From Candidatus Moraniibacteriota bacterium (lineage in GTDB: Bacteria; Patescibacteriota; Minisyncoccia; Moranbacterales; UBA2206): a DNA stretch of 47,816 nt. Made by a program: the position numbers and the translations under genes. The notes under the pieces are model-generated. The model saw nothing but the letters and a program-made list of their open reading frames with translations, had not been told where the DNA came from and did not search any database. Below, piece after piece: positions 1-47,816 of the stretch (positions within the stretch are counted from its first letter, which is position 1; the number at the start of each line of letters is the position of its first letter). The stretch is from assembly GCA_027351145.1 (NCBI GenBank), contig DAIEIZ010000076.1, forward strand, positions 1 to 47,816. Reading direction: 5' to 3'.

Positions 1-69
1 TCTCAAAATGACATGCCTATCGATCAATATTACCTCATGAATATACCATAATAATGGCTTTTAGAAAAA

Positions 70-143
70 TGGAGGTCCGGAACAGAGTTGAACTGTTGTA
101 AAAGGTTTTGCAGACCTTTGCCTAACCGCTCGGCCACCGGACC
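70..143 (-). tRNA. tRNA-Cys (anticodon GCA), CCA encoded
   Basis: Reverse complement folds as a cloverleaf: acceptor GGTCCGG/CCGGACC, anticodon stem AAGGT/ACCTT, loop CTGCAAA, T-loop TTCAACT, discriminator T, then CCA. Confidence 0.9.
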
Positions 144-204
144 ACTTGGTCAAAATTGACCATAGATAAATATTACCAAGCCCCTGCCTCAAAGTCAATG
201 AAAC

Positions 205-232
205 AAAAAAAACACCCCGATTTCTCGGAGTG
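205..232 (-). terminator. Rho-independent terminator of the 3D-domain gene
   Basis: Minus strand reads CACUCCGA-GAAA-UCGGGGUG (8 bp, one G.U, GAAA tetraloop) followed by U8. The same helix has a C.A mismatch on the plus strand. Confidence 0.8.
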
Positions 233-242
233 CTCTCTTTGA

Positions 243-815
243 CTATTCGGTAATAATCTCAGCCACTAAGTTTTGCCTACCGAAAGCAAACGCTTCTGTT
301 TTTGTCTTCACATAAATATCGATTTTATTCCCCTTAATCGCACCTCCGCGATCCTGACAGATATAGGTTCCACGACCTTCGATATTGATTTTTGTGCCAA
401 AAGCAAAGCTTTTGGGACAAGCGATTGTTTCATTTTCACGAACTTTCACACCTGAAGCGGTAATTCCATCGCTCTTTCCACACTCATCAGCCGAAGCGGT
501 GTAGGCCGAAGCGTTGATGATAAATTTACCTTCAGGAAGATTGCTATTTTTAGGTACTATTTTAGTTTCAATAATTTCTTTTTTTTCTACTTTCGCAACA
601 TCATCTTTGTCAGCTTCCTCGATAAGAGCCTTGGGAATAATTTCCCCTGCACTACAAGTGGCTGCTTGATTTATGGCAGTCAAGGCATTTTCTGTTAAAT
701 TTAAGTTTATTTTTGTTTGATTAGACTCATTAGCCTTTGCCGTTTCCACTATCATTCCTAGTCCTAGAATAATAGAAAAACTGGCAAGCAAGGCCAATTC
801 AGTTCTAATACGCAT
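243..815 (-). CDS. Secreted 3D-domain (MltA/RlpA-like) cell-wall-binding protein
   Basis: N-terminal signal/anchor MRIRTELALLASFSIILGLGMIV. C-terminal block ASGVKVRENETIACPKSFAFGTKINIEGRGTYICQDRGGAIKGNKIDIYV is typical of 3D domains. Confidence 0.75.
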   Translation of the reverse strand: MRIRTELALLASFSIILGLGMIVETAKANESNQTKINLNLTENALTAINQAATCSAGEIIPKALIEEADKDDVAKVEKKEIIETKIVPKNSNLPEGKFIINASAYTASADECGKSDGITASGVKVRENETIACPKSFAFGTKINIEGRGTYICQDRGGAIKGNKIDIYVKTKTEAFAFGRQNLVAEIITE

Positions 816-983
816 ACATAAACTTTAATTGTTAAGCGTCAATCGAGGTTCTAGTACCCCTTTTCAGATTGACCTAACAGTGTAGCAAATATTGGGTCAA
901 AAGTCAAGCGTTATAGTGATATTTTGGCTTATACAAGCCATCAATCTTCTGAAAAAAGACTAAAATCACCCAAAATAAGCCCT

Positions 984-1016
984 AAAAAAATAAAAAAGCC
1001 CAAAGAGGAGCTCTTT
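984..1016 (-). terminator. Weak candidate terminator after the PBP gene
   Basis: Minus strand AAAGAG-CUC-CUCUUU followed by GGGCUUUUUUAUUUUUUU. The stem is short and AT-rich. Confidence 0.35.
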
Positions 1017-1041
1017 TGATATCTATTTTTTAGAAAATAAC

Positions 1042-3045
1042 TTAATGATGATGTTTCTTCTTTTTCTTCTTATCTGACTTATATTGATCATCTTGTGCAT
1101 TTTGCTGGTTCTGATTCAACTTGTCAATCTGATCTTGATTCAAAGCCATCGTTTCATCATGAACCGTAGATATATAGGGTGTGAAATTCTCATTGGGATA
1201 ACGCGGAAGAATGGCGTCCATAAACGCACGCCAAATGGGAGCCGCCACAAAAACACCATCTGATCCCGCATGCATTGGGCGACTATCATTATTCCCCGCC
1301 CAAACACCTACTGCGATAGACGGAGTAAAGCCTACTGTCCAAGCATCACGAAATTCTTGCGACGTTCCTGTTTTAGCAGCGACAGTTCTCCCTGGAATAT
1401 AAAGCGGGCTATTTGGTCCAAAAATTGCCGACCGAGCGCTATTGTCCGAAAGAATTGAATTAATTTTCCGCGCCACATCCGCATCAATCACTTGTTCTTC
1501 TTGTTTTTTGTCAAAATACGACTTGCCATTATTATCAATTATTTCTAAAATCGAATGTGACTGATTTTTTTTTCCTTCGGTCGCAAAAACAGAAAAAGCG
1601 CTCGTCATATCAGTCAGCTTCACTTCCGCCCCACCAATTGCCATGGAAAGTCCGTAGCGATTTCTATCGTTAAGCGTAGTAATTCCTAAACGATGCGCCA
1701 TATTAATTGCACTATCAATTCCAACGAGCGCTAAGGTTTTAATTGCTGGGATATTAAGAGACATAGCCAGTGTTTTTCGCATCGGAAGAATACCATGAAA
1801 TTTTCCATCATAGTTTTGAGGAACATAGCTAATCCCACCACCATCCGGACCAAAGTTCGTCGGCTCATCCGCAATCAGCGTTTCTGGCTGATAGCCTTTT
1901 TCAAACGCCGTCGCATAAACAATTGGCTTAAAAGATGATCCGGGCTGCCGCAAGCGCACAGCCACGTTCACCTGTCCATCAATCGCTGTGTTGAAAAAAT
2001 CCCGACTGCCAACCATCGTGAGAACATCTCCACTTTTGGGATCCATCGCAACAAGAGCGGCATTATTTGCACCATAAGCAACATTGCGCACTCCTCCATC
2101 AGCAACAACTTTTTCTCCGATTTTCTGCATACCATAATCCAATGTTGTAACAATCTTCAGCCCTCCTTTCTCCAAAAAGTCACGACCATATTTTTCTTCT
2201 AATTGCGCTATCACATTAAAGACAAAATGTGGCGCCAAAATTGGTTCTCGAAAAGGCTGCACACTAGCTAATATATTAGTTTTTCTGGCTTTTTCAATTT
2301 CATCCTGCGGCTCCAATTTTGATCCCTCTATCTGATCCAAGATATCACGATAGCGTAAAGTTAACTTATCAACATTATCTCCATATGGCGAATAACGTGT
2401 CGGGGCCTTTGGAAGTGCCGCCAGAAAAACCGCTTCAGAAAGCGTGAGATCCTTCGCCTCTTTCCCGAAGAACACTTCCGCCGCCGCGGAAATTCCATAG
2501 GCATTGGAGCCATAAGGCACTTGATTGAGATAGCGATCTAAAATTTCGTCCTTCGTAAAATTTTTTTCGATCTTGAAAGCAATGAGTGTTTCCATCATTT
2601 TTCGTTGCAGAGTTTTTTCCCGAGAAAGAAAAACATTACGCGCAAGCTGCTGAGTTATCGTTGATCCACCCTGGGAAATTTCACCATTTTCAATATTCGT
2701 CATTAACGCACGGAGGATTGATAAAAAATCCACGCCAAAGTGACTGTAAAAATTTTTATCCTCCGTTGCCACCGTAGCAACACGCACAACGTCAGGGATT
2801 TCATCGTGCGAAAGAATTTTGCGATTTTCTTCACCATGAATCTTATACAATACAATTTTTCCACTACGATCATAAATAATTGACGTCTGCGGCGGACGAT
2901 AGCTAGAAATTTCCGCCACACTTGGAGTATGATTTTTATAGATAAATAAAAGGGCAACGATTACTCCCAAAAAAACCATAAAAAAAGCGCCCAGAACACC
3001 CAGGCTAATTTCTTTAAAATAATACCCAAATGTTCGCTTTTCCAT
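1042..3045 (-). CDS. Class A penicillin-binding protein (PBP1A family, glycosyltransferase + transpeptidase)
   Basis: N-terminal TM segment. GT51 motifs EDKNFYSHFGVD and GGSTITQQLARN. Transpeptidase motifs SSFKP (SxxK) and KTGTS. C-terminus ends KKKKKKHHH. Confidence 0.92.
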   Translation of the reverse strand: MEKRTFGYYFKEISLGVLGAFFMVFLGVIVALLFIYKNHTPSVAEISSYRPPQTSIIYDRSGKIVLYKIHGEENRKILSHDEIPDVVRVATVATEDKNFYSHFGVDFLSILRALMTNIENGEISQGGSTITQQLARNVFLSREKTLQRKMMETLIAFKIEKNFTKDEILDRYLNQVPYGSNAYGISAAAEVFFGKEAKDLTLSEAVFLAALPKAPTRYSPYGDNVDKLTLRYRDILDQIEGSKLEPQDEIEKARKTNILASVQPFREPILAPHFVFNVIAQLEEKYGRDFLEKGGLKIVTTLDYGMQKIGEKVVADGGVRNVAYGANNAALVAMDPKSGDVLTMVGSRDFFNTAIDGQVNVAVRLRQPGSSFKPIVYATAFEKGYQPETLIADEPTNFGPDGGGISYVPQNYDGKFHGILPMRKTLAMSLNIPAIKTLALVGIDSAINMAHRLGITTLNDRNRYGLSMAIGGAEVKLTDMTSAFSVFATEGKKNQSHSILEIIDNNGKSYFDKKQEEQVIDADVARKINSILSDNSARSAIFGPNSPLYIPGRTVAAKTGTSQEFRDAWTVGFTPSIAVGVWAGNNDSRPMHAGSDGVFVAAPIWRAFMDAILPRYPNENFTPYISTVHDETMALNQDQIDKLNQNQQNAQDDQYKSDKKKKKKHHH

Positions 3046-3215
3046 ATCTCAAAATTTTTAATTTCTTAATTGTGGAAATAATTATCCCCACTGCATTTTC
3101 ACCATAGCATAGATGATAGAAAGGTCAAAATTTAGGCTTATTTCAGTACAAAAACTAGATTATGTCAATTACTAAAACGCTGTGGATTCTTAGCTAAAAA
3201 ATTTATACAAAAAAT

Positions 3216-3242
3216 AAAAATCTCCTTTTTAGGGAGATTTTT
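3216..3242 (-). terminator. Terminator downstream of the minus-strand tRNA cluster (bidirectional shape)
   Basis: AAAAATCTCC / GGAGATTTTT 10-bp stem with a 7-nt loop, flanked by A/T runs, immediately 3' of tRNA-Gly. Confidence 0.7.
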
Positions 3243-3252
3243 ATTTTATCTG

Positions 3253-3324
3253 AGCGGGTAGGGGGAATCGAACCCCCCTCCTCAGCTTGGAAGGCTGATA
3301 TAATAGCCACTATACGACACCCGC
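3253..3324 (-). tRNA. tRNA-Gly (anticodon TCC)
   Basis: Acceptor GCGGGTG/TACCCGC, anticodon loop CTTCCAA, T-loop TTCGATT. No CCA encoded. Confidence 0.9.
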
Positions 3325-3412
3325 TTGCGCTACGCATCAGTGAATTTGCCCACTGAACACGCCACGATAAAATTCATTACCGAACTTTCTTTATTTCATA
3401 TTTCACTTTTTG

Positions 3413-3484
3413 TGCCGAAGGGCAGAGTTGAACTGCCGACGCAAGGATTTTCAGTCCTTCGCTCTACCGCTGAGCTACTTCGGC
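3413..3484 (-). tRNA. tRNA-Phe (anticodon GAA)
   Basis: Acceptor GCCGAAG/CTTCGGC, D-arm GCTCAGCGGTAGAGC, anticodon loop CTGAAAA, T-loop TTCAACT. No CCA encoded. Confidence 0.9.
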
Positions 3485-3552
3485 TTTGGGCCTAAATACA
3501 ATTTCAAGTATTGGCGTAACATGTTTTATACCGCATAATGTTACATAATTTT

Positions 3553-3626
3553 GTGGACCCTATAGGACTCGAACCTATAACCCCCTCGGTGTAAACGAGG
3601 TGCTCTAGCCATTGAGCTAAGGATCC
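3553..3626 (-). tRNA. tRNA-Val (anticodon TAC)
   Basis: Acceptor GGATCCT/AGGGTCC, anticodon stem CCTCG/CGAGG, loop TTTACAC, T-loop TTCGAGT. Confidence 0.9.
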
Positions 3627-3660
3627 AACCATCTTCCCATATACATTTTCTCTAATTTCG

Positions 3661-3746
3661 TGGTGCCTTCGGCGGGACTCGAACCCGCACGGCCTTGCGA
3701 CCCATGCACCTCAAGCATGTGTGTATACCAATTCCACCACGAAGGC
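3661..3746 (-). tRNA. tRNA-Leu (anticodon GAG), long variable arm, CCA encoded
   Basis: Acceptor GCCTTCG/CGAAGGC, anticodon stem CATGC/GCATG, loop TTGAGGT, long extra arm, T-loop TTCGAGT, ends ACCA. Confidence 0.9.
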
Positions 3747-3753
3747 TCGAAAA

Positions 3754-4218
3754 CTACTCCGCTTTTTCTTCTTCGACCTTTTCCATAACTTTTTCTTCTA
3801 CTTTTTCAGAAGATGCTTCCTTTTTGACAATCTCAGATTTTGGCTTATCTTTCTTATTTACATCCTTGATATCCTTATATTTCATACGGCTTTGTTTGGT
3901 TGTCAGCGTTCTAACATAATAGAGTTTCGCGCGACGCACCTTAGCCCGTTTTACCAGCTCAATTTTTTCCACATTTTTGGAACCGACAGGGATGATCATT
4001 TCGACTCCTACATCATGTGTTACTTTGCGCACTGTAATTGTCGGGAAAGAGCTTTGTCCGCCTTTCACGGCAATAATAAGACCCTCAAAAATTTGAGTTC
4101 TTTCTTTAGCACCTTCTTTAATTCGCAAAAACACCTTCACCACGTCGCCACTGTGAAATTCCAGCGTATCTTTCAAAGCCCTTTGCGTCTTATTAAACTC
4201 GATAATCTTCTTTTCCAT
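3754..4218 (-). CDS. rplS: 50S ribosomal protein L19 with K/E-rich C-terminal extension
   Basis: Core GDVVKVFLRIKEGAKERTQIFEGLIIAVKGG...ITVRKVTHDVGVEMIIPVGSKNVEKIELV is canonical L19, followed by a tail of about 40 aa rich in K/E. Confidence 0.93.
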   Translation of the reverse strand: MEKKIIEFNKTQRALKDTLEFHSGDVVKVFLRIKEGAKERTQIFEGLIIAVKGGQSSFPTITVRKVTHDVGVEMIIPVGSKNVEKIELVKRAKVRRAKLYYVRTLTTKQSRMKYKDIKDVNKKDKPKSEIVKKEASSEKVEEKVMEKVEEEKAE

Positions 4219-4324
4219 ACGGTTATTATAGCAAATTATTACTTTAAATTAAAATAGGCCGAGAATAGCCTTTCATTTACTAGAAAACATCCCGCCTGTT
4301 GGTATAATTTTTCGCTTTTTTATA

Positions 4325-5284
4325 CTATCCCTTTTCCCCAGTTTCGTCAAGGAAATGAGTAAAATTCAAGAAATCCTGCGGAAGCGGAGAACTAAACTCA
4401 TACCCATTGCCAAAAAGCATAAATTTGATTGACCGCGCGTGAAGCAGCTGCCTTCTAGCGGAATCAAGTCGCTCGATTCCTCGCAGAAAATATTTTTTAT
4501 CCCCCACAATTGGATGACCGATTGAAGTCAAATGCACACGGATCTGATGCATCCGTCCGGTTTTAGGCGAAAGCTCCATTAGGGCAAAATTATTCCCCAG
4601 TATTTTCAATGTTCGATAGCCCGTCACCGCATCACGAATTTTTGTTCGAGTTTTATGTCCTGCCACTACCTGCCGTCTATAATCCCCTGAGCGAGCTAAG
4701 GCTTTTTCAATCACACCTTCTGCTGATTCGGGCACACCATAAACAATCGCTTGATATTTTTTATCCACTTCCTTGCCTTGAAATTGTCTTTTCAATTCTA
4801 AGAAAGTTTCCATATTTCTCGCGACCACAATCACGCCACTCGTATCCTTGTCTAGTCGATGCACAATCCCCGGCCGCAACTTCCCTTCTTTTGTATTTTC
4901 ACAAACAGTTTCAATTTCTGGAAATTGAGCGATGAGATAATTCACAAGAGTATCCTCTTTTCGCGTGTCATCAGGGTGTACCTGCATCCCTGCCGGTTTG
5001 TCAATTACGATAATATTTTCATCAGCAAAAATAATTGGCAATTCTTTTTTAACTTTAGGCAAAATTATTTTTTCTTCAGTGAATATGAAATCAAAAGTAA
5101 TCGCATCATTAATTTTCAAAATATATCCCGGCTTCACATTCTCCTCGTTCATCAAAATTGTCCCAGCCTTAATCTGCCGAGAAATTTCACTACGGGTGAT
5201 TTTCCCATCAAAAAAATTCCTGCTACTGAGGAATTTATCCAATCGTTCTCCCGAACTGTCTTTTGTGATGATTATTTTTTGCAT
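4325..5284 (-). CDS. RluA-family (RluD-like) 23S rRNA pseudouridine synthase
   Basis: N-terminal S4-like segment (ERLDKFLS). Catalytic motif HRLDKDTSGVIVVA and downstream HQIRVHL motif. Confidence 0.88.
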   Translation of the reverse strand: MQKIIITKDSSGERLDKFLSSRNFFDGKITRSEISRQIKAGTILMNEENVKPGYILKINDAITFDFIFTEEKIILPKVKKELPIIFADENIIVIDKPAGMQVHPDDTRKEDTLVNYLIAQFPEIETVCENTKEGKLRPGIVHRLDKDTSGVIVVARNMETFLELKRQFQGKEVDKKYQAIVYGVPESAEGVIEKALARSGDYRRQVVAGHKTRTKIRDAVTGYRTLKILGNNFALMELSPKTGRMHQIRVHLTSIGHPIVGDKKYFLRGIERLDSARRQLLHARSIKFMLFGNGYEFSSPLPQDFLNFTHFLDETGEKG

Positions 5285-5291
5285 AACACTG

Positions 5292-5375
5292 TGCCCAGAA
5301 GAGGACTCGAACCTCCAATCTCTTGCGAGAACCAGTTCCTAAGACTGGCGCGTATACCAATTCCGCCATCTGGGC
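5292..5375 (-). tRNA. tRNA-Leu (anticodon TAG)
   Basis: Acceptor GCCCAGA/TCTGGGC, anticodon stem CCAGT/ACTGG, loop CTTAGGA, long variable arm, T-loop TTCGAGT. Confidence 0.9.
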
Positions 5376-5414
5376 TTATTTAATTTTTGCTTCATATTTC
5401 ATGTTGCATGATAG

Positions 5415-5498
5415 TGGGCGCGAAGAGACTCGAACTCTCAAGGACTTGCGTCCACATGCTCCTGAAGCATGCGCGTATACCAATTCCGCCACGTGCCC
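5415..5498 (-). tRNA. tRNA-Leu (anticodon CAG)
   Basis: Acceptor GGGCACG/CGCGCCC, anticodon stem CATGC/GCATG, loop TTCAGGA, long variable arm, T-loop TTCGAGT. Confidence 0.9.
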
Positions 5499-5547
5499 GA
5501 TATACACCAATTCATCATACGACGTAAAAGTGTTTTTAGCAACCCAC

Positions 5548-5883
5548 CTACTCCAAAAGCGCCTTAAGCCGTCGCACTTCCTCCTTTAATGCTCCATTAT
5601 TGTCGTATTCGCCATGATGCCTCGTGTTCTCGCCATAAGTTTCTTTCTTCACATCCAGATGAATATTGATGAGCATATCCCTGCCCATCACCCTGACATA
5701 CATATGGAAGCGCGGATAACCAGCCGCAGCCATTGGTCGAACAAAGCTCATCTCATCGCCCTCATGTCGTTGAAAAGTATAGCCAAGCCGGCGTAAATTA
5801 TTCACTGGGTTACCTTCGATATTTCTGACTTCAATTTGCATAAATTTCATTTTGCAGAAACAGACTTGCAACCTGATCTGCAT
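5548..5883 (-). CDS. Small hypothetical protein (about 97-111 aa)
   Basis: Open frame with plausible composition (..GYPRFHMYVRVMGRDMLINIHLDVKKETYGENTRHHGEYD..). No family recognised. The true start may be an internal Met at 5850 or 5841. Confidence 0.5.
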   Translation of the reverse strand: MQIRLQVCFCKMKFMQIEVRNIEGNPVNNLRRLGYTFQRHEGDEMSFVRPMAAAGYPRFHMYVRVMGRDMLINIHLDVKKETYGENTRHHGEYDNNGALKEEVRRLKALLE

Positions 5884-5939
5884 AGTTTACTAATTAGGCA
5901 AGTTATATTGCAAACTTCGATATTCAAGTTACCAGCCTG

Positions 5940-6809
5940 CTAGCAGACAGGGAAACTCAAATCTGCATTTTTTAATTTCGCCGCCAAAATCGTATTCCGC
6001 ATCAGCATCATAATCGTCATCGGACCGACTCCGCCGGGAACCGGCGTAATGCAACATGCCTTATCACAAACGCGAATATAGTCAACATCACCGCATAGTT
6101 TTCCATTTTCATCCCGATTCATTCCCACATCAATAACTACCGCATCTTGTTTTACCATTTCTGCGCAAATTAGTCCAACACGTCCAGTTGCCGAAACCAA
6201 AATATCCGCTTGCGCACAAATTTCTTTCAAGTTTTTTGTCTTGGAATTGCAAACCGTTACTGTCGCGCCAAGATTAATCATCATCACTGCGAGCGGTTTT
6301 CCCACAATATTACTCCTTCCCACAATCACCACATTTTTTCCTTCAACTAAAATCTCGCTTCTTTTCAATAACTCCAAAATCCCCGCCGGCGTGCAAGATA
6401 AAAAGCGCGCATCCCCAATCATTATCCGCCCCACATTTTCCGGATGAAAGCAATCGACATCTTTTTTGGGATTAATCAAGTTTATTATCTTTTTCGCATC
6501 GATGTGCTCTGGCAATGGCAGTTGCACCAAAATCCCATGATTTTTTTCATTAGCATTATGCCTTGAAATAACTCCTTCCAATTCTTCTTGCGACGTCGAA
6601 GCAGGCAATCTCACCACTTCCGAATTGATTCCAATCTCTTTCGCCACGCGTTCTTTGTTTTTGACATAAACTTGTGAAGCACTGTCTTCTCCAACCAAAA
6701 TCACCGAAAGTCTTGGCACAATTCCCTTTTCGCCCAAAGCTAAAATTTCTTTTTTTAATTCTTCTTTGACATCCTCAGCAATTTTTTTCCCATCGATTAT
6801 TTTTATCAT
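5940..6809 (-). CDS. folD: Bifunctional methylenetetrahydrofolate dehydrogenase/cyclohydrolase FolD
   Basis: MIKIIDGKKIA..., VILVGEDSASQVYVKNK, GILVQLPLP, VVIVGRSNIVGKPLA, PVPGGVGPMT. I prefer ATG 6809 over the TTG at 6851 because a TGCTATAAT box lies 6 nt upstream of it. Confidence 0.93.
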   Translation of the reverse strand: MIKIIDGKKIAEDVKEELKKEILALGEKGIVPRLSVILVGEDSASQVYVKNKERVAKEIGINSEVVRLPASTSQEELEGVISRHNANEKNHGILVQLPLPEHIDAKKIINLINPKKDVDCFHPENVGRIMIGDARFLSCTPAGILELLKRSEILVEGKNVVIVGRSNIVGKPLAVMMINLGATVTVCNSKTKNLKEICAQADILVSATGRVGLICAEMVKQDAVVIDVGMNRDENGKLCGDVDYIRVCDKACCITPVPGGVGPMTIMMLMRNTILAAKLKNADLSFPVC

Positions 6810-6815
6810 AAATGC

Positions 6816-6824
6816 ATTATAGCA
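6816..6824 (-). promoter_or_regulatory. Extended -10 box (TGCTATAAT) 6 nt upstream of the folD ATG; leaderless arrangement
   Basis: Minus strand reads TGCTATAAT-GCATTT-ATG. Confidence 0.5.
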
Positions 6825-6844
6825 CATCAAGAAATTTTCCTTAT

Positions 6845-6874
6845 TTGCCAAGAAAACTCAATAAGTGATATACT
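6845..6874 (+). promoter_or_regulatory. Sigma-70-type promoter for rarA
   Basis: TTGCCA-N18-TATACT, ending 27 nt upstream of the rarA ATG. Confidence 0.5.
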
Positions 6875-6901
6875 AACTCCATAAACAGCTCATTCCTTAC
6901 T

Positions 6902-8080
6902 ATGCCTACCCCACTCCCTGATTTCATCCGCCCCAAAAATCTTGTTGATTTTTTTGGACAAGAAAAACTGGTTGGAAAAAATTCCTACCTTTTCGGCGCG
7001 ATTAAAAATGACAGTGTTCCATCAATGATCCTTTGGGGTCCGCCCGGTTCAGGAAAAACCACGCTGGCGCACATCATCGCCAAGGCAACTAAATCGGAAT
7101 TTTTGTGCATTAGCGCAGTTTCTTCAGGCAAAAAAATACTTTTGGAAATCATAGCGAAAGCGCAAGAAAACAAACTGCAAAACAAAAAAACGATTCTTTT
7201 CATCGACGAAATTCATCGCTGGAACAAAGCTCAACAAGATGCACTGCTTCCTTTTGTTGAAAATGGAACAATCACCCTCATCGGCGCAACCACGGAAAAT
7301 CCCAGTTTTGAAGTTAACTCAGCTTTGATTTCCCGCACTCGAGTTTTTGTTTTGAAAAAACTGACTCCAAATGATTTGGAAAAAATTATTAGACGAGCAC
7401 TGGAAAAAATTAGTACTGCTAAAAAAGTCAAAATAGATTCTGACGCAATCAAGTTTCTCGCCAATCTATCGAACGGCGACGCACGCATGGCACTCAATAC
7501 TCTTGAAGCTTGCATGAACCAAACAAAAAACATCACACTAGAACTCATTCGCGAAGTTTTGCAAAAATCGCATTTACTTTATGACAAATCCGGCGAAGAA
7601 CATTACAATATCATATCTGCTCTTCACAAATCCATGCGCGGCGGAAATCCAGATGCGTCCGTATATTGGCTCGCACGAATGATTGAAGGCGGGGAAGATC
7701 CGCTCTACATCGCGCGCCGCCTTGTCCGTTTTGCCAGCGAAGACATTGGCCTTGCCAACAACACTGCCTTACTTTTGACGAATGCTGTTTTCGACGCTTG
7801 CCACAAATTGGGTTACCCGGAATGCAATGTCCACCTCGCGCAGTGCGTGATCTATCTTGCAAAATCCAAAAAGGATATTACCGCCTATGCAGCCTATAGC
7901 AAAGCCAAAAAAGATGTGGAAAAATTCGGCAATCTTCCTGTCCCGCTTCATCTGCGCAATGCCCCGACAAAACTGATGGGAGATTTAAATTATGGCAAGG
8001 GATATAAATACACTCCGCTGAAAGACAGCAGTGAACAAAACTATTTACCGGAAGAATTGGAAAATTCTAAATATCTCTAA
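6902..8080 (+). CDS. rarA: Replication-associated recombination protein A (AAA+ ATPase RarA/MgsA)
   Basis: Walker [10 protein letters not shown], Walker [13 protein letters not shown], and the C-terminal MgsA block [38 protein letters not shown]. Confidence 0.93.
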
Positions 8081-9747
8081 AACAGCCCGTCAATCTCCCC
8101 GCTCTCAATCACATCAATCTTTTCCGCCGCAGGCACTTTCGGCAATCCCGGCATAGTCATAATTTCTCCGGCAATCGCCACGATAAATCCGGCACCGTTG
8201 GAAATTCTTAATTCTCGAATATTTAAAATAAAACCCTTTGGTCGTCCTAAAAGTTTTGGATCATCAGAAAAAGAATATTGAGTTTTGGCAATGCAAATTG
8301 GCAACTTGTCCAGCTTATCTTTTTCTAACTTTTCCATTTGTTTTTGCGCTTTAACACTGAACTCCACGCTTTTCGCACCATAAATTTTTTGTGCAATGGT
8401 TTCGATTTTCACTTTAATATGCGATTGCTCGGAATAGAGCACTTTGAAATTTGATTTTTTCCTAGACAAAGTTTCTAAAACTTTCTTTGCCAAATCTTCA
8501 CCACCCGCTCCGCCTTTTTCCCAGACATGCGACAAGGCATAAGCAATGCCCAGTTTTTTCACCATTTGCTCTAAAAATTTTAATTCTTTTTGCGTGTCAC
8601 TCGGAAAAACATTCACAGTGACCACTGCTGACATGCCAAATTTCTTGAGATTCTCAACGTGTTTTTCCAAATTGGCAAAACCTTTTTTAAGATGAATCAG
8701 ACTCGGCATCACTAGCGCTTCCTTTTCCATTCCGCCGGAATATTTAAGCGCCCGTACTGTAGCCACAATCACCACCGCATCCGGCTTTAGTCCGGCGATG
8801 CGGCATTTGATATTAAAAAATTTCTCCGCACCAAGGTCCGCGCCAAAACCGGCTTCGGTGATGAGATAATCTCCCAATTTCAGTCCATAGCGCGTAGCCA
8901 AAATGCTGTTGCAACCATGCGCAATATTAGCAAACGGTCCGCCATGAATGATAGCCGGCGTATGTTCCAGTGTTTGCACCAGATTTGGTTTCAGTGCATC
9001 TTTCAAGATTGCCGTGAGCGCGCCGACCACTTTCAACTCTCGCGCATAAACCGGCTCACCAGAAAAAGTATAGGCAACCAAAATATTTCCCAAACGTTTT
9101 TTAATATCCGCTAAATTTTCACTGAGGCATAGGATTGCCATAATTTCCGAAGCAACGGTAATATTAAAACTTTCTTCCCGTGGCACGCCTTGCGATTTTC
9201 CACCCAAGCCCACAACTGTGTTTCGCAAAGTTCGATCATTCAAATCCATCGCCCGCTTCCAAAGAATTTGTCGCGCGTCAATTTGCAACTCATTGCCTTG
9301 AAAAATATGATTATCAATAATTGCCGAGAGTAAATTATTGGCCGTCGTGATCGCATGCAAATCGCCCGTGAAATGCAAATTAATTTCTTCCATCGGCATC
9401 ACCTGCGAATATCCCCCGCCGGCTGCGCCACCCTTTACCCCCATACACGGCCCGAGTGATGGTTCGCGTAGAGCCAGCATTGTTTTTTCTCCTAATCGAT
9501 TCATCGCCATCGCAAGACCAATCGATGTCGTCGTCTTGCCCTCTCCCGCCGGTGTTGGACTGATTGCTGTCACCAAAATCAACTTTCCATCTTTTTGATT
9601 TTTAATCCGTTCCCACAACTGTGGTTTTAGCTTGGCCTTATGCTCACCGTATAATTCCAGTTCATTTTTAGCAATTCCGATTTTCTCCGCTACACTTTCA
9701 ATTGGTTCAATTTTTGATTCTTTGGCAATTTGAATGTCTGATTTCAT
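8077..9747 (-). CDS. fhs: Formate-tetrahydrofolate ligase
   Basis: Full-length match to the FTHFS pattern: [46 protein letters not shown]. Its stop overlaps the rarA stop. Confidence 0.94.
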
Positions 9748-9925
9748 AGATTTATTTCTTATTAATTATTTGATTGTTTTTTACTAATTAAAAAATTGAT
9801 TAGACTTTTTAATTTTTAATGTTTTAAATTTAGTCATTCAAAAATTATTCATAAAATTAAAAAAATGGAAATTAAAAATTCTTATCTTTCTATTTACAGC
9901 CTCACAATAATTGACGATTTGCAGA

Positions 9926-11782
9926 TTACTCCCGAACAAACCCGTTTATTGTTTTCAATATCCCTTCATCATCCAACCCCGCTCCCTCTAAAATTTCCGC
10001 CCGCGTCCCATGTTCCAAAAATCTGTCCGGCAAGCCTAGGTTTCTTATTTTCACATCCGCGTTCTCTCGTGCAAAAAATTCATCCACCGCACTGCCTGCT
10101 CCACCCGCAATCACATTATCCTCAACCGTCACAAAATATTTATGCGTCTTGGCTAATTCACGAAGCAATTCCTCATCAAGCGGTTTTACAAATCGCATAT
10201 CCACCAAAGTTGCCAAAAGCTTCTCGGCCGCATACTTACTCCGCCCAACCATTGTCCCAAACGCTAAAATTGCCACTTTTTTTCCCTCTCTCGCAATTTT
10301 TGCCCGACCAATCTCAATCGGCTGACTTTTTTTTCCGCCACAGCCACAAAGATTAGCACCCTTAGGATAGCGCACTGCCGCCGGTCCCGGATAATCATAA
10401 CCCGCTTCAAGCATTGCATAGCACTCATACTCATCGGATGGTGCCATCACAATAAAATTAGGAATAACGCGCAAAAATGACAAATCAAAACTGCCCGCAT
10501 GCGTCGCTCCGTCCGGTCCAACAATTCCTGCTCGATCAATCACCAAAAGCATGTTCAGATTCTGAAGCGCAATATCATGAATTAATTGATCATAGCCCCT
10601 TTGCAAAAAAGAAGAATAAATCGCTACGACCGGTTTCTTGCCCACCAGAGCCAAACCGGCAGCAAAAGCTAGCGCGTGCTGCTCGGCAATTCCCACATCA
10701 TGATAACGTTTGGGAAATTTCTCACCAAAACCAATCAGGCCAGATCCACTGCCCATCGCCGGAGTAACAGCGTGCAAACTTAAATCTTTTTTTGCCTTCT
10801 CACAAATCCAATTAGCAAAAACATCCGTATAGGCAATATTTTCAACTGAGCCATTTTTTTCCCCGGTCACAGGATCAAAAGGACTTGTTGCATGCAAAGA
10901 AAAAACATCTTTTTCCGCCAGAGCATAACCTTTGCCTTTTTTCGTAATCACATGCAAAAAACGTGGCCCCTTCATTTTTTTCAAATTTTTCAAAACCTCC
11001 AAAAGCGTTTTGGTGTCATGTCCATCAATTGGCCCATAATATTTAAAGCCTAATTCTTCAAACATCGTTCCTGGCGTAATCACACCTCGCGCCTGAATCC
11101 CGGCTTTGTGCACAAACTTTTGCACCGATGGCATTCTCTCCAGAATTTCCAACCCTTTATCACGCAAATTAATATAGGCTGGCGAAGAAATTAGTCGTGT
11201 CAAGTATTTTTCCATCCCGCCCACATTAGGCGAAATTGACATCTTATTATCATTAAGCACAACCAAGATATCCGCCTTAATATCTCCGGCATGATTCAAT
11301 GCTTCAAATGCCATTCCGCCACCAAGCGCACCGTCGCCAATTAATGCAACAATACATGGCGCATTTTTCTTATTCCGATTCGCCACTGCCATTCCTGTTG
11401 CAAGGCTGATTGAAGTGCTGGTGTGTCCAGTATTTGATGTATCATATTCACTTTCTTCTCTTTTTGGAAATGGTGCCAAGCCTCCTTTCTTTCGAATTGT
11501 ATATAGCTGATTTTTTCGTCCAGTCAAAATCTTATGCGCATAAGCTTGATGCCCAACATCCCAAATTAAAAGATCGCGAGGCGCATCAAAAACATAATGC
11601 AAGGCCACAGTCAGCTCCACCACACCTAAATTAGATCCAAAATGTCCCCCACTCTGCGCCACACTTTCAATCAAAAAACTGCGAATCTCCTCGCAAAGCT
11701 TTGGTAATTTTTCCTTGGGAATTCTTTTCAAGTCCCGGGGAAAATTAACCGCATCTAATAATTTTCTAGTTTTCTTCTTCAT
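9926..11782 (-). CDS. dxs: 1-deoxy-D-xylulose-5-phosphate synthase
   Basis: GGHFGSNLGVVELTVALHYVF, WDVGHQAYAHKILTGR, GDGALGGGMAFEALN, IAEQHA. Confidence 0.94.
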   Translation of the reverse strand: MKKKTRKLLDAVNFPRDLKRIPKEKLPKLCEEIRSFLIESVAQSGGHFGSNLGVVELTVALHYVFDAPRDLLIWDVGHQAYAHKILTGRKNQLYTIRKKGGLAPFPKREESEYDTSNTGHTSTSISLATGMAVANRNKKNAPCIVALIGDGALGGGMAFEALNHAGDIKADILVVLNDNKMSISPNVGGMEKYLTRLISSPAYINLRDKGLEILERMPSVQKFVHKAGIQARGVITPGTMFEELGFKYYGPIDGHDTKTLLEVLKNLKKMKGPRFLHVITKKGKGYALAEKDVFSLHATSPFDPVTGEKNGSVENIAYTDVFANWICEKAKKDLSLHAVTPAMGSGSGLIGFGEKFPKRYHDVGIAEQHALAFAAGLALVGKKPVVAIYSSFLQRGYDQLIHDIALQNLNMLLVIDRAGIVGPDGATHAGSFDLSFLRVIPNFIVMAPSDEYECYAMLEAGYDYPGPAAVRYPKGANLCGCGGKKSQPIEIGRAKIAREGKKVAILAFGTMVGRSKYAAEKLLATLVDMRFVKPLDEELLRELAKTHKYFVTVEDNVIAGGAGSAVDEFFARENADVKIRNLGLPDRFLEHGTRAEILEGAGLDDEGILKTINGFVRE

Positions 11783-12525
11783 ACAATCCCATCCAAAACA
11801 TGCTCCAGAATTCTTATCACTGTTTTATTTTTTTTCAGTTCCAAAACTTTTGCCATTATTTCATTAACATCAGGGGCTAGTTTGGAAGATTTGCTTAAAA
11901 AAATACTCATTGTTTTCGTAGTTACTTTTTCTTCGATATATTTTGCTAAAATTGCATACCACAAAACAAATGTTTCTCTGCCTATGTCAATATCCAGATT
12001 AACTAATGGCGGATCGCGAAAATAACTCGCTAATTTCTCCCAATTATCATATTCATCATATAAAAGCTCATCTTCCAATAGTTTTGCCGGATGACCGGCT
12101 AATTCAGTGGTTTTTTCTATGGCATAAAACTTTTCCTCATTTAAAATTTCTTCACGCCGCATATCACAATAAAGATGAAATTTCCAGCCAGCTTCAAAAG
12201 AAGTTAACCCGAAAAAATTTAAATTGAGTGGTTCAAACTTAAAATGCGTGTCCTTTCTTTTAATACTCGGCTCGATTCTTCTAATATCAGGAAATACCGT
12301 GCCCAATATAAATTCATCCCGATTAATCTTGTAATTATAGTTTATCCTTTCTTCATCTAAAAAATCCGCATCGGCTTTCCCACTCTCCATTTTATCAAAA
12401 TATTTTTTTGCATAAACAATATGCGCAATCTGTGATGCCATTGATTTTGTTTTATTTTTTCCAAATTCTAGAAACAGCATGTCCGATATGAATTCCGGAA
12501 GCAAATTGATCAGCTTCTTCGCCAC
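11779..12525 (-). CDS. Hypothetical protein, possibly a metal-dependent (zinc PLC-like) hydrolase
   Basis: His/Asp pattern (QIAHIVYA.., FPDIRRI.., KDTHF.., FHLYCD) is only suggestive. A start at Met 12441 would remove the overlap with the upstream ORF. 4-nt overlap with the dxs start. Confidence 0.5.
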   Translation of the reverse strand: MAKKLINLLPEFISDMLFLEFGKNKTKSMASQIAHIVYAKKYFDKMESGKADADFLDEERINYNYKINRDEFILGTVFPDIRRIEPSIKRKDTHFKFEPLNLNFFGLTSFEAGWKFHLYCDMRREEILNEEKFYAIEKTTELAGHPAKLLEDELLYDEYDNWEKLASYFRDPPLVNLDIDIGRETFVLWYAILAKYIEEKVTTKTMSIFLSKSSKLAPDVNEIMAKVLELKKNKTVIRILEHVLDGIV

Positions 12526-12925
12526 TAGCTCGATAGGCTATTTTACTAATCTCAATTGAATGATCGTTCTCCTTAAAAAATAATTTCTGCTGGCTATTTT
12601 CAATCCACATTTCCACCGGCACAACATTTTTTGCAAAATCGGTTTTTTCCATCTGAAAACCAATTATTTTTTCCTGAAAACACAGTTCTTTTTTAAAATT
12701 GATAATTCTTTGCGCTTCTTTTATGGAAACAAAAAATATTTTTTGCATTATCGGTTGACACGCAACTCTTTCATCGTCTTCTTTTTTAAATCTCCAAGAC
12801 TGTTCATTTTTTGAAACGAAATAAACCGATCCCTTTTCCGTTTCAAAAACTAATTTAAACTTTTCTTTTTCTGCTTTCAGATTTTCCATAAATTCAGATA
12901 TTATTCGCTGCCTGTTTTCTCGCAA
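12452..12925 (-). CDS. Hypothetical protein
   Basis: Long ORF co-oriented with its neighbours. No family recognised. TTG at 12925 or ATG at 12889. Confidence 0.45.
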   Translation of the reverse strand: MRENRQRIISEFMENLKAEKEKFKLVFETEKGSVYFVSKNEQSWRFKKEDDERVACQPIMQKIFFVSIKEAQRIINFKKELCFQEKIIGFQMEKTDFAKNVVPVEMWIENSQQKLFFKENDHSIEISKIAYRASGEEADQFASGIHIGHAVSRIWKK

Positions 12926-12930
12926 TTCTT

Positions 12931-13059
12931 TTATGCTCGCACTTTTTTATCCAGGTCATCTTCAGTTTGATCAATTTTATCCAGCAAATTTTTCCTAAAA
13001 TCAGTCAGACTAAATTCTTTTAGTTTGTTTTCTCTATTACCAAGCAGCGCCTTTTCCAT
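12931..13059 (-). CDS. Possible small ORF (42 aa, charged/helical)
   Basis: Hand translation gives MEKALLGNRENKLKEFSLTDFRKNLLDKIDQTEDDLDKKVRA, filling the gap between cca and the next ORF. It is below the ORF-track cutoff. Confidence 0.3.
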   Translation of the reverse strand: MEKALLGNRENKLKEFSLTDFRKNLLDKIDQTEDDLDKKVRA

Positions 13060-13079
13060 AAATTTATAAGCAATCTTTA

Positions 13080-14573
13080 TTATGAAACTTTGTGTTTTTT
13101 CTTAATCAGATTCTCTTCTTTTTTTTGTTCATTTTTAATTTTATCCTCCGCCATCCTGCACAAATCTTCCACATTGCTTTTTACCAACTCCTTCGCCAGC
13201 TTAATTAGTTTTTCCTTGTCATTAAGCATCGGATCATCAATCACTTGCGAAAGTAAAATTGCCAAAATTGCTCCGATTTTCGGTCCCGGCTCAACACCTA
13301 ACTCTTTCATTAAATCATTGCCATTTAATTTCAGTTGTTTCACGGAAATTGGATCGTGCGAAACTTTCTCCACCATAAATTTAAAATGGCGCAGTTTATA
13401 CGGAATAGCTTTTGGCACACCACTTCCCAATCTGTCCGCAATCCTAACATCAATTAAATCATTAATATTTTCCAGCCCGATTTTTTGCACCACTCTGCGC
13501 ACTCCAGCTTCACCGACTTCATCAACGTTATAGTAAAACATGTGATTGCGAACTAAGAGTGTCGCCCTATCAATCACGCACCGCGAAAAACGCAAACGCT
13601 CAAGAATATTTTTCACTATTTGTTCTCCAATATATTCATGATTATAAAAAGTGGCATTTTCACCATCCCCTCTTTTTGATTTTGGTTTTCCTACATCATG
13701 AAGCAACGCTGCCAAACGCACCTCTAATTTTTCCGAGGGACATTTTTCCAAAGACGCCACAAGATGTTTGTAAACTGTATTATATGGACCATAATAATGA
13801 TGATGACTTTGCATTACATCCATTCCACTTTCAATTTCCGGTAAAATGATTTTCAAAACTCCCGCTTTCTGCAACAGTTCAATTCCTTGTGCCGGTGTTG
13901 GCGATAAAATAATTTTAACTAATTCATCGCGAATCCGCTCCGGTGAAATATGTTTTAAATTATTGGCATTTTTTTGAATTGCCAAAAATGTTTTTTCTTC
14001 AATCGCGAAACCAAGCGTTACTGAAAAACGAATTGCCCGCATCATGCGTAATGCGTCTTCATTAAAACGCTCATCGGCATCACCCACAGCTCTAATCAAT
14101 TTATTCTCCAAGTCCTTTTGCCCATAATATAAATCAATAATTTCAAGCTCATTATTTTTACCCACTTTTAAAACAAGAGCGTTAACAGTAAAATCACGCC
14201 TAGACAAATCTTCTGAAAGAGTCTTTGCAAACTTCACTTCATCCGGATGCCTCTTATCAGAATATTTCGACTCAATTCGATATGTTGTCACCTCAACCAC
14301 CTCCGTGATCTCTTTTCTATCCGCATTCTGATTTCTAATTTTTATTCCCACGGTTCCAAACTCATTTTCATAGACACTGTCCCAAAAAAGCTTCTGCACT
14401 TCTTCCGGCTTGGCATTAGTGGTTACATCCCAATCTTTCGGCTCAATTCCCAACAACAAATCTCGCACGCAACCACCCACAATATACGCCTCAAATCCTG
14501 CACTTTCCAACCCTTCCACTACTAAAAGAATGTGGGGAGGTATGTCAAATTTAACCAACTTTGCCTTTTTCAT
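13080..14573 (-). CDS. cca: CCA-adding enzyme (tRNA nucleotidyltransferase with HD domain)
   Basis: GGCVRDLLLG, DWDV, RRDFTVNA and the HD block LLHDVGKP. I prefer ATG 14573 (MKKAKLV) because TGCTAGAAT lies 7 nt upstream. Confidence 0.9.
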   Translation of the reverse strand: MKKAKLVKFDIPPHILLVVEGLESAGFEAYIVGGCVRDLLLGIEPKDWDVTTNAKPEEVQKLFWDSVYENEFGTVGIKIRNQNADRKEITEVVEVTTYRIESKYSDKRHPDEVKFAKTLSEDLSRRDFTVNALVLKVGKNNELEIIDLYYGQKDLENKLIRAVGDADERFNEDALRMMRAIRFSVTLGFAIEEKTFLAIQKNANNLKHISPERIRDELVKIILSPTPAQGIELLQKAGVLKIILPEIESGMDVMQSHHHYYGPYNTVYKHLVASLEKCPSEKLEVRLAALLHDVGKPKSKRGDGENATFYNHEYIGEQIVKNILERLRFSRCVIDRATLLVRNHMFYYNVDEVGEAGVRRVVQKIGLENINDLIDVRIADRLGSGVPKAIPYKLRHFKFMVEKVSHDPISVKQLKLNGNDLMKELGVEPGPKIGAILAILLSQVIDDPMLNDKEKLIKLAKELVKSNVEDLCRMAEDKIKNEQKKEENLIKKKHKVS

Positions 14574-14580
14574 ACTAACC

Positions 14581-14589
14581 ATTCTAGCA
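14581..14589 (-). promoter_or_regulatory. Extended -10 box (TGCTAGAAT) 7 nt upstream of the cca ATG
   Basis: Minus strand reads TGCTAGAAT-GGTTAGT-ATG. Confidence 0.45.
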
Positions 14590-14737
14590 AAAATCCAAAA
14601 AATTAGCGAATACAAAAAAGATACGCCAATCTCGACAGCCTTTTCCTCTCATGCTAATATATATAGGCAAACTGGACTTAGTCTGGATTTTGCGTGTTTT
14701 TGCATAAAATATTTACTAATTTCTATCCCAAAAACCT

Positions 14738-15397
14738 ATGAATATTCAATATTATGGTCATTCTTGTTTTAAGATATCTCTGAAACCAGCTGGTCGAGGT
14801 CAAGACGAAATTGTGCTTTTTATCGATCCTTTCGACAAGTCAATTGGTCTGCGGCCACCGCAAGGACAAGCCGATTTTGTCTTGGTTTCACACAATCATT
14901 CTGATCATAATAATATCGAAGCACTAAAAGGAGAACCCCGCGTCATTGATTTACCTGGAGAATATTCAGTTAAGGGCGTTAATGTGATCGGAATTCCCTC
15001 CTATCATGACAATACACAAGGCATTGAACGAGGCTCAAATACAATATTTGTAATTGACGGTGAAGAAATAAAACTATGTCATCTTGGTGATCTTGGTACT
15101 GATCTCGATGAAAAACAGCTAGAAAAAATTGGCACAGTCAATATTCTTTTTGTCCCAATCGGCGGCAAATATACTCTCGACTACAAAAAAGCCATCGAAA
15201 CCATCAAGAAAATTGAGCCAAATATCATTATTCCGATACACTTCAAATTAAAAGGAACGACTGTTGATATTGACGATGAAAGCAAATTTTGTCTGGAAAT
15301 GGGTTATTGCATCAAGGAAAGACCATCAAAATTGAATCTGAAAAGCAAAGATCTGGAAGGAAAGAATATGGAAATTGTCGTAATGGGCATTGAATAA
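14738..15397 (+). CDS. MBL-fold metal-dependent hydrolase (UPF0173-like)
   Basis: YYGHSCF, VLVSHNHSDH, HLGDLG. Size and layout are typical of this family. Confidence 0.8.
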   Translation: MNIQYYGHSCFKISLKPAGRGQDEIVLFIDPFDKSIGLRPPQGQADFVLVSHNHSDHNNIEALKGEPRVIDLPGEYSVKGVNVIGIPSYHDNTQGIERGSNTIFVIDGEEIKLCHLGDLGTDLDEKQLEKIGTVNILFVPIGGKYTLDYKKAIETIKKIEPNIIIPIHFKLKGTTVDIDDESKFCLEMGYCIKERPSKLNLKSKDLEGKNMEIVVMGIE

Positions 15398-15408
15398 GCC
15401 CCAAAACA

Positions 15409-15843
15409 ATGAACCTGCAAAGAAAACTGGAAGAAATCCGACGAAAGCCGGAACATATTAAGTTGCGCTACACCTATATTGCTGTGGGCATTTCAATGTT
15501 TTTTATTCTTCTTTTATGGTTCTTTTCGATAGCAGATACAATCAATAAATCAAAAAATGCGCAAACAGAAAATGCATTTCAAGATTTGCAAGTTCAAAAG
15601 AAGTCGCTAAAAGATGCCACCACTGAAATCACAAAATCTCTTAACGATCTAAATTCAAACTTGCAAAAAACCACCTCGGATACGACGCAAACAACACCCG
15701 ACAATACCAACCAGACATTGCCAAGCGATATTCAAACAGCTCCATCAAGCACCACGCCAACAACAAATGATACCCAAGCATTACCAGACAAAAACAGGCC
15801 TACAACCAATAATATGCCTAGCAGCCCGCCATCGCATCGATAA
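15409..15843 (+). CDS. Hypothetical membrane-anchored protein with T/P/N-rich tail
   Basis: One TM segment (IAVGISMFFILLLWFFSI) followed by a low-complexity tail. Confidence 0.5.
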   Translation: MNLQRKLEEIRRKPEHIKLRYTYIAVGISMFFILLLWFFSIADTINKSKNAQTENAFQDLQVQKKSLKDATTEITKSLNDLNSNLQKTTSDTTQTTPDNTNQTLPSDIQTAPSSTTPTTNDTQALPDKNRPTTNNMPSSPPSHR

Positions 15844-15867
15844 TAATCAATTTTAGAACAAACCCCT

Positions 15868-18312
15868 ATGGAAATGAAAATTGAACTGGAAAATATCCAG
15901 GCCAGAGAAATAACCGAAGAAATCCAACAATCCTATCTGGATTATGCCATGAGTGTCATTGTTTCGCGCGCTCTGCCTGATGTGCGCGATGGCATGAAAC
16001 CGGTACACAGAAGAATCCTCTATTCCATGTGGAACACAGGCTTACGAGCTAATGCAAAATTCAGAAAATCCGCCACCGTGGTTGGAGAAGTTTTGGGAAA
16101 ATATCACCCGCACGGCGACGTTGCAGTCTATGACTCGATGGTTCGTATGGCCCAGGATTTTTCTCTGCGCTATCCCCTCGTCAAAGGCCAGGGAAACTTT
16201 GGTTCGATGGACGGCGACTCACCAGCGGCTTATCGTTATACAGAAGCCAAATTGTCTTCAATTGCTGAGGAAATGCTCACAGACATTGAAAAAAATACCG
16301 TGGATTTCGTACCTAATTTCGACGGACAGCATAAAGAGCCGACTGTCTTACCTTCAAATTTACCGCAATTACTTTTAAATGGCTCGATGGGTATCGCCGT
16401 AGGTATGGCGACCAACATCCCACCACACAATATCACGGAACTAATTGAAGGTATTGATCATTTGATTGATAATCCTACTGCGACAGTGGAAGATCTTTGC
16501 GAATTTGTAAAAGGTCCTGATTTTCCAACCGGTGGTATCATTTACAATAAAAAAGATATTATTGAGGCCTACAAAACCGGTCGTGGAAAAATTCTTACTC
16601 GCGCTAAAGCGGAAATTAATGAGACAAAAGCCGGCGCTTTTCAAATTATTGTAACTGAAATGACCTATGCCACCAATAAATCAACCATGATTGAGCGAAT
16701 GGCAGATCTCGTAAAAGAAGGAAAGATTGTAGGCATCCGCGATATCCGCGACGAATCAGATAAGGATGGGGTTCGGCTTGTTATTGAACTAAAAAAGGAC
16801 GCCTATCCACAAAAAGTACTCAACAAACTCTACGATTTAACTGACCTCCAAAAGAATTTTAATGTTAATATGTTAGCATTGGTCAATGGCATTGAACCAA
16901 CCGTACTCAACTTGAAATCAATTTTTGAATATTACATCATCCACAGAAAAGAAGTTATCACTCGTCGCACTAAATTTGATCTGGAAAAAGCCAAAGATCG
17001 CGCTCATATTTTAGAAGGCCTAAAAAAAGCCCTCGATCACATTGATGCTGTTATTGAAACCATCAGAAAATCCAAAACAAAAGAAGAAGCACACGCGAAT
17101 TTGATAAAAAAATTCAAATTCTCCGACCGACAAACCACTGCCATTCTTGAGATGCGCCTACAAACCCTGGCTGGCTTGGAACGCAAGAAGATCGAAGACG
17201 AATTAGCCGAAAAACTGCGCATTATTGCCGAACTCGAAGCTATTCTCAAGAGCGAAAAGAAAATCTTAGGCATTGTTAAAAGCGAGCTTGATCGCGTGAA
17301 AGAAAAATATGGCGATGAGCGCATGACCAGAATCATTAAATCCGGAGTCACAGAATTCAAACAAGAAGATTTAGTTCCTAATGAAGAAGCTATTATCACC
17401 ATTTCCAAAGAAGGCTATATCAAAAGGATGAATCCAACAGTCTATAAGGTCCAAAAACGTGGTGGCAAAGGTGTCATCGGCGCTAGCACTAAAGAAGGCG
17501 ACGAAATCGAAAAATTACTTGGGGTTATGACGCATGACAATCTACTTTTCTTTACAAATAGCGGGAAAGTTTTCCAAACCAAAGCCTATGAAATCCCGGA
17601 ATCATCGCGCATTTCCAAAGGCCAATCCATCGTGAACTTCCTTCAACTTTCCGGCGAAGAAAAAGTGACAGCTATAATCGCTTTTAATAAAGATGACAAC
17701 TACAAGTTCCTCTTTATGGCCACTGAAATGGGTACAGTCAAAAAAACTACATTGGAAGAGTTTGAAAATGTTCGTCGTTCAGGACTAATCGCGATCAAGC
17801 TTGATAAGGGCGATGCTCTTCGCTGGGTCAGTGCCACAACCGGCACTGACGAAATCGTCATCACCACCGCTCACGGTCAAGCTATTCGATACAAAGAAGC
17901 TGATGTTCGTTCAATGGGTCGCTCCGCAACAGGGGTTCGCGGCATCAAGCTTAAAAAAGATGATTTGGTTGTTGGCATGGATGTCTTTTTCAAAAATCAA
18001 AAGGGCAATCAGCTACTCGTTATCACTGAAAATGGTTATGGAAAGAGATCTGATATTAAATATTATAAAATCCAAAAACGTGGTGGATCAGGCATCAAAA
18101 CCGCCGCTGTCACAGCCAAAACCGGAAAACTAGTTGGTGCCAGCATCATCAACGTCGACAATCTTGATGCTGATCTTATCCTTACTTCCGACAAAGGCCA
18201 AATCATCCGAATCCCGCTCGCCAGCGTCTCAATTCTCGGTCGCGCCACGCAAGGAGTCCGAGTAATGCGACCGCAAGCTGGAGATAAAGTATCTGCCATC
18301 ACAGTACTCTAG
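15868..18312 (+). CDS. gyrA: DNA gyrase subunit A
   Basis: [45 protein letters not shown] (catalytic Tyr region) and C-terminal beta-pinwheel repeats. Confidence 0.96.
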
Positions 18313-18324
18313 AAAAAAATAAAG

Positions 18325-18333
18325 TTATCCACA
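18325..18333 (+). promoter_or_regulatory. Perfect DnaA-box 9-mer TTATCCACA
   Basis: Exact consensus in the gyrA-downstream intergenic spacer. Confidence 0.4.
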
Positions 18334-18341
18334 ACTTAGAC

Positions 18342-18375
18342 AAAAAAAGACACCTCATGGTGTCTTTTGTTTTTA
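18342..18375. terminator. Bidirectional terminator between gyrA and the convergent nuclease-like gene
   Basis: AAAAGACACC-TCAT-GGTGTCTTTT palindrome with an A-run on one side and a T-run on the other. Confidence 0.8.
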
Positions 18376-18385
18376 AAATTAATCT

Positions 18386-19300
18386 CTATCCATTCCTTTC
18401 GTAACTTTGTTTTATCAATGGCATTAAATTTATAAAATCAGTTGAAGAATTTATATTAAACTCATAATCTCCGTTGCCCCAATGTCCCCTATCCGAACAA
18501 TCCACACCAAGATTGTAGGGATTTTTCAATTCTCCCTTTTTTAGATTTAGCCAAAACTTAATTTTATTTTTTTGAGGCAAAATATCGATAAAATTAGAGA
18601 TCGCCTTAAAAGCTATATATTTCTTTTTTGGCACAATTTCAATCTTACTATCTAAATTTAAAATTTGATTTTTAAATTCTTCATAAAGAGACAAAATTTT
18701 TTCATCAGCAGATTTTAAATGATCTTCTTCTGTATAAACTCTTACTTCTCCTGCAACCTTATCAACAACCTCACTTGATTTGCTGATTGTATTTATTGAT
18801 TCAGAAGTTTCAGTTGATTTTAATCTGCTATATTGAATGAGATTATTTTGATATTTCGTGATTTCCCATAATTCAATCGGTAAATCTCTAAAGCTTATTG
18901 CTTGTTGTTGATATTTGGAAAATGCCGGTGATACAAATATCACTTTTGATTGAGACCAATCCACATCATCTCTTTTTAGATTCATGTTTGCATTTTCATT
19001 GTATTCCAAAATAAAATCAGCTTTATTATTCAACATCAAAGAAAGATAAGCATATCCTTGATCAATGACACTGAAATTTTTGTCTCTCTTGTATTCAATA
19101 ATTACAAAACTTTTATTATCATTATCAAAAGCCAAGCTATCAATCCTAAGATTGTTCAGTGAAAATTCTGATTTTATAAATTTTAAACTGAAAACATGCT
19201 CGAGATTTTTTTCCGTAACCACTTGAATTTCTTTTTCTAATTTAAAAGGGTTTTCTTTAATAATTAAAAGTTTTTGATTTTGCAAACTATAGAGTGCCAT
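18386..19300 (-). CDS. PD-(D/E)XK nuclease-like N-domain (NucS/DUF91-type) fused to a DUF5655-like C-domain
   Basis: RIDSLAFDNDNKSFVIIEYKRDKNFSVIDQGYAYL fits a D..(E/D)xK nuclease core. C-terminal KKYIAFKAISNFIDILPQKNKIKFWLNL resembles DUF5655. The gene is visibly more AT-rich than its neighbours. Confidence 0.6.
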   Translation of the reverse strand: MALYSLQNQKLLIIKENPFKLEKEIQVVTEKNLEHVFSLKFIKSEFSLNNLRIDSLAFDNDNKSFVIIEYKRDKNFSVIDQGYAYLSLMLNNKADFILEYNENANMNLKRDDVDWSQSKVIFVSPAFSKYQQQAISFRDLPIELWEITKYQNNLIQYSRLKSTETSESINTISKSSEVVDKVAGEVRVYTEEDHLKSADEKILSLYEEFKNQILNLDSKIEIVPKKKYIAFKAISNFIDILPQKNKIKFWLNLKKGELKNPYNLGVDCSDRGHWGNGDYEFNINSSTDFINLMPLIKQSYERNG

Positions 19301-19607
19301 ATTATCAAATTTTGTATTATTAATTTTCAGCCTAAAAAAGCGTTGTTTGAATTTTAAATTTCCAGCTTTATATAAACTATATCAAAAAATCCAACAATCA
19401 CAAAGACTCGAATTAGCCAAGAGCAAAGATCTGTGCTAAAATCAGCCTACGACAGCCTTAATCCGCTTGTTTTGCAAGCGGAAATTAGGAAAAAGTTAGA
19501 GCTACTGAAAAAAACGTTAAAGTAAGATTTATTAATGATCTAATACGAGACTAATTTTAAACTTTAATATTAAACAACAAAACATTTTATTTGTCAAATT
19601 TTGTAAC

Positions 19608-19752
19608 CTACATTCTACCCATAAGTGAAACATTCATCAATTCTAATGGTGTTTTCCAATTAAGCCTTTTTTCTGGACCTTAGTGGTTTCCAATCTTTGT
19701 TTTTAAAACCATTATCCAAGATGAGTGTCTTTCTGTATTTTTTAGGTAACTC
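19608..19752 (-). pseudogene. Possible heavily decayed DDE/rve-type transposase remnant
   Basis: Minus-strand fragments KTLILDNGFKNKDW (a DNG motif) and WKTPLELMN (a ..KTPLE.. C-terminal motif of IS30/rve-type enzymes), interrupted by stops. There is no ORF of 60 aa or more anywhere in 19301-19901. Confidence 0.25.
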
Positions 19753-19901
19753 AGATTATTGCTTGTCATAATTCAGCTTACAACTTGATTATGAACACAT
19801 AGCCAGTCTTTCTATTTGCTAAGATTAACATTTCATATTCTAATTATGTCATGGTGTCGCAGTTAATTATTGAACTGACTGCTATCTTTATTTCTTACCA
19901 A

Positions 19902-21695
19902 TTATTCCACATGAAACAATTTCCATAAAAACACAACAAACAAAACCAATCCAACAATCCCCCATTCTGACCAAATTAAAAGAAAAATATTATGCACTGG
20001 CTGATATTGCCAAATCTCAAGATTTGGCAATAACCTCTCTGCGGTTATAACAAACTGCCCTGTACCAACGCCAACCATTGGATTATCCGCAATAATCCGC
20101 TCGGAGATAGACAAATATAACCCCCTTTCCGTAAGCGACTTCACAAGCAAGACATAAAATTCAACTCTAAAGAAAAACAGGCCTGTCAATGTAGCTAATC
20201 CTAAGCCTAGCAATAGCCTAAAATGTTCCACGTGGAACAATTTTTTCAAACTAATCCCCCTAAATGTTCCACGTGGAACATTTATATACACAAGAGCAAC
20301 CAATAAAGCTAAAATAGCTGATTTAGAAAAAGAAAGAATTATCCCAATAATTTGGACCGCTAGAACAAATTTAATAAAATTCGATTTAATTGTTCCACGT
20401 GGAACATTTTCGACTGATAAATCATTATTGCTCAAATTGTTCCACGGGGAACATTTTTCAGCATCTTGTTCCACGTGGAACAATTTCGAATAAAGCATAG
20501 TAGCCATGATTGAAAAAAATAAAAATCCACCCAAAATATTCGGGTGAGGAAAGAGACCATAGGAACGAATAAAGACATGATGATTAGCGACAATTTTTGC
20601 CACCCCGGGAATACTTTGACCAATTAAGCTTTCTTTGAGCAAAAATAGACCGAGGGAGTGCTGAATGATGAATTGAACAATTCCAGCCAAAGATTGCATT
20701 ATACCAAGGAGCATAATAATGCCAAAAAATACACCCAAATTATTAATTGTTCCACGTGAAACATTACTAGCATTTTCTATCCTTAAATTGTTCCACGTGG
20801 AACAATTACTTACATTATGCCTTTCACGCAAACTAATACCAGCTAATAAACCGCAAGCTAGCCAAAATAAGATCTGGCCTTGCCAAATATCCCACAAATA
20901 GTGGTCAAATAACATAACCACTATCAAGCCCAATAAAATTGCACGGAGATATTGGGTCATTTTTGACAAAACATATTCAAAATGTTCCACGTGGAACAAT
21001 TTAGTACTGCTATCCATAGCTTCATCTAAAATTGTTCCACGTGAAACATTACTAGATGAATATAAAAAATTGTTCCACGTGGAACAATTTAGCAAATAGC
21101 ACGGCACAAATCTTATGGCGATATAACTATATAAAAAATACAACTCCAAAAACCCAATAGATCTATAAATGCCAATTGCCCGATTTTCTGACCAAAAAAT
21201 AGACACAAATGACCAAATAACTAAAAGCAGGGGGACTAAAAAAACGCCAAAATTACAAAAAATGTTCCACGTGGAACATTTTTCACCAACATTCCGCTTG
21301 GATTGTTCCACGTGGAACAATTTAGTTAAAAACGCCTTAAAATAAGCAATTTTTCCTGTGGATAAGTTCTGAATAGATGCATTATTAACACCTTCTGCAT
21401 GATCTATCTTGTGGATAAACTTGAAAGTGCCATCACTAATCCTTGACGGATTTACTATTTTATTGCATAATATAGGTATAATCCAGCTTAGGATCGCAAG
21501 CCATAGAAATATATCAGAAACGTAAATATATGCCCCGATATACTCATTAAAAGCACCTTTTAATAAAAAGTATAATATTACTTTTCTGACCCCAAGCGTA
21601 AAAGTCAACAAAAACAAATAGAAAAACCAGATGTCTTTTGGCTGTTTCTTGTTTTTTTTCCAGATATCATCCATCTTTTCAGCTAAGTTTTCCAT
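19902..21695 (-). CDS. O-antigen ligase (Wzy_C) family polytopic membrane protein carrying in-frame parS-derived inserts
   Basis: Wzy-type motifs RSYGLFPHPNILGGFLFF, SFSKSAILALLVAL, GVGTGQF and QPVHNIFLLIWSEWGIVG, with many TM segments. Hydrophilic inserts contain KLFHVE(Q/H), CSTWN and V(P/S)RGT. Confidence 0.8.
   Translation of the reverse strand: MENLAEKMDDIWKKNKKQPKDIWFFYLFLLTFTLGVRKVILYFLLKGAFNEYIGAYIYVSDIFLWLAILSWIIPILCNKIVNPSRISDGTFKFIHKIDHAEGVNNASIQNLSTGKIAYFKAFLTKLFHVEQSKRNVGEKCSTWNIFCNFGVFLVPLLLVIWSFVSIFWSENRAIGIYRSIGFLELYFLYSYIAIRFVPCYLLNCSTWNNFLYSSSNVSRGTILDEAMDSSTKLFHVEHFEYVLSKMTQYLRAILLGLIVVMLFDHYLWDIWQGQILFWLACGLLAGISLRERHNVSNCSTWNNLRIENASNVSRGTINNLGVFFGIIMLLGIMQSLAGIVQFIIQHSLGLFLLKESLIGQSIPGVAKIVANHHVFIRSYGLFPHPNILGGFLFFSIMATMLYSKLFHVEQDAEKCSPWNNLSNNDLSVENVPRGTIKSNFIKFVLAVQIIGIILSFSKSAILALLVALVYINVPRGTFRGISLKKLFHVEHFRLLLGLGLATLTGLFFFRVEFYVLLVKSLTERGLYLSISERIIADNPMVGVGTGQFVITAERLLPNLEIWQYQPVHNIFLLIWSEWGIVGLVLFVVFLWKLFHVE
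20224..20280. repeat. parS cluster A (2 sites, starts 41 bp apart)
   Basis: Perfect palindromes at 20224-20239 and 20265-20280. They encode KKLFHVEH and NVPRGTF. Confidence 0.9.
20391..20482. repeat. parS cluster B (3 sites)
   Basis: 20391-20406 perfect, 20438-20453 TGTTCCACGGGGAACA, 20467-20482 perfect. They encode VPRGTI, CSPWNN and KLFHVEQ. Confidence 0.9.
20748..20804. repeat. parS cluster C (2 sites, starts 41 bp apart)
   Basis: 20748-20763 TGTTCCACGTGAAACA and 20789-20804 perfect palindrome. They encode NVSRGTI and CSTWNN. Confidence 0.9.
20983..21086. repeat. parS cluster D (3 sites)
   Basis: 20983-20998 perfect, 21033-21048 TGTTCCACGTGAAACA, 21071-21086 perfect. They encode KLFHVEH, NVSRGTI and CSTWNN. 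Confidence 0.9.
21263..21319. repeat. parS cluster E (2 sites, starts 41 bp apart)
   Basis: Perfect palindromes at 21263-21278 and 21304-21319. They encode CSTWNI and KLFHVEQ. Confidence 0.9.
21357..21418 (-). promoter_or_regulatory. Two perfect DnaA boxes (TGTGGATAA on the plus strand), 53 bp apart
   Basis: Exact 9-mers at 21357-21365 and 21410-21418, in the same orientation, inside the same hydrophilic insert region as parS cluster E. Confidence 0.4.
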
Positions 21696-21764
21696 AGTAG
21701 TAGTTCAGGGATAAGTGTTACTAGTGTAGTATTTTTCAAAATTATTCGCAAATTGAGATTAAAA

Positions 21765-21792
21765 TTGACTATCTTGTGTTAACTGTTATGAT
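21765..21792 (+). promoter_or_regulatory. Candidate promoter of the tRNA-Ala/Val/Arg cluster
   Basis: TTGACT-N16-TATGAT, ending about 25 nt upstream of tRNA-Ala. An alternative TAGAAT lies at 21803-21808. Confidence 0.45.
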
Positions 21793-21817
21793 TAATAGGC
21801 GATAGAATGAATATTTA

Positions 21818-21888
21818 GGGCCTATAGTAAAGCGGTATTACGGATCCATGGCATGGATCAGTCTAGGGTTCGACTCCCTATAGGTCCA
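21818..21888 (+). tRNA. tRNA-Ala (anticodon GGC)
   Basis: Acceptor GGGCCTA/TAGGTCC with the G3:U70 alanine identity pair, anticodon stem GATCC/GGATC, loop ATGGCAT, T-loop TTCGACT. Confidence 0.88.
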
Positions 21889-21892
21889 CATT

Positions 21893-21966
21893 GGATGATT
21901 AGCTCAGTTGGTTAGAGCGTACGATTCACATTCGTAAGGTCACTGGTTCGAGCCCAGTATCGTCCA
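21893..21966 (+). tRNA. tRNA-Val (anticodon CAC)
   Basis: Acceptor GGATGAT/ATCGTCC, D-arm GCTCAGTTGGTTAGAGC, anticodon stem TACGA/TCGTA, loop TTCACAT, T-loop TTCGAGC. Confidence 0.9.
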
Positions 21967-21988
21967 CAGATAAACAGTTAACATCCAA

Positions 21989-22060
21989 GCCCTCATAGCT
22001 CAATGGATAGAGCAAATCCGTCCTAAGGATGAGATGTAGGTTCGATTCCTACTGAGGGCA
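21989..22060 (+). tRNA. tRNA-Arg (anticodon CCT)
   Basis: Acceptor GCCCTCA/TGAGGGC, D-arm GCTCAATGGATAGAGC, anticodon loop GTCCTAA, T-loop TTCGATT. Confidence 0.85.
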
Positions 22061-22067
22061 CAAAGAC

Positions 22068-22096
22068 TTGCCAAAACAAAAAAGATAGACTATACT
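22068..22096 (+). promoter_or_regulatory. Sigma-70-type promoter immediately after tRNA-Arg
   Basis: TTGCCA-N17-TATACT. It shares the 11-mer CTTGCCAAAAC with the pnp promoter candidate. Confidence 0.5.
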
Positions 22097-22182
22097 AAAT
22101 TTACGTTAATTATTAAGAAAAAAATAAATAGGGGAATGCCTTAATTCCTCACGTCTCAGCCCTTTAGGGCGCATTCTTAATA

Positions 22183-22214
22183 ATTTCCAATATTTCTGGA
22201 AATTTTTTATTTTT
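22183..22214 (+). terminator. Candidate AT-rich terminator or attenuator upstream of rpsA
   Basis: ATTTCCA-ATATTTC-TGGAAAT (7-bp stem) followed by TTTTTTATTTTT. Confidence 0.4.
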
Positions 22215-22329
22215 ATATAAAAGCTATTCGCATATCCCGTTTTCATATTGCGGACTCTCAAAGCAAATAACGACATTTTTTTTAATTATTATCCCGTAGT
22301 CCTAATGTCAGCTACAAAAATCTAATCAC

Positions 22330-23679
22330 ATGAATGATATACTCTCTAAGTTAGCTACTGAAGTAGACAAATTGAGCGATGAAAAGACTACTATACCAGC
22401 TCCGATTAAAAAAACTGACACTAAAACTGCGCCAGAAGAAAAAATTCCTTCCTTCATGGAGCAATTACTTCTGGATAATCCGATTGAATTTCCCGCAGTC
22501 GGAGACACAGTCATTGGAACGGTCTTAGAAGTTTCTTCTAGTGAAATTTATCTTGATCTTGGACCGTTTGGGACAGGCTTGGTTTTGGGCAAAGAAATTA
22601 AGGACGGGATGGGTTCTGGCAAACTTAAATTGGGCGATAAGGTTTCAGCTACTGTGACTGATTTAGAAAATGAAGATGGCTATATTGAGCTTTCCATACG
22701 CGAAGCATCCTATGAAAAAGCCTGGGAAGATATTGAAAAGAAACGAGATGCTGGAGATAAGGTTAAAACGAAAGTTATCAGCGCCAACAAAGGAGGACTA
22801 CTTATCGAAATCAATGGTATTGCCGGATTTTTACCCGTGTCACAACTTTCTAGCAAAAATTATCCTCGCGTGGAAGATGGCGATAAAAATAAGATCCTCA
22901 ATCTGCTTAAAAAATTAGTTGGAAAAGAATTGGAGGTTTGCGTTTTAGACATTGACCGTGAAGCAGAGAAACTGATTGCTAGTGAAAAAGCAGCGCAAAG
23001 CGATCGCGACAAGGAAACTATTTCTAATTTTAGAGTAGGCGACGTGATCTCTGGTGAAATCAGCGGCGTAGTTGATTTTGGCGCTTTCGTTAAATTCTCC
23101 CCATTTAGCGAAAACGGAGAGGTAAATGAAAAGGAAAAAGTGGAAGGACTTGTCCATATTTCAGAACTCGCATGGCAACTAATTGAAAACCCGCGAACAA
23201 TCGTGAAAGTGGGGGATAAGGTTGAAGCGAAAATTATCGGCATTGATAATGACAAAATATCTCTTTCTATTCGCGCCTTGCAAGCAGACCCATGGACCCA
23301 AGCAACTGATAAATACAAAGTGGGGGACATTGCAACTGGAAAGGTACATAAAATCAATCACTTTGGTGCTTTCGTTTATCTTGATAATGATATTCATGGT
23401 CTCGCACACATTAGTGAAATGCTTGATACGCATCCTGGAAAAAATATCAACGACTTAATCAAAACCGGAGATGACTATAGCTGGAAAATTCTTTCTATTG
23501 AACCGCGGGAGCACCGCATGGGGCTAACTCTAGTTTCTAACAAAGAAAAATTGGCCGAGGAAATGAAAGAAAAAAAGGCGAAAAAAGAAAAAGCTGAAAA
23601 AGAAGAAGAAAAAATGGAAGAAGATGCAGAAAAACCAGTCGATAAAAAGGCAAGGAAAGTCAAGAAAGAAAAAGAATAA
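22330..23679 (+). CDS. rpsA: 30S ribosomal protein S1 (multi-S1-domain) with K/E-rich tail
   Basis: Repeated S1/OB modules (GDTVIGTVLEV.., GDKVKTKVISANKGGLLIEINGIAGFLPVSQL, GDVISGEISGVVDFGAFVKF, GDIATGKVHKINHFGAFVYLDNDIHGLAHISE) and a terminal KEKKAKKEKAEKEEE tail. Confidence 0.9.
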   Translation: MNDILSKLATEVDKLSDEKTTIPAPIKKTDTKTAPEEKIPSFMEQLLLDNPIEFPAVGDTVIGTVLEVSSSEIYLDLGPFGTGLVLGKEIKDGMGSGKLKLGDKVSATVTDLENEDGYIELSIREASYEKAWEDIEKKRDAGDKVKTKVISANKGGLLIEINGIAGFLPVSQLSSKNYPRVEDGDKNKILNLLKKLVGKELEVCVLDIDREAEKLIASEKAAQSDRDKETISNFRVGDVISGEISGVVDFGAFVKFSPFSENGEVNEKEKVEGLVHISELAWQLIENPRTIVKVGDKVEAKIIGIDNDKISLSIRALQADPWTQATDKYKVGDIATGKVHKINHFGAFVYLDNDIHGLAHISEMLDTHPGKNINDLIKTGDDYSWKILSIEPREHRMGLTLVSNKEKLAEEMKEKKAKKEKAEKEEEKMEEDAEKPVDKKARKVKKEKE

Positions 23680-23766
23680 CCGTTCATCTCTTAAACCCCC
23701 AATACAAATAGAGACGCACGAACCAATATTTTGAAAAACCATACGATAAATTTATTTTCAAAACTT

Positions 23767-24330
23767 ATGTCTAATATCTTTATTATTTCCGGCCCTTCCG
23801 GCGCCGGAGAAGATAGTGTCATTGAAGGATTGAAAAAAATTCTTCCTATTGAAAAAATAGTCACCTCCACAACAAGAAAGATGCGCAAAGGAGAAGCGAA
23901 TGGGGTCAACTACTATTATCTTTCCCGGGCGGAATTTGAAGAAAAAATCAAAAATGACGCTTTAGCTGAATGGGCACAAGAATATAATAATAATTTTTAC
24001 GGCGTCACCAAAGAAGAATTAGCAAGAGTAGAAAATTCCGGGAAGATTGGGCTTTGGAAAATTGAATATAAGGGCGTGATAACAGCCAAAACCAAATTTC
24101 CTGAAATCAAATCAATCTATATCGCACCGCCTTCGCTAGAAATTTTACGCCAAAGAATCGTGCGCCGTGACCCCACTGTCTCCGAAGATTATCTCAATGA
24201 ACGAATGAACTACACGCGAGAATGGATGAAACATGAAAATATCTATGACTACAAGGTACTTAATGAGGAGGGGAAGCTGGAAGAAACGATTCAGAAAGTT
24301 GCTGAGATTATCGAGAACGTAAATGGCTAA
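23767..24330 (+). CDS. gmk: Guanylate kinase
   Basis: P-loop ISGPSGAGEDS, then TTRKMRKGEANGVNYYYLS and WAQEYNNNFYGV. I prefer ATG 23767 over the upstream TTG at 23731. Confidence 0.88.
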   Translation: MSNIFIISGPSGAGEDSVIEGLKKILPIEKIVTSTTRKMRKGEANGVNYYYLSRAEFEEKIKNDALAEWAQEYNNNFYGVTKEELARVENSGKIGLWKIEYKGVITAKTKFPEIKSIYIAPPSLEILRQRIVRRDPTVSEDYLNERMNYTREWMKHENIYDYKVLNEEGKLEETIQKVAEIIENVNG

Positions 24331-25273
24331 CTTAATCAAAAAAATCCAAAACTCTATTTTTGAAAATTCTCTTTTTGAGAGAAATTCTAAAATTGTCTTG
24401 GGAGTTTCCGGAGGGCCGGATTCAACTTGCCTCCTTGATATATTTTCAAAACTACAAAAAAAATACGCTATAGAATTATCCATCGCCCACGTCAATTACC
24501 ATCTGCGCGGAAAAGACAGCAAAAAAGATGAGGACTTCGTGGGAAAGCTAGCAGAAAAATATAAACTATCGATCAATATTCTTGACGCTAAAATTGAAGA
24601 GGGGGATAAGTCGGAAGAAAAATTACGAGATATTCGATATGCTTTTTTTGAAGAAGTGCGCAAAGAAAATAAATTTGATTTCATTGCTGTCGCGCACAAT
24701 TCTGACGACCAAGCAGAAACTGTGCTAATGCGCCTCATTCGCGGAACAGGGCTCAATGGTCTCTCTGCTATGCGCGCCAAGAATGAAAAAATTATCAGAC
24801 CGTTACTCGACACGACTCGAAAAGAAATTACTGCATATTTGAGATCAAATAGATTAAGCTATCGAATCGACAAGACAAACAAAGAATCTATTTATCTGCG
24901 AAATAAAATTAGAAATAGATTGATTCCATACCTCGAAAAAAATTTCAACCCCAATATAAAATTTGTGCTCGCCAAGAGCGCAAAGGCCTTTGGGGAAGAT
25001 TATGCCGTAATTAAAGAGCTGGCAGAAAAAGCTTGGAAAAACAACCAATTGTTGTACGTTGAAAAAATTCTCGCGCAACCGGTAGCAATCCAAAAGAGAA
25101 TTATCCAAAAAGCCTTGACGCAAAAGAATGAAAAAATTAATCGGAAAGGTTTTTCTCAGATTGAAGAAATTCTAAAAGCACTGAGAAGCACAAAAAACAA
25201 AAATCAAGTCATCTCCGGTGCAGGATTGAAAATGACAAGATATGGTGATAAGATTAACTTGGAACTTATTTAA
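24323..25273 (+). CDS. tilS: tRNA(Ile)-lysidine synthase
   Basis: PP-loop LGVSGGPDS, AHVNYHLRG, AVAHNSDDQAETVLMRLIRG. 8-nt overlap with gmk. Confidence 0.9.
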   Translation: MANLIKKIQNSIFENSLFERNSKIVLGVSGGPDSTCLLDIFSKLQKKYAIELSIAHVNYHLRGKDSKKDEDFVGKLAEKYKLSINILDAKIEEGDKSEEKLRDIRYAFFEEVRKENKFDFIAVAHNSDDQAETVLMRLIRGTGLNGLSAMRAKNEKIIRPLLDTTRKEITAYLRSNRLSYRIDKTNKESIYLRNKIRNRLIPYLEKNFNPNIKFVLAKSAKAFGEDYAVIKELAEKAWKNNQLLYVEKILAQPVAIQKRIIQKALTQKNEKINRKGFSQIEEILKALRSTKNKNQVISGAGLKMTRYGDKINLELI

Positions 25274-25293
25274 TTTTTATATAACAAAAATTT

Positions 25294-27210
25294 ATGAAAA
25301 ATCTCTTGCGAAATATTAGCTATGTTTTATTTTTCTTTCTCTTCCTCTCTGGCGTCCTCATTCTTCTCAATAATCCAGAAAAAAAACCGGCTGATATTTC
25401 CCTTTCCACACTTGTCGCTCAAATCAATGATCAGAAAGTTAAGGAAATTGATGTCACCGATAGCAATTTAAATGTCATTATGACTGATGGAACTATTGAG
25501 AAATCACTCAAGGAAAAAGAGGCAGGACTGACAGAAACTTTCAAAAACTACGGCGTAGACCCGGCAAAACTTGATAGTGTTAATATTGTAGTCAAAGGAG
25601 AAAGTTCGGCCAGTCTCTGGCTTGGAGCAATCCTACCCTTTCTCTTGCCATTTATCCTTATTGCTGGTTTCATTTGGTTCATGCTTCGCCAAGCGCAAAG
25701 AGGCAATAATCAGGCGCTTTCCTTTGGAACTTCCCGCGCACGAGTCTCTGACCCAAAAGATAAGAAGAATCGCGTGGTGTTTAATGATGTGGCTGGAGCA
25801 AAAGAAGCCAAAGAGGAACTTTATGAAATTGTAGAATTTTTAAAAACTCCTAAGAAGTTTTTAAGTCTTGGCGCAAAAATTCCCAAAGGCGTTCTACTTT
25901 TAGGCTCTCCTGGAACAGGAAAGACTTTAATTGCTAAAGCTGTCGCTGGAGAAGCAAATGTGCCATTTTTCAATATTTCTGGTTCAGAATTCGTGGAAAT
26001 GTTTGTTGGAGTTGGTGCTTCTCGCGTGCGAGATCTTTTCAAGCAAGCCAAAAAAAATTCTCCAGCCATTGTTTTTATTGACGAGATTGATGCAGTAGGG
26101 AGGCACCGTGGAGCAGGACTTGGCGGGGGACATGACGAACGTGAGCAAACTCTTAATCAAATCCTAGTTGAAATGGACGGTTTTGATACCAACACAAACG
26201 TAATTGTAATTGCTGCCACCAATCGCCCGGATGTGCTTGATCCAGCACTACTTCGTCCAGGTCGTTTCGACCGTCGAGTAGTAATGGACCTTCCTGACAT
26301 TGAAGAACGCGCCGCTATTCTTAAGATTCATTCCAAAAACAAGCCACTAGTGAAAGATATCGATTTGCGCGTAATTGCACAGAGGACACCAGGATTTTCC
26401 GGAGCTGATCTTGCGAATTTACTCAATGAAGCCGCAATTCTGTCCGCCCGCCGTGGCAAAAAAACCATCGGAATGAACGAGCTGGCCGAATCAATTGAGA
26501 AAGTTATTCTTGGTCCGGAGAGAAAAAGTCGCCGCATTGACGAAGATGAAAAGAAAATAATTGCTTACCACGAAGCAGGCCATGCCCTTATTGCTTCAAC
26601 CCTAAAACACGCCGACCCAGTGCAAAAGATTTCCATTATTTCCCGTGGTAATGCCGGGGGATATACATTAAACGCTCCAATTAAAGACAAAACGCTTCAC
26701 TCGCGCAATTATTTTATTGATGAGTTATCAGTCTTTTTGGGAGGTTATCTTAGTGAAAGATTAAATTTTGGAGACATTACGACCGGTGCATCAAATGACC
26801 TTGAAAGAGCGACTGCGATTGCAAGAAACTTAGTTACACGCTATGGTATGAGCGATCTTGGTCCTCGCACTTTTGGTCACAAAGAAGAAATGGTCTTTCT
26901 TGGCAAAGAAATGCGTGAGGAAAAAAATTATTCAGAAGAAACCGCTCGCGAAATTGACAATCAAGTCACAAAATTTATTGATGATGCATATAAGGTGGCA
27001 GAAAAAATTCTCATCGACAAAAAAGAACTCTTAGACAAAATTTCTAATATTCTTTTGGAGAAGGAAACGATTGAACAAGTCGAGTTCAATGAAATTATGG
27101 GGATTGTTCCGATAAAAAAAATTGAAGAGGAAATTACCGCAGAATCAACTGAGGCAAAAACTGAAATTGCAAAAGAAAAAACCGAAACTGTGGAAATAAA
27201 AACAACTTAA
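25294..27210 (+). CDS. ftsH: ATP-dependent zinc metalloprotease FtsH
   Basis: Two TM segments, Walker [10 protein letters not shown], Walker [32 protein letters not shown], zinc motif HEAGHAL. Confidence 0.96.
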
Positions 27211-27230
27211 AGTTTGTGTAATATAAACTT

Positions 27231-28232
27231 ATGCCAAATATTGATTATTTAAAAATTTTCCGCGATGCGTGGAAGATCATTTGGAAAAACCGCTTTTTGT
27301 GGTGGTTTGGTTTATTTTTAATAATGCCGGGAATCTTAAATCTTCAATATTCTCCACAGCGCGATAATAATTCGCAGGAAAACTGGCCGGCTGCTTTTGA
27401 AAAAATCCACCTGCAGGAATTTCTCGCAAATCATGCAACACCCATTGCATTTGCGCTAGGCATCCTATCGGTTCTATTTTTAGTCTTTCTTGTGATAAGA
27501 CTTATCAGCAGAGGAGCGCTGATTAAATCCACCCAGCGAATATTAAAAAATGAACCTGCTGATTTTAGACTAGGCTTTAAGGATGGCAAAAAATATTTTT
27601 GGAAAATACTAACAATCCTATTCTTTTCTGGATTAGCGATAGTTTTTTTCATTATCGTACTAGCCATCCCTATCATAATTCTATTTAATGCAAAATCATA
27701 TATTATTGGAGGCATCCTTGCGCTTATTGCAATTATTATCCTCATTCCACTCCTTATTTTGTGCAAATACCTTCAGGTATACGCTTCTTTCTATATAGTT
27801 CTAGCTGACCTCAAACCTTGGCTAGCAGTAGAAAACGCCTATATGCTTTTCAAAAAAAACATACTCTCTAGCATTATCATGTCGCTGCTTTTTATTCCCC
27901 TTGGCATTATTTCATTTTTCGTTCTTATTGCGTTATTCCTAACAATCTTAATTGTCTTCGGCCTAATTGGCTTAGTTTTATTTTTTATCTTGAAAGATAC
28001 TGGCGCTATAATTGCTATTGTCCTAGGCCTCCTTGCTTTCATCCTCGCAGCGATTCTCTTCTACTCAATTTTTAGCGCTTTCTCCGAAGTCTCCTGGGTC
28101 TTGTTTTTTCATGTCATCGCCACACCGAAAGAAAAAGAAAAGATTAAGGAAAAAGTGTCAGAAGAAAAAACGGTATCAGCCTTGCCAACCACCGAAGCCA
28201 TGAAAACGATTAAAACTGAAACTGACAAGTAA
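27231..28232 (+). CDS. Polytopic membrane protein, unknown function
   Basis: At least six hydrophobic segments and a C-terminal KEKEKIKEK tail. TAATAT lies 6 nt upstream of the ATG. Confidence 0.6.
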   Translation: MPNIDYLKIFRDAWKIIWKNRFLWWFGLFLIMPGILNLQYSPQRDNNSQENWPAAFEKIHLQEFLANHATPIAFALGILSVLFLVFLVIRLISRGALIKSTQRILKNEPADFRLGFKDGKKYFWKILTILFFSGLAIVFFIIVLAIPIIILFNAKSYIIGGILALIAIIILIPLLILCKYLQVYASFYIVLADLKPWLAVENAYMLFKKNILSSIIMSLLFIPLGIISFFVLIALFLTILIVFGLIGLVLFFILKDTGAIIAIVLGLLAFILAAILFYSIFSAFSEVSWVLFFHVIATPKEKEKIKEKVSEEKTVSALPTTEAMKTIKTETDK

Positions 28233-28303
28233 TTTTGACGGGAAAAGTTTTTTGCGGTAGGCTTTAATAGTTATTGCAAATATGGACGCGCGACTCAGTC
28301 TTA

Positions 28304-28415
28304 CCCCACACCATTTTTTGGGTCTGTAGCTCAGTTGGTTAGAGTGCTACATTGACATTGTAGAGGTCTCCAGTTCGAGTCTGGACAGACCCACAGTTTA
28401 AAAAATGGTGTGGGG
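28304..28415. repeat. Perfect 16-bp inverted repeat bracketing tRNA-Val(GAC)
   Basis: CCCCACACCATTTTTT (28304-28319) abuts the tRNA 5' end. AAAAAATGGTGTGGGG (28400-28415) lies 6 nt after its 3' end. The helix extends to about 19 bp with one G.U. Confidence 0.85.
28320..28393 (+). tRNA. tRNA-Val (anticodon GAC)
   Basis: Acceptor GGGTCTG/CAGACCC, anticodon stem CTACA/TGTAG, loop TTGACAT, T-loop TTCGAGT. Confidence 0.9.
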
Positions 28416-28494
28416 TGAAGCTAGGGAGCGCTATTTCGACATTATGCAGGTCTTTTATTTGAGCCTGAGCATACCCACCCAAAAAAATACTTTC

Positions 28495-28566
28495 GGGACC
28501 ATAGCTCAGCGGTAGAGCAGGGGACTCATAATCTCTTGGTCGCTGGTCCGAATCCAGCTGGTCCCA
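28495..28566 (+). tRNA. tRNA with CAT anticodon (elongator Met or lysidine-dependent Ile2)
   Basis: Acceptor GGGACCA/TGGTCCC with positions 1:72 paired, so not initiator-like. Anticodon loop CTCATAA, T-loop TCCGAAT. Confidence 0.85.
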
Positions 28567-28572
28567 CATACT

Positions 28573-28600
28573 AAAAAAGCTACTCATGAGTAGCTTTTTA
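28573..28600. terminator. Bidirectional terminator between the tRNAs and the convergent recombinase gene
   Basis: 26-nt perfect palindrome AAAAAGCTACTCATGAGTAGCTTTTT. Confidence 0.8.
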
Positions 28601-28632
28601 TATTAGCTCTTATTACCTATACTACACACCTA

Positions 28633-29568
28633 CTATCTTTTTCTCTTTGAATGAAACGCTTGATGAATCTCTTTTAATTGCTTATTAGTAACATGAGTAT
28701 AAACCTGTGTGGTTGTGATCGAGGAATGGCCAAGCATGGCCTGTACCGAGCGAATATCAGCACCATTAATGAGTAAATCAGTGGCAAAAGAATGTCTAAG
28801 TGTGTGCGGATGGACATCTTTCACAATTCCCGCTTTTGTCGCATAGTATTTAACAATTCTTTGTACTGATCTAGGGGTTAATCTCAGGTTATCCACAGGT
28901 TTTTTAATGTTTTTACCATCAAACTTCCTTAATCCGGCAACATCCCTGACAAAAAGTGCAGGGTCTGTGTCCATCCTTTTCTCCAAATAGCGCATTATTG
29001 CTTGTGAAGCAGAATCGGATATAAACACCACCCGCACTTTATCACCCTTACCACGTACACTAAGCTCTCTCCCTCTGAGGTCAATTTTTTCCCGATTAAT
29101 GCCTGTTAGTTCTGAAACGCGTAAGCCGGCGGAGAACAAAAGCTCCAAAATAGCCCGGTCGCGAAGACTTTTTAAATCTCTCCCGCTCGCTTCAGATAGT
29201 ATTCGCTCAACCTCATCCATTTCCAAAAAATCCACCTCTCTCATGACGGACTTCCCCATTTCAATCTTGTCAGCTTGAAGCGTTTTAATGTCTCTTTTGA
29301 CCAAAAACTTAAGAAAACCACGAATCGCAATAACATAATAACCCTGAGTGATTTTTTTTAGTTTCTGACCATTACCATCCTCATAACGATTAAGATAAAT
29401 CCGAAAATTTCTCACCACTTCGGCCGTAATTTGTTCCGGCTTCGTGATTTTCGCCCACTCCAAAAAACGGTTGAGATAATGATCATAATTTTCAATCGTT
29501 TTTTGCGAACGACCTTTCTCGATTTCCAAATATTCCAGAAATTGAATCTTAAGTTTACGAATTTCCAT
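28633..29568 (-). CDS. Tyrosine site-specific recombinase, XerC/XerD family
   Basis: N-terminal SAM-like domain (FLEYLEIEKGRSQKTIENY). Catalytic region GLRVSELTG, HPHTLRHSFATDLL, LGHSSITTTQVYTHV. Confidence 0.9.
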   Translation of the reverse strand: MEIRKLKIQFLEYLEIEKGRSQKTIENYDHYLNRFLEWAKITKPEQITAEVVRNFRIYLNRYEDGNGQKLKKITQGYYVIAIRGFLKFLVKRDIKTLQADKIEMGKSVMREVDFLEMDEVERILSEASGRDLKSLRDRAILELLFSAGLRVSELTGINREKIDLRGRELSVRGKGDKVRVVFISDSASQAIMRYLEKRMDTDPALFVRDVAGLRKFDGKNIKKPVDNLRLTPRSVQRIVKYYATKAGIVKDVHPHTLRHSFATDLLINGADIRSVQAMLGHSSITTTQVYTHVTNKQLKEIHQAFHSKRKR

Positions 29569-29574
29569 AACCCA

Positions 29575-29580
29575 ATTCTA
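29575..29580 (-). promoter_or_regulatory. -10 box TAGAAT 6 nt upstream of the recombinase ATG
   Basis: Minus strand reads TAGAAT-TGGGTT-ATG. Confidence 0.4.
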
Positions 29581-29594
29581 CACCAAAAAACCAA

Positions 29595-29623
29595 TTGACA
29601 AAAACCCCCACCTGAACTATACT
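29595..29623 (+). promoter_or_regulatory. Near-consensus sigma-70 promoter
   Basis: TTGACA-N17-TATACT, about 175 nt upstream of the LysM-CHAP ORF. Confidence 0.65.
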
Positions 29624-29643
29624 GTCTAGCAGGTAAAAATTAA

Positions 29644-29706
29644 GGTTTTAGTATCAAGGTTTGTCTCGATATTCCTCTAAGACAAGGCAAAATTCTTGCT
29701 AAAACC
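29644..29706 (+). promoter_or_regulatory. Structured 5' leader element (extended hairpin), family not recognised
   Basis: GGTTTTAG..CAAG pairs with CTTG-CTAAAACC and encloses TTGTCT/AGACAA with a 13-nt loop. A second hairpin ATTAGT-AAA-ACTAAT and the 21-nt palindrome GCTTTTTTGG-C-CCAAAAAAGC lie downstream, the latter at the start codon. Confidence 0.35.
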
Positions 29707-29802
29707 ATATGAAAGGTTAATTGTATTAGTAAACTAATTCAAACAACTTCTCGAAATATCTCTTGTAGAAAAAATTTAAAGACACTTATCACTAGGGCTT
29801 TT

Positions 29803-30918
29803 TTGGCCCAAAAAAGCATAGTAGTTTTTATTAAAAAACGCCGCACAGTGAAGCTTTTGCATGTTTTCAGAAACTATTCTTCCTTTGTTGTAGTCGCTTC
29901 AAGTGCACTTCTGGTTTCTGCGACCAACCTTTCTACCGGGCAAAATTCCAGCGGATTTCTTTTTGGCTATCTCGAAACAGGCAACACTGACAACTACGCA
30001 AGCCCGCTAGAAGATAAAATGTTTTTAAATTCCAATAAAAAAACCTCTCTAGCCCTTGCGCCACTACTTGAAGCAACGGCTATGCCGGATCCCACGCTAA
30101 AGCCTGACGATAAAAAATCAGATCCTGTACTTATGCAAGGCAACGCTCTGGTTTGTGAAAACAGTCCGGTACTTAAAGATCCCGAAGAAGACGGTGGTGT
30201 GGTTATTTATGAAGTTAAAAATGGTGATACTATGGGATCGATTGCTGCAGCCAATCATGTCAGTGTGAACACCTTGCTTTGGGCCAATGCTATCGACAAT
30301 GTTGATTCCATTATGCCTGGAGATAAAATCTTTATTCTGCCAGTCTCAGGCGTCACATACACCGTTAAAAGTGGCGACGATATTAACAGCATTGCTAAGC
30401 AATTCAAAGCGGACAAAGATAAAATTATTGCTTTCAATTCTCTTCATCTCGATGGAGAGGTAACGCCTGGAGAAACTATTACCATTCCTGATGGACAAAA
30501 AGATATTCCAGCACCAAAACCAGCAACTCCAAGTGGAACAACTGGCCTAGGAATCGCTCCGCGTCCCTATGAATCATTCGACTCGGCTGGAAAAACACTT
30601 GATGGAGGAAAATCAAGTCATGCATTTCCTTATGGCTATTGCACATGGTATGTTGCACAAAAAAGAAATATTCCTTGGGGTGGCAATGCCGGAACCTGGC
30701 TTTATCATGCAAAGGCTGCTGGATATGCCACTAGCAAAACTCCTACTGTTGGAGCTGTCATGGTCACTTCGGAATCTTGGTGGGGGCATGTAGCCCTCGT
30801 AGAGAGTGTTAGCGCCAACACATTCACCGTTTCTGAAATGAACTATAAAGGTTGGGGCAAGAAAGATGTTCGCGTAGTTGATAAAGCTAGCCGAGTTATT
30901 AAAGGGTTTATAAAATAA
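29803..30918 (+). CDS. LysM-repeat / CHAP-domain peptidoglycan hydrolase
   Basis: Two LysM modules (YEVKNGDTMGSIAAANHVSVNTLLWAN and YTVKSGDDINSIAKQFKADKDKIIAFN). C-terminal CHAP-like GYCTWYVAQKR...WWGHVALVESV. The start is uncertain (TTG 29803). Confidence 0.85.
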   Translation: MAQKSIVVFIKKRRTVKLLHVFRNYSSFVVVASSALLVSATNLSTGQNSSGFLFGYLETGNTDNYASPLEDKMFLNSNKKTSLALAPLLEATAMPDPTLKPDDKKSDPVLMQGNALVCENSPVLKDPEEDGGVVIYEVKNGDTMGSIAAANHVSVNTLLWANAIDNVDSIMPGDKIFILPVSGVTYTVKSGDDINSIAKQFKADKDKIIAFNSLHLDGEVTPGETITIPDGQKDIPAPKPATPSGTTGLGIAPRPYESFDSAGKTLDGGKSSHAFPYGYCTWYVAQKRNIPWGGNAGTWLYHAKAAGYATSKTPTVGAVMVTSESWWGHVALVESVSANTFTVSEMNYKGWGKKDVRVVDKASRVIKGFIK

Positions 30919-30936
30919 TATTTCCGATCTGCATTT

Positions 30937-30971
30937 AAAAAACGTCCCGGATTATTTTGGGACGTTTTTTA
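30937..30971. terminator. Bidirectional terminator (hydrolase gene / pcrA convergent)
   Basis: AAAAAACGTCCC-GGATTATTTT-GGGACGTTTTTT. Confidence 0.85.
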
Positions 30972-30986
30972 TGCATAAAGTTAAAC

Positions 30987-33158
30987 TTATTCTATTCTCC
31001 GGATAGGCGCGAGTGAACTGGAAAGCTTTTTCAGTCCAACCGCCTTAAAAGCAACCGTGATAATATCGCCCTGCGAAGAGATCACCAATCCTTCGCCAAA
31101 TTTTTCATGACTGATTCTTTCTCCGCCTTTGTAGTATGTTTTCATTTCCGTCAAAATGGTTTTTTTTCTCCCTGACATATATTTTTCGGCGCGGGCGTTT
31201 ATCATAAACGGTTCAGCTTCAACCAATTCCGCCGGAATATCGTCCAAAAACCGTGAAGGTGCATTAATTTGAGTCGAACCAAAAATCGTACGCATTTTCG
31301 CAAACAACAAATAGACCTTTTGTTTAGCCCGCGTAATTCCAACATACATCAGTCGTCGCTCTTCTTCCATTTCAATCTCAGAAAGCATACTGCGCGAATG
31401 TGGCAAAATACCCTCTTCAAGACCAATAATAAATACGCATTGAAACTCCAACCCCTTAGCACTGTGAAGAGTCATAAGATGCACCGCCTCGCTCGACTGA
31501 TCAATATTATCCGTGTCCGCTACCAGCGCCACTTCTTCCAGAAACAAACGCAGACCTTCTCCATTTTCAAAAGCATCATATTTTTTCGCCACAGTGAGAA
31601 GTTCCTGCACATTTTCTTGCCTCATCTGGCCCTCATCCGTTCCATCAAGCAACTGTTTTTCATAACCGCTTTCAAAAAAAACTTTTTGGATAAAATCGGA
31701 TAATATTAGTTTATTCTTGATTTCTCGCATCTTTTCCACGAATTCGCAAAACTTAGCGATACTGTCAATTTTAGTTTTGATAATTTTGCCAGATGAGCTT
31801 TCCGCTGACTGACGGACCGATATTAACAAACCTGCTGCAACTAAGTCAAGATTATTCGCTTTTGCAAAAGCCACCCACTTTTCCACCGTCTTATCACCAA
31901 TTCCACGCTTCGGTTCATTTATGATTCGCTCGAGTGAAATTTCGTCATTATAATTTTCAATTAGTCGCAAATAAGCAATGACATCCTTAATTTCTTTTCT
32001 TTGATAAAACTTTAATCCGCCAATAATACGATACGGGATTGAATCGCCAAGCAATGCTTCTTCAATGATACGAGATTGCGCATTGGTCCGGTAGAGCACC
32101 ACAATATTGTTTAATTTTACGCCCTTGTTTCGAAGATTTATCACCTCGGAAATAACAAACTGCGCTTCGTCGCTCTCATCCTCAGCCTCATAGGACACTA
32201 AAAGATGTCCGGTTTTATTCTCCGTCCAAATATTTTTATCTTTGCGGTTAATATTCTTAGAAATCACACCATAGGCCGCATCTAGAATTTGCTGAGTTGA
32301 GCGATAATTCTGCTCTAAATTGACCACCTTGGCAACTGGATAGTCTTTTTCAAAATCCAAAATGTTTTGAATGTTGGCTCCGCGCCAAGAATAGATCCCT
32401 TGCCAATCATCCCCCACTACACAAATATTTTTATGCTTATCTGCAAGCATTTTAATAAGCACGTATTGCGCATGATTAGTATCCTGATATTCATCTACCA
32501 TAATATAGTGAAAAATGTTTTGATATTTTTCCAACACTTCCGGATAAGTACGAAAAATCTGGACAAGCAACATCAAAATGTCATCGAAATCCAAGGCGTT
32601 ATTCTTTTTTAATCTTTCTTGATAGGCAATATAGACTTTTGACACAACCTCCTCCCAATAGCCACCAACTGCCGCTTGAAACATTTTCGCATCAATCAGC
32701 TCATTTTTCGCCCTAGAAATTGCGCCAAGAATACTTTGCGGACGAAATTGCGTCGAATCAACATTCAACTCTTTCATCGTTTTTTTCACAAGACTTTGCT
32801 GATCCTGAGCATCAAAGATGTTAAAACTACTCTCGAAGCCGATTTTCCCAATCTCAGAGCGGAGTAGTCGCGCGCAAATGGAATGAAAAGTGCCCACAAG
32901 TGGTAAGTGACCCTTAAAACCTTGTTCAGAAAGTAATTGAGCTATCCGCTCCTGCATTTCTTTGGCCGCTTTATTAGTAAAAGTCACCGCCAAAATCTGC
33001 CCCGGTCGCACACCCTTTTCGCAAATTAAATATGCCGTGCGAAAAGTCAACACTCGCGTTTTACCCGATCCAGCTCCAGCAATCACCAAAACTGGTCCCG
33101 TGGTCGTTTCTACTGCTTCTCTTTGTGAAGAATTTAGATTTTCCAAAAGATTTATCAT
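30987..33158 (-). CDS. pcrA: ATP-dependent DNA helicase PcrA/UvrD (SF1)
   Basis: LNSSQREAV, AGAGSGKTRVL, TFTNKAAKEM, VDEYQDTN, YRS, LMTLHSAKGLEF, VGITRAK. I prefer ATG 33158 (MINLLENL) because TGCTACAAT lies 6 nt upstream. Confidence 0.94.
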   Translation of the reverse strand: MINLLENLNSSQREAVETTTGPVLVIAGAGSGKTRVLTFRTAYLICEKGVRPGQILAVTFTNKAAKEMQERIAQLLSEQGFKGHLPLVGTFHSICARLLRSEIGKIGFESSFNIFDAQDQQSLVKKTMKELNVDSTQFRPQSILGAISRAKNELIDAKMFQAAVGGYWEEVVSKVYIAYQERLKKNNALDFDDILMLLVQIFRTYPEVLEKYQNIFHYIMVDEYQDTNHAQYVLIKMLADKHKNICVVGDDWQGIYSWRGANIQNILDFEKDYPVAKVVNLEQNYRSTQQILDAAYGVISKNINRKDKNIWTENKTGHLLVSYEAEDESDEAQFVISEVINLRNKGVKLNNIVVLYRTNAQSRIIEEALLGDSIPYRIIGGLKFYQRKEIKDVIAYLRLIENYNDEISLERIINEPKRGIGDKTVEKWVAFAKANNLDLVAAGLLISVRQSAESSSGKIIKTKIDSIAKFCEFVEKMREIKNKLILSDFIQKVFFESGYEKQLLDGTDEGQMRQENVQELLTVAKKYDAFENGEGLRLFLEEVALVADTDNIDQSSEAVHLMTLHSAKGLEFQCVFIIGLEEGILPHSRSMLSEIEMEEERRLMYVGITRAKQKVYLLFAKMRTIFGSTQINAPSRFLDDIPAELVEAEPFMINARAEKYMSGRKKTILTEMKTYYKGGERISHEKFGEGLVISSQGDIITVAFKAVGLKKLSSSLAPIRRIE

Positions 33159-33164
33159 AGAAGT

Positions 33165-33173
33165 ATTGTAGCA
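33165..33173 (-). promoter_or_regulatory. Extended -10 box (TGCTACAAT) 6 nt upstream of the pcrA ATG
   Basis: Minus strand reads TGCTACAAT-ACTTCT-ATG. Confidence 0.45.
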
Positions 33174-33333
33174 TAGGAAATTAAAATAAGTAGAGATACG
33201 AAATCTTGCGTCCCCATCAGCGATATTAGGGCTTGCCAAAAAGAGATTTATAATATATCGTTTAAATATAATTATTCATTAGCAAACATCAGTTGACGCA
33301 TAGTCGCAACTTCTGTTTTGCCTCAAAAACGTC

Positions 33334-33603
33334 ATGGCTCTAACGGGAAAGCAAAAAGCGAAAGTAACCAGCGATGTCAAAAGACACGAAAAAGACACTG
33401 GATCGCCAGAATACCAAATTGCTCTTTTCACAGAACAAATCAAGAAATTAACTGCTCATCTCAAAAAAAACGCTAAAGATTTCCATTCTCGACGCGGACT
33501 TCTCAAGATGGTATCAAAACGAAAGCGCCTCCTTGATTACTTGAAAAAAACTAATGAGAAAAATTATAAAGCCTTAATTAAGAAATTAGAACTAAAAGGC
33601 TAG
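33334..33603 (+). CDS. rpsO: 30S ribosomal protein S15
   Basis: 89 aa with GSPEYQIALFTEQIKKLTAHLKKNAKDFHSRRGLLKMVSKRKRLLDYL. Confidence 0.95.
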   Translation: MALTGKQKAKVTSDVKRHEKDTGSPEYQIALFTEQIKKLTAHLKKNAKDFHSRRGLLKMVSKRKRLLDYLKKTNEKNYKALIKKLELKG

Positions 33604-33610
33604 GCCCGCT

Positions 33611-33641
33611 AAAAGCAAAATGTTTAAACATTTTGCTTTTT
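33611..33641 (+). terminator. rpsO terminator
   Basis: GCAAAATGTTTAAACATTTTGC palindromic stem followed by TTTTT. Confidence 0.75.
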
Positions 33642-33669
33642 AGATTAAACTTATAAAAAACAAAACTCT

Positions 33670-34167
33670 ATGAGTATTTACAAAGAACAACGCATTGGTG
33701 TTTTGGTTGACATCCAAAATCTCTACTACAGCGCCAAGGTACTATATGGCAAAAAGGTCAATTTCGGCCAAGTTCTTAAAGAAGCTATTGGTGATCGAAA
33801 ACTAATTCGTGCTATCGCCTATGGAATTAAAACTCTCGAAGGCCAAGAGGAAAAGTTTTTTGATGCTCTGGAAAAAGTTGGCTATGAAGTTAAAACCAAG
33901 GATTTACAAATTTTCCCCGGCGGAGCAAAAAAAGGAGATTGGGATGTGGGAATTGCAGTGGACGCCATTAAAATGTCGAAAACCCTTGACGCCATTATTC
34001 TCGTTTCCGGCGACGGGGATTACATTCCTCTTGTAAAATATATCCAATCAACTACTGGTTGCCGTGTTGAAGGCATCGCCTTTATGGAATCGACTAGCAA
34101 TAAATTAGTTGAAGAATTAGATGATTTTATCAATCTTAGCGAAAATAAGAAGAAGTTCCTAATATAG
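33670..34167 (+). CDS. NYN-domain (LabA/DUF88-like, PIN-fold) protein
   Basis: IGVLVDIQNLYYS, DWDVGIAVDA and ILVSGDGDYIPLV match the acidic-residue pattern of LabA-like NYN domains. Confidence 0.8.
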   Translation: MSIYKEQRIGVLVDIQNLYYSAKVLYGKKVNFGQVLKEAIGDRKLIRAIAYGIKTLEGQEEKFFDALEKVGYEVKTKDLQIFPGGAKKGDWDVGIAVDAIKMSKTLDAIILVSGDGDYIPLVKYIQSTTGCRVEGIAFMESTSNKLVEELDDFINLSENKKKFLI

Positions 34168-34177
34168 CGTCTTTTAC

Positions 34178-34211
34178 GGGAGCCCCGCCACGGCGGGGGT
34201 CCTTTTGTTTT
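34178..34211 (+). terminator. Strong GC-rich terminator
   Basis: GGGAGCCCCGCC-ACG-GCGGGGGTCC followed by TTTTGTTTT. Confidence 0.85.
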
Positions 34212-34350
34212 GCAAATTTTAATATTTTTCCAACTTGAATCCATAATATGATTTTTAAGCTTATGCTGGTTAGCAAATCATGCAAAGTGAGTTACGAAAC
34301 CCGCTCTTGCAAAATAAATTCAAATATAAATTAAATTCAAATAAATAACT

Positions 34351-34746
34351 ATGTTGCCAGCTACTGCAAAAATAATCACATTTGTAATTATTATTTTTTT
34401 GGCCTATTACATCTATATGTCAATTTGCCTCATGAAGATTGCCAAAAAAACCAACTTGGAAAATGCCTGGCTGGCTTGGATTCCTGTTTTTGACATGCTT
34501 TTGGCAATACAAATTGCCAAAAAACCTATCTGGTGGATTGTATTGTTTTTCCTCCCCTTAACTAACATTATTATTTACACTCTTGTTTGGATGGGAATAT
34601 GCAAAACACTTCGAAAACCTCAATGGCTAGGAATCTTTATGATCATCTCGCCAATCAGTCTCATTATTCCTGGCTATTTAGCTTTCTCCAAAATTAACAA
34701 CACACCCCAAAAGCCACAAATAAAAATCGTCAACATTTCGCTTTAG
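34351..34746 (+). CDS. Small membrane protein (DUF5684-like)
   Basis: Four hydrophobic segments. AWLAWIPVFDMLLAIQIAKKPIWW.. resembles the DUF5684 signature. Confidence 0.6.
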   Translation: MLPATAKIITFVIIIFLAYYIYMSICLMKIAKKTNLENAWLAWIPVFDMLLAIQIAKKPIWWIVLFFLPLTNIIIYTLVWMGICKTLRKPQWLGIFMIISPISLIIPGYLAFSKINNTPQKPQIKIVNISL

Positions 34747-34807
34747 ATAACTTAACCCTCCCTCTCTTTTCCTGGGGATTTTTTATTTCCAGAAAATCGC
34801 ATAAAGC

Positions 34808-34836
34808 TTGCCAAAACCCAAAAAATAGGCTAGACT
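34808..34836 (+). promoter_or_regulatory. Candidate pnp promoter with a leader of about 170 nt
   Basis: TTGCCA-N17-TAGACT. Confidence 0.45.
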
Positions 34837-35005
34837 TAAGCTATTAAATATTTATAAGAAGTCACATTATAAGGCGCAAAAGAGCCAAAGCATGGGGATT
34901 TATGAATTAAGGCTTATAATACACTTTGTAAATCCTAATTCGTAAATCATCGTCATGCATATTTTTTGTCTGTTTTAGGGCCGGATACGACTTCGAAAAA
35001 TTCAA

Positions 35006-37114
35006 ATGGATCAAAAAAAATGGTCTCTCCAAATCGGAGGACGAATTTTGGAGATTGAAACCGGTATTCTGGCCGGACAAGCCAATGGCGCCGTTACTGT
35101 GCGCTATGGTGACACCATTGTGCTTGCCACAGCCGTCATGAGCAAAGGCGCTTCACGCGTTAGTGGATATTTTCCACTCATGGTAGATTTTGAAGAGCGC
35201 TATTATGCAGCAGGAAAAATCAAAGGCTCACGCTTCATCAAACGCGAAGGTCGCCCATCTGATGACGCCGTGCTTTCAGGGCGCGCAGTAGACCGCACAA
35301 TCCGACCACTTTTTAATCACCGTATGCGAAATGACGTGCAAGTAATTGTTACGGTGCTTTCCTATGATGGAGAAAACGACCCTGATGTAATTGCTATTAT
35401 CGCTGCCTCCACCGCACTTGCCATTTCTAATATTCCCTGGAACGGACCAGTGGCAGCAGTGCGCGTCGGAAAAGCTAACGGAGAGTTCGTACTGAATCCT
35501 GTTGCTAATGGAGAATTGGCCGAGGGTGAATTAGACCTTCTGATTTCCGGAAGTGCGGATAAGATAAACATGATCGAAAGTGGTGCAATGGAAATTTCTG
35601 AAGAAGAAATGCTTCGCGCTTTTACATTTGGACAGGAAGCAATCAAGAAAATCATTGGTTTTATCTTGGAAATTCAAAAAGAAGCAGGAAAAGAGAAAAA
35701 CGTGCCAACACTTGTAGCTGGAACACCTGAATTCGAAACCAAGATAAAAGAAATTTTACTCTCCGAAAATCTCGCCGAAGCCCTCTATGACAAAGATAAG
35801 AAAGTAATAGAAGAAAAAATAAGCGCTATCCAAGACAAAGTCAAGGAATACATCAAAACGACTTTCCCGGAAGAAGAAGCGAAATTAAAAGAAATAGCCG
35901 AAATTGTTTTTGAAGAGGTATCCGATGAAATCGTGCACAAAAATATTTTAGAAAAAGAACTGCGCCCGGATTCTCGAAAATTAGATGAAATACGTCACAT
36001 CGAATGTCGCACCGGAATTCTACCAAGAACTCATGGAACGGGACTTTTCACTCGCGGAGAAACACAAGCGCTCACAGTGACCACGCTTGGCTCTCCCGGA
36101 GATCAGCAAATTATTGACACCATGGAGGTGGACATGAAAAAACGCTACATTCATCACTACAACTTCCCTCCATATTCCGTTGGCGAGGTTCGCCCAATGC
36201 GAGGACCAGGCCGACGCGAAGTAGGGCATGGAGCGCTCGCAGAAAAAGCGCTTGTTCCAGTTTTGCCTTCCAAGGAAGAATTTCCATACACAATCCTTTT
36301 GGTTTCTGAGATTCTTTCTTCTAATGGATCATCTTCGATGGCTTCGACTTGCGGATCAACCCTGTCGCTAATGGACGCTGGGGTACCGCTTAAACGTCCA
36401 GTTTCCGGCATTGCCATGGGAATAATTGTCGGAAAAGACAATCAATTCAAAATCCTCACTGACATTCAAGGTCTTGAAGATCACTATGGCGACATGGATT
36501 TCAAGGTGGCTGGCACAGAAAAAGGCATCACCGCCATGCAAATGGATGTGAAAGTGGATGGCGTCACTCTCGAAATGCTTTCTGCTGTACTCACACAGTC
36601 CCATCAAAATCGCTTAGAAATTTTGAAAAAAATCACAGATACACTTCCTGCACCACGAACAGAAATGTCCCAATATGCGCCGAGAATCATCACTATACAA
36701 ATCAATCCTGAAAAGATTAGAAATGTCATAGGAACAGGTGGAAAAATCATCAATGAAATCATTGATCAGACGGGCGTGCAAATTGACATTGAAGATAGTG
36801 GTATGATTTTTATCACCTCTCCCGATCAAGTTTCTGCCGCTAAGGCCAAGGAATGGATTGATAATCTCACTCACGAAATAAAGGCGGGGGAATTCTTTAG
36901 CGCCAAAGTAACGCGCATAATGGCCTTTGGGGCCTTCGCTGAAATTCTTCCTGGGCAAGAAGGACTTATTCACATTTCTGAAATCGCAGAACGTCGCATT
37001 GAAAAAGTAGAAGATGTTTTAAGTGTTGGCGATATTGTTCGAGTAAAAGTCAAAGAGATCGATTCTCAAGGTCGAATCAATCTTTCAGCAAGACTTGCGC
37101 AACAGCAGAAATAA
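35006..37114 (+). CDS. pnp: Polyribonucleotide nucleotidyltransferase (PNPase)
   Basis: Two RNase PH domains (FTRGETQALTVTTLG, GSSSMASTCGSTLSLMDAGVP), a KH domain (IGTGGKIINEI) and an S1 domain (AFGAFAEILPGQEGLIHISE). Confidence 0.96.
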   Translation: MDQKKWSLQIGGRILEIETGILAGQANGAVTVRYGDTIVLATAVMSKGASRVSGYFPLMVDFEERYYAAGKIKGSRFIKREGRPSDDAVLSGRAVDRTIRPLFNHRMRNDVQVIVTVLSYDGENDPDVIAIIAASTALAISNIPWNGPVAAVRVGKANGEFVLNPVANGELAEGELDLLISGSADKINMIESGAMEISEEEMLRAFTFGQEAIKKIIGFILEIQKEAGKEKNVPTLVAGTPEFETKIKEILLSENLAEALYDKDKKVIEEKISAIQDKVKEYIKTTFPEEEAKLKEIAEIVFEEVSDEIVHKNILEKELRPDSRKLDEIRHIECRTGILPRTHGTGLFTRGETQALTVTTLGSPGDQQIIDTMEVDMKKRYIHHYNFPPYSVGEVRPMRGPGRREVGHGALAEKALVPVLPSKEEFPYTILLVSEILSSNGSSSMASTCGSTLSLMDAGVPLKRPVSGIAMGIIVGKDNQFKILTDIQGLEDHYGDMDFKVAGTEKGITAMQMDVKVDGVTLEMLSAVLTQSHQNRLEILKKITDTLPAPRTEMSQYAPRIITIQINPEKIRNVIGTGGKIINEIIDQTGVQIDIEDSGMIFITSPDQVSAAKAKEWIDNLTHEIKAGEFFSAKVTRIMAFGAFAEILPGQEGLIHISEIAERRIEKVEDVLSVGDIVRVKVKEIDSQGRINLSARLAQQQK

Positions 37115-37146
37115 AAATTAGTCAAAAATTGAATTATGTTTTATAA

Positions 37147-37178
37147 TAGAAGCGGATGGTTTCCGCTTCTATTTTTTT
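37147..37178 (+). terminator. pnp terminator
   Basis: TAGAAGCGGA-TGGTT-TCCGCTTCTA followed by T7. Confidence 0.85.
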
Positions 37179-37322
37179 AAATGAACTCATGCCAATTCAC
37201 TATCTTTTATTTCAATTTAGCACTTAAATTCTTCCAAAACGTAACTAGTCTAATAAAAATATTCTCCACCTATATTGCAAATGCAATGACATAAAAGTGG
37301 CAGGAGATAAAAAAATAAAAAC

Positions 37323-38507
37323 ATGTTTGGTCTCAAAAAAAAACCCGCTTCAGTTCAAGAAGGAAATAAGGATACAAATACAATTAATATTGCGGGTATT
37401 CCAATCCACACAATGCAAGATGATTTGGAAAAAATCAAAAACCCCAACGCCATAATCACTCCTGCAAAAAAACAAACGACACCATCATCAAAACAGAATA
37501 CTAGTCCATTTTTCACCCCTGCAATCGAAAACTCGCAGACGTTCAGCCAACCGGAAAGCAATTCCACTAGCGCCAAAATGATAAATACAAAAAGCAATCA
37601 ATCCTCCTCCCGAATAAATAAGAGCTTTAACGCAACTAACCGGACTGACACACCTAGTCATGAAGACGCAATATCTAACGCAAAAAACTATGCCAATGCC
37701 AAATTTGACAAACGTTTCATGATTCTATCCGCTCTTTCCATTGCATTGCTTGTCCTTTTAGCAATAGCAGGACTTCGCTTTTTCAAAAATAAGACCGCTA
37801 CGGTTGATGAAACACCCACCACTCCAATTGAACAAGAACCGACACAGCCGATTCAAACGCCCGCTGAAGATCCAGCTCCGATTCCAAAGCCCGCATTATC
37901 CTTTTCAGAAACAAATCCCAATTATCTTCGCTTAGAAGATGGCATCGCAGTTTCAGATAAAATCAAGGCAACATTGGGACAAGTTTCTCAAGAAGGATAC
38001 ACACTCCCAGTCGAATTTATCATAACAGACAGCCAAAACAAACCAATTAGCTTTAAGAATTTTTCCGATCTATTAGCTATTAAGCTTTCACAATCAACAT
38101 TTAACTCGCTTGGAGATAATTTTAGTCTATTTATATACAACGACGCGACCGGTCCAAAAATCGGTCTAACAATCGAGTCAAAAAATGACATAGACCTAGG
38201 GAAGTCTCTGACACAGGAAGAGCCACTGCTGGCTGATGAAATTAATCCACTATTTCTCAACAATACCTATAATAAAGCAAAATTGTTTAATAGCAGCGAA
38301 TATGGAGGAGTAAAAATTCGCTACCAAAACATAATTTCACCCGAAATGCTTTCTGTTGATTATTCAATCTTTAAAAATAAACTGTTAATTGGAACAACAA
38401 AATTAACCATGAGAGCAATTATCGACAAGCTCAATAACACAGCCCTAAACAAGCCAAGCGAAACACTTCCAGCTACAATGAAAGAAACAACCGGTAACCA
38501 AAAATAA
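37323..38507 (+). CDS. Hypothetical single-pass membrane protein with a disordered N-region
   Basis: Low-complexity S/T/N/Q-rich N-terminus, TM segment FMILSALSIALLVLLAIAGL, then a globular C-domain of about 200 aa. No family recognised. Confidence 0.55.
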   Translation: MFGLKKKPASVQEGNKDTNTINIAGIPIHTMQDDLEKIKNPNAIITPAKKQTTPSSKQNTSPFFTPAIENSQTFSQPESNSTSAKMINTKSNQSSSRINKSFNATNRTDTPSHEDAISNAKNYANAKFDKRFMILSALSIALLVLLAIAGLRFFKNKTATVDETPTTPIEQEPTQPIQTPAEDPAPIPKPALSFSETNPNYLRLEDGIAVSDKIKATLGQVSQEGYTLPVEFIITDSQNKPISFKNFSDLLAIKLSQSTFNSLGDNFSLFIYNDATGPKIGLTIESKNDIDLGKSLTQEEPLLADEINPLFLNNTYNKAKLFNSSEYGGVKIRYQNIISPEMLSVDYSIFKNKLLIGTTKLTMRAIIDKLNNTALNKPSETLPATMKETTGNQK

Positions 38508-38645
38508 ATAATTCGAAAAAGGCTTAAATGAAAGATAAATAAATAAATTACTTTTAAAAACAAGTCTGAGATAGCGAGATGCAAGCAATTTATTAATATT
38601 TTTTTGACACTGATATTGAGCGTCTAAGCCAAATATATTTCATCA

Positions 38646-38674
38646 TTGACCCAGTCCCGTTTTCCTGCTATAAT
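38646..38674 (+). promoter_or_regulatory. Near-consensus sigma-70 promoter with no convincing downstream CDS
   Basis: TTGACC-N17-TATAAT, preceded by TGC (TGCTATAAT). Confidence 0.6.
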
Positions 38675-38680
38675 AAATAT

Positions 38681-38845
38681 ATTGATCGTTAAAAACTTGC
38701 AAATTGGAATGGTGAAACAGTTTTCAATCGCAATTTCCCCCTATCTGCGATTGAAAATTGTTTTACTGTTCAAGTGTTTGGGCCAACGCGCCCGAGCCGC
38801 TCTGATTTCTGACATCAGAGACCCTAAAATAAAAACAAAAATTGG
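38681..38845 (+). ncRNA. Candidate small RNA (alternatively a leaderless TTG-initiated 58-aa ORF)
   Basis: Lies between the consensus promoter and the long hairpin at 38846-38896. Contains a 12-bp stem TTTTCAATCGCA/TGCGATTGAAAA (38721-38757) and CTCTGAT/ATCAGAG. No family recognised. Confidence 0.3.
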
Positions 38846-38896
38846 TATGTCCACTTAGAATAATAATTAAAAAAATTATTATTCCAAGCGGACATA
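38846..38896. terminator. 23-bp AT-rich hairpin, best formed on the minus strand
   Basis: TATGTCCACTTAGAATAATAATT / AATTATTATTCCAAGCGGACATA. Two positions are A.C on the plus-strand RNA but G.U on the minus-strand RNA. The minus strand continues CCAAUUUUUGUUUUUAUUUU. Confidence 0.55.
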
Positions 38897-38940
38897 TCAA
38901 GAAATTTTTTGTAAAAATAAAAAAACAAAAAATAAAAATA

Positions 38941-39210
38941 GCTAGCAAAGCCTAGCACTGTACCTTCCCACTCAAAGGTGAAAAATCACCAGAGAATGGT
39001 AAAACAAAATTCTTGAAAGTCAGACCAAGGATAAACTTGCGTCATACACATAAAATACAGGCGTGTTATAACCACCATGTCACTCACCCGACTAAATGGT
39101 TTCCGCACCACCTGTTAGTATATGACAAACACTGGGGCGTTCTCGTCAAATTATTTATTAATACGGGCGTTTGAACGCCCTGGTTTCCATACCACTTGAG
39201 AAATCAGGAA
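38941..39210. ncRNA. Candidate structured ncRNA, strand unresolved and family not recognised
   Basis: No ORF of 60 aa or more in any frame. Hairpins GCTAG/CTAGC, GGTGA/TCACC and GGGCGTT-TGA-AACGCCC. Duplicated 18-mer TGGTTTCCGCACCACCTG / TGGTTTCCATACCACTTG. Alternative pairing partner GGGGCGTT at 39134. Confidence 0.3.
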
Positions 39211-39280
39211 AGATATATCACAATCAAAAACATAAAGAAGCACCAAAGAAAGGGTGTTTTTTGTTTTCCTAAAAATTGCT

Positions 39281-39289
39281 TGCTATAAT
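39281..39289 (+). promoter_or_regulatory. Extended -10 box (TGCTATAAT) 6 nt upstream of the yraN ATG
   Basis: TGCTATAAT-AACCTA-ATG. Confidence 0.5.
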
Positions 39290-39295
39290 AACCTA

Positions 39296-39682
39296 ATGAC
39301 AAACACATTTAAAAAATCTCTGGGAAATTTAGGTGAAACCATTTCTGCCAATTACCTTAAGAACAAAGGCTATGAAATAATAGCTATGAATTATACCAAT
39401 CCTAGCGGACGCCGATTGGGAGAAATTGATATTATTGCTAAAGACACAAAAAAAGATGAACTGGTTTTTGTCGAAGTAAAGTCCAGGGAAATGCACAAAT
39501 TCGGTAACACCAATCCGGAAGAAAATGTCAATTATCACAAATTGCAAAAACTGAATAAAATCGCTTACTTCTATCTAAAACTTAATAATCTATTGGTCCA
39601 TGATTATCGTTTTGATGTAATTGCAGTTTGGATCAACGAAAACGACAGGAAAGCGAAAATTAAACATATTAAGAGCATCTAA
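39296..39682 (+). CDS. yraN: YraN-family (UPF0102) endonuclease-like protein
   Basis: GETISANYLKNKGYEIIAMNY, GEIDIIAKD, LVFVEVKSR. I prefer ATG 39296 over the upstream GTG at 39254. Confidence 0.85.
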   Translation: MTNTFKKSLGNLGETISANYLKNKGYEIIAMNYTNPSGRRLGEIDIIAKDTKKDELVFVEVKSREMHKFGNTNPEENVNYHKLQKLNKIAYFYLKLNNLLVHDYRFDVIAVWINENDRKAKIKHIKSI

Positions 39683-39758
39683 GTATCAAAATTCAACTTC
39701 GAAGTCTTAGAGTTGAGGTTTGATTTGCTTCATAGACATAGACAAGGCCAAATATTTT

Positions 39759-39767
39759 TGCTAAAAT
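39759..39767 (+). promoter_or_regulatory. Extended -10 box (TGCTAAAAT) upstream of the zinc-finger gene
   Basis: TGCTAAAAT ends about 37 nt upstream of ATG 39805. Confidence 0.35.
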
Positions 39768-39804
39768 AAACAAGTAAGAAAAATAACCAATTAACCCAAA
39801 CTAA

Positions 39805-40152
39805 ATGGAGAAGAATATACAAGATGAGCTCAAGACTCTTCTATTAAAAGAAAAGGTTGAATTAGAGGAAAATCTTACACGCATAGCAAGACCTATCGAC
39901 AAGGAAAGAGGTGATTACGAGACTTCTTTTGGCGAAATTGGAACCGATCGCGAAGACAATACGACTGAAGTTGAGCAATATACCGACAACTTGCCCATAG
40001 AAATAACTCTTGAAAAAAATCTGCAAGATGTCATTAGCGCATTGGAACGCATTGAAAAAGGCACCTATGGCTTTTGCGAGAATTGCCAAAAAGAAATCGA
40101 TATTGAAAGACTGCGTGCTAATCCTAGTGCGAAGACTTGCATTAAATGCTGA
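39805..40152 (+). CDS. DksA/TraR-family C4-type zinc-finger protein
   Basis: C-terminal GTYGFCENCQKEIDIERLRANPSAKTCIKC (CxxC-N17-CxxC) after a coiled-coil region. Confidence 0.85.
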   Translation: MEKNIQDELKTLLLKEKVELEENLTRIARPIDKERGDYETSFGEIGTDREDNTTEVEQYTDNLPIEITLEKNLQDVISALERIEKGTYGFCENCQKEIDIERLRANPSAKTCIKC

Positions 40153-40182
40153 TTTCTCTTTACAAATAATACGAACATACGA

Positions 40183-40605
40183 ATGAAATGCCAACGCACT
40201 TTTTTCTTAATTAGTTTATTTATATTTTTTGTTTTTATAGATCAATTGACTAAATATATCATCCGCTCCTTTGGCGGATTTTATATTTGCAACTCAGGCA
40301 TTGCCTTTGGCCTCAAAATCGCACCATTGTTTTTTTATTCTCTCTGGGCTATAATTATCGCTACTATAATAATAACATTTCTGACCAATAACTGCTCTCT
40401 TAAAAGCTACTCGTCAATTTTTATTCTCGCCGGAGCATTTTCCAACATATTCGACAGATTGCGATATGGTTGCGTGATTGATTTCATTAATCTCAAGTTT
40501 TGGCCGATTTTCAATTTAGCGGATATTTTCATCTGTTTGGGAGTTTCTCTTTTAATTGTGAGATTTAGCACCACTGATCATCTTCTTAGTAAGAAAGGGA
40601 GATAA
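40183..40605 (+). CDS. lspA: Lipoprotein signal peptidase (signal peptidase II)
   Basis: DQLTKY, NSGIAFGL, VIDFI, FNLADIFI. Four TM segments. Confidence 0.88.
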   Translation: MKCQRTFFLISLFIFFVFIDQLTKYIIRSFGGFYICNSGIAFGLKIAPLFFYSLWAIIIATIIITFLTNNCSLKSYSSIFILAGAFSNIFDRLRYGCVIDFINLKFWPIFNLADIFICLGVSLLIVRFSTTDHLLSKKGR

Positions 40606-40709
40606 AATGACCCTTTTCATTAAAAAGAAGTCTGCCTGCAAATAGGCAGAGCGATCAAAAACCGAATGAAGTAAACTCATAGATTTAATATAAACATAAC
40701 TAAAAAACC

Positions 40710-42236
40710 ATGTCTTCAAAAGTTTTCTCTGCGGCTGTTATCGGGCTCAAAAGCGCCCTAGTTGAAGTAGAGGTCGACACGCTTTCCGCCGGCATGCATC
40801 ATTTCAACATTGTTGGACTTCCAGACACCGCCATCAAAGAATCACAGGACCGCGTCAGTTCAGCTATTAAAAATAGTGGGCTCATCGCTCCGCATCGTTG
40901 CGGTAGGATTACGGTCAATCTCGCCCCTGCCGATCTCCCAAAAGTTGGTCCGCTCTATGATCTGCCAATCGCTTTGGGATTTCTCCTTGCTACAAAACAA
41001 CTCGCATTTGATCATACTGACAAGCTATTTATCGGAGAACTCTCGCTAGACGGCAGAATCAGACCCGTGAAAGGCGTTTTACTTGTCACCCTTCTTGCCA
41101 AAGAGAAAGGCATAAAAACTCTTTTTGTCCCATTGGAAAATGCCAAGGAAGCTTCAATTATTTCCGGCATCGACATTATTGCCGTTTCGACACTCAAAGA
41201 ATTACTAGGTCATCTGGAAAATATAGCCATCATTAATTTTTTTCCTAAAACTGATCTAGAAAAACTTTTCGAAGAAGATACGCATCTCTATGACATGAAA
41301 AATATCCGCGGTCAAGAACACGCTAAAAGAGCGCTAGAGATTGCTTCAGCTGGAGCACATAATATCCTTCTCAGTGGTCCTCCTGGATCCGGAAAAACAC
41401 TGCTTGCCAAAACAATGGCCTCAATTCTGCCACGCCTTACAATCCCTGAAGCACTAGAAGTAACAAAAATATTTTCCGTGGCAGGATATCTTCCAAAAGA
41501 AAATAGCCTAATCACCAAAAGACAGTTTCGCTCACCCCACCACTCAGCTAGCGCAGCATCGCTTGTTGGCGGTGGCACATTTCCCAGACCTGGAGAGATT
41601 AGTCTCGCGCATCGTGGCATATTATTCCTAGATGAATTCTCAGAATTTTCACGTGCCGTCCTGGAAAATCTGCGCCAGCCACTAGAAAATGGTCTCATTA
41701 CAATTTCCCGCGCTCAAGGCACACTGGAGTTTCCTGCCCGCTTTACGCTTGTAGCGGCTATGAATCCTTGTCCTTGTGGCAATGCCACCGACCCTGAGAA
41801 AGCCTGCTCCTGCAGTCCGGCAAATATTATTCGCTACCAGTCTAAAATTTCCGGGCCAATTCTTGATCGCATCGATCTTCATATTGAAGTGCCTCGCTTG
41901 AAATTTGAAAAACTTTCCGAAAATAGCCAACAAGAAGCTTCTGACAGTATCCGCGCGCGCGTTGAAAAAGCGCGCGAAATCCAAAAGAAGCGCTTTTTAG
42001 ATTCAAAAATAGTTTCCAACTCTGAAATGGAAAGCGAGCAAATAAAAAAATATTGCCAACTAGACGCACCTAGCGCGGAACTCATGCGAAATGCCCTTTC
42101 ACGCTTCTATCTTAGCGCCCGCGCCTATTTCCGCATAATCAAAGTTGCTCGTACTATTGCTGACCTCGAAGAAGCGCAAAATATAAAGCCAAATCATATT
42201 GCTGAGGCGATTCAATATCGATTTAAAAGTGAATGA
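40710..42236 (+). CDS. comM: YifB/ComM-family Mg-chelatase-like AAA+ ATPase
   Basis: N-terminal Lon-protease-like domain (GLPDTAIKESQDRV, FIGELSLDGRIRPV), Walker [35 protein letters not shown]. Confidence 0.92.
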   Translation: MSSKVFSAAVIGLKSALVEVEVDTLSAGMHHFNIVGLPDTAIKESQDRVSSAIKNSGLIAPHRCGRITVNLAPADLPKVGPLYDLPIALGFLLATKQLAFDHTDKLFIGELSLDGRIRPVKGVLLVTLLAKEKGIKTLFVPLENAKEASIISGIDIIAVSTLKELLGHLENIAIINFFPKTDLEKLFEEDTHLYDMKNIRGQEHAKRALEIASAGAHNILLSGPPGSGKTLLAKTMASILPRLTIPEALEVTKIFSVAGYLPKENSLITKRQFRSPHHSASAASLVGGGTFPRPGEISLAHRGILFLDEFSEFSRAVLENLRQPLENGLITISRAQGTLEFPARFTLVAAMNPCPCGNATDPEKACSCSPANIIRYQSKISGPILDRIDLHIEVPRLKFEKLSENSQQEASDSIRARVEKAREIQKKRFLDSKIVSNSEMESEQIKKYCQLDAPSAELMRNALSRFYLSARAYFRIIKVARTIADLEEAQNIKPNHIAEAIQYRFKSE

Positions 42237-42289
42237 GAGATAAAATTTAAAATTTTATCATTTAGCTTTGAGTTAAAATTTCAAATTCA

Positions 42290-43243
42290 ATGCCCCGAAA
42301 ACACATTAAAACTTCGCTGAAATTCCTATTTTTTGCGTTCATAACAGTTACTTCATGGAAGTTTTTTTTTCCTTCTCAAAAAAAAGAATTATTTTTTGAA
42401 AACCTTCCGAAAACAGTTACTCTTTCCGATAATGGACTTGAAACGAAGATAATTTCAAGTGCACAGACTGTGGGTAACTTTCTTGCTGAGCAAAAAATTT
42501 CCCTTTCTGAGCATGATGAAGTTCTGCCAGACGCTTCAAGTACCATCATGCCGGGAGAAAACATCAGAATTCGTCGAGCCGCAAAGATAAAAATTCTCGT
42601 AGACGGAAAAACTATTGAAAACTACACCCTGGTAAACAATGTAGCAATGGCCTTAAGCGAAAATAATGTTACGCTTGGACGCCTAGACAAAACCCTGCCT
42701 GACATTAATGGTCTTTTGGAAAATAACGCTCAAATAATTGTCACTCGTATCAACGTAGAAGAAAAAGTCATTCCTCAGGATATTGCCTATAAAACTATCA
42801 CTAAATTAGACAACAAACTTGGCTGGCGAGAGAAAAACACAGAAACTAAAGGAGAAACCGGCATTCTTGAGATAAAATATAAAATCACCTACAAAGATGG
42901 AAAAGAAATTTCACGCGTCGTCTTGGAAAAAAATACTACTAAAGATCCGGTGACTGAAGTAGTCACACAGGGTACTTATGTCAAAACTGGCAATGCCCAA
43001 AGAGGACAGGGAACATGGTATTCCTTCCAGGGAGGTCTCTTTGCCGCAAGCACCACCATACGAAGAGGAGGCTATGCTCGAGTGACCAATATGGCAAACG
43101 GTAAATCAGTCATAGTCCAGATCAATGACTACGGCCCCCAAGGCAAGGGCCGCGTGATTGACCTTGACAAAGTCGCCTTCCAAAAAATTGCCAATATTGG
43201 CGCTGGGGTAATTGGCGTGAAAGTGGAAGAAGTGCTAAACTAG
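42290..43243 (+). CDS. DUF348/G5-domain protein with a C-terminal RlpA-like DPBB domain (YabE/Rpf-type cell-wall protein)
   Basis: N-terminal anchor, ubiquitin-like DUF348 repeats (TVGNFLAEQKISLSEHDEV), G5-type segment (KGETGILEIKYKITYKDGKEISRVV), then GTWYSFQGG...ARVTNMANGKSVIVQINDYGP. Confidence 0.8.
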   Translation: MPRKHIKTSLKFLFFAFITVTSWKFFFPSQKKELFFENLPKTVTLSDNGLETKIISSAQTVGNFLAEQKISLSEHDEVLPDASSTIMPGENIRIRRAAKIKILVDGKTIENYTLVNNVAMALSENNVTLGRLDKTLPDINGLLENNAQIIVTRINVEEKVIPQDIAYKTITKLDNKLGWREKNTETKGETGILEIKYKITYKDGKEISRVVLEKNTTKDPVTEVVTQGTYVKTGNAQRGQGTWYSFQGGLFAASTTIRRGGYARVTNMANGKSVIVQINDYGPQGKGRVIDLDKVAFQKIANIGAGVIGVKVEEVLN

Positions 43244-43332
43244 ACTATTCGCCTCTCCAACCAACACCACGGAAAGCATGAATTGCGAATAGTATTTATT
43301 TAAATTCTCACATAACATAAACTCTATCTAAT

Positions 43333-44181
43333 ATGCGCGACCCTAAGCCAAAAAAATCCTTAGGCCAGAATTTCCTAAGAGATAAGGCTGTTTTAGAAAA
43401 AATTATCAAGTCTGCTAATTTAAGTGTGGATGATTTTGTGCTTGAAGTCGGACCAGGAGAAGGAATTTTGACGGAAAGACTGCTTAAGCACGCTAAAAAA
43501 GTGGTAGCGATTGAAATCGACAAAGATTTGGCATTAAAACTGGGTTCTCGCCTGCGCGGGAATGACAAAGCGGAGATTGTCAATGCTGATATTTTGGAAA
43601 TTAATTTGCCAAAACTGATTGAAAAAAATACAAAAATCCATCTCGCCACCAATCCACATCATCTTCAAGAAAGAGGCGATAATATGCATTCCTATAAAGT
43701 CATTGCCAACATACCCTATTACATTACCTCACCAATTATTAGATTATTTTTGGAAACTAAATATCCGCCAAAAGAAATGCTTCTGATGGTACAAAAGGAA
43801 GTGGCGAAGCGGATTTGTGCAAAAGCCGGCAAACTAAGTATTCTAGCACTTTCTGTGCAATATTATGCTAGTGCCGAACTGCTTTTCACGGTTCCAGCAA
43901 AGGCTTTCTTCCCTATTCCGGAAGTTGATAGCGCCATTATTCGCATAACAAGAAGCAAGCAGCAAGAAATAGGAAGTAAAGAGGAGGCAAAAAAGTTTTT
44001 TAGCATTGTCAAGGCTGGGTTTTCAGCCAAAAGAAAAACGCTTGTCAATAATCTTTCTAGTAGTCTGAAGCTAGATAAATATGACGTGGAAGAAAAGTTG
44101 AAACAAATTGAAATTTCACCAAACCAAAGGGCGCAAGAATTGAATTTAGAAAATTGGAAAAAATTGACAGAATTATTATAA
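43333..44181 (+). CDS. rsmA: 16S rRNA (adenine1518/1519-N6)-dimethyltransferase
   Basis: KKSLGQNFL, LEVGPGEGILT, ANIPYYITSPI. About 15 extra residues precede the NIPY motif. Confidence 0.92.
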   Translation: MRDPKPKKSLGQNFLRDKAVLEKIIKSANLSVDDFVLEVGPGEGILTERLLKHAKKVVAIEIDKDLALKLGSRLRGNDKAEIVNADILEINLPKLIEKNTKIHLATNPHHLQERGDNMHSYKVIANIPYYITSPIIRLFLETKYPPKEMLLMVQKEVAKRICAKAGKLSILALSVQYYASAELLFTVPAKAFFPIPEVDSAIIRITRSKQQEIGSKEEAKKFFSIVKAGFSAKRKTLVNNLSSSLKLDKYDVEEKLKQIEISPNQRAQELNLENWKKLTELL

Positions 44182-44246
44182 TTTCAATCATAGAGGCACC
44201 TGCCTCGCCGATAAACAGACGCTTCGAGATGCTTTTACGTCTTTGC

Positions 44247-44268
44247 TAATTTTGTTGCAACAAAATTA
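44247..44268. repeat. 22-bp perfect palindrome in the convergent rsmA/UbiA spacer
   Basis: TAATTTTGTTGCAACAAAATTA, with no adjacent U-tract on either strand. Confidence 0.7.
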
Positions 44269-44270
44269 AC

Positions 44271-45881
44271 CTAAAAAAAAATAATCCTCACAGCGAGAAG
44301 GCCATAGAAAGTAACCACAGCCAAAATCCACCAAAAAACTTGCCTTGGATGGATTTTTTTATTTATCATAATCAAAAAAGAAGCGCTGCCAAAAATGATT
44401 GCCCACCAAAATAGTCGGGACTCATTGATAAAAAAAACACTCAAAACATATGAGATAAAAATTCCTGAAGCCACGATCAAGCGCCCCTTTTCCTCACCAA
44501 AAATCACCGGAATTGTGCGCACACCATCTCTTTTATCCCCCTTAATATCCTTAAAATCTTTAATTGGCAAGGATAGCATATAGGCAATAAGCAATAAAAA
44601 TATTATGCGCCAAGAAAGTCCTGCAATACTTTGATCGGGAGAAAAAAGGATAAAGCCGGAAAAAAATACGGTGAGTAGTGTCAAAGCGCTAAGTAGAGAG
44701 GCGATTGGCGTAAATCTTTTCAGACGAAAAGGTTCGGCTGAATAAAACCAAGCCATGATTTGATAGACAATAAGTAAAATTCCAAATTTATATTGCACTA
44801 AAAGTCCGCCGATAATAGAAAGGAAAAACATAATCACTCCAAACTGCGCATATTGACTGAAAGTAAAAATACCTCTTTGCAAAGGACGCTCGGGATTCGA
44901 AAGCATATCCACATGATAATCAAAAATATCGTTAACAACAACTGAGGCCTCCCAAGCCAATAGGACACTAATTAAAAGAACCGCCACAGTAAGAAAAGAA
45001 AATAGATTTGGATTAAAATTCTCGGGATAGACTAGCAGACCCATTCCAAGACCTAAAAATAAGAGACCTCCATGGAAGATAACCTGTGGATAACGCAAAT
45101 TGCGCACAACCGCCCAAAACATTTTAGATTTTGACTTCCAGAAAAAATAACTCAAAATAGCCAAACTAATAGGAAAGTAGATTAGATTTAAATTGTGAGC
45201 CAGCGCATAAGCAGGATCAGAAAGCCCAATGCCGAAAAGCTGAGCTTTAGCAAAAAATTGAACAATCTCAAATGGATAGATAGAGAAAATCGATTTTTTT
45301 TCTAAAAAACGAGCGAGATAGTAAAAAAGAGAAGGAAAAGCCGCCATAAAAAACAACGCGGAATATGTCCCAATTGCGGTCAAAATAGTTCTGGAAAGCT
45401 TCTTAGTTTTTACTGCCATCAAAGAAGTCATCACTATAATCCCGGCTATAAATACTATTTTTGTACCAAAATAGAAAACCCCCGAGGGAAGATGTCCGAA
45501 TATCGTGACATATTGCCAAAATAGATCAATTGGCGCACTAATTAAATAGAAACTCCAAAAAACCTCGCTACCCGTCCTAATAAGATCGAAAATTGGTGGG
45601 AAAATAATCGCCAGCGATGCCAATAGCATAAGATATGCTAAATCAAAAGGTTTTTTTCTAAGCATTATGCTCATGGCAAGCCAAATAAGGGAAAAAGTAA
45701 GAAAAAAGAAAAGCAGATTATGAATATCCATAATCAAATCAAACAAGGGCGAACTTGACTTTGCAATAAATTTGTCCACGTAGAGACGCAAGCTAATAAT
45801 CCCGCAAAAATTCAAACACCAAAAAGCTGGCTCAATTTTTTTGCATAAAATATTATCAATAAATTTTGCAATTTTTTCCAT
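44271..45881 (-). CDS. UbiA-family prenyltransferase fused to an N-terminal polytopic membrane domain of about 280 aa
   Basis: C-terminal half carries NDIFDYHVD (NDxxDxxxD) and KDFKDIKGDKRDGVRTIPV (second Asp-rich motif). I prefer ATG 45881 (AAGGA about 10 nt upstream); the ORF extends to TTG 46025. Confidence 0.8.
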   Translation of the reverse strand: MEKIAKFIDNILCKKIEPAFWCLNFCGIISLRLYVDKFIAKSSSPLFDLIMDIHNLLFFFLTFSLIWLAMSIMLRKKPFDLAYLMLLASLAIIFPPIFDLIRTGSEVFWSFYLISAPIDLFWQYVTIFGHLPSGVFYFGTKIVFIAGIIVMTSLMAVKTKKLSRTILTAIGTYSALFFMAAFPSLFYYLARFLEKKSIFSIYPFEIVQFFAKAQLFGIGLSDPAYALAHNLNLIYFPISLAILSYFFWKSKSKMFWAVVRNLRYPQVIFHGGLLFLGLGMGLLVYPENFNPNLFSFLTVAVLLISVLLAWEASVVVNDIFDYHVDMLSNPERPLQRGIFTFSQYAQFGVIMFFLSIIGGLLVQYKFGILLIVYQIMAWFYSAEPFRLKRFTPIASLLSALTLLTVFFSGFILFSPDQSIAGLSWRIIFLLLIAYMLSLPIKDFKDIKGDKRDGVRTIPVIFGEEKGRLIVASGIFISYVLSVFFINESRLFWWAIIFGSASFLIMINKKIHPRQVFWWILAVVTFYGLLAVRIIFF

Positions 45882-46081
45882 AATCCCAATCCTTTTTACC
45901 AATATCTCAATTATACCCAAAGAACACAAAAAAACAAAGCCTCCGTATAAGAAAAACATCTCATTTATAATTAAAATTAAGGAATTGGAAAAATAAAAAA
46001 ATCCGCTCTTTCGAAAGAATAACAATTAAAAATCTGCTTTCCAAAAAAGCGCGGAAGCTCTTCACAGATTGACAATGTTTG

Positions 46082-46090
46082 TGGTATAAT
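46082..46090 (+). promoter_or_regulatory. Extended -10 box (TGGTATAAT) 8 nt upstream of ATG 46099
   Basis: TGGTATAAT-TTTGCTAT-ATG. Confidence 0.45.
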
Positions 46091-46098
46091 TTTGCTAT

Positions 46099-47214
46099 AT
46101 GAAAATAAAAAATATTAACGCTTCTTTTCTTGTTCTCGCAATTCTGATTTTATCCAGTTTTGCTTTTTATGTTGGCGCAGAAAATAACTCCAATGGAACC
46201 AAAAGTATTTTTCTTGACAGTGACCAAGACGGTCTTTCTGATGAGGAAGAAAAAATTTACGGCACTGATCCGCACAACCCCGACACTGATGGTGATGGCT
46301 ATTCCGACGGAGCAGAAGTGCGCAGTGGATATGACCCGCTAAAAAAAGCTCCGGGAGATAAACTTCCGGGCTTCAACGCTTCAGTTAGAGCAAATGCTTC
46401 CGATACAACAGATTCCACTGGTGTTGCCAGTGCAGTTCTTGGCGATACCTCCAAAAAAAACCTCACGAAAGATATTGCCCAAAAAATAAGCGATCTCGCA
46501 CAAACATCAGCCACCAGCAACACACCCATTTCCCTGGATGATTTGCAAGCAACAATCACTCCAGCCCTGGACAATAGCACGATTTCTGAAGACGATCTTC
46601 CTCCATATGACCCGAAAGAAGTGAAGATTAAAAAACAAAATTATGCAAATCTTGGGACGGAAAAAGCCAAAGCTAAAAAAAAGGAGGATTGCATAGACTA
46701 TCTCACAGCGATTGCCTTTATCTTCACTAGCAACTCGCCAGAACCAGTCACAAAACTTCCCGATGCTACTAATATGTTTTCAAAAATTACAACGGCGATC
46801 ACAACGGCGATCACAACTCAAAGCAATTCCGGACTAAAAGATCTCATCGCTAGCCAACAGAAGGTTGTGGAACAACTAAGAGCAGTGGAGGTCCCTGAAG
46901 ATTTGGTCGACATTCATGTCAAAGCAATGCGCTTTGCGCTTTACTCGGAAAATCTTGGAACACTGCTCCAAACAAAGGCGGATGACCCGATGACTAGCAT
47001 TGCTAACCTTTCCAAATTGCAAGGTTTCCTTTCTGTTTTTAGCGACTTTTCCACGGAGGTAGAGAACAAACTTGCTGAATATGACTTAACCTATGATGAA
47101 GCTGTCCAAAATAAACTAAAAAGCTATGGAATTGATGCGCCAAAAGATTTGAGCGGACTAGAGTCACTGATCAACACAAACACAACAGCTACAGCTGACA
47201 CAACAACACCATAA
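46099..47214 (+). CDS. Secreted protein with thrombospondin type-3-like Ca-binding repeats
   Basis: Signal peptide, then DSDQDGLSDEEEKIYGTDPHNPDTDGDGYSDGAEVRSGYDPL. Internal 12-nt tandem repeat ACAACGGCGATC x2 encodes TTAITTAITT. Confidence 0.7.
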   Translation: MKIKNINASFLVLAILILSSFAFYVGAENNSNGTKSIFLDSDQDGLSDEEEKIYGTDPHNPDTDGDGYSDGAEVRSGYDPLKKAPGDKLPGFNASVRANASDTTDSTGVASAVLGDTSKKNLTKDIAQKISDLAQTSATSNTPISLDDLQATITPALDNSTISEDDLPPYDPKEVKIKKQNYANLGTEKAKAKKKEDCIDYLTAIAFIFTSNSPEPVTKLPDATNMFSKITTAITTAITTQSNSGLKDLIASQQKVVEQLRAVEVPEDLVDIHVKAMRFALYSENLGTLLQTKADDPMTSIANLSKLQGFLSVFSDFSTEVENKLAEYDLTYDEAVQNKLKSYGIDAPKDLSGLESLINTNTTATADTTTP

Positions 47215-47360
47215 TTAATAATATATTTTCACATAGAAATCCTGATTGAAAGCATAAACCTTAAAGCACCCCCCCTAGACCATATTAGCAAAAAGCCACC
47301 GAGAATTTACTTAAAATTAGCTTGTCCGCCGAAGCTTCGGCGCAAGAGGATTAAAAAATA

Positions 47361-47816
47361 ATGCCAGAAAGCTCCAAAAAACAAAAAAACTATTTTTTAA
47401 AAAAAATTACTTTTTTTTTACTGACCTCAATGCTAGCGTTCCTTTCTCTTTTTATGCCGAGAGAAGTCTTTGCTTGGGATGCTGTTCCTGCGGCAATTTT
47501 TAAGCAAGCCACAGAAGAAATCTCCTATACAATCAAAGGCATGACAATGGGAGCTTTAAAACAAGCTGCTATCAAAATGCTTTCGCAACAAATGGATCGC
47601 TTCATTTCCGGAGTTTCAGGAAATGGTGCAAAATTTATCACTAACTGGGAAGACTACTTAATCAACAACCCCACTAGAAATGCTCAACGCTATGCCAATG
47701 ATTACATCAGTCGCGCCCTTTCGGGCAGGGGCAGTGTTAGCTATAAAAAAGCCAGTAATTCCGTTCTTGGTGCAAGCACAGTTGCTGGAGAAGGATTTGG
47801 AAAAGAAGCAGTATTA
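47361..47816 (+). CDS. Hypothetical secreted/membrane protein, 3'-truncated by the window edge
   Basis: ATG preceded by AGAGGA. Frame stays open to the end of the window (152 codons): MPESSKKQKNYFLKKITFFLLTSMLAFLSLFMPREVFAWD... Confidence 0.6.
   Translation, partial: MPESSKKQKNYFLKKITFFLLTSMLAFLSLFMPREVFAWDAVPAAIFKQATEEISYTIKGMTMGALKQAAIKMLSQQMDRFISGVSGNGAKFITNWEDYLINNPTRNAQRYANDYISRALSGRGSVSYKKASNSVLGASTVAGEGFGKEAVL

Follow-up and report, generated by a model that had tools for sequence, protein, structure and literature searches.

Twelve copies of the 16-bp chromosomal centromere palindrome parS lie within about 1.1 kb of a single gene in a metagenome-assembled genome (MAG) of Candidatus Moranbacteria, and this cluster probably represents a conserved, very dense intragenic chromosomal ParB-loading centromere. 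The concentration of sites had been pointed out in an earlier inspection of the bare DNA letters (the sequence-only reading). The main point beyond it is that the sites are in frame, are translated in all three reading frames, fall in what appear to be the loop-coding parts of the gene, and constitute a clade-wide trait.

A scan of the window, by which we mean the whole 47,816-nucleotide stretch of DNA analysed, finds nine exact copies of TGTTCCACGTGGAACA, two of the GAAACA form TGTTCCACGTGAAACA, one copy with a single mismatch (CGGGG) at 20438, and a decayed copy at 19903–19918, which reads TATTCCACATGAAACA and carries two mismatches relative to TGTTNCACGTGNAACA (Table 1). Every position and copy number given in the sequence-only reading is thereby reproduced, including the copy that it called degenerate; 31 of the 57 homologues have a site with at most one mismatch in the slot of that copy. 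Twelve 16-mers thus match the chromosomal parS palindrome TGTTNCACGTGNAACA with at most one mismatch and, together with the decayed copy, occupy 1.4 kb, all within one open reading frame as had been claimed. The level expected by chance, estimated from shuffled sequences, is 0.01 matches per window at up to two mismatches, and 0 of 100 shuffles get to 13. The identification of the motif as canonical chromosomal parS also stands: TGTTCCACGTGGAACA equals parS2 and parS3 of Pseudomonas aeruginosa, there called a perfect palindrome (PMC4368675), and the array 16-mer fits the parS consensus TGTTNCACGTGAAACA (PMC7022226). In the public record used for comparison (GCA_021779295.1, JAJYAZ010000002.1), from which the window differs at 2 of 21,794 bases, one of them 20447, the site at 20438 is a perfect parS, so that the record holds ten perfect and two GAAACA sites. 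Neither the remainder of the window nor the 67 kb covered of the 72-kb contig contains a further parS, setting aside a two-mismatch match at 16021 inside gyrA; the latter was rejected as a fourteenth parS and is a coding coincidence, because it encodes the conserved GyrA peptide ILYSMWN. With that exception, the claim that the motif occurs nowhere else in the window holds.

Table 1. Positions of the array gene, its parS sites and neighbouring features in the window; parS sites are numbered in gene order.
Feature	Position	Strand	Details
Host gene, predicted 597-aa polytopic membrane protein, Wzy_C family by domain match	19902..21695	-	ORF and Pfam PF04932
parS 1, perfect	21304..21319		LFHVEQ, aa 126-131, frame 'F'; slot common to 15/57 homologues
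parS 2, perfect	21263..21278		CSTWN, aa 140-144, frame 'S'; 41 bp from parS 1
parS 3, perfect	21071..21086		CSTWNN, aa 204-208
parS 4, GAAACA form on plus strand, TGTTTCACGTGGAACA on coding strand	21033..21048		NVSRGT, aa 216-221
parS 5, perfect	20983..20998		LFHVEH, aa 233-238
parS 6, perfect	20789..20804		CSTWNN, aa 298-302; core slot 28/57
parS 7, GAAACA form	20748..20763		NVSRGT, aa 311-316; 41 bp from parS 6; core slot 25/57
parS 8, perfect	20467..20482		LFHVEQ, aa 405-410; most widely kept slot, 33/57
parS 9, one mismatch in window (CSPWN), perfect in public record (CSTWN)	20438..20453		slot 32/57
parS 10, perfect	20391..20406		NVPRGT, aa 430-435; slot 32/57
parS 11, perfect	20265..20280		NVPRGT, aa 472-477; slot 24/57
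parS 12, perfect	20224..20239		LFHVEH, aa 486-491; 41 bp from parS 11; slot 32/57
Decayed parS, two mismatches	19903..19918		encodes C-terminal KLFHVE* including stop codon; slot 31/57
Perfect DnaA box TTATCCACA	21357..21365	-	gene offset 330, read as LST, predicted first large loop
Perfect DnaA box TTATCCACA	21410..21418	-	gene offset 277, read as (F)IHK, other frame; family D5
gyrA, neighbour of array gene (context, outside array)	15868..18312	+	Pfam matches

On sequence criteria, the array-bearing gene is real: Pfam PF04932 (Wzy_C) matches residues 444–587 well above its cutoff (E = 6.4e-13; 49.2 bits versus 31.7), the reading frame stays open in 79 of 80 related loci, and invariant residues are present across the homologue alignment. 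By this domain match the product is assigned to the Wzy_C/O-antigen ligase family of membrane proteins, in keeping with its multiple predicted helices and hydrophobic segments and with the name carried by its 465 homologues, "O-antigen ligase family protein [Candidatus Moranbacteria]". All parS peptides lie in non-helical segments with pLDDT below 50, outside hydrophobic stretches and between predicted helices, and we tentatively place them in loops; this placement and the topology itself come from an AlphaFold model of low confidence (mean pLDDT 49.5), which was too poor for a fold search and was set aside for that purpose. A PDB sequence search with the host protein found no relative. The idea that the 600-bp non-coding stretch downstream of the gene, at 19301–19901, is a decayed C-terminal extension gained no support when the C-termini of homologues were compared.

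Each of the three frames is used to translate the palindrome, giving LFHVE(Q/H), CSTWN and NV(P/S)RGT; among the related loci, the frames are used 160, 181 and 283 times, and 59 of 80 genes employ all three. Whichever peptide results, the codons are those of parS: exact parS codons encode 208 of 212 VPRGT peptides (0.5% expected), 159 of 165 FHVE peptides (1.1% expected) and 154 of 156 STWN peptides (0.4% expected). Synonymous positions are frozen, and selection therefore acts on the DNA. In all slots and lineages, 14 of the 16 positions keep the parS consensus invariantly and no compensatory variants are seen; conservation also reaches beyond parS itself, through a lineage-specific extension, AAAW-16mer-WTTT. 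Embedding in three frames is possible because none of the six frames of the C/G form of parS contains a stop; an A at position 12, which would create TGA, occurs in none of the 160 frame-0 sites.

The same array is present at the same locus in relatives, a check that the sequence-only reading had proposed. With the non-parS seeds YQPVHNVF and YGLFPHPN, 80 related metagenome loci were retrieved, some of them near-duplicates, so that the counts are not fully independent. Every homologous gene among them holds at least two sites (range 2–16), and conservation is evident at the DNA level. These genes contain 623 sites in 141 kb, compared with 8 in 767 kb of flanks, most of the latter at the gene edge; the densities, 4.4 and 0.01 per kb, differ about 400 times. 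Dispersal of the REP or MITE kind, the other pattern to be checked, is not what we find: across 67 kb of contig and the flanks of the 80 loci the sites are confined to one locus, and the many scattered copies typical of REP, MITE or RPE sequences are absent from those 67 kb and from the 767 kb of relatives' flanks. As with parS elsewhere, few loci are occupied in the sequence covered, and these are conserved among relatives (80 genes, slots kept). Among 57 distinct homologues, between 6 and 33 share the alignment slot of any given window site, for the most part with an unchanged frame, and the core slots keep their frame across proteins only 32–60% identical. Many other slots are singletons, which indicates slot turnover. 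The parS peptides stand out as conserved islands within otherwise unalignable loops and align to gaps in site-poor homologues. Of 50%-identity clusters, 237 have E ≤ 1e-30, and at least two parS peptides occur in 139 of the best 150 cluster representatives. Where synteny differs, as in one relative (L206), the sites still travel with the Wzy gene. Under a permissive paired-parS pattern, parS pairs are common in all phyla; among the 120 loci scanned as background, ten sites in 8 kb were seen only in a Parcubacteria MAG, in the same gene, and in a Bacilli MAG.

Neighbouring sites are mostly 41 bp apart, a step of 2 mod 3, within a set of spacings of 41, 47, 50, 56 and 59 bp; helical phasing was rejected by arithmetic, the spacings not being multiples of ~10.5 bp. 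Tandem Repeats Finder returned 0 rows for 19800–21800: what is repeated is the palindrome of about 22–26 nt alone, the spacers are unrelated in sequence, and the array does not consist of head-to-tail direct repeats of a fixed unit like the iterons of sopC. Since an identical 26-mer occurs at parS 4 and at 20745–20770 (parS 7), and a three-site cassette is repeated in one relative (L092), the sites may multiply by copying between slots. Relatives also carry "split parS", in which GC-rich hairpin inserts sit exactly at the palindrome centre. These inserts measure 21–45 nt, their lengths are multiples of 3 in 41 of 49 cases, their hairpins are strong (-8 to -25 kcal/mol), and parS 2 is orthologous, by shared flank sequence, to a split parS in the relative L127.

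In other bacteria, parS usually lies close to parB. Searches by tblastn and with an HMM of 41 ParBs covered 67 kb of the contig and the ±10 kb surrounding the array at the 80 related loci (0.9 Mb); neither ParB nor ParA was found there, while the control for the ParB search found ParB within 8 kb in 52 of 120 control loci. The tblastn queries, sequences of Spo0J, Soj and Escherichia coli DnaA, gave no matches near any array. A consensus-ParB search of a large protein database returned only Collinsella and Clostridia among the 120 nearest matches listed, and a literature search for published work on ParB/parS in CPR, Parcubacteria, Moranbacteria or Patescibacteria turned up nothing of use. As for the origin, four-fold-site GC skew stays negative to the left and right of the array and for genes of either strand, and plain GC skew is negative over the whole 67 kb; the same sign throughout places oriC at least about 30 kb away. 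An apparent plain-skew minimum at ~21.7 kb, where gene orientation diverges, was rejected as an origin in the window, neither the four-fold skew nor the skew of the contig ends showing a sign change. No dnaA gene was found in the window, and its DnaA boxes are not clustered as at an origin. Two of these boxes, 53 bp apart, lie in the predicted first large loop of the array gene and are read in two different frames; they recur at the same offsets in relatives, about half of the clade retaining them, with a 17-fold enrichment in the gene relative to its flanks. At 42 of the 80 related loci the Wzy gene has gyrA next to it, as it does in L002, L092 and L205.

How does this arrangement compare with known systems? 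A single parS inside a gene is ordinary, as exemplified by the site within Bacillus subtilis spo0J, and the 16-bp palindrome is the same as in the chromosomal parS of B. subtilis and P. aeruginosa, with the C/G form corresponding to parS2/parS3 of the latter. Unlike the known chromosomal sites, however, 12 copies (up to 16 in relatives) are packed here into 1.1–2 kb of a single ORF in three frames, with no parAB found within 10 kb and no origin within ~30 kb. The sequence-only reading had likened the array to F sopC, which consists of 12 non-coding tandem direct repeats of 43 bp with a plasmid-specific sequence. The likeness is apt for density: site density and copy number resemble those of F sopC and P1 parS, and the ~41-bp spacing is near the 43-bp period of sopC. 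It fails for structure, as the array is non-tandem, its spacers are unrelated coding sequence and its motif is chromosomal parS. In Myxococcus xanthus, Corynebacterium glutamicum and Streptomyces coelicolor, many parS in one region give rise to one or a few large ParB complexes; those clusters extend over ~10–400 kb, comprise several genes and intergenic regions and lie next to parAB and oriC, whereas the Moranbacteria array is ~10–100 times denser and inside one gene. Rickettsia palindromic elements are likewise palindromic DNA translated in tolerant protein parts with frame-preserving lengths, and the GC clusters of yeast mitochondria resemble the split-parS inserts in being GC-rich in an AT-rich genome. 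Both of these families are dispersed over many genes without known cis function; here, by contrast, a known protein-binding site is confined to one gene. Mera and colleagues reportedly described, in 2014, a DnaA-binding site at the Caulobacter centromere, intergenic and near parS and parAB. DnaA boxes beside parS and away from oriC are thus common to both, but here two boxes lie within the first predicted loop of the array gene, in two frames and in about half of the clade. The Bacilli MAG (L086), from another small-genome lineage, also has ten parS next to gyrA, packed into 2 kb, but they lie between genes and form a true tandem repeat (44-bp unit, 3.6 copies, 99% identical); the Moranbacteria array is neither intergenic nor tandem.

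Several features would also be expected of selfish palindromic insertions that colonize tolerant loops of the Wzy gene and are tolerated there without any ParB function. The conserved unit exceeds parS, cassettes and 26-mers are copied between slots, singleton slots indicate turnover, GC-rich hairpins interrupt palindrome centres with lengths mostly preserving the frame, and the 41-bp spacing with its 2 mod 3 step is what in-frame movement of 57-nt two-site units would produce. We nevertheless regard this explanation as unlikely: a mobile element should disperse, rather than reach, within one gene, some 400 times its density in the 767 kb of flanking DNA, and the core here is identical to the universal parS. 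That core slots keep their frame, and synonymous sites stay frozen, across proteins of 32–60% identity requires ongoing selection on DNA, and copying from slot to slot fits a functional array as well. The sites could instead be operators at which another DNA-binding protein, of the Noc/KorB type or with a different HTH, regulates a surface-glycan gene. They always accompany the Wzy gene, even with altered synteny, they share it with boxes for DnaA, which is also a transcription factor, and ParB was not seen near the arrays in the stretches searched (67 kb of contig; ±10 kb in 80 loci); moreover, ParB at parS can alter nearby gene expression in some species (PMC7022226). Embedded sites, however, necessarily travel with their gene, 12–16 intragenic operators spread across a coding region are unlike a normal repression design, and the motif matches chromosomal parS exactly, unlike diverged sites of the ParB family (the Noc-binding site, for instance), which together leave the operator explanation improbable.

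Function at the level of RNA, with mRNA hairpins that pause or terminate transcription or that pause translation to aid membrane insertion, appears very improbable. The AAAW...WTTT flanks do resemble a terminator, a scan flags four sites (two on the sense strand), the sites come after predicted helices, and the split variants of relatives fold stably. Yet hairpins need complementarity only, whereas 14 of 16 positions are fixed to parS and no compensatory variants are seen; the 16-mer alone forms just a 6-bp stem with a 4-nt loop, and a gene clearly under purifying selection could not be expressed with a dozen terminators in its ORF. Finally, LFHVE, CSTWN and VPRGT might be functional protein motifs, with DNA identity as a by-product, given that they form conserved islands in the alignment. 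One DNA word, a perfect palindrome at that, yields three unrelated peptides in three frames, and its codons are invariant against expectations of 0.4–1.1%; three-frame use and codon invariance effectively refute the protein-motif explanation.

The ParB-loading centromere that we favour would operate as follows. The canonical parS array would serve as a loading place for ParB-CTP clamps, ParB being the expected ligand of these sites. Each palindrome with its AAAW...WTTT extension would sit in a loop-coding segment and be translated according to its phase, and the protein would stay functional, the inserted peptides falling in tolerant, probably cytoplasmic loops. Many adjacent loading sites might then build one large partition or SMC-loading complex for a small genome; the reduced genome that the sequence-only reading envisaged as the setting is supported, this being a reduced CPR genome. 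A bolder proposal, which we consider fairly unlikely, is that the Wzy_C gene is a dedicated carrier of chromosome-maintenance sites, comprising both the centromere array and the DnaA boxes, and that transertion tethers ParB-parS to the membrane. Placement in a membrane-protein gene would then be purposeful in ultra-small cells without known polar anchors, and the split-parS hairpins would be supercoiling-dependent cruciform switches or, alternatively, GC-rich mobile elements homing to the CAC^GTG centre.

While parS itself is textbook, its arrangement here, retained across a large group of ultra-small, uncultured Moranbacteria, is not. No description of such an array was found in the searchable literature, and if the centromere reading holds, it would be to our knowledge the densest natural chromosomal ParB-loading array described. 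The double constraint of a reading frame and a putative DNA-binding site, in all three frames and in at least about 140 clusters at 50% protein identity, provides a clean natural example of overlapping codes in an expressed-looking gene, and freedom from stops in six frames offers a testable explanation for use of the C/G form of parS. The array is a practical sequence marker for the clade in metagenomes, and the co-embedded DnaA boxes and hairpin-split sites point to more unexplored biology at the locus. As a compact candidate centromere of 1.1 kb, the array lends itself to experiments on ParB, CTP clamps and SMC loading, and it may offer a first way into studying how uncultured CPR bacteria segregate their chromosomes.

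All parS-type sites of the window lie within a single open reading frame whose product belongs to the Wzy_C family (O-antigen ligase/polymerase), with a score above the Pfam gathering threshold. A motif search of the window confirmed the observation and recovered, each in its place, all the copies listed in the sequence-only reading: nine exact copies of the perfect palindrome TGTTCCACGTGGAACA (the C/G form), two of the GAAACA form TGTTCCACGTGAAACA (starts 20748 and 21033), one copy at 20438 with a single mismatch to parS, and the degenerate copy at 19903, TATTCCACATGAAACA, which departs from TGTTNCACGTGNAACA at 2 positions. With up to 2 mismatches allowed, dinucleotide-preserving shuffles set the chance level at 0.01 matches per window. 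The statement that no copy occurs elsewhere holds save for one match in gyrA (16021-16036, TATTCCATGTGGAACA), which has 2 mismatches to parS, is unexpected by chance and is the sole extra match in 47.8 kb. It was rejected as a fourteenth site and is regarded as a coding coincidence, because it codes for ILYSMWN, a conserved GyrA motif likewise present in the GyrA of L092, one of the database loci compared.

The window corresponds to bases 14037-61852 of JAJYAZ010000002.1 (contig of 72,439 bp; assembly GCA_021779295.1), from which it differs at 2 bases (16143 and 20447) of the 21,794 compared. With the base of the public record at 20447, the 20438 site is a perfect parS; with that of the window it is the 1-mismatch copy. 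The genes of the window (gyrA, S1 protein, gmk, tilS, ftsH, pnp, uvrD and many tRNAs) fit a CPR/Patescibacteria genome, and homologues of the array protein are named from Candidatus Moranbacteria, Moraniibacteriota or the Parcubacteria group.

Coordinates of the array gene and associated features (window positions unless a database locus is named)
Feature	Position	Strand	Remarks
Host ORF carrying every site	19902-21695	minus	597 aa
Perfect DnaA box TTATCCACA	21357-21365	minus	first loop of array gene
Perfect DnaA box TTATCCACA	21410-21418	minus	first loop of array gene
Tyrosine recombinase, XerC/D type	28633-29568	minus	Phage_integrase and SAM-like N-terminal domain
Split parS	L127 10415-10460		also L134, L136, L138, L142, L143, L147, L152 and others

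The palindrome is translated in three phases, read as LFHVE(Q/H) five times in the protein (the C-terminal decayed copy counted) and as CS(T/P)WN and NV(P/S)RGT four times each. In an AlphaFold model built from 30 homologues, which is of low confidence (mean pLDDT 49.5), all parS-coded peptides are non-helical with pLDDT <50 and lie between predicted helices, off hydrophobic stretches. Since the parS-bearing loops come after predicted helices 2, 4, 6, 8 and 10 and are mostly K/R-rich, and the conserved Wzy_C loop (aa 345-384) comes after predicted helix 7, the parS peptides may tentatively all be placed in cytoplasmic loops.

The intragenic array is a clade-wide trait, not one peculiar to the window genome. 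Several parS-coded peptides occur in nearly all of the first 120 homologues listed, at alignment positions that homologues share and at which site-poor homologues are gapped. That search relied on a word index, with a possible bias towards parS peptides, and 80 related metagenome loci were therefore retrieved with seeds unrelated to parS (YQPVHNVF and YGLFPHPN). All 80 homologous genes (32-70% identity to the query) carry at least 2 sites at no more than 1 mismatch, ranging from 2 to 16 per gene with 9 the commonest number; relatives thus do carry the array at the same locus, a point that the sequence-only reading had raised as a check. Density is 4.4 sites per kb within these genes (623 sites in 141 kb) against 0.01 per kb in their flanks (8 sites in 767 kb, mostly at the gene edge). 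When 1.84 billion cluster representatives (50% identity) were searched exhaustively with phmmer, 237 clusters came up at E<=1e-30, and at least 2 parS peptides are present in 139 of the 150 best representatives. Homologues that appear site-poor do carry sites: the Wzy homologue of L205 has three copies of the canonical T/A form TGTTTCACGTGAAACA, and that of L206, despite different neighbouring genes, has one perfect site and two with 1 mismatch. The gene order is usually S1, tRNAs, Wzy and gyrA, with gyrA adjoining the Wzy gene in 42 of the 80 loci.

Selection operates on the DNA of the array. Frame usage over 624 sites is 160, 181 and 283, and all three frames are employed in 59 of the 80 genes. 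The two 'N' positions, left out of site selection, are C in 91% and G in 96% of sites, and the palindrome extends to AAAW-TGTTCCACGTGGAACA-WTTT (A at -2 in 93%, T at +17 in 90%), outside which composition is that of the background. When every occurrence of the three peptides was checked against the codon usage of these same genes, VPRGT was coded by GTTCCACGTGGAACA in 208 of 212 cases (expected 0.5%), and parS codons were found in 159 of 165 cases of FHVE (expected 1.1%) and 154 of 156 of STWN (expected 0.4%). The T/A form holds a TGA in one frame of each strand and, accordingly, A is absent from position 12 in all 160 frame-0 sites. The C/G form has no stop codon in any of the six frames, which may be the reason for its use in this coding array.

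Tandem Repeats Finder returned no tandem repeat in the array, and the unit common to its copies is the palindrome only (~22-26 nt), the spacers being unrelated. The commonest spacing between neighbouring sites is 41 bp (60 of 204 near pairs), and 145 of these 204 spacings leave a remainder of 2 when divided by 3, so that the frame order runs from FHVE to CSTWN to VPRGT and back to FHVE. A 41-bp pair spans 57 nt, or 19 codons, and three such pairs, each in a different phase, are found in the window; such a span would be expected were two-site units gained or lost as in-frame blocks. Three loops in L092 contain a three-site cassette whose spacer, NSQCESYTIAKN, is almost the same in each. The simplest explanation is that sites are copied between slots (a slot being the alignment position of one site among homologues), a process that the identical palindromes would aid. 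The two GAAACA-form sites of the window share an identical 26-mer, AATTGTTCCACGTGAAACATTACTAG (20745-20770 and 21030-21055), read both times as SNVSRGTI, a sign of possible recent copying, or gene conversion, from one array slot to the other. In an alignment of 57 distinct proteins, every window site falls in a slot common to 6-33 homologues, mostly with a single frame per slot. Ten core slots are filled in 24-33 of the 57, and the many singleton slots show that gain and loss of sites are ongoing.

The two DnaA boxes of the window lie 53 bp apart in different reading frames. Across the 80 loci the perfect box is enriched 17-fold (0.38 per kb in the gene versus 0.022 in the flanks); it lies at gene offsets of ~220-430, and at least one box stands at the same offset in 29 of 62 full-length genes, in direct or inverted pairs. 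A second feature, absent from the window, is a split parS, TGTTCCAC and GTGGAACA separated by a GC-rich, hairpin-forming insert of 20-45 nt, with 49 instances in 28 of the 80 loci, all within the Wzy gene. Insert length is divisible by 3 in 41 of the 49, and a recurrent 21-mer, CTGCCTACCGGACAGGCAGGC, appears in both orientations and in several slots. The split site of L127 is orthologous to the intact window site at 21263, because the two share their right flank. The inserts may be mobile GC clusters that home to the centre of parS, the result of growth of the palindrome, or a variant of the site that depends on a cruciform.

In P. aeruginosa, parS2/parS3 have exactly this 16-mer, there called a perfect palindrome (PMC4368675); it also agrees with the chromosomal parS consensus (PMC7022226), which bears out its original identification as parS. 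This identity, the confinement to a single locus and the conservation of the DNA over deep divergence point to a ParB-binding centromere array, in our judgment the best explanation and quite probably the right one. Chromosomal parS sites usually number several per chromosome, within the origin-proximal 20% (PMC7022226). The array itself was rejected as lying at an origin: four-fold-site GC skew, computed on genes of both strands, is negative both to its left (-0.37, -0.39) and to its right (-0.31, -0.19), and plain skew is negative throughout, from 30 kb left to 36 kb right. The stretch is therefore one replichore, with the origin beyond its right end. Searches for ParB, ParA and DnaA genes found none in the 67 kb of contig covered, nor within +-10 kb of the array in the 80 relatives; as a positive control, these queries detected ParB at 52 of 120 control loci.

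Palindromic in-frame insertions are also seen in Rickettsia (RPE) and in yeast mitochondria (GC clusters), which are dispersed and, to our knowledge, have no known binding function. The proposed analogy with F-plasmid sopC stands as to density, which is comparable; sopC is a non-coding tandem repeat of a sequence different from parS, whereas the window array is coding and not tandem. Among 120 background loci from all phyla with two parS 5-35 bp apart, 112 hold 2-3 sites per stretch (up to 8 kb) and only two reach 10. One, a Parcubacteria MAG, has them in the same Wzy gene, adjoining gyrA. The other, an uncultured Bacilli MAG (L086 5900-8000, CALVIH010000001.1), has ten parS in 2 kb directly after gyrA, with a 44-bp unit in 3.6 copies, 99% identical and each containing TGTTCCACGTGAAACA; this sopC-like chromosomal array, independent and in a different lineage, is intergenic and truly tandem, unlike that of the window. 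In full-text literature searches, the papers containing the exact 16-mer dealt with Pseudomonas, Burkholderiales, Bdellovibrio and plasmid vectors, and none was found to describe parS arrays in Wzy-type genes or in CPR bacteria.

The array gene is separated from the DUF5655 gene by an AT-rich, ORF-free gap of 600 bp (19301-19901), unusually long for this compact genome, in which a parS half-site, GTGAAACA, occurs near 19626. The gap was rejected as a decayed C-terminal extension of the array gene, and it shows no conservation in L002 or L205. The XerC/D-type recombinase is conserved at the corresponding position in L205 and probably serves in chromosomal dimer resolution, not as a prophage integrase. 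Past the right end of the window, after a TSP3-repeat protein, the contig (L124 11263-21116) carries a run of PrgI, TraC-like and VirB4/TraC ATPase genes, a type IV secretion or conjugation-like apparatus.

The full finding exceeds the one first put forward from the sequence: across a whole CPR clade, a membrane-protein gene carries a conserved intragenic array of parS sites read in three frames. Such an array would constitute a compact, high-capacity platform for the loading of ParB-CTP clamps and also, if other bacteria are a guide, of SMC.

Follow-up and report, generated by a model that had tools for sequence, protein, structure and literature searches.

The parS centromeres of bacterial chromosomes are usually described as few, mostly intergenic and located near parAB and oriC. 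B. subtilis, for instance, has 10 parS sites, and C. crescentus carries a parS cluster. The sopC centromere of the F plasmid is non-coding; here, a 43-bp unit that contains an inverted repeat bound by SopB/ParB occurs 12 times in true tandem arrangement, and the spacers are conserved as well. Palindromic DNA within genes is known in another form, the Rickettsia palindromic elements (RPEs), which are selfish repeats of ~100–150 bp, scattered across many genes as well as intergenic DNA, and for which no protein-binding function is known. As for parS, single sites inside coding sequence are known, e.g. in trpCF of C. glutamicum, and a review gives the general consensus as TGTTNCACGTGAAACA. The 16-mer TGTTCCACGTGGAACA, which is the subject of this study, is identical to parS2 and parS3 of P. 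aeruginosa, the highest-affinity ParB sites of that organism and sufficient there for segregation, and also to the parS site of B. bacteriovorus.

Here, we describe an array of this 16-mer in a stretch of DNA of 47,816 nucleotides (hereafter the window) from an uncultivated bacterium, Candidatus Moranbacteria; of its source contig, 66 kb were covered. The whole array is hosted by a single gene, which encodes a Wzy_C (O-antigen-ligase-like) polytopic membrane protein (Table 1). Judging from the comparisons presented below, it is likely that the palindromes constitute a dense chromosomal parS centromere, overprinted on this functional Wzy_C gene next to gyrA. Because about 50 related species share the arrangement, one stretch of DNA appears to be both a gene and a segregation site. 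That ParB binds the sites, that they serve segregation, that the gene is translated and that the site-bearing loops face the cytoplasm is inferred.

When one mismatch is allowed, TGTTCCACGTGGAACA is found 12 times in the open reading frame, always between positions 20224 and 21319 and evenly spread over the reading phases, with four copies in each. Nine of the 12 copies are exact, two correspond to the published consensus and one has a single other mismatch. With up to two mismatches, the entire window yields 13 matches, while 0.01 would be expected by chance. The only match outside the ORF, a near-match with two mismatches in gyrA at 16021, encodes the conserved GyrA peptide RRILYSMWN and was rejected as a site; apart from it, the 66 kb of contig covered yielded no further parS-like sites. 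The sites are arranged in doublets and triplets, 29–50 bp apart, and reach a density of ~11 per kb over 1.1 kb. An initial annotation of this DNA had noted that the palindrome lacks stop codons in every frame, which can be read straight from the sequence, and had described three alternative translations. These are borne out at all positions, as (L/M)FHVE at 19903, 20224, 20467, 20983 and 21304, as CS(T/P)WN at 20438, 20789, 21071 and 21263, and as V(P/S)RGT at 20265, 20391, 20748 and 21033.

Table 1. Features of the Wzy_C gene and its surroundings; positions refer to the window and aa numbers to the encoded protein.
Feature	Position	Strand	Remarks
ORF, Wzy_C (O-antigen-ligase-like) polytopic membrane protein	19902..21695	-	intact, 597 aa; hosts the whole array
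Wzy_C Pfam domain	19935..20366	-	aa 444-587; includes the conserved catalytic loop
DnaA box, perfect, TTATCCACA	21410..21418	-	+277 nt of ORF; F-I-H-K; clade-conserved
DnaA box, perfect	21357..21365	-	+330 nt of ORF; L-S-T-G; clade-conserved
DnaA box, perfect	18325..18333	+	just 3' of gyrA
Candidate parS, exact	21304..21319		phase 1; KLFHVEQ; aa 126; TM2-TM3 loop
Candidate parS, exact	21263..21278		phase 0; KCSTWNI; aa 140; 41 bp from the 21304 site
Candidate parS, exact	21071..21086		phase 0; NCSTWNN; aa 204
Candidate parS, TGTTCCACGTGAAACA, 1 mismatch	21033..21048		phase 2; NVSRGT; aa 216; equals consensus TGTTNCACGTGAAACA
Candidate parS, exact	20983..20998		phase 1; KLFHVEH; aa 233; directly before the relocated TM hairpin
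TM hairpin (module G), MLFDHYLWDIWQG	20820..20996	-	aa 234-292; palindromes on both flanks
Candidate parS, exact	20789..20804		phase 0; NCSTWNN; aa 298
Candidate parS, TGTTCCACGTGAAACA, 1 mismatch	20748..20763		phase 2; NVSRGT; aa 311; equals consensus TGTTNCACGTGAAACA; 41 bp from the 20789 site
Candidate parS, exact	20467..20482		phase 1; KLFHVEQ; aa 405; position common to 19 orthologues
Candidate parS, TGTTCCACGGGGAACA, 1 mismatch	20438..20453		phase 0; KCSPWNN; aa 415
Candidate parS, exact	20391..20406		phase 2; NVPRGT; aa 430; most widespread position, 37/64 orthologues
Candidate parS, exact	20265..20280		phase 2; NVPRGT; aa 472
Candidate parS, exact	20224..20239		phase 1; KLFHVEH; aa 486; 41 bp from the 20265 site
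Decayed palindrome, 3 mismatches	19903..19918		KLFHVE-stop; overlaps the stop codon

An orthologous gene adjoins gyrA in about 50 Moranbacteria species, with 1–13 sites in each. Across 50 species-level genomes, we counted 275 sites within the gene itself (83 kb in total), as opposed to 8 in the flanks (732 kb), which amounts to densities of 3.32 and 0.011 per kb and an enrichment of ~300-fold. The sites match the parS consensus or a validated variant, and they are clustered here and rare elsewhere in the sequence searched. In 80 orthologous loci, whose proteins are only 35–60 % identical, there are 205 exact copies of TGTTCCACGTGGAACA and 31 exact copies of the canonical TGTTTCACGTGAAACA. Many site positions are orthologous between species at this level of identity, while the number and position of sites turn over between species. 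The word-based search used to collect homologues might favor proteins with palindrome-encoded peptides, but site-free homologues were recovered nonetheless, and the genome scan for sites was backed by tblastn over the whole protein. In an unbiased scan for perfect close pairs of the palindrome, such pairs were, among the matches listed, common in many phyla and mostly outside Wzy genes (1 of 80 in a Wzy gene), so that pairing alone is not special.

In the orthologues, PRGT is written as CCACGTGGAACA in 94 of 94 cases, STWN as TCCACGTGGAAC in 57 of 59 and FHVE as TTCCACGTGGAA in 60 of 66, where the genes' own codon usage would lead one to expect ~0.4–1.4 %. Whichever of the three phases is considered, conservation covers one and the same symmetric footprint of 22 bp, without codon periodicity; it stops 3 bp beyond the 16-mer, and flanks and spacers are unrelated. 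Distances of 41 bp form the spacing mode, which is seen at at least seven positions with unrelated spacer sequences and was absent when sought in unrelated bacteria. Since the favored distance of 41 bp is not divisible by three, neighboring sites come to lie in different frames, and they can do so only because the C5/G12 variant is stop-free in every frame. The canonical T5/A12 variant, in comparison, contains TGA in one frame. While the stop-free variant occurs 54, 55 and 90 times in phases 0, 1 and 2, the canonical one is found 0, 6 and 22 times, with the zero in the phase that reads TGA. A comparison of dN/dS inside and outside the site-bearing segments, which had been suggested initially, is unfeasible because synonymous sites are saturated at the identities at hand (63 % on the amino-acid level between the window protein and its closest orthologue, and none above 69 % for any informative site-bearing pair); the codon-choice test and the per-phase nucleotide footprint took its place.

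The initial annotation had viewed the palindromes as DNA-level elements and had named palindrome-destroying synonymous variation as the observation that would speak against this view. No such changes exist in the orthologues, in which codon choice is near fixed, and the identical footprint in all phases is in line with the same view. By these measures, selection is acting on the DNA and not on the peptide. One might object that nearly all homologues contain these peptides repeatedly and that the protein could need FHVE, STWN or PRGT as a motif, with the palindrome being incidental. Yet, a peptide motif does not account for three unrelated peptides that arise from one DNA word in three frames, for the lack of synonymous variation, or for conservation that is free of codon periodicity and reaches equally far into both flanks; moreover, the peptides are located in low-confidence loops of the AlphaFold model. 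At the level of the sequences compared, the phase, codon and footprint data already refute this alternative, and we assign it practically no probability.

The protein overlaid by the sites is a recognizable member of its family. Its frame of 597 codons runs uninterrupted on the minus strand from 19902 to 21695, and aa 444–587 match the Wzy_C profile (PF04932) over positions 2–149 of 149 with an E-value of 6.4e-13. The profile alignment that the initial annotation had called for gives a score of 49.2 bits, above the cut-off of 31.7. The same domain is present in all listed homologues except P0101. In an alignment of 51 sequences, the O-antigen-ligase hallmarks recognized from the outset, i.e. 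PHPN..GG, SKSA, GxGxGQF and VHN...E.G, are invariant or near-invariant columns, and H384, R524 and H568, among others, are invariant and situated in loops of fixed length. The presumed periplasmic catalytic loop (aa 509–569) is without any palindrome site in the source genome. The ORF is open through every site not only in the window, but also in ~60 species, in which the residues of the catalytic loop are kept invariant; this argues against the pseudogene that had been considered as a possible objection. The protein has the profile, the invariant loop residues and, as predicted from the model, the polytopic architecture of the Wzy_C/O-antigen ligase family, whereas its module order is permuted in the source clade. 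Compared with site-free Wzy_C homologues, the array-bearing protein is 150–250 aa longer because its loops are expanded.

An AlphaFold model of the ORF product (pTM 0.76) has ~12–14 transmembrane helices. We assigned the membrane side of its loops from family knowledge and helix parity, because a solved relative was found neither by fold (Foldseek against the PDB, best E-value 0.4) nor by sequence (profile search of PDB sequences, 0 matches). The sites fall into five inter-helix loops (aa 126/140, 204/216/233, 298/311, 405/415/430 and 472/486) and the C-terminal tail, and the segments that carry them are exactly those with pLDDT values below 50, in good agreement with the five cassettes between hydrophobic segments of the initial annotation. 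These loops are probably cytoplasmic. They gain 11–22 aa per site, and the protein as a whole grows by 17 aa with each site; the loops predicted to be periplasmic are constant in length across orthologues. The notion of the sites as loop insertions does not hold for all of them, as some are overprinted in conserved loops of fixed length without any insertion.

Loops that lengthen with every site, and sites that turn over in number and position between species, are also what selfish mobile palindromes of the RPE, REP or MITE kind, inserted in-frame and tolerated, might be expected to leave behind. However, the conserved unit comprises just 22 bp, without conserved flanks, terminal repeats or target duplications, and its copies are restricted to one gene, with the ~300-fold enrichment described above, whereas mobile elements scatter. 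Furthermore, the orthology of many positions across species with 35–60 % identity, the exact correspondence of the word to a validated ParB site and the sites in fixed-length loops all disagree with mobility. This explanation is already contradicted by the present data, and we regard it as extremely unlikely. What the array does have in common with RPEs is palindromic DNA that is in-frame within intact, functional ORFs (here in ~60 species), placed in surface or loop regions, and selected or persisting at the DNA level. To this extent, the likeness to RPEs drawn initially is justified; it ends with the unit itself, as the Moranbacteria units are 22-bp putative binding sites in one orthologous gene, and neither a 100–150 bp mobile repeat with conserved sequence beyond the core nor dispersal through many genes and intergenic regions is observed.

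A rearrangement is seen on the level of protein modules. The transmembrane hairpin that we refer to as module G is C-terminal in most homologues but internal in the window's clade, where both of its junctions coincide with palindromes, and the decayed copy at 19903–19918 marks the point at which canonical homologues run on into a cassette and module G. This suggests that binding-site repeats can reshape protein architecture. Two copies of a palindrome are direct and inverted repeats of each other at the same time, and recombination between them can lead to the deletion, inversion or relocation of a segment; the relocated hairpin could accordingly be taken as a sign that the palindromes are recombination sites, which shuffle the modules of a surface-glycan enzyme in a shufflon-like manner. 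Against this stands the fact that we see a single fixed, clade-wide rearrangement, which concerns module G only, and no within-population variants. Likewise, a dedicated invertase is missing from the neighborhood; the window has a single tyrosine recombinase (28633–29568), typed to the level of its Pfam Phage_integrase match. Most inter-site segments would lose frame or topology upon inversion, and the exact identity with parS would be left unexplained. A role as recombination sites is therefore very unlikely.

On the side of the partner proteins, Moranbacteria have a parA-parB operon with parA directly upstream, and several three-domain ParBs, which are close to solved chromosomal ParBs including those in parS complexes (E-values of ~1e-45 to 1e-50). 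Along with the identity to validated parS sites, ParA and ParB of this lineage back the initial proposal of a centromere to which protein would bind. ParB is known here at the level of the lineage; no gene for ParA or ParB was found in 66 kb of the source genome, and a regular-expression search for GERRxRA yielded no ParB near the array. A tblastn search with Spo0J and Soj as probes found a par operon only in the distant locus L066; with this match as query, the Moranbacteria ParBs were recovered. No parS was found within ±10 kb of the Moranbacteria parA-parB operons. Neither dnaA nor oriC was found within the 66 kb covered, and the GC skew, which partly follows the gene strand, has no V-shaped minimum at the locus at two scales. 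The adjacency to gyrA and the conserved DnaA boxes are only suggestive of an origin-proximal place. The box at +277 nt is kept in the clade although the flanking residues vary, and the box 3' of gyrA has a matching offset in the loci L001, L002, L003, L006, L010 and L012.

The two conserved DnaA boxes in the same ORF could also hint at a regulatory or titration hub. ParB, or a different protein of the helix-turn-helix type, might then bind the sites mainly for local regulation, i.e. for silencing or timing the Wzy_C gene or for titrating ParB or DnaA. Such a role would fit the location of the sites, which in all species lie within the transcribed part of one particular gene, and there is precedent in P. 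aeruginosa, where ParB near parS represses adjacent promoters, as well as in further ParB roles beyond segregation covered in a review. For regulation, however, a single operator would suffice, whereas up to 13 sites of the high-affinity type with a spacing rule resemble a centromere. In addition, beyond the few flank matches counted above, no other parS was found in 66 kb of the contig, the 732 kb of flanks or the parAB loci; if the array were not the centromere, no centromere would be seen at all in the data searched. We consider a mainly local function unlikely, and regulation and segregation can coexist.

In the favored interpretation as a centromere, the closest counterparts are the chromosomal ParABS systems of P. 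aeruginosa (parS1–4), B. subtilis, C. glutamicum and C. crescentus, which have the same word or consensus in clustered copies, and canonical ParA and ParB are likewise present in the Moranbacteria lineage. Unlike there, the whole Moranbacteria array is contained in one ORF, in three frames and in the same gene across ~50 species, it is not adjacent to parAB, and its spacing mode is 41 bp. The array is also far denser: the 10 sites of C. glutamicum are spread over 35 kb, as compared to ~11 sites per kb over 1.1 kb. In copy number and spacing, the array resembles sopC, as both have ~12 copies of a palindrome of the ParB-family binding type at ~41–43 bp from center to center and likely the same purpose, the high-avidity nucleation of a partition complex. 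By contrast, the spacers of the Moranbacteria array are unrelated coding sequence, and transmembrane-helix segments split its sites into five loop clusters.

In-frame parS cassettes of a smaller kind were encountered in mnmG/gidA of unrelated, higher-GC bacteria from other phyla. They comprise 2–3 perfect palindromes in an intact ORF, read as ...LFHVEQ...LFHVEQ... or as three copies of ...CSTWN..., and form a short insert that splits the GIDA domain. Both cases share the same palindrome in-frame in an intact ORF, which for mnmG is that of a housekeeping gene. The mnmG cassettes, however, use one frame per gene, affect a soluble enzyme and belong to the classical gidAB-parAB origin-region locus, an organization described for P. 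aeruginosa; the Moranbacteria array is 4–6 times larger, uses all frames and affects a membrane protein. In the literature searched, we found no link between parS and Patescibacteria/CPR and no in-frame parS in gidA/mnmG or a Wzy gene, although this is weak evidence given that subscription journals were outside the scope.

Selection holds the 22-bp word AAW-TGTTCCACGTGGAACA-WTT, while the protein accommodates the resulting peptide (LFHVE, CSTWN or VPRGT) in disordered, expandable loops. If the array is a centromere, ParB, encoded together with ParA elsewhere in the genome, would nucleate on the array, close as a CTP-dependent clamp and then spread, and the resulting partition complex would be acted on by ParA and probably also by SMC. 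Twelve ParB loading sites in a transcribed gene should come into conflict with RNA polymerase. One may go further and envisage the gene as a chromosome-maintenance hub, whose DNA would carry the centromere array and DnaA boxes and whose product would be a polytopic envelope enzyme. In such a hub, transertion would tether the ParB-bound centromere to the membrane, and/or ParB clamps would gate glycan synthesis by competing with RNA polymerase on the 1.1 kb, tying envelope-glycan synthesis to the replication and segregation cycle. A distant precedent is the coupling of capsule synthesis to segregation by ParB and CpsD in pneumococci, as reviewed. We assign this extended scenario a low probability; if true, it would be a fitting solution for organisms in which the customary proteins for polar anchoring may be missing.

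What would be new about this locus is the superimposition of a whole high-density centromere on a conserved coding gene, in a phylum-level lineage of ultra-small bacteria. It would represent a natural overlapping code, in which constraints on the DNA, i.e. the 22-bp word and the 41-bp spacing, set the protein sequence in three frames; as word and spacing dictate this three-frame reading, the stop-free parS variant would be favored. Given the mnmG cassettes from other phyla, the insertion of parS in-frame into housekeeping genes may be more widespread than has been noticed, and the palindrome-bounded permutation of module G may illustrate a route to new protein architectures. The loading and sliding of ParB would have to share its DNA with transcription, a conflict that is directly testable. 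Finally, the chromosome biology of the uncultivated CPR bacteria offers almost no experimental handle, and a 1.8-kb gene together with a Moranbacteria ParB could provide one.

As judged from its identity to published parS sites and its matches to their consensus, the palindrome repeated in the Wzy-like gene is a canonical bacterial centromere site and not a new class of repeat. The initial annotation had likened it to a protein-binding centromere, and the 16-bp word TGTTCCACGTGGAACA is the same as that of parS2/parS3 in Pseudomonas aeruginosa, the highest-affinity ParB sites of this organism, one of which suffices for chromosome segregation (PMC4368675). Bdellovibrio bacteriovorus, too, has this word as its parS (bioRxiv 2023.06.27.546657). 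The variants at 20748 and 21033 have no mismatch to the general consensus for chromosomal sites, TGTTNCACGTGAAACA (PMC7022226). The 47.8-kb window holds 12 copies of TGTTCCACGTGGAACA that deviate at one position or none, all within 20224-21319, with a chance expectation of 0.01 matches in shuffled sequence. Allowing two mismatches adds a single word, TATTCCATGTGGAACA in gyrA (16021-16036). It translates into a conserved GyrA peptide, RRILYSMWN, reappears as TGTTCCACATGGAATA in gyrA orthologues and is probably coincidental rather than a real site.

The host ORF is intact, as had been proposed: it is a single open frame of 597 codons with a Pfam Wzy_C (O-antigen ligase) match at residues 444-587, above the curated threshold, and the motifs singled out in the initial annotation occupy invariant or near-invariant columns of a 51-sequence alignment. 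Site-by-site translation reproduced its frame assignment throughout, with four sites per phase, plus the decayed copy, encoding (L/M)FHVE, CS(T/P)WN or V(P/S)RGT. The sites do lie between hydrophobic segments, in five loops, and also in the C-terminal tail, and the segments with pLDDT <50 in an AlphaFold model (pTM 0.76) are exactly the site cassettes. As no solved relative of the protein was found by fold or by sequence, we infer its topology: with the large conserved Wzy_C loop (aa 509-569) assumed, on family grounds, to lie outside the cytoplasm, all 13 sites would by the model's helix parity fall in loops or the tail on the cytoplasmic side.

The window belongs to contig JAJYAZ010000002.1 of assembly GCA_021779295.1, and its genomic context is ordinary chromosome, with genes for PBP1, FTHFS, DXS, the CCA-adding enzyme, gyrA, tRNAs, rpsA, gmk, tilS, ftsH, pcrA and pnp. 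The lowest-GC stretch of the window (18386-19901; 0.28-0.33) includes a DUF5655 gene and a 600-bp gap between it and the Wzy-like ORF without any ORF of at least 60 aa. About 20 kb past the right end of the window, the source contig carries a cluster of PrgI, TraC-like and VirB4/TraC ATPase genes (L206 15689-18774), resembling type IV secretion or conjugation genes.

Features of the window and homologues relevant to the array
Feature	Position	Strand	Remarks
Wzy-like ORF	19902-21695	-	
Decayed 13th copy	19903-19918		3 mismatches; overlaps stop codon
41-bp doublets	20224/20265, 20748/20789, 21263/21304		also in orthologous genes L001-L016
Relocated TM hairpin	20820-20996 (aa 234-292)		gene end KLFHVE-stop at 19903-19918
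Homologues bearing on hairpin permutation			P0048, P0054, P0055, P0082
Perfect DnaA box	21410-21418	-	+277 nt of ORF
Perfect DnaA box	21357-21365	-	+330 nt of ORF
Conserved DnaA box, third	18325-18333	+	just 3' of gyrA
DUF5655 gene	18386-19300	-	within lowest-GC stretch

Codon choice indicates that selection acts on the DNA and not on the peptide, as the initial annotation had suggested. No orthologue is close enough to support a dN/dS estimate. Among orthologues with 35-60 % protein identity, PRGT is encoded by CCACGTGGAACA in 94/94 cases, and the palindromic codons are used for STWN in 57/59 and for FHVE in 60/66, where about 0.4-1.4 % would be expected from the genes' own codon usage. Over 271 sites, the footprint is a symmetric 22-bp AAW-TGTTCCACGTGGAACA-WTT that is identical in all three phases, shows no three-base periodicity and does not extend past the 22 bp. 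The idea that the repeats are a peptide-level motif is refuted, and we give it practically no credence.

The spacing of the sites likewise points to selection on the DNA. Neighbouring centres are at least 29 bp apart, with a sharp mode at exactly 41 bp (26/224 gaps), or roughly four helical turns; this mode is absent among unrelated bacteria having paired sites. The 41-bp doublets occur at no fewer than seven protein locations and in all three phase combinations, and no sequence relationship links their 25-bp spacers, not even from one orthologue to another. As 41 cannot be divided by three, adjacent sites are nearly always in different phases (the same phase is kept in just 2/77 close pairs). 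Such an arrangement needs a stop-free word. Counts in phases 0/1/2 are 54/55/90 for the stop-free C5/G12 variant and 0/6/22 for the canonical TGTTTCACGTGAAACA, whose phase-0 reading contains TGA; the latter count is partly forced since open ORFs alone were counted. The informative part is that ORFs are open everywhere and that large arrays consist mainly of the stop-free variant (199 in-ORF sites overall, versus 28 canonical).

Comparison with site-free homologues, which had been proposed, shows how the protein accommodates these sites: it is about 17 aa longer for every site that it carries, starting from about 440-458 aa in homologues that have none (r = 0.81). In three loops, each site adds 11-22 aa; the loop between TM8 and TM9 is about 14 aa long in distant homologues lacking sites and reaches 142 aa in one orthologue (L030). 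Two conserved loops with invariant His and Arg keep a constant length with or without a site (one has 46 aa in each of 63 sequences, the other about 50 aa). The description of the sites as loop insertions thus appears right for most, which lie in expandable spacers, but not for a few overprinted on structured sequence, such as YLNVSRGTI near W residue 529, where 28 orthologues have a site that the window genome has lost.

We found more than 460 homologues of the window protein, and the named ones nearly all belong to the Candidate Phyla Radiation lineage Candidatus Moranbacteria/Moraniibacteriota. When the orthologous locus was taken from 80 species-representative genomes with ±10 kb of flank, 50 had the gene with 1-13 parS words and almost none in the flanks: the 83 kb of gene sequence contain 275 sites and the 732 kb around it 8, densities that differ about 300-fold. 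The Moranbacteria genome L037 accounts for four of these eight, located shortly after an apparently split copy of the gene; there (529-2698), the ORF ends at 1866, and homology and the four further sites run to about 2700, possible causes being a frameshift, pseudogene formation or misassembly at the repeats. Synteny is kept, with the gene convergent with gyrA and rpsA or the CCA-enzyme gene on the opposite side, and the ORF is open through all sites in nearly every genome. About 40 alignment positions hold a site in some species; a few are widely shared (W residue 430 in 37/64 orthologues, 486 in 21) and many others are lineage-specific. Together with the decayed relics KVPHET, KVSHET and IVSHET at the most conserved position, in the TM8-TM9 loop of the zero-site orthologues L038, L046 and L050, these lineage-specific positions indicate that sites are continuously gained and lost. 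Selfish RPE- or MITE-like elements are highly improbable as an explanation, as the copies are confined to one gene, their 22-bp unit has no conserved flanks and site positions are orthologous across species. The comparison with RPEs drawn in the initial annotation carries only so far, the array lacking two of their three defining features.

Most homologues have a TM hairpin (…MLFDHYxWDIQQG…) at the C-terminus, after a KLFHVE site and a cassette. In the window clade (about 30 of the best 120 hits), it is internal, between TM4 and the next helix, and the gene terminates at the KLFHVE-stop. Both permutation junctions lie at palindromes, which suggests that the repeats served as breakpoints, by recombination between copies. 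That recombination, or a shufflon, is what the palindromes are for we consider very unlikely.

Across the clade, the two in-ORF DnaA boxes are conserved in different reading frames, and the residues around them vary. Between nt 180 and 480, 64 genes together have 18 perfect sense-strand boxes versus 0.12 expected, and enrichment over the flanks is 9-fold. The boxes may mark an origin-associated or DnaA-titrating hub.

Neither parA nor parB was found in the 66 kb of source genome sequence searched, and 79/80 loci lack both over the ±10 kb around the array; at the distant locus L066, soj-spo0J lies 7 kb from the Wzy-like gene. Its ParB, used as query, retrieved many three-domain ParBs named from Moranbacteria, which are close relatives of solved chromosomal ParBs, parS complexes included, and are encoded directly downstream of parA. 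No parS words occur within ±10 kb of these operons. The lineage thus has standard ParAB machinery, and the Wzy-like gene holds the sole parS cluster observed in the Moranbacteria data.

An unbiased scan of metagenomes for perfect parS pairs at close spacing yielded many unrelated bacteria, mostly of high GC content. Among the 80 loci listed, just one (L147, 7 sites) involves a Wzy-like gene, and at least six (L087, L093, L106, L114, L141, L165) carry parS in-frame inside mnmG/gidA, as short inserts of two or three perfect copies that split the GIDA domain and read LFHVEQ…LFHVEQ or three CSTWN; the searched literature holds no description of these. Other listed pairs are in the classical position upstream of parA. 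The low-GC metagenome contigs L160 (13583-13784), L111 and L097 have 4-5 copies under ORFs of at most 18-53 aa, apparently in non-coding DNA; dense arrays are therefore not restricted to genes in other AT-rich organisms.

Plasmid centromeres such as sopC of F resemble the Moranbacteria array in copy number and spacing, but the latter is coding. In sequence and clustering, the array has the defining features of chromosomal parS, and a cognate ParB is found in the lineage, from members other than the window genome. Corynebacterium glutamicum has 10 parS over 35 kb, just one in coding sequence (PMC7083940), whereas the Moranbacteria array is denser, at about 11 sites/kb. Unlike described parS systems, it is wholly inside one gene, uses all three reading frames, follows a 41-bp spacing rule and has a host gene conserved across about 50 species. 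The non-subscription literature searched gives no account of an in-gene parS array, and this striking arrangement of a well-known element is apparently undescribed. The initial observation is real and its central interpretation holds. A mainly regulatory or titration role, itself compatible with a centromere, is unlikely; the best-supported reading, and in our view a quite probable one, has the functional gene of a membrane enzyme overprinted with a dense chromosomal centromere, on which ParB would nucleate, load as a CTP clamp and then spread, and which, once bound by ParB, would be moved by ParA.
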